Positions 1 to 32,897 of a DNA stretch of 32,897 nucleotides are shown here, piece after piece (position 1 is the first letter of the stretch; every line of letters starts with the position of its first letter). The stretch comes from Reclinomonas americana ATCC 50394. Lineage: Eukaryota. A model generated the notes under the pieces. It ran no database searches. It was given only the letters and a program-made list of their open reading frames with translations, and had not been told where the DNA came from. The DNA lies in the NCBI GenBank assembly GCA_048213135.1, contig PS015013.1:233218-266114 (forward strand), given 5' to 3'. The translations under genes were made by a program, and so were the position numbers.

Positions 1-671
1 ATCCGCGTCCAGCGCGATTCGCTGCTGGTGGAGCGCGAGCGCCTGCTGGAGCAGCTGACCAAGTGGATTCAGTTTGCGAATGCCGACACGTGCACCGGCA
101 TTTTGTCGCACGCTGATTGGGTGAACGTGTTCAAGAGCGAGTCCGCGTCGCAGTGTCCGGGTGGACCGGCCAGTTCGAAAGTGGACGACGTAGCTCGGTG
201 CATCCAAGATGGCGAGTTCATCTCCGTCATGAAGCAAGTGGTGGACTTGGAGAATCAGGTCCGGGCGTTGCGGCAAAAGCTGAAGGAGCTGGATGCCGAG
301 TTGCACGAGTACGTGCTGAAGACTACACCTGTGAAGACGGTGCGTCGCGAGGCTGTGCGAGAGATCGTGTGTACTCTGAGCTTAATTCTCGCGGATTCTT
401 GCAGCACGCGGAGGACGCACGCCGTGACTACGTGTCCCTGTTGTCGCAGCGTGATCAGTGAGTTGCCTCGCGTTGTGCTTCTTCTGTTTGCGGCTGTGGT
501 TCTCACATGTGTTTGGTGTCTCTCTCCAGTCTCAAGGAGCTGCAGGATGCAGTCCGCAACTTTGAGAAGCTGCGATGCGAATTCCTGCTGGCCGTGGAAC
601 ACACTCGTACCGTCACCGGCACGCCTGCCCTCGAACCGTGCTCTGGCCCTGCTGCATCGTCGTCGGCATAA
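1..671 (+). CDS. 3' part of an uncharacterised coiled-coil protein (5'-truncated by the window, 3 exons visible)
   Basis: Open frame from base 1 (…VVDLENQVRALRQKLKELDAELHEY…). Introns GTGCGT…TTGCAG (about 340-404) and GTGAGT…CTCCAG (about 458-529) splice in frame to …HAEDARRDYVSLLSQRDHLKELQDAVRNFEKLRCEF…SSSA, with TAA at 669-671. Heptad-like content. Confidence 0.65.
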
Positions 672-751
672 CAAAATATCTCTGTATCTTTTTTCTTTAA
701 TGCACAAGTGCGAACAACAATCATTAGTTACAGTTTATCGCGACAGCGTGC

Positions 752-3435
752 TCATATTCTGGGTGGCGAGGTGGCCTCACGGAGCGGCACTCGAGCCTCC
801 TCCGGTGAGCTGAGCATGCGGGGTGTGGGTGGTGGCGACGGCGATCGCGGTGGCGTCTGCTGTGCTCGTCTCTGTCGCCGCTGTCGACGCGGCTTCTTGG
901 TGGGCGGCCGTCGTCGACATCTGCAGCATGCGAATGGCAGCCACACGTCACCGTCGTGGAAGAAGCACGTGTACACGAACAAGCCGAGGGCGCACACGGG
1001 CAGGAGTATGGTGGCCAGCATGAGTGGCGATATTCCACCACCACTGCCCCTGGTGGCGCCTGCATCACTGCCACTGCCACTGGAGGCCAGTACGGCACAC
1101 CACTGCACGACTACGGGGTACGAGGACTGCGCTTGGTATAGGAGACAAGTCAGTTGTCGTTCAGTCGCGGTGGCCTCGAAGCTCACGCAACAGTCACCAC
1201 GGAGGCGTAGCCGGGGTCGCACTCGCATGCCAACGTGGTGTTGGCTGCCGGGCGGGAGTGTGGCGCGGTGCAGTTTGCACGGATGCCGGTGGCGGCGGCT
1301 GCGGCCGAGTCGATGATCAAAGTGTCACTGTCGCTTCCGCTTCCGCTTGCTCCCCCCGTGTTGCCACTGGTCGTGTTGGAGGTGACTGCGCGTTGCACAC
1401 ACGAGTTCAGCGCCGCCTGTCGCACTTGGTCGCCGGTACACGACACTGTTGGTTCGCACTGGCCGCTCAGCGGGTTGTAGTAGTCACGCGCTCCATTGTA
1501 CTTGGCGACGCAGCCGACGGCAGTCGGTCGGCACGACGCCGTCGCGGAGTCGAATTGCTGGTCCACCGTGCACGCATCCTGGCAGTAGAGACGACCCTGA
1601 ACAGTGACTGCACGCCGAGGTGCGACGCAGGTGGTGCTGTTGGTGACCAGTGCCGACGCGGTCTCCTGAAACCAGCCCACAGTGGAGAAGTCGACGCGAC
1701 CCGTGGCTGCGACCACCCCGCGCTGTCTCACGGTGACTGCGCAGTATCCTGTGGCCTGCAGCACTTGCTGTGCGCGAGAAGAACGTGAGCAAGGAAAACT
1801 CTTTCATCCACACACAATCGCAACACACCTTCGCGGTGACGACAAACAAGAAGCGACGGGTGCTATTGGCTGCCACCGACTGCTCCACTGGTGGTGACAC
1901 GTCGAGCGGCTGCACGCACACAGAAGTTGGAATGGAATATGCACGTCAGAACACGCACAGAGCACGCACCGTGCAAGTGGAGTTGCGCTGCAGGCAGCAG
2001 TCAGAGACGGTCGTGGCAAATGCCGCGGCGGTGGTGCCAATGTTTCTGACATCGACCGCCACGAATGCATCTGTAGCACCGGCCACGAACGGTAGCAGGG
2101 AGGCAGCCGCGATGCTTGGTCGCCCGTCGACCTGACGCACACTGATCGACGAGGTGCTGAGCCGCAGAATCACGTCCACGCTCCCGGCAGCGCACTTTAC
2201 TGCGACTTGTCCATCCGAAGCACTGTGTCGAGTATCGTGTGAGTTCTTTTCTGTTGTTGTAGAGAGCGAACCCATCTCTGGCAGAACGCACGTGGTGCTG
2301 TCGGTGCAGCCTGTGAGTGCCGCCCCACTGGCCAATGTTGCAGCTCGAAACGGCGAAAACTGATCGTACAGTGAGGCATTCGGCAACTGGGTGGGATCCA
2401 CGCTGGGCGCACGACAAGAGAACGCTGCCGACCAGGCGGCATCGCTCACGCCGATCTGGTTCTTGGCCGTACCGATGCGCGACTTGGGCACAAGGAACGA
2501 CGACGAAACGTCCATGTCACGCACGAGCGTGTAATCAATGGCCACCTGTCGGAGGTCTTGTACTCGCTGCATGATGGCGTTGGCGGAGGCCTGTGTCGCG
2601 AGTTAGGCATTGCGATGTGGACAAACTGAGAGAGAGAGAGAGAGGCCAGGGGAGGGTCACACAACTGTTAGCACATTGCGCACCAAAGCCTCGCGGGTCG
2701 ACTCGGTGAGTGTGGTGGTATACGATTGCGCGGTGCCACTCTGCGACGCAGTCACTGCGATGGAGTAACGCAGTGTCGGCGCTGACAACTCGAACGCCAA
2801 GTACGTGGTGCTGTTCCGCGCGACATCGTACACGCTAATGTCGGTACCGTCGGAGTGGACACAGCACACCGACGCCGTCGGACACGTGAACGACGATAAG
2901 GCGACTCGCTGTCGGCGTCGAGTGTAGGCATTGCGCAGTGTGGTGGGTGGAGAACTCAGTCCGTACACTGTTGTTTGGACACGGTCAAGGATTTCGAAGA
3001 AAAGAGGATCGAGCTTCCTCACTCACCGACGCTCCAGTCTTGAAGCGCAACAGTGACAGCAAGCGGCTCTGTCAACGACCACATGGTGGCACCACCGGCG
3101 GCGTCCGGAATCAACTCGCCTGCGACACACACAGTTAGTCGCGCGCACAGAAACGAGTCGTGCTCCGTCGGCGCTCACTTGGATCCACGCTGAAGGAGAG
3201 AGTCGAGTCAGAGGCCGCATTTAACGTCGCCGCCACGATCAGCGTAGGAGAGCAACCCGTGCTGCGTGTTGAAGATCGATGATGATGAGCAGATGCGAAC
3301 GCGAACACAACACACGCGCAGTCAGTCGCCACACCTCCCGCTGGCACACGGCACGACTTGAAGCGATACGGCCTCGCCTAGTGTAGCCACACAGGCGAGA
3401 AGGATGATCAACGCTGCCGCAACTCGCAGGCGCAT
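752..3435 (-). CDS. HAP2: HAP2/GCS1-like class II fusexin (gamete fusogen family), divergent; about 9 exons; signal peptide, domains I-III, Cys-rich stalk, TM, basic tail
   Basis: ATG at 3435 gives signal peptide MRLRVAAALIILLACVATLGEA. Spliced segments follow the HAP2 order: CSPTLIVAATL; LTEPLAVTVALQDWSVVYGL; YLAFELSAPTLRYSIAVT; FLVPKSRIGTAKNQIGVSDAAW…CRAP (cf. HAP2 V.K…CNKIGVSY.AF…C..P); and Ig-like domain III SVDVILRLSTSSI…GRPSI…FVA…VAVDVRNIGTTAAAFATTVSDC…QSVAANSTRRFLFVV…CAVTVRQRG…VDFST. TM LMLATILLPVCALGLFVYTCFF; TGA at 752-754. Confidence 0.8.
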
Positions 3436-3655
3436 CGCAGTTTTGGCGAGAACGGGTGAAAATGGCGGCAGGACGCGAGCACCATCCACTACTGTGCGTG
3501 AGTAGAGAGAGAGTGCGTCAGTCGCTCTGTGCGTGGTAGCTGTGCGTGTGTGTGTGTGAGAGAGAGAGAGGGTTGGTTGCTATCCTCTGTTGATTGGGGA
3601 GAGCGTGTGCATTTGTGTGTGTGTGTGCGTGAGTTTGCGTGTGTGACTTGCCACC
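3436..3655. promoter_or_regulatory. Short head-to-head intergenic region (probable bidirectional promoter) with GA/GT dinucleotide runs
   Basis: 220 bp between divergent ATGs at 3435 (-) and 3656 (+). The role is inferred from geometry only. Confidence 0.4.
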
Positions 3656-6126
3656 ATGGGCCAGTGCTGCGGTGCACGCGAACGACCGCGTGCGTCGTCG
3701 CACTCGGAGCCAGTGCAGCTGCCTCCGCGGTTTCCCTCAATGACTGATTTCGCGGCGGTGCCTGAGATACCCGGTGACGGCAATCGCCAGTCTCGCGGAT
3801 CGCGACCCGCCGCCAAGCCCGGCTCCGTGCCGCCACCCTCCGTGCCCGATTCGTTGCTCCGTCGGCGATCGTCGGGAACTGCAGCGTCGGATGCCGCCGA
3901 TCCAGAAATCACTGGCGACGGAGATGGGAGCACGTCGCAGCTCGACTCGGAGCACGCGTCGCAAAGCAGCCACCCATCGGCAGTGTCGCAGCGTATCCTC
4001 GGCGTCCCGCTTCCCGAGTCGCTCATCTGCGACTACTCTGTTCATCAGTTTTGTATCTTTTCCACCGTATGCATGCATTGCTGGTGGTGGCTCATTGCTC
4101 CCGCGCGCGCGCGCGCGCACAGTTCCATGTTTGCGGTCCCGCGATTCCCGTTGGCCATCCTTCGCGAACTCCACGAGCGCAGTTGCGTGCGCAGTGTTCT
4201 CGTCGTCGAGGGAGCAGCAAGATGCTCACACACTTGCCACGCATTAGTGTTTGCCGATCCTCGCATGCCGTGGGTGCCGCCTGCGGGGCGTTCCGTCGAG
4301 CTGTCGGAGCTGCGCTCGTTGGTGAACTCGCTGCCGAACAGCGGCGACCGGTGTCTCTGGGGTCCCTTTATGGCAGCCTGCAACGACCAAATGTTGATCG
4401 ACTTGCTCATTATCTGGCTGGTATGACTCTCCTCGTTGTTTATTTGTTGCATGCACTCACTCACTCACTCGCTTGTGTACGCACTGTGCACCAGAACGAG
4501 TTGCCGACGCCTTTGTTTGGCTCGTTGGAGCGGCTAGCCTGGGACCCGAACGGAGTTGAGCCGCCGTCTGATGCGGCTCTGGCACTATTCTTGCGAGAAC
4601 AGCTGACGCCGCCGGCGCTGAGTATGCTGTGCCATCTTGCGCGTTGCGTGGCGTGTGTGTGTCCTCTCCCCGCAGACCGCGTCTTGCTTGTCTCTCATCT
4701 CGTGGCGCAGATATCACATCGCTCGCCGCCCACTCGCGATTGCGCAGCCACCCTTCGCATCAGGCGGCCAGCGTCGCCGTCGCCGAGTGGTTTGTCGCCG
4801 TCACGCACACCGTCGCCTGCTTAACAGTCCCCCTCACCCTCTTCTCTGTGTGTGTGCGCGCGCGCGTCTTGTGCGCNNNNNNNNNNNNNNNNNNNNNNNN
4901 NNNNNNNNNNNNNNNNNNNNNNNNNNNNNNNNNNNNNNNNNNNNNNNNNNNNNNNNNNNNNNNNNNNNNNNNNNNNNNNNNNNNNNNNNNNNNNNNNNNN
5001 NNNNNNNNNNNNNNNNNNNNNNNNNNNNNNNNNNNNNNNNNNNNNNNNNNNNNNNNNNNNNNNNNNNNNNNNNNNNNNNNNNNNNNNNNNNNNNNNNNNN
5101 NNNNNNNNNNNNNNNNNNNNNNNNNNNNNNNNNNNNNNNNNNNNNNNNNNNNNNNNNNNNNNNNNNNNNNNNNNNNNNNNNNNNNNNNNNNNNNNNNNNN
5201 NNNNNNNNNNNNNNNNNNNNNNNNNNNNNNNNNNNNNNNNNNNNNNNNNNNNNNNNNNNNNNNNNNNNNNNNNNNNNNNNNNNNNNNNNNNNNNNNNNNN
5301 NNNNNNNNNNNNNNNNNNNNNNNNNNNNNNNNNNNNNNNNNNNNNNNNNNNNNNNNNNNNNNNNNNNNNNNNNNNNNNNNNNNNNNNNNNNNNNNNNNNN
5401 NNNNNNNNNNNNNNNNNNNNNNNNNNNNNNNNNNNNNNNNNNNNNNNNNNNNNNNNNNNNNNNNNNNNNNNNNNNNNNNNNNNNNNNNNNNNNNNNNNNN
5501 NNNNNNNNNNNNNNNNNNNNNNNNNNNNNNNNNNNNNNNNNNNNNNNNNNNNNNNNNNNNNNNNNNNNNNNNNNNNNNNNNNNNNNNNNNNNNNNNNNNN
5601 NNNNNNNNNNNNNNNNNNNNNNNNNNNNNNNNNNNNNNNNNNNNNNNNNNNNNNNNNNNNNNNNNNNNNNNNNNNNNNNNNNNNNNNNNNNNNNNNNNNN
5701 NNNNNNNNNNNNNNNNNNNNNNNNAGCATTGGAGTGTCGCTCTTCCGGGCGCCGACAACGGTGATCTCGTTGCACAGCGCAGCCACCCGCTGCACCATGT
5801 CGCTGCTTCTCAATGTCGAGCGATTGATGCCGACTGCGTACACGAGTGTTCTTCATCGCATGCCGCCCCTGCCTGGCTTCCATAGCCACGAGGGCGAAAT
5901 TGCACACAGCGGCCAAGGTCTGTTCATCCTCCTCCGCGCGTCGCACGCACAAACTGCAGTCTGACACGAGCACACAGAGGACGCCGTACTCGCCGCCAGC
6001 CGGTCGTCTGCCTCGTCACCCGCCTCCTCGGCTGCGTCGCCAGTGCACCACCATGTGGCACTCGAAGATGTCGAAGTAAGCTTCTCTAACCCACTGCAGT
6101 CCATGGTACCTCCGTCATTCTCTTGA
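3656..6126 (+). CDS. RhoGAP-domain-like protein with N-terminal MGxCC acylation motif (multi-exon, spans an N gap)
   Basis: ccaccATGG start giving MGQCCG. RhoGAP-like motifs in order: ILGVPLPE (cf. FGVPL), VPRFPLAILRELHE, LLIIWL|NELPTPLF (cf. LLK.FLRELPEPL), QLTPPALSMLCHL. After the gap come SIGVSLFRAP and MSLLLNVERLM (cf. FGPTLLRP…LI.N…IF). Last exon EDAVLAASR…PPSFS with TGA at 6124-6126. Confidence 0.6.
4877..5724. other. Assembly gap (N run). Other gaps: 6292-6311, 11794-11813, 12521-13218, 25734-25810, 26445-26464, 30177-30196, 31777-32602.
   Basis: Runs of N. Confidence 1.
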
Positions 6127-6231
6127 GTGAGTGTGACAGTGATGACACCACAGACATTAGTAGTGCTGCATTTTTCTCAATGCTCGTCTTTAAGTGAACA
6201 AGCTCATTCATGCATCGTCGACTGGCACATG

Positions 6232-9200
6232 TCACTTCTTGCCCTTCTTGCCGCCCTTGCCCTTCTTACCACCCTTCTTCCCCTTCTTGCCNNNNNNNNN
6301 NNNNNNNNNNNGCCACCGTCCTCGTCGACCTCAATCTTCGGCAGCTTCGGGTAGGTTGGCACGAGATCGTTGAACGCCTGCGCAATGCCGATAAGAGCAA
6401 GTGAGTGCTCTCATCTATAGCACACGCACACGCACACAGAGGACGTGGTGTTTACGGACCTTGAATGCCTCGGCATTGTGCTGATACATGTAGTGCTTGT
6501 TCATGCGCGCCAGCTCCAGCAGGAACTCTTCGTCGTGCAGCGGAATGTCTTCCATCTGTCGAGACAGGTCAGCGACGATTACAGTGTGTGCTGTGGTGCG
6601 AGTGAAGGGCACCCGCACGCAACTCGAGCCAAGCGCTTGGTGGTGAGAACTCGGCGAATCGCCCGTACCACCTGTCATGACAGAGAAAGAGTGTGAGCTC
6701 CTCTGGCTCATGAAAATGTATCGAGTCATATCTGCACGGACGCAACTCCGCCACTGCTGAACCCGTGCGTAATGTATGCAAACACTTGCGGATGCAACGC
6801 GTGCGGCATGGGCACGCCGCACTTGACAGCCGTCTCGCGCCACAGCTTCTGCCGCGTCTGATATTGCGGCAGCCCGAGATACAGATGTGTGCCGAAGCTG
6901 TCCACCAGCGGTTTCTCGTTCCGTGCACGATGACCAGGGTAGGAAGTCAGCACGTAATCAACAAGTGCGCACGAGGGGATTACGATGCAGCAACATATCT
7001 TCCACTTGCGAGGTGTTGCCAATGACCATCACTCGCGGAATGCGCTTGACCTCCGTGAGATGGTGATCCTCTCCCGACAGGGACGACATGGACACCTTGT
7101 CGCGAGACTGTCAGCTCATCCTTGCCTTTGGTAGGTGGAGACACACATACACACCTCCTTGCCGAGTGCGTCCCACAAGAACTTCTTGATGCGACTCGCT
7201 GGCAACGACGGCACATCCGACGGCACACCGTCTGCGCCCACCAGCGACTCTGTGGGCTCTGGGGCCGCAGACTTGCCCTTCTTTCCCTTCTTGCCTTTCT
7301 TCTTGCCCTGCGAAGAATAGAACGCGTGTCATGCATGGGCGAGGTGGCGGGTGAGGGACAGGATGGCGTGGCGCGCAACTCCTGCATCCACAACGACCTG
7401 ATGCACTTGATCAATGTACACCACAGCCGGTACGTCGAGATGTGCGGCCAGCTGCGCATCTGTGAGTTTCTCTCTCTTTCTCACGGAAAAGCTCTTCTCC
7501 ATCCACACACACCTTGAAGACGGCGTCGGTCATGTACTTGGTGGCGGCCTCCGAGTCGGCCAGCTTGCCGTAAATGTTGGACGGACTAAAGTCGAAGAAC
7601 AAGGCATTGGTGTCGTTGGCGGCCGCGTATGAGAGCATCGTCTTCCCGCTGCCACTGGGACCGTACAGCAGCACGCTCTTGGCTGCCGGGGCATACAGCA
7701 TGTCGCAACCGAGCGGATACACCACCTTCTCCACAAACAGCTGTCGCACCTGAGCCAAACTCGGCTCAGGTAGCGGCTTTTGCGGTGGCGGCGCTTCACC
7801 CTCGGCCAGACGCTGCGGCTTCAGAGCCTCGTCGACTGCCACCTTCTCGGCCAGACCGGCCAAGTTGTTGAAGTCGCAGATAAAGTCACTGACACTCACA
7901 GAGGGGATCTGCGCACACAATGCATTCACACTGATCAGCTTGTGCGGCGCGAGTACAGCATTGAACGGCAGTGCCACCGACGCACTCGACGAAGGAGTCC
8001 GAGTGAGAACATTTCCGTGAGAAGCTTGCGATCCTCGTCGTCTTGTTCGCGCATGGTCTTTAGCACTGTGCGAGAATCAGAGTGAGTATCTCGCAAGACT
8101 TCAGTCATCGGCGTCGAACAAGCTCTCACCAACAGGAGCCTCCTCCTTGACCTTCTTGCCCTTGGCGCCCTTCTTGCCCTTCTTCCTGCACACGTGGCGA
8201 GAGCGCATGTCAACACCGATGTAATGATATGTGTGGAAGCAGCAGCACATGTTACGCACCCTTTGGCACCCTTGCCTTTCTTTCTGCACCACAGAAGAGA
8301 TCACACGCACACACGTACATGAGTGACATCACATGGCATCAAGCCTTCCGCACACTTGAGTACACCAGTACCACACCCTTTCTTTCCGCTGGCGCCCGGA
8401 TCGCCCACCAGTTGAGCCTTGAGGTTCTCCATCTCCATTTTCAGCAGCAGATCAAGATCGGCGTTGGCCTACACGCTCGCCCTCCGTCAGTTCTCACTTC
8501 ATGCCGGTGACAAGTTAGGTGTGCACCCACTCACCTCGGCCTGCACTTCCTCCTTGGCCCTCTGTCGCACAATGTCCAGCCGGTACTTGTGTTCGTGCTC
8601 CGCCATGTCCGACTCGGCAGCCTGCCACTTGCTAATGTACTGCTGCAGGCTGTCGCTGATGACTCCAGTGACAGCTGGGTTCAACACTTTCTCCTCCGGT
8701 GGCCCCTGCACTGCGAGTCAGACGCGCACCGCTGGCACCTGGCGATCACGAAAACGCACCTCATCGTCGCCGCCCTTGTCCTTCTTGCCCTTGCCTTTCT
8801 TGCCCTTCTTGCCCTTTTTGCCCTTCTCGCCCTTGCCTTTCTTGCCCTTTTTCCCCTTGCCACCCTTCTTGCCCTTCTTGCCTCCCTCTTCCTCGTCGTC
8901 TGCGCGGCGACGAGAGATGATGGCACGTGTTGGCGAGTGATGATGAGAATGCACGACAAGAGCAACAAACAGTCGACATACCTGGGTCGCCCTTCTGGTA
9001 CTTTTCCGGATGCTCCAGCCGATCCAGCACGTACATGTATGTGCTGTTGGGTACGTCGCTCGGCGCGACAGGAGCGCCTTCGGCGGGAGGTGGCGGCCCT
9101 TCAAACTCGAGAAACGTACACACACGCCAGTCAAGGACAACCACCAGCGAACATGAGATTGACAAAGAGAGGAGGAAAAAGCACACAAAAGGATATTCTC

Positions 9201-10588
9201 CAGTCGCACGCCAGTTGCTGATGATCTTTTCGACGAATTCCCGCGACCTCTCCTCCGTGTACTCCGACTTCATCTGCTCACGCACTCTGCAGCACGTACG
9301 GGAGCAGTCAGCGTGAAATCATACGTACTCGCACAACATCAAGTCGGGTGCACACAACTCTCGTTTGATCTGCGTGATGGTCATCTGCAGCTCCTTCTCG
9401 TACTGTTGCTGGAGATTCTTCTTGCGTGCGCTCACGTCATTGACATGCGTACGCAGGGCTGTCAGCTTGTCGCGAGGTGGAACAAGACCCAAGAACACCA
9501 GGTCGTCCTGCTGGAACTGGCGAGCGGCCTTGCGAGCTCGGTGCATGCGCCATCTGCCGCACAGCGAGTACGGTGAGAACGAGCTGGGAGCGCCTCGCTC
9601 CTGCCTACCGCACACATGACGCACACTGACTGAATCTTGGTGGCCGCTGCATCAATGTCGACATCGAAACGACCGGCAGTGAATGAGTGATGACTCTGCC
9701 CGGCATCCTCCTCGGTGATGCGTCGAATGATGCGCGCACGCTGACGACCCTGGCGTCCACGCTCGTTCCGTTGCAAAATGAGCACCGCCTCCTGCACAGA
9801 AATCGCGCGCTCGGTGTACACGTCGCGCAGCTGGAACCCGTCCGTCGGCATCGCCTGCGTCAGTGGACCCGAATACTGTGCAGCCACGGCATCGAGCCAC
9901 GCGCGCTTTTCAGAGTACACATTGCGCCCCTCACGGAAGTACCGCGGAACGGGCAGGTGCAGCGCGATGGGATCGACTTGCAAGTCCACCAGATGATCGT
10001 CGAAATTGATGTAGGCGCCCTTATGCTCCACCAGACTCTGCGCCCCGAGCAAAACCTCATCAGTCACACCGCTGCGCTCCCCCCAACCTTTCAGTAACAC
10101 ACGCACGTCTTTGAGTTCCACTGTGCGATACATCACCGCCTCGAGCAGGCGCCGCACAAAGGCGCGCTTCTGCGGTTGCATGATCTGTGCGAGGCCGAGA
10201 CATCAGTATTGTGGCAGTTCTCTCTCCCTCTCTCCCTCTCTCCCTTACACACACCTCATCATGGGCGCGCTCCAGTCGTCGCAAGAGGCCAATGTAGACC
10301 AAGTACTGACGCTCGCGCAGTGGCAGCTGCACCTTGGGATCGGGATTCTGCCCCACAGAACCCATGATCAGCCACCACGCACACTCTCCCTCTCTCTCCC
10401 TCCCTCTCTCCGCCACACACCGCATACAGTGCCGCGACCTCGGGCACCGCCGGCTGACTGCCCAACTCCCAGATGGCCCGACGAAGTTCTTCCTCCGCAG
10501 ATCTGTGCGTGTCAGTTGAGTTCCACGCACACACACACACACTACACCATCTGCGTGCGCAGGCAGGCCAACGCAACGCGCTCGACAT
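6232..10588 (-). CDS. IQCA1: Dynein regulatory complex subunit 11 / IQ and AAA domain-containing protein (IQCA1/DRC11), multi-exon
   Basis: N-terminal signature YIGLLRRLERAHDE|IMQPQKRAFVRRLLEAVMYRTVELK…FDDHLVDLQVDP.ALHLPVPRYF. IQ-like motifs AVLILQRNERGRQGRQRA and AATKIQ, KKGK-rich linkers, and AAA Walker A SVLLYGPSGSGKTML…ALFFDFSPSNIYGK. Ends …GKKGKK with TGA at 6232-6234. Start ATG at 10588 is inferred. Confidence 0.9.
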
Positions 10589-10709
10589 GAGGACAACACT
10601 CACTCGTGTGTCAACGGCCCGACACCCCGTCCATCACCGAATGTCATCGTGGCCCATCGATATCATAACAAATCGAGATTTTTCTTTATTACAAGCGGAA
10701 ATTTGTGTG

Positions 10710-25104
<14,395 letters not shown>

Positions 25105-25277
25105 CGGGGTGTGTGAGTTTGCGAGACTTTTGCGTGGACAGATGCAATGTGGACAGCTCGAGCACTGTCCGGGTTCGGTTTTTCTTCGTTTTTGGGGTAT
25201 TGTGCGATAGATTTTTTTTGGTATTTTGCTCGAGCCGTGTGTGTGTGCGAGTGCATGCGGTAACAGCCACAGGAAAA
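25105..25277. promoter_or_regulatory. Short divergent intergenic region (probable bidirectional promoter)
   Basis: 173 bp with T-rich tracts between ATG 25104 (-) and ATG 25278 (+). Confidence 0.35.
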
Positions 25278-28200
25278 ATGTCGTCGGCGATCCGTCTCCA
25301 GATTGCGCGTAACACACGGCGCACGCGCGATCGATCGGCCAACACGTCGCAGAGTGTGAACTCGCCGGGTGTTGTTTCGGGTGCCGGAGTCAGCTTCTTC
25401 AGCAACAGCAGCAACGGCAGCAACAACAGTGGTGGTAGTGGTGGCAACAATGGGAGTGGAGGCAACAATGGTGCGAGTGCGGGAGGATCTGGAGGTGCGA
25501 CTGGTGCATCGGGACCAACGTCGCCAGTGTCCGGTGGATCGTCCGGCAAGTCGTTGCAATCGTCGTCGTCGGCGAGCAACAACACCAACAGCGGTGGCGG
25601 CTCAAGCAACGGCAACAGCAACAGCAGCAGCAGCAGTAGTGCCAACGCAAAAGCGCGTGCCCTCGATACTCCAGACGCTGTACGGTTTGTTTGGTGTTTC
25701 GCGCGCGTGTGTTGCGCGACATTTTCCACTCANNNNNNNNNNNNNNNNNNNNNNNNNNNNNNNNNNNNNNNNNNNNNNNNNNNNNNNNNNNNNNNNNNNN
25801 NNNNNNNNNNCACGCGGCAGCGATCGAGAGGATGCACGTCACCAGACCGAGGGCGACAAACGGGGCGCGGACCGAGACTCCAAACACAAACGCCAGACCG
25901 TGTGAGGCCAGACCGACGACCAACAGCAGTGGTAGCAGACCGAGGAGCTGTTGTGCGACGACCAGCACAATATAACGCAGCGACGCTGGCTCACAAGCGC
26001 AAAGTCGGCGACGGGAAATCCGCAGTCGAAGACGAAGACGACGACGACGACGGTTGCGGCTGCGGTGGTGGTACCAACAGTGGTTTCAAGGGTCGCAGAA
26101 AGATGCGTTCCAGCACGTGCTGCTCCTTCTCCCAGGCACACAGCGATCGAACACAACGAGACTCGATCCACCACGTCCAGAACAAATTCCACAGACTGAC
26201 CGGCGGCGGCGACGAAAGCGTGCTGCGCAACAACAGTCGATGATTGCTGCTGGAAAGCTGCGAGTGATTGGCGTGCGGGTGCAGAGGACCAACTGCTGCC
26301 AAATGTCGCTGCTGCTGCTGTTGCTGTTGATTCAGTCGCTTCTGCTTCTGCTGCACAGTGCGCTGCTCCAACAAACGCTTCTGCAGGTGTGTCCACTCGC
26401 GGGCACTGTGAGCACACAACGAGAGAGAGAGAGAGGGAGCGAGGNNNNNNNNNNNNNNNNNNNNTCTGGCCTCCACTGTTCGCGAGGACTTCAACGACGC
26501 CGAGTGTGGGTGGGGCGAAGTAATTGTCACTAGCTCCCCGCCGCTGCCGCCGTTGCAAGAGACAGCGACCTGTGGTCAACTTGAGCAACAACAACAACAA
26601 CAACAACAACCGGAACCTCATCAGTCGTTCCAGTCGACAGCAACACCCGGACAGCTCGGCTCCTCCGAACCGCGCAAGTTCCACAGCTTCAGCTCGCTCT
26701 CCGTTCCGCGCACCCCGAGCGTGATCGGCTGCTTCCTGTCAGCTACTCAGTCGCCCGCCACTGATATCGCCGTCGGCAAGTCACCGTACGTGTGCGGAGG
26801 CAGCTTTGGTGGTTATCGCGGTCATCGCACCAGTGTGTCGGAGTTCGAGGCCAGCTCGACCAGCTTCTTTCTGTCTTCCACCATCCACCGACGCTCCGAG
26901 GTCGAGCCGAAGGCGCACACCAGATCACCGTTTGACGTGTACACCTACGTGAGTTCCAGCAGCGGATCGTCGCGCAGCAGCAGCCCAGACAGTGGATCCG
27001 ACTTGGAGGACAGCGATTTGCAAGCCGTCGAGTCGTCGTATCGGAACACCGTGAACGAGATCGCCGACATTGTCAGCAACAACAACAACAACAACAACAA
27101 CCACAACAGCAACGGAAGCGTCACTGCAGACGAGCGCGCTTTTGCCGATACGCCCACGTGTGACTCGCTACTTGACGAGCTTGCCGTTCCGGAACTTGTG
27201 CCACTGATCTTCAACAGTCCAGCCTTGACACACGCCATGGAGTCGGCAGCCAGCAGTTTGCTCCCCAATGGTGGCGACGTGGCCAAGTTTATGAGTGAGA
27301 TTCAAGGGGTGAGTTTGCGTGACCAACCAAGGTCGATGCGTGTTCCCGCACTCACGTGTTACTGTTGTTGTTGTCACAGACTATTACGCGCCTGACGGAG
27401 CGACGGGAACGCCGCAATGTGGAGCGCGAGAAGCTTCGCGATTTGGAGAACCGCCTCGGCGGATCAGCAGCACCTGGCGAAGCCCAACAACAACAACAAC
27501 ATCAACAACAACGACCACAGTCGTCGCCAAATTCAGCGTCGGTGTCACCGAGACCACCAGTGCCAGTCGCAGCTGTCGCTTCATCACAGCAGTCGCCAGT
27601 GACGGTGAGTGAGTGGGTTGGGCGGATGAGAATCACGTAGTTGCAGTGATTGACGTTTTGCATTTTGATGATAGGTGCAGACGATTGAGCAAGCAGCTGT
27701 ACAGTCGGCTGCCGCAGACGAGCCTGCGGTGTGTACTCATTTTGCCATCTGGTTATGAAGATTGTCCACTCACGTGCTGATTGTGTGCAGCCGCAGACCG
27801 ACACCAATGCCGTTCGCACAACCGACAGCGGCGCCGCTTCTGAAGCTAGTGAGCATGTGGAGACAGCGCCACAGGTATGTCGTGTGCAGTCAGCTTGCAG
27901 TCGGCGCACATGTGACTCATGGAGAAATCCGTTTGCGTGTGTGTGACAACAGGAGACGTCGCGTGACAGCTCAAGGTAACCACTCTTCCCTGTCGCCGTT
28001 GCATCTCGTGGCAAGGTGGTCTCATCATCTCTCTCTGTTAATTCTCGCGTCTGCAGTCCAGTGGAATCCCTGTCGGAGAGCTTCGACACGGTGACTGCTG
28101 TGCACGAGGTCATGCGTCAGATTGACGCACACTTGGCAAGCAAGGAGGCGATTGCTTCTCCGCAACCCCTGGTCGCACCACCACCACCACCACCACGGCC

Positions 28201-28996
28201 AGCGGCGGCGGGAGCGGAAAATGAGTTTGAGACAGCGCTGTACGAACATCTTGATCCGTTGCCCCCACCACCGCCGTCCACACATGCCCGCCCGACCGCC
28301 TCGATGAAGCACGCAGTGGAGGTTTGTACACCACCGTCAATGTGTGCGCGCGCGTCACTCTCTGTGCACCCATCTCAACATCCCACCTCCAGCTCATTCA
28401 ACCGTATCAACCAATCGCACACCCACCTGGTTCCACCACGGTGCTCTCGTCGCCGCAGCGTCTCGCCACGCTACTTGACTCGCTCCAGTCGCGTGGTCAA
28501 GGAGGTACGTGTCGCGGCAGTGAGCTTGATCGATTGATGCAGGTGGAGTGACTCATTTTTTGTGGTCTGCACGCAGCATCCACAGTCGGCACGGCACCTG
28601 TGATCCCATCGCCTGAGCGTAATGCCGCCTCTGCTACACCACCTTTGCGCTCTCCCGCGACGGCGGCAGCCAGCGATGAACGAGCGTCAATTTTGTCGTC
28701 GCCGCCCTCGTTCCCGCCTCCGCCTCCGCCGCAGCAACAGCAGCAGCAGTCGCAGTCGCAGCCTGAACAGAGTCCTCTCCGGTGCGTCCCGTCGTGTCCA
28801 TCGACACACGCGTCGCTCGTCGCCCACAGGCCTCTGTGATCTCGACAGAGCTGTTTCGACGCCGGATGAGGCACTGAGTGTGCTGGCTCTGCGGTCTCCA
28901 ATGGCACAGCGCCTGGCCGCCACCGTCATGGAGTCACGGGCGGCCCGCAATATGGTCCTGGGCAATCGGCCAGCCGGCTCACCCGCCAACAGATGA
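25278..28996 (+). CDS. Uncharacterised low-complexity (S/G/N/Q/P-rich) protein with a hydrophobic TM hairpin and short coiled coil. Exons 2-3 lie on the inverted contig 25811-26444.
   Basis: aaaaATG at 25278 (MSSAIRLQIARNTRR…) and long exon …QETATCGQLEQQ…EIQG. Coiled coil TITRLTERRERRNVEREKLRDLENRL. Canonical GT-AG introns and final exon …MAQRLAATVMESRAARNMVLGNRPAGSPANR with TGA ending at 28996. Confidence 0.55.
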
Positions 28997-29202
28997 AAAT
29001 GACGATCTCGGCCGGCCAAGGAAAAATACAACATCGCGGACGAAAAAAGACGAGCGTCGAGTCTCTCTCTCTCTCTTGTCGCGAATGCACGTGAATATAA
29101 GCAACAATGTCGTACGCTATCTTGCACTTTACATCCATCTGCTCCGCTCCTCTCAAGTTCCCACCCTTTCGCACTCACACACAGATACTCGCACCCTGTC
29201 GC

Positions 29203-30132
29203 TCAGTCTGCGGGTACCTCCACACGCGGCTTGTTCGGATTGTTGGCCAGCAACCAGTTGGCGAGCCACGCCTGCACGGAAGAAAGTAAGCGACAGCGCA
29301 CGCTCCAAGACCTACAGTGAGGTGACTGACCACCGGCTGTGCGGGCTTCTCCTTGCACAGCTCCGTGAGCGCCTGTCGCAAAATCGTCGACAGCCTCTCC
29401 TCCATGACCTCACGCGCCTCCTTGGGTCCCAACAGCGGCACACTCACTGCAACGCAACGCACCAGTGAGTATGACACAGAGAGGAGAAGAGAAGCAGAAC
29501 AAGAACACACACCCGAGGGGAAAAAGTACTTGATCTCGCGTCTTGCGCTCTCGCTGCTGTCGCTTCCGTGCACCGCATTGTACGTCGTGTCCGTGCCGTA
29601 CTTGGCACGCAGTCTTTGGCGCCGCACATGTGAGCGCCTTGAGCAAGAGAGCAAGAGAACAAGAGTGTATGCGCAACGAGTTGGGATGGTCTCGACGCGC
29701 CACCTCGACATTCGTCGGTCCCATCAACGCGCGCCAGTCCTTGATCGCGTTCTCCTTGGCCAGCACCAGCACACGCACCGGTCCACTCGTCATAAAGTCC
29801 ATCAGAGTCTCATAGAAACGCTTGCCCTGTTCAACAGCGTTGAGATGAAGAGTAACAAAATGAGTGTATATCAAGAAGGGCACCTCATGCTCGGCGTAAA
29901 AGCCAGCAGCGCGCTCTCGTGTGAGCTGCAGTCTTTGCTCGGAGACAATGACAAAGCCGGCCTCGCGCAAGTCATCGCGAATGGCCTCCTCGTAGCCTGC
30001 GCGCACTGCGTCTGGCTTGATAATCCCAAAGGTCTTTTCCACGTTGGCGAATGATTGCACCTGTGAGTGAGCAGAGAGAGAATGAGAGAGAGAGCAGTGA
30101 GCAGAACAGGAGTGAGGAGCACGCACCGACAT
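29203..30132 (-). CDS. NME5: Nucleoside diphosphate kinase with C-terminal Dpy-30 domain (NME5/RSP23-type radial spoke NDK)
   Basis: MS|VQSFANVEKTFGIIKPDAV…FYAEHE|GKRFYETLMDFMTSGP…AIKDWRALMGPTN…LRAKYGTDTTYNAVHGSDSSESARREIKYFFP, then Dpy-30 motif LSTILRQALTELCKEKPAQPV|AWLANWLLANNPNKP. TGA at 29203-29205. Confidence 0.9.
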
Positions 30133-30479
30133 GTTGGGTAACGGGGGGGGGGGGGGGGGGGGGGTGCGACGGCGGTNNNNNNNNNNNNNNNNNNNNTCGG
30201 CACCCAGTGGCCAGTGGCGTGCGGCCTGCAATAACCAACGGTGAGACACTGCAGTGAAGCAGGATGCAAAGATCGACTCACCAACACCGGCACACTACCA
30301 CTACTCCAGCGGGGTGCGCGCACGTGTGCGGTCCACACGTGTCGGAGCTCGGCAACCAAGGCCGACGGCATGTTGTGGTCGTCGTGGTGGTACTGCTTGT
30401 CGGCGTCACCACGGCGTCGGGCACTGGTACCTCTACGACGTCGGCCACCTCGCCTGCAACTGGCGGCAGCATGCATGGA

Positions 30480-31250
30480 GACCGCATGGTTGTGCACGGC
30501 GGCGTAGTGCTCGACGGCGGCAAGCAGAAACTCGACTCCGGCGCGGTCGGAAAATGAGGCCTTCTCCAGCTTCATGCGGCTGTTGGACTGGCGCTCCACA
30601 AACATCTTTGTGTGTGCGGATCTCTGTGTGTCAGAAATAGCAGCGTGGGAGGTGGGGAAAAGAGCAATCAATGTGCGCGTACCAGGTGACCGCCGTGCTT
30701 GGTGACGGCGAACGCGAGATTCGGATTGGCGTCGGCCAACTGCATGCCGACAGCAGCAAGTGCGGCAATGCGAGACCTTGGCATGGGCCGGTGAGCACTC
30801 TGGCACTGGCCGTACGCGCATCGATCGGACTGTAAAGTCGCACAAAACGAGCGAGTGTGTGTGTGAGAGAGAGAAAGAGAAACAAGGCCGCACGCGACAA
30901 TCGCTGACACACATACGCACTCAACACCAAGAGAGAGGAAAGCTGACGAAAACGACGGAAATCCAGAGATCAACTGCGTGCCGTCAACGAGGAACACGGG
31001 AAAGTAGAACTGCAGGACAGATCGAAACAAATGAGCGACAGGGGCAGAAGAGAGAACATATGAAGTGAGCGCACACTGGATCACTCAGTCTCTGTTGCTC
31101 ATTCCTTCCTTTCCCCTATCCTCACCGCCTGCACCTGCTCCGTTGCATCACTCCACGCACACGCTGCCGGAAACGCGTACGAATGACGCACGATCACCGC
31201 AGCGTGCTCTTGTGCACAAACCGTCGGCGACAAGGCGACACCGAACCATC
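30480..31250 (-). CDS. C-terminal portion of an ABHD1-3/YheT-like alpha/beta hydrolase (start and stop unresolved; possibly a fragment)
   Basis: Spliced pieces QVQA|FYFPVFLVD…DPID…LADANPNLAFAVTKHGGHL|MFVE…SFSDRAGVEFL match the NPN…T..GGH..F.E…D….EF pattern of this family. Confidence 0.45.
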
Positions 31251-31376
31251 TGTCGTGAAAATCATGGCGCGAGAGAGTGTATGAGTGCACACATCATTCC
31301 CCACGTGTCTCATCAGTGCATCCGCCCGCTGTGTAGTGTCGTGATCGACGCAACGTACAGGCAATCCAACTTGCGA

Positions 31377-32897
31377 TCACGATTTCGCGTCCAGACCCAG
31401 CACAGCATCACACATGGCAAGAAGATTGCGCGCTTCGTTGACACAATAGTCGCACAAGTCGCGCTCACTCTCGCACAGTGCGCGCTCTTGCAGACTGAAC
31501 ACAGTCGACTGGAACTCTTCCGCCCTGGCCTTCCTCCTGCGGAGTTCAGCGACAAGCGGGTCGTTGGCAGGAAGCTCCTCTCTCTCCCTGCAGCGGCTCT
31601 CGACTTGTTCCAAGACGCGCACAAATCTGTCGTGCGCCTCGGGCATCGTGACCTGCAGCAGCTCGTAATCAGCAGCGCTCAGACCAGCGACCAAGCCTGG
31701 CGCCACAGCTGGCGTTGATCCTGCGGCTGCAGTGGGGGGCAGAGTAGCAGCAGACAAAGCTGGCGCTGCAGCTGGCNNNNNNNNNNNNNNNNNNNNNNNN
31801 NNNNNNNNNNNNNNNNNNNNNNNNNNNNNNNNNNNNNNNNNNNNNNNNNNNNNNNNNNNNNNNNNNNNNNNNNNNNNNNNNNNNNNNNNNNNNNNNNNNN
31901 NNNNNNNNNNNNNNNNNNNNNNNNNNNNNNNNNNNNNNNNNNNNNNNNNNNNNNNNNNNNNNNNNNNNNNNNNNNNNNNNNNNNNNNNNNNNNNNNNNNN
32001 NNNNNNNNNNNNNNNNNNNNNNNNNNNNNNNNNNNNNNNNNNNNNNNNNNNNNNNNNNNNNNNNNNNNNNNNNNNNNNNNNNNNNNNNNNNNNNNNNNNN
32101 NNNNNNNNNNNNNNNNNNNNNNNNNNNNNNNNNNNNNNNNNNNNNNNNNNNNNNNNNNNNNNNNNNNNNNNNNNNNNNNNNNNNNNNNNNNNNNNNNNNN
32201 NNNNNNNNNNNNNNNNNNNNNNNNNNNNNNNNNNNNNNNNNNNNNNNNNNNNNNNNNNNNNNNNNNNNNNNNNNNNNNNNNNNNNNNNNNNNNNNNNNNN
32301 NNNNNNNNNNNNNNNNNNNNNNNNNNNNNNNNNNNNNNNNNNNNNNNNNNNNNNNNNNNNNNNNNNNNNNNNNNNNNNNNNNNNNNNNNNNNNNNNNNNN
32401 NNNNNNNNNNNNNNNNNNNNNNNNNNNNNNNNNNNNNNNNNNNNNNNNNNNNNNNNNNNNNNNNNNNNNNNNNNNNNNNNNNNNNNNNNNNNNNNNNNNN
32501 NNNNNNNNNNNNNNNNNNNNNNNNNNNNNNNNNNNNNNNNNNNNNNNNNNNNNNNNNNNNNNNNNNNNNNNNNNNNNNNNNNNNNNNNNNNNNNNNNNNN
32601 NNGGCGGCGGCGGTGGTGGTGGTGGTGGTGGTGGTGGTTGCTGATCTGGTGGAGTGGCAGCTGCAGAAAGTGTGTGGAAGGAGGCGCATGAGCGAGGGTT
32701 ATGATACGCAGTGGGAGAAGTGGCGAGCGCCAGTTGTAAGTGTAACTTGCAGCAGTGATCGGAAGCACCAGTGGTTGAAGCAGCCACTGCTCTGGAAGCG
32801 GAGGAAGTGGAGGAAGTGGTGCAACGTGCTGCAACACAGATGTGGGTGGTGCGCTGATACAAAGGAGAACACCAGGGACGGAGTTGATCTCACCTCC
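31377..32897 (-). CDS. 3' part of a Pro/Ala-rich protein ending in a small helical domain (GAT-like is only a guess); spans an N gap and is truncated by the window
   Basis: Intron GAG|GTGAGA…TTGCAG near 32830-32893, then an exon ending in poly-Pro. After the gap, PAAAPALS…EAHDRFVRVLEQVESRC…LVAELRRRKARAEEFQSTVFSLQERAL…DAKS with TGA at 31377-31379. Confidence 0.5.
   Translation of the reverse strand, partial: GGEINSVPGVLLCISAPPTSVLQHVAPLPPLPPLPEQWLLQPLVLPITAASYTYNWRSPLLPLRIITLAHAPPSTHFLQLPLHQISNHHHHHHHHRRRXXXXXXXXXXXXXXXXXXXXXXXXXXXXXXXXXXXXXXXXXXXXXXXXXXXXXXXXXXXXXXXXXXXXXXXXXXXXXXXXXXXXXXXXXXXXXXXXXXXXXXXXXXXXXXXXXXXXXXXXXXXXXXXXXXXXXXXXXXXXXXXXXXXXXXXXXXXXXXXXXXXXXXXXXXXXXXXXXXXXXXXXXXXXXXXXXXXXXXXXXXXXXXXXXXXXXXXXXXXXXXXXXXXXXXXXXXXXXXXXXXXXXXXXXXXXXXXXXXXXXXXXXXXXXXXXXXXXPAAAPALSAATLPPTAAAGSTPAVAPGLVAGLSAADYELLQVTMPEAHDRFVRVLEQVESRCREREELPANDPLVAELRRRKARAEEFQSTVFSLQERALCESERDLCDYCVNEARNLLAMCDAVLGLDAKS

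Follow-up and report, generated by a model that had tools for sequence, protein, structure and literature searches.

The minus-strand gene that runs from position 3435 to 752 of the window (the whole stretch of DNA analyzed here, 32,897 nucleotides) encodes a protein that the evidence supports, at the level of its family, as a divergent HAP2-like class II fusexin. Of the gamete fusogens, HAP2 alone is widely conserved, and its presence in a genome is used as a marker of sex for protists in which sex has never been seen. We read the protein as HAP2-like because it is a collinear member of a family in which one relative, P0006, scores above the Pfam cut-off for HAP2-GCS1 and another, P0005, has a predicted fold that lies nearest to HAP2. 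By homology it is thus a candidate for fusing cells; for sex it offers a hint rather than proof. We consider it probable, by a modest measure, that this intact, intron-rich gene specifies a type I membrane glycoprotein from an unannotated branch of HAP2/GCS1 that fuses cells. The most likely setting would be the fusion of gametes, or of cells resembling them, in a flagellated protist.

Eight exons were rebuilt, and their joined frame of 2208 nt is open and encodes 735 amino acids. The seven introns all have GT...AG ends and measure 59-93 nt. This bears out the sequence-only reading, which had claimed a spliced gene at 752-3435 that no single ORF shows as a whole; the complete protein is indeed absent from every entry in the window's ORF list. 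The start codon (3435-3433) is the sole in-frame ATG past the upstream stop, and a TGA at 754-752 ends exon 8. All features of the gene given below are on the minus strand. Exon 1 (3335..3435) holds the start codon, the signal peptide (about 3370-3435) and the first conserved ectodomain Cys, and its residues can be aligned to the N-terminal ends of P0005, P0006 and P0018. Exon 2 (3179..3261, bounded by cag upstream and gtgagc downstream) and exon 3 (3027..3119) encode N-terminal strands, the latter including the conserved Trp of the family. All 28 residues of exon 2 align with P0005, six of them identical, and by analogy with the P0005 model its strands would belong to domain I. Exon 4 (2684..2967) carries the first domain II insertion, with an NAY motif, a C...CC cluster and an N-x-T sequon.

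Exon 5 (1970..2590) contains the block that the family conserves best, IG.S..W...F.C ... YDQF..FR (N231-R269, nt 2345-2461), followed by a variable Cys-bounded loop, the last strands of domain I and the first half of the Ig-like domain III, which starts at residue 344 (nt 2122). Both motifs that had been described as HAP2-ordered, NQIGVS..AW....C..P and V.VRN.G...A.F...V..CC, could be located in this exon. The middle strands of domain III come from exon 6 (1829..1909), of which 27/27 residues align to P0005, P0006, P0008 and P0018. Exon 7 (1198..1767) completes domain III (to nt 1681) and continues into a Cys-rich stem of approximately 190 residues. Exon 8 (752..1126) encodes the end of the stem with a conserved W-C, the transmembrane helix predicted by hydropathy (residues 643-667, nt 959-1033), and the cytoplasmic tail (nt 755-958), in which a CC.C cluster and an Arg/Lys-rich run precede a Pro-rich end. 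At the donor of intron 7, three candidate phase-0 GT sites lie within 9 nt, and the choice between them alters the product by 1-2 residues. A possible in-frame intron of 72 nt within exon 5 was rejected because homologues retain the strand before a conserved Cys that it would remove.

Upstream of the start codon lies an intergenic region of 220 nt (3436..3655) with GT/GA microsatellites. It separates the gene from a divergently oriented neighbor on the plus strand that begins at 3656 (MGQCCG...), and may serve as a promoter. The neighboring genes are ordinary cellular ones; no viral genes, polyprotein or repeat flanks were seen near the gene in the window. Rfam and tRNA scans of the whole window gave no match.

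The 735-aa product has the layout of a type I membrane protein as judged by hydropathy, with a signal peptide, an ectodomain of approximately 620 residues, one transmembrane segment and a Cys-rich basic tail. Using the Kyte-Doolittle scale with 19-residue windows and a threshold of 1.6, values above the threshold were obtained at residues 1-30, the N-terminal signal peptide, and 640-669, the C-terminal transmembrane segment; a marginal window (1.65-1.67) at 347-366 falls inside the ectodomain. The signal peptide, the single membrane span and the basic tail of the sequence-only reading thus all hold, the last as the Arg/Lys-rich run after CC.C. The product contains eight N-x-S/T sequons. It has 13 Cys residues in domains I-III, about 12 of which the family conserves, and a further 12 in the stem, where exon 7 shows the pattern C..P, YC...C..D, C.P..C..KY.G.R...N...G.C and C.C..G[YWF]. 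Family-conserved Cys, G, Q and CC positions are kept, while the Glu of the family motif AYE is replaced by Thr. Membrane-proximal Cys clusters are shared with P0005, P0003, P0018 and P0007.

A phmmer search with the spliced product (E-values scaled to Z = 1,835,955,588 proteins) retrieved P0005 at 2.3e-39, with residues 8-660 of the model aligned to 10-663, followed by P0003 from Balamuthia (6.7e-37), P0018 from Andalucia (1.2e-31) and P0006 (2.4e-30). The alignments to these relatives span every exon and are collinear from end to end. On this sequence homology, the exon chain is a full-length, collinear family member with a similarity that exceeds chance. Exon 5 alone, in an exhaustive phmmer search of 1.84 billion representatives, identified 18 proteins at E<=1e-3. 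Family members occur in Amoebozoa (Balamuthia), a jakobid (Andalucia) and other eukaryotic assemblies, and P0020 of the trebouxiophyte Stichococcus belongs to a distinct, green-alga-like clade of relatives. The named members from Balamuthia and Andalucia are all annotated as 'hypothetical protein'; for the Andalucia member, the annotation derives from similarity to a 'hypothetical protein' of Acanthamoeba. P0001, a protein of 5434 aa with many repeats of ~197 residues, was not counted in the family because it matches the first half of domain III only, repeat by repeat.

Word-indexed searches added little to this set. With residues 30-520 of P0003 as the query, P0026, a second Balamuthia copy, was recovered and nothing beyond it and P0003 itself; exon 5 gave no homologue in the 'longer' lengths, and the family alignment A1 returned only its own first sequence. 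A metagenome contig scan with exon 5 produced 357 pattern matches, none of which was confirmed. The gene itself was not found among the predicted proteins of the collections searched. In the literature searched, ACA1_048430 was not found mentioned, HAP2 in combination with Andalucia godoyi led to a classification review only, and HAP2 in combination with Balamuthia led to PMC9928731, where HAP2 is used for Naegleria.

The link from this family to HAP2 comes in part from the Pfam HAP2-GCS1 profile PF10699, which has a gathering score of 27.4 bits. P0006 and its cluster mate P0019 scored 43.8 bits (E 1.8e-11), with residues 300-483 of P0006 on profile positions 332-501. Two further relatives matched below the cut-off: P0005 with 20.2 bits (272-436 on 313-472) and P0026 with 13.9 bits (137-196 on 151-199). 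The matches of P0006, P0005 and P0026 are all collinear with the profile. Within alignment A3, two of the 20 rows matched PF10699 at E<=1, one of which passes the cut-off, and Stichococcus P0020 gave no match. The expected similarity to the Pfam family therefore stands for P0006 but not for the window's own exon ORFs, since these six, taken singly, were all without a match at E<=1. Sequence comparisons with structures were negative for a fusexin. The exon 5 and exon 7 ORFs found nothing among PDB sequences at E<=10 by phmmer, and the family profile A1, run against 177,635 PDB sequences, gave 15 rows at E<=10, none of them a fusexin or HAP2; the best consisted of tail and transmembrane noise and a weak Kunitz/BPTI-like match to the stem (E 0.67). 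The exon 7 stem had no Pfam match at E<=1, and the stem of P0003 a weak one to EGF_Teneurin (E 0.045).

The fold was approached mainly through P0005, the closest full-length relative, which is ~26% identical to the window's protein over aligned columns. Its AlphaFold2 model, built from a shallow alignment of 20 rows, is mostly beta and has a mean pLDDT of 71.5 and a pTM of 0.48, with 404 of 691 residues at pLDDT >=70. When this model was compared with the PDB by Foldseek, ranks 1-8 were all HAP2 ectodomains (E 9e-18 to 3e-16), headed by Cyanidioschyzon HAP2 7s0k (9.4e-18); the Chlamydomonas (6dbs/5mf1/6e18) and Arabidopsis (5ow3) structures gave 3e-17 to 3e-16. HAP2 was followed by Fsx1 (7p4l, 7.6e-13), hantavirus Gc, flavivirus E, alphavirus E1 and EFF-1 (1.7e-9), and the viral models were weaker matches than HAP2 (best 1.8e-13). 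Global TM-scores of the P0005 model against HAP2 were low (0.25-0.42, rmsd mostly >10 A), which we attribute to a different arrangement of the domains. Exon 5, the only piece of the window's protein that was folded, gave a low-confidence model (AlphaFold pLDDT 58) without a Foldseek match at E<=1e-3. The predicted class II fold hence found its support in the modeled relative, which is closest to HAP2, and not in the window's exon 5 model. The sequence-only claim of a divergent HAP2/GCS1-like fusexin is, together with the Pfam matches of the relatives, upheld at family level. An ESM Atlas search with P0005 residues 20-470 was uninformative (best score 0.75), and a three-copy complex model of residues 25-325, made without an alignment, scored 0.00 with an uncertain fold and is neutral as to trimerization.

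If the protein acts as a fusogen, its candidate cd (fusion) loop would be residues 114-133 in exon 4 (nt 2846-2905). Its counterpart in the P0005 model, residues 114-129, is a loop that connects long strands at 82-113 and 130-147, and its probable position at the tip of domain II was read from the secondary structure of that model rather than from coordinates. The window's loop has the residues V-A-L-S-S-F ... V-C-C-V, and relatives place the hydrophobic residues LLF, FF.LI, LFGM or F..L.YY there. The ectodomain would fold into domains I, II and III, and the disulfide-braced tip loop, with its V, L and F beside an Arg run, would enter the partner membrane. The protein would then trimerize, with domain III and the Cys-rich stem folding back, so that the transmembrane anchor and the inserted loop are brought together and the two membranes merge. 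Acylation of the membrane-proximal Cys cluster is possible, and localization may depend on the basic tail.

The same data can be read in other ways. The protein might be an ancient paralogue that exists beside a canonical HAP2 and acts in adhesion, as a bilateral helper, or in somatic or plasmodial fusion, without being the principal gamete fusogen. The family is indeed far from the canonical profile, with most members below the Pfam cut-off, its A1 profile retrieves no HAP2 from the PDB sequences, and it has a conserved Cys-rich stem of its own. Moreover, HAP2 is detectable in the Acanthamoeba genome according to PMC6263441, yet the Andalucia member was annotated after a hypothetical protein of that amoeba. 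Similarly, the relatives include the trebouxiophyte Stichococcus, and the trebouxiophyte Chlorella vulgaris has a recognized gene with a GCS1/HAP2 domain, as stated in PMC6972661. HAP2 paralogues are documented in Leishmania, Plasmodium and Dictyostelium (PMC10630298), and in Naegleria. On the other hand, the divergent Leishmania paralogue is itself the essential mating fusogen according to PMC10630298, and paralogy would therefore not exclude a role in sexual fusion. Taken as a whole, we regard this paralogue as a doubtful but serious contender. Clearly less likely in our estimation is a non-fusogenic surface protein, such as an adhesin, receptor or coat protein, that has kept the class II scaffold. 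Such a role would suit the short and modestly hydrophobic tip loop (V, A, L and F among Ser/Thr, beside RRRQR), the lack of mapped counterparts in the family for the canonical HAP2 residues R185, E126 and Q379, and the long Cys-rich stem, which resembles the stalks of adhesion receptors. Against it, the full layout of a fusogen is retained (membrane anchor, stem and three predicted domains), the hydrophobic tip-loop residues listed above recur across members, and the fusion loops of true HAP2s are also highly variable, as PMC5332557 and PMC8784728 report.

A captured viral class II envelope gene, that is, an endogenous viral element instead of a cellular HAP2 relative, could account for the high-probability matches of the P0005 model to bunyavirus-type Gc and other viral class II proteins. 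However, HAP2 chains outrank every viral chain in the same PDB search, the gene has seven spliceosomal introns and ordinary cellular neighbors, with neither a polyprotein nor further viral genes or flanking repeats nearby, and homologues are present in Amoebozoa, a jakobid and green algae; we consider a viral origin very improbable. We give even less credence to a chance exon chain or pseudogene. The absence of the gene from the predicted proteins of the collections searched would be in line with a non-functional locus, but the open frame over eight exons with seven canonical introns, the full-length homology at E 2e-39, and the retained Cys, G, Q and CC positions all oppose it. A bolder version of the fusogenic reading is that the family represents a second ancient fusexin lineage ('HAP2-B') that arose near the last eukaryotic common ancestor and is itself fusogenic. 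It would comprise Amoebozoa, jakobids, green algae and this flagellate, be marked by the short disulfide-braced tip loop and the Cys-rich stem, and have been missed by sex-gene inventories because it falls below HAP2 profile thresholds. We put this forward tentatively, as rather unlikely but worth stating.

Surveys of sex genes have noted the difficulty of detecting HAP2 and the possibility that divergent copies escape their methods (PMC5892394 and PMC6263441). The window's gene is intact and full-length, and the HAP2-like family to which it belongs lies largely under the Pfam cut-off. Should this family fuse cells, as we favor, more lineages would have a recognizable fusion machine, a new search model for 'missing' HAP2s would be at hand, and its short tip loop and Cys-rich stem would offer a natural variant for defining the minimal needs of a class II fusogen. 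If 'HAP2-B' is true, HAP2 would in some protists have been reported absent because it went undetected, and amoebae regarded as asexual, Balamuthia among them, would possess the machinery for cell fusion. A repurposed paralogue would instead show diversification of the fusexin scaffold within eukaryotes.

Among known fusogens, the nearest are the eukaryotic HAP2/GCS1 proteins of gametes (PF10699), with structures 7s0k, 5mf1, 6dbs, 6e18, 5ow3, 5ow4 and 7lr4. Fusexins are characterized by three beta-rich domains (a DI barrel, an elongated DII and an Ig-like DIII), a C-terminal transmembrane segment and variable hydrophobic tip loops (PMC8784728). Like HAP2, the protein has a type I topology, a predicted Ig-like domain III, and a Cys cluster and basic tail past the membrane span, and the P0005 model of its family predicts the three-domain class II ectodomain. 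Canonical HAP2 has sixteen conserved ectodomain Cys residues, an R185-E126 salt bridge, and Q379 in the signature of the ij-loop (PMC5332557). The family shares a conserved Cys/Gln segment in the second domain II insertion, with an invariant Cys and the Gln of YDQF; this segment may be equivalent to the ij-loop (PMC5332557), and its Gln may correspond to Q379 in a topological sense only. In contrast to HAP2, the sequence has diverged far enough to put the window's exons and most relatives out of reach of the Pfam model, about 12 rather than 16 Cys residues are conserved in domains I-III (a comparison of counts, without superposition), and there is a long conserved Cys-rich stem, for which the window's exon 7 has no Pfam match. 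The tip loop is short and braced by C...CC, whereas the cd loop of Chlamydomonas HAP2 is bipartite and has 40 residues. Archaeal Fusexin1 (Fsx1, 7p4l) ranked below all HAP2 chains in both structure searches, and its gene is intron-less. The viral class II proteins (bunyavirus Gc, flavivirus E and alphavirus E1) and EFF-1 (4oje) share the three-domain architecture (Foldseek E 1e-12 to 2e-9), but they match less well than HAP2, and the gene described here is cellular, spliced and without companion viral genes. Finally, Leishmania HAP2-2, Plasmodium HAP2p and the Dictyostelium HAP2-GCS1 pair are likewise divergent HAP2-type genes. These paralogues act in mating and are described as bearing a recognizable GCS1 domain (PMC10630298), and they provide a precedent for a functional divergent copy.

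Long open stretches on the minus strand from 3435 to 752 are spread over three reading frames with no single ORF joining them, which bears out the warning of the sequence-only reading that the whole protein is visible in none. By reading this strand, we built a chain of eight exons (3435-3335, 3261-3179, 3119-3027, 2967-2684, 2590-1970, 1909-1829, 1767-1198 and 1126-752), the limits of which are identical to the gene limits of 752-3435 proposed in that reading. All seven introns (59-93 nt) start with GT and end with AG, and the spliced frame of 2208 nt is open up to a TGA stop at 754-752. The exon chain is confirmed at the level of sequence homology, as alignments with homologues span all eight exons and have no gaps at the junctions; a shift of 1-2 codons is possible at the donor of intron 7. 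An extra 72-nt in-frame intron within exon 5 was rejected, since the homologues keep the strand that it would remove.

The window is draft eukaryotic sequence of ~57% G+C with GT/GA microsatellites and 2530 N in eight gaps (4877-5724, 12521-13218, 31777-32602 and five short ones). Several neighbouring genes are broken, while the HAP2-like gene is free of N gaps. Convergent and divergent neighbours flank this gene closely. The divergent one (3656-4426, plus strand) has no Pfam match and starts with MGQCCG, a possible N-myristoylation/palmitoylation signal; the two start codons lie 220 nt apart in a stretch rich in GT and GA microsatellites. Further genes on the minus strand include one with an AAA ATPase domain (7411-10202; PF00004, E 6.5e-6), which has an Arg/Gln-rich stretch in an upstream exon and may resemble IQCA1/DRC11, an IQ-and-AAA protein of flagella. 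The ORFs of a very large multi-exon gene (13500-24800) are full of GGA(I/L/V) and FxxN-type repeats with matches to PF02415, the repeat of Chlamydia polymorphic membrane proteins (E 4.6e-9 at 16001-16873 and 0.0038 at 23599-24774), as well as to a beta-helix model, and from its sequence it probably encodes a giant beta-helical surface protein. At 29410-30294, a nucleoside diphosphate kinase domain (PF00334, 92 bits) is part of a longer ORF that an N gap breaks up; its product may be an NDK-domain protein of flagellar type. None of these other genes (AAA, NDK, Chlamydia-PMP-type repeats) suggests a functional link to the HAP2-like gene.

The spliced product of 735 residues has the layout expected from the sequence-only reading, namely a signal peptide, a single transmembrane segment and a basic tail. 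Its hydrophobic N-terminus immediately follows the sole possible start codon, a single C-terminal hydrophobic helix spans residues 643-667, and the tail carries a CC.C cluster, then an Arg/Lys-rich run and a Pro-rich end. There are eight N-x-S/T sequons and 25 ectodomain cysteines, and both previously noted motifs, NQIGVS..AW....C..P and V.VRN.G...A.F...V..CC, were located in exon 5.

An exhaustive phmmer search with the 218-residue exon 5 ORF against 1.84 billion cluster representatives returned 18 proteins at E<=1e-3. Six of these (P0003, P0005, P0006, P0007, P0008 and P0018; 505-858 residues) share the architecture of the window product. The spliced product was also searched locally against 25 retrieved proteins, taking the 1.84-billion library size as Z; here the best relative was P0005 (E 2.3e-39; model residues 8-660 on 10-663), alongside P0003 (6.7e-37), P0018 (1.2e-31) and P0006 (2.4e-30). 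The named relatives are from the amoebozoan Balamuthia mandrillaris and the jakobid Andalucia godoyi (P0018, ANDGO_03688, labelled at source as similar to a hypothetical protein of Acanthamoeba). The two Balamuthia entries, P0003 and the longer P0026, are 'hypothetical proteins' with 91% identity on separate contigs, the shorter annotation lacking the N-terminal strands; they may be two alleles, the outcome of a recent duplication, or a case of a wrongly annotated start. More distant relatives are transcripts of the trebouxiophyte Stichococcus. Identity to exon 5 was at most 41% in all relatives found, and a metagenome scan yielded no close copy of this exon, which indicates that the lineage of the window is poorly sampled. 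A quick, midpoint-rooted maximum-likelihood tree of 14 rows separated a five-row green-alga-like clade from a nine-row clade containing the window protein (98% SH-aLRT), with very long branches and no firm position for this protein within the latter. The top match of the exhaustive search, P0001 (5434 aa, >20 tandem repeats of ~197 residues), was rejected as a family member; similarity is weak in each repeat and limited to the V.V.N.G-type Ig-like strands in the first half of domain III, and its score is high because the scores of the repeats add up.

The link of this family to HAP2 by sequence is thin but real. Against the current 515-position Pfam HAP2-GCS1 model, the check proposed by the sequence-only reading was run on six exon ORFs of the window gene one by one, none of which has a Pfam match at E<=1, and on relatives, a few of which match. 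The curated cut-off of 27.4 bits is exceeded by P0006 and by P0019 from the same cluster (43.8 bits, E 1.8e-11; residues 300-483 on profile positions 332-501). P0005 (20.2 bits; 272-436 on 313-472) and P0026 (13.9 bits; 137-196 on 151-199) score below it, and all these matches are collinear with the profile. As the P0006 match falls within the alignment of P0006 with the window product (3-503 versus 7-499), the chain of homology is continuous. Searches of PDB sequences gave no match at E<=10 for the ORFs of exons 5 and 7, and none to a fusexin for the family profile.

Predicted structure suggests a strong link to HAP2. P0005 was modelled with AlphaFold2 from an alignment of 20 rows in which three window exons were represented, giving a nearly all-beta topology (mean pLDDT 71.5; ectodomain blocks mostly 75-92), a poorly predicted stem and a clear C-terminal helix. 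In a Foldseek search of 350,542 PDB chains, ranks 1-8 were all HAP2, with Cyanidioschyzon 7s0k first (E 9.4e-18) and Chlamydomonas 6dbs, 5mf1 and 6e18 and Arabidopsis 5ow3 at E 3e-17 to 3e-16. Archaeal Fsx1 came next (7.6e-13), followed by hantavirus and phlebovirus Gc, flavivirus E, alphavirus E1 and EFF-1 (1.7e-9); viral models matched more weakly than HAP2 (best E 1.8e-13). VIA-align gave 13.0 for 5ow3, 12.9 for 5mf1, 12.7 for 6dbs_B (rmsd 4.8 A across 258 residues of domains I-II), 11.3 for P. berghei HAP2 domain 3 (on model residues 327-431), 10.6 for Fsx1 and 9.9 for a T. cruzi HAP2 fragment. Global TM-scores were low (0.25-0.42) and rmsd large, which we attribute to comparison of an extended monomer model with post-fusion hairpins as the candidate cause; the best match, 7s0k, is described as a monomeric prefusion form (PMC9279424). 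The proposed structural comparison held for P0005. Exon 5 of the window gene, folded alone, gave a low-confidence model (pLDDT 58) that had no match and speaks neither for nor against the reading.

Transferring the P0005 model through the alignment gave a predicted domain map. Residues about 23-113 and 134-200 would form the domain I strands and first domain II insertion, enclosing a C...CC-braced loop between two long strands (residues 114-133, nt 2846-2905) as candidate cd or fusion loop. The second domain II insertion (201-326) contains the most conserved block of the family, with an invariant G, C and Q of YDQF. The HAP2 'ij loop' signature is described as carrying conserved disulfides and a Gln (PMC5332557), and in the model this block would take its topological place. 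Domain III (344-450) and a Cys-rich stem (451-642) follow. A conserved stem segment in exon 7 (1198-1767), C.P..C..KY.G.R...N...G.C, weakly matched Kunitz/BPTI inhibitors (E 0.67-0.7), and the stem of this putative fusogen may possibly hold a Kunitz-like disulfide knot.

The family may be a paralogue of canonical HAP2 or a derived orthologue. Its distance from the HAP2 profile favours paralogy, as do the reported detection of HAP2 in Acanthamoeba (PMC6263441), a recognised GCS1/HAP2 gene in one trebouxiophyte (PMC6972661) alongside a member of the distant clade in another, Stichococcus, and the HAP2 paralogues described in several protists (PMC10630298, PMC9928731). Derived orthology is favoured by the papers searched, among which none was found to report HAP2 for Andalucia or Balamuthia. 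Paralogy can be compatible with a role in mating, by analogy with Leishmania HAP2-2, reported to be a paralogue yet an essential mating fusogen (PMC10630298). The finding would matter more if the family turned out to be an ancient line of fusogens in its own right, or to supply the HAP2 that seems 'missing' from several groups of protists.

At the family level, the Pfam matches of relatives and the P0005 fold support the earlier proposal of a divergent HAP2/GCS1-like fusexin, and the gene would be a new, divergent member of the already known HAP2-type fusexins. In the published scheme, the fusexin prefusion ectodomain is monomeric and its hydrophobic domain II tip enters the opposite membrane, after which the protein trimerises and domain III and the stem fold back, pulling the transmembrane anchor to the inserted tip (PMC8784728, PMC5332557). 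We infer that every part required is present in the window protein: its domain II tip would insert into the opposite membrane, trimerisation would follow, and domain III and the stem would fold back as the anchor moves toward the tip. By analogy, its most likely function is that of a candidate cell-cell fusogen, most likely in gamete fusion. Compared with canonical HAP2, the tip loop is short, domains I-III have ~12 conserved cysteines instead of 16, a Thr replaces the Glu of the AYE motif carried by most relatives, and the long conserved Cys-rich stem, without a Pfam match, is faintly like Kunitz or EGF modules.

Follow-up and report, generated by a model that had tools for sequence, protein, structure and literature searches.

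The stretch of Reclinomonas americana DNA analysed here, 32,897 nucleotides long and called the window below, carries on its minus strand, between positions 752 and 3435, a gene that we modelled in eight exons. The model runs from an ATG (3435-3433) to a stop codon with an open frame of 741 amino acids, and all seven of its introns are GT..AG introns of 59-74 nt. The translation begins like a signal peptide and continues with an ectodomain, one transmembrane (TM) helix and a Cys/polybasic tail. Read together with the alignment of its relatives, this is a single-pass type I topology in which the cytoplasmic part starts with a Cys-rich polybasic stretch. Exon 1 (3335..3435) encodes the signal-peptide-like N-terminus, MRLRVAAALIILLACVATLGEA..., whose hydrophobic character was read from the translation, and ends in a GT donor. 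Exon 2 (3179..3261, AG/GT borders) opens domain I with a C-x6-C motif followed by a beta strand, and corresponds in the alignment to the N-terminal C...C..K stretch of three relatives, P0007, P0010 and P0012. Exon 3 (3027..3119, AG/GT borders) has ..DWSV at its 3′ end, joined to VYGL.. of the next exon. The string VVYGL straddles this junction and was reproduced in the gene model with GT..AG borders.

According to its translation and an AlphaFold model, exon 4 (2663..2967) encodes strands b, c and d of domain II and the next two strands, with the entire tip of the domain inside it. Intron 4 (2591..2662, 72 nt, GT..AG) contains an in-frame TGA and an in-frame TAA; in-frame stops were read in this intron alone among the seven. 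The remaining part of domain II, strands of domain I and the start of domain III are found in the translation of exon 5 (1970..2590). This exon also holds an ij-loop-like block, FLVP..KNQIGVSDAAW..FSC..YDQFSPFR (2345..2497), which has one Cys. No other block of the family is as well conserved in a seven-sequence alignment, and a single Cys occurs there in five of the seven members. Exon 6 (1829..1909) supplies further domain III strands, as judged from its AG/GT borders and the alignment. In the gene model and alignment, exon 7 (1201..1767) completes domain III and continues into a stem rich in Cys (..C..KY.G.R.(Y/F)N...G.CEP..C..). It was matched at E 9e-20 in a tblastn search with residues 325-448 of a fourth relative, P0006. 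Of all junctions in the model, the one at the 3′ end of this exon (donor GTGGTG) is the least certain. Exon 8 (752..1126) encodes the TM helix (959-1033, ISPLMLATILLPVCALGLFVYTCFF), a CCRCRRR..KKPRRQRRQRR tail and the stop codon. The Cys/basic juxtamembrane pattern of this exon was also seen in the aligned relatives. A neighbouring IQ/AAA gene had a closest database match that was just 35% identical (its matches include Tribonema minus), and neither Rfam nor tRNA scanning of the window gave a match.

To our knowledge, no gamete fusogen other than HAP2 is broadly conserved, and the disulfide-braced fusion loops of HAP2 are regarded as the working part of the protein and as a target for vaccines. 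These loops are carried by the cd connection, a disulfide-braced segment of 40-60 residues, and the canonical motifs at the sites considered here are CCxC, HCLR, CNKIG and GSCL. The original prediction was that, in the window protein, the tip of domain II is shortened and lacks these hallmarks. Minus-strand translation of 2663-2965 gave YGLSSPPTTLRNAYTRRRQRVALSSFTCPTASVCCVHSDGTDISVYDVARNSTTYLAFEL..., in which the peptide quoted in that prediction is exactly present. From VYGL to YLAFEL there are three Cys, arranged as C-x5-CC, with neither a third Cys past the CC nor a His-Cys-Leu. The exon 4 translation thus bears out the claimed lack of CCxC and HCLR between VVYGL and YLAFEL, and the exon 5 translation likewise agrees with the claim, since it contains KNQIG, and FSCRAP is followed by SVDP and not by G-S-C-L.

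An AlphaFold model of exon 4, predicted with the family alignment as input, had a mean pLDDT of 75.5, with values of 85-91 across residues 11-50. The bc connection in this model is ALSSFTCPTA (2873..2902), a coil of 10 residues (22-31) between strands 8-21 and 32-36. The A, L and F of this loop are the sole hydrophobics at the tip of the window protein, and the loop also contains the first tip Cys. The cd connection is HSDGT (2843..2857), a coil of five polar residues (37-41) between strands 32-36 (SVCCV) and 42-57. It occupies the place of the long fusion-loop segment of HAP2 and has no hydrophobic residue and no Arg. The suggestion of a loop-less tip needs correction in one respect: the cd turn is polar and only 5 aa long, but with the A, L and F of the bc loop the tip is not entirely bare. 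For the b-c-d region, excerpts of Fedry et al. 2018 (PMC6089408) describe features common to 38 HAP2s, namely seven invariant Cys, a Glu on strand b and an Arg in the cd loop. The Glu and the Arg lie 46-59 residues apart and form a salt bridge, which is essential in Arabidopsis. The window protein has Thr at the strand-b position that bears Glu in three of six relatives. Since the cd turn also has no Arg, a salt bridge of the HAP2 type is absent from this protein. A Foldseek search of the PDB with the exon 4 model gave no match at E<=1e-3, the 101-residue fragment being too small to inform.

A phmmer search of 1.84e9 representative proteins with exon 5 as query recovered 17 relatives at E<=1e-3. 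The named sources were Balamuthia mandrillaris (hypothetical protein KAL6066032.1) and transcripts of Stichococcus sp. RCC1054. A profile of six long relatives, built with the window protein left out, matched the spliced window protein with 327 bits over residues 9-630 (E 2e-92 at Z=1.84e9). Word-index homologue searches, using exon 5 against longer proteins or the six-member alignment, recovered only the query itself; a metagenome scan with exon 5 found no relative, and a search of the ESM Atlas with P0007 gave no usable match. The b-to-d segment was 41-52 aa long in all seven family members compared, that is, the window protein and all six relatives that cover the region. Its Cys counts were 3, 3, 3, 3, 1, 4 and 3 (three Cys in four of the six relatives), and a C-x5-6-CC motif was present in four of the seven. 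In the model of P0007 the bc connection has 8 aa and the cd connection is a 2-residue turn (127-128). Beyond the two modelled members, cd stretches were similarly short in the alignment for most of the others. Hydrophobic bc-loop residues occur in the window protein and in several relatives, at positions that are not conserved. P0006 has none and possesses instead a longer cd stretch with FFPLI. An N-x-T glycosylation sequon lies on strand d, close to the tip, in six of the seven aligned members.

As the tip is equally short in the Balamuthia and Stichococcus relatives, the short tip is a conserved design common to the amoeba and the green alga, and not decay. A HAP2 gene that is decaying or mis-modelled in this one genome, whether by pseudogenisation, a recent deletion, an overlooked exon or a gap in the assembly, is a highly improbable source of the short tip. 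The assembly is a draft and has N runs in the window, for example at 4877-5724; however, no N falls within 752-3435. The tip is in a single open exon of a 741 aa frame with seven GT..AG introns, a single matching locus was detected by tblastn within the window, and the same short segment was recovered in all six independent relatives covering the region, which align with the window protein over its full extent. An alternative splice form that restores a loop of normal length is also excluded. The entire b-to-d segment is one intron-free exon, the introns measure 59-74 nt and intron 4 has two in-frame stops, so that no splice form could add a loop of 40-60 aa. A pseudogene or mis-assembly was rejected on the intact frame and the family-wide short tip. 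The reading of the sequence as remodelling in an intact frame has thus held: the gene is whole, its model (ATG, eight exons, stop, 741 aa) gives no evidence of pseudogenisation, and the tip is short and Cys-poor in six of six covering relatives. The description as a “collapsed tip” needs correction, since the short tip is real but is the trait of a separate divergent family and not a collapse inside canonical HAP2.

Sequence comparison connected this family to HAP2 at one point. The Pfam model PF10699 (HAP2-GCS1, gathering score 27.4 bits) had no match at E<=1 among five window exon translations scanned singly, and PDB sequence searches with exon 5 and with the six-member family profile found nothing at E<=10. 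Among 20 family sequences two matched PF10699, P0010 with 43.8 bits, above the cut-off, and P0007 with 20.2 bits, below it. The fold was tested on P0007 and not on the window protein; the AlphaFold model of this relative, predicted from a shallow 20-row alignment, had a mean pLDDT of 71.2, with 10-residue blocks of the ectodomain mostly at 72-92. Searching the PDB with this model in Foldseek, the top eight chains were all HAP2. The best was 7s0k (E 1.1e-18), and 6dbs, 6e18, 5mf1 and 5ow3 were matched at E 5e-18 to 2e-16. HAP2 was followed by Fsx1 (7.8e-16), viral Gc/E1 (1e-13 to 1e-11) and EFF-1 (6.2e-11). VIA-align superposed the model on 7s0k with Z 17.3 (354 aligned, rmsd 10.2), on domain II of T. 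cruzi HAP2 with Z 12.0 (168 aligned, rmsd 2.6 A) and on domain III of P. berghei HAP2 with Z 11.7. Domain II spans residues 87-306 in the P0007 model and 99-382 in T. cruzi HAP2, and is about 60 residues shorter in the former. The P0007 model therefore has a three-domain class II fold for which HAP2 is the nearest solved structure. The fusexin layout of domains I-III, stem and membrane anchor is present in P0007 by its model and in the window protein by homology. In a three-copy (homotrimer) prediction of P0007 residues 40-325, run without an alignment, the fold of the protein was itself uncertain. Since the exon and profile sequence searches found nothing, the link to HAP2 rests on the Pfam match of one relative together with a predicted structure.

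The same searches bear on whether the gene could be an endogenised viral class II glycoprotein rather than a cellular relative of HAP2. Viral Gc/E1 proteins share the fold (their best match in BFVD had E 9.7e-14, beside the PDB values above), and the distribution over an amoeba, a green alga and the organism of the window is patchy. However, every viral chain ranked under all HAP2 chains with the P0007 model, the sole Pfam link is to HAP2-GCS1, and the gene has seven spliceosomal-type introns. A viral-contig scan with P0007, by a method that detects close relatives only, gave no match. With HAP2 above all viral chains, we rejected a viral origin, which we regard as very unlikely indeed.

We consider it probable that the gene encodes a divergent, full-length HAP2-like fusexin with a minimal tip that acts in membrane merger or apposition. 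This overall judgement blends a strong one on structure and family with a weaker one on mechanism. It is very likely that the product is a membrane-anchored class II protein with a minimal tip, belonging to a conserved, very divergent sister or paralogue group of HAP2/GCS1. That the window protein works as a fusogen is a suggestion to which we give slightly less than an even chance. In the two modelled members a polar turn of 2-5 residues links strands c and d in place of the braced fusion-loop segment of HAP2, and in four of the seven members compared C-x5-6-CC replaces the seven-Cys scaffold. Under the proposed mechanism, the protein would have kept a cell-surface role in the merger or apposition of membranes between cells, probably gametes. 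The partner membrane would most likely be engaged via a few bc-loop hydrophobics, or else from both membranes, as with the loop-poor EFF-1 and Fsx1.

Alternatively, the family may be a non-fusogenic HAP2 paralogue that kept the class II scaffold but no longer inserts into membranes. It would then act in adhesion or recognition, or would regulate or chaperone a canonical HAP2 encoded at another locus of the genome. We see this as possible, if somewhat doubtful. The polar cd turn HSDGT is consistent with it, as is the failure to retain the invariant Cys/Glu/Arg scaffold of the HAP2 tip set out in excerpts of PMC6089408, and the N-x-T sequon found near the tip in six of seven members could shield it. 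Nevertheless, the family retains its stem, its TM anchor and a Cys/polybasic tail, features that fusion requires but for which an adhesin has no evident use, and, by excerpts of PMC9259645, fusion is compatible with short or non-hydrophobic tips in Fsx1 and EFF-1. Ordinary HAP2 has been reported in other trebouxiophyte algae, Chlorella vulgaris (PMC6972661) and Auxenochlorella (PMC12636532), going by excerpts of both papers, and for that reason Stichococcus may carry its family member as a paralogue in addition to HAP2. For every member of the family, however, a canonical HAP2 within one and the same genome is still hypothetical. A precedent for such a pair exists in Leishmania, where an extract of PMC8794473 describes a HAP2-like gene co-regulated with HAP2.

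A conserved family that has the HAP2 fold, anchor and tail but lacks the loop means either that the scaffold can work with a minimal tip, as Fsx1 suggests, or that in eukaryotes a HAP2-derived surface protein serves another step of mating. Pfam-based surveys are almost wholly blind to the window family, which is relevant to those sexual or cell-fusing protists for which HAP2 has been reported ‘absent’. In the case of Amoebozoa, excerpts of a preprint (10.64898/2026.07.05.736552) give ‘extreme sequence divergence’ as one possible reason. A literature search of open-access text, without supplementary files, found no paper on a short-tip HAP2-like family of this kind. We would go further only speculatively: it is rather unlikely that eukaryotes have in this family an ancient second lineage of fusexins, distinct from canonical HAP2 and spread over the supergroups of Amoebozoa, green algae and the flagellate of the window, which fuses cells with no cd fusion loop, either bilaterally as EFF-1 and Fsx1 do or via a bc-loop patch. 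If true, it could be the missing fusogen of lineages or cell types in which HAP2 is undetected, or the long-sought partner-side fusogen.

HAP2 tails are Cys-rich and polybasic, and the likeness of the window family to HAP2/GCS1 (PF10699; 7S0K, 5MF1, 6DBS, 6E18, 5OW3, 5OW4) lies in such a tail, in the class II fold, in the type I anchor and in the stem. The tip differs. The window protein has three tip Cys against seven in HAP2, and does not keep the strand-b Glu and the cd Arg, the HAP2 side of both comparisons following the published description as excerpted from PMC6089408. In the two models the cd connection has 2-5 residues as against the long fusion-loop segment of HAP2, and a long connection with hydrophobic fusion loops or an amphipathic helix is absent from them. 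EFF-1, which is not known to have hydrophobic fusion loops, and AFF-1 (4OJD) share the class II fold (E 6.2e-11), with a structural match much weaker than that of HAP2 and without a sequence link. EFF-1 acts from both membranes, as stated in a section of PMC9259645. Leishmania LmjF.36.3860, a HAP2-like second gene co-regulated and co-expressed with HAP2 in the same extract of PMC8794473, sets a precedent for HAP2 being accompanied by a divergent related gene, and is likened here by description only. Archaeal Fsx1 (7P4L) ranked below every HAP2 chain in the Foldseek search with P0007. In the excerpted text of Moi et al. 2022 (PMC9259645), Fsx1 is described with a globular domain IV, a six-helix bundle and 1-4 TM segments, whereas the window protein has a stem rich in Cys and a single TM helix. 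The ectodomain of the P0007 model has no long helices, and an extra Fsx1-like domain is possible in its low-confidence stem region. The fusion loop of Fsx1, which fuses bilaterally, is described in the same excerpts as a six-residue cd loop required for fusion. Fsx1 and the window family thus share the class II fold (Foldseek E 7.8e-16, Z 11.3) and, on that description, a very short cd loop.

The region 2410-2960 fell within a single minus-strand gene, which we modelled from the raw sequence as eight exons (3435-3335, 3261-3179, 3119-3027, 2967-2663, 2590-1970, 1909-1829, 1767-1201 and 1126-752). All seven introns had GT..AG borders and were 59-74 nt long, the exon 7/8 junction (donor GTGGTG) being the least certain border. 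The predicted protein (741 aa) had a hydrophobic, signal-peptide-like N-terminus, a long ectodomain with 25 Cys from residue 23 to the anchor, and a single hydrophobic helix (residues 649-673) followed by a CCRCRRR..KKPRRQRRQRR tail. This HAP2-like gene was present in one copy in the window.

The window is draft sequence of about 55-60% G+C, in which (GT)n, (GA)n and (CA)n microsatellites are frequent. Assembly gaps were found at 4877-5724, ~12,520-13,220 and ~31,780-32,600, together with several of ~21-24 N. Three other minus-strand regions were noted. A gene at 7,414-10,202 encoded an AAA ATPase domain and an IQ-like region, and its best database relatives, Tribonema minus among them, were merely 32-35% identical. 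Over ~14,600-24,800, many open reading frames in succession were rich in GGA(I/L/V) motifs; they probably belong to at least one large surface-protein gene with many exons. Of these, only frame 16004-16873 had Pfam matches: the polymorphic-membrane-protein repeats of Chlamydia, at E 4.6e-9, and a right-handed beta-helix. A gene with a nucleoside-diphosphate-kinase domain (E 3.5e-26) was located at 29,413-30,294. The organism seems to be unrepresented in the protein collection searched.

At the sequence level the predicted protein would barely be recognised as resembling HAP2. Scanned singly, five of its exon translations had no match to the Pfam HAP2-GCS1 family at E<=1, exon 5 matched no PDB sequence at E<=10, and a word-index homologue search found nothing. 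An exhaustive phmmer search of 1.84 billion representative proteins, with exon 5 as the query, detected 17 matches at E<=1e-3, six of them long proteins (482-839 aa). Named sources were Balamuthia mandrillaris (Amoebozoa; KAL6066032.1, annotated as "hypothetical protein") and transcripts of the trebouxiophyte green alga Stichococcus sp. RCC1054. Two of 20 family sequences matched PF10699, whose cut-off is 27.4 bits: the relative P0010 exceeded it with 43.8 bits (profile positions 332-501 of 515), and the relative P0007 stayed under it with 20.2 bits. The six long relatives, without the window protein, were combined into a profile, which matched the spliced product in one stretch over residues 9-630 (327 bits, E 2e-92 in a 1.84e9-sequence space), and pairwise identity in the family alignment was 24-28%. 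A metagenome scan with exon 5 found no relatives close enough for dN/dS.

The top-scoring exon 5 match was P0003, of 5,434 aa (E 5.8e-18). Its nine separate matching stretches, the best at query residues 138-191, suggest a giant protein in which a domain of this kind is repeated. In P0015 and the Stichococcus sequences P0016 and P0021, a Pro-rich, Cys-poor C-terminal half replaced the Cys-rich stem. Several of these three and of P0004 and P0005 seem to be N-terminally truncated.

The fold was assigned on P0007, a complete relative of 691 aa modelled from a 20-row alignment (mean pLDDT 71.2, ectodomain blocks mainly 72-92). HAP2 took first place in the Foldseek ranking against PDB, with the structures from Cyanidioschyzon (7s0k, E 1.1e-18), Chlamydomonas (6dbs, 6e18 and 5mf1, E 5e-18 to 2e-16) and Arabidopsis (5ow3, E 6.5e-17). 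Archaeal Fsx1 (7p4l, E 7.8e-16), various hantavirus and alphavirus Gc/E1 entries (E 1e-13 to 1e-11) and EFF-1 (4ojd, E 6.2e-11) were also matched. VIA-align placed 354 residues on 7s0k (Z 17.3, rmsd 10.2, 19% identity). Model residues 87-306 aligned with chain residues 99-382 of the T. cruzi HAP2 domain II fragment (Z 12.0, rmsd 2.6 A, 168 residues), and P. berghei HAP2 domain III was matched with Z 11.7. Viral predicted structures matched more weakly (best E 9.7e-14), and a viral origin of the gene is highly improbable. Since HAP2 leads the structural matches and the viral ones are weaker, the family is, by its modelled fold, one of class II fusexins whose nearest known relatives are HAP2s. 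The full-length profile match extends this assignment to the window protein, and our confidence in the structural and family placement is high.

The original prediction described a collapsed domain II tip lacking hallmark cysteines. The peptide it quoted is present exactly, inside exon 4, with three Cys spaced C-x5-CC; VVYGL is formed across the exon 3/4 junction, and KNQIG and FSCRAP-SVDP both lie in exon 5. Canonical HAP2 carries CCxC, HCLR, CNKIG and GSCL at the corresponding places. Modelled with the family alignment (mean pLDDT 75.5; 85-91 over residues 11-50), exon 4 gave strand b (residues 8-21), a bc coil ALSSFTCPTA (22-31), strand c SVCCV (32-36), a cd turn HSDGT (37-41) and strand d (42-57). 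The P0007 model has the same layout: a long strand (82-113), an 8-residue coil (114-121), a strand TCCSE (122-126), a 2-residue turn (127-128) and a strand (129-147).

Measured from the RNAY motif through strand d, the tip segment was 41-52 residues long in all seven family members compared and had 3, 3, 3, 3, 1, 4 and 3 Cys. An ij-loop-like block, FLVP..N.IG..W/F...C....YDQF..FR, had a single Cys in five of the seven, four in green-algal P0021 and two in P0009. As all seven share a short, Cys-poor tip, it is a family character kept across very distant eukaryotes, which supports the earlier proposal of remodelling rather than decay. Nor can a hidden exon or retained intron supply a normal-length loop, because the tip is a single open exon, the gene contains no N and intron 4 has two in-frame stops. 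No pseudogenisation of the gene was found, and its decay or mis-assembly is very unlikely. What the analysis shows is a membrane-anchored class II protein of the HAP2 type, encoded by an intact gene and minimal at its tip.

The start of the bc loop was hydrophobic in several members (V-A-L..F in the window protein, M-P-G-L-L-F in P0010, M-L-F-G-M in P0012). The Balamuthia protein, P0006, had no hydrophobic residues in this loop and instead a longer cd stretch with FFPLI; within the family, the position of the hydrophobic patch thus seems to shift from one loop to the other. Six of the seven members had an N-x-T sequon in strand d, within a few residues of the cd turn (N-S-T at 2801-2809, minus strand, in the window protein; also P0006, P0007, P0009, P0010 and P0021). 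The conserved glycan predicted from it could act as a shield for the tip or in recognition. Glu followed NAY/NSY/HAQ in three of six relatives in the family alignment (P0006, P0007 and P0009) and in P0021 by reading of the motif. The window protein, with Thr at this position and no Arg in the cd turn, therefore lacks the HAP2 salt bridge.

We infer a role in cell-cell membrane apposition or fusion. Throughout the family the protein keeps its stem, anchor and Cys/polybasic juxtamembrane tail, as fits one that must draw two membranes together. The polar tip with its flanking predicted glycan would also suit a non-fusogenic paralogue serving partner adhesion or regulation of a canonical HAP2. Two further points favour such a paralogue: ordinary HAP2 genes have been reported in other trebouxiophytes (PMC6972661, PMC12636532), and Leishmania is reported to have a second, co-regulated "HAP2-like" gene (PMC8794473). 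We regard it as the main alternative, though less likely than a fusogen. The reading we favour, tentatively and at somewhat less than even confidence, is a fusogen that would act bilaterally or by bc-loop insertion.

Searches of the main text of open-access papers brought up no account of a eukaryotic HAP2-like family without the loop. In class II proteins the fusion loop sits on the cd connection, which is long in HAP2. In the b-c-d region of the 38 HAP2s covered by Fedry et al. 2018 (PMC6089408), seven Cys are reported to be invariant, alongside a Glu on strand b and an Arg in the cd connection. In the three solved HAP2s the Glu and Arg alone are 46-59 residues apart (PMC6089408), whereas here 41-52 residues make up the entire segment from RNAY through strand d. 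The same paper describes the start of the bc connection as a hotspot of membrane contact in T. cruzi HAP2 and in certain class II proteins. A working fusogen is plausible because of two reported precedents: the fusion loop of Fsx1 is a six-residue cd loop required for fusion, and both Fsx1 and EFF-1 fuse cells only when the protein is on both of them (PMC9259645).
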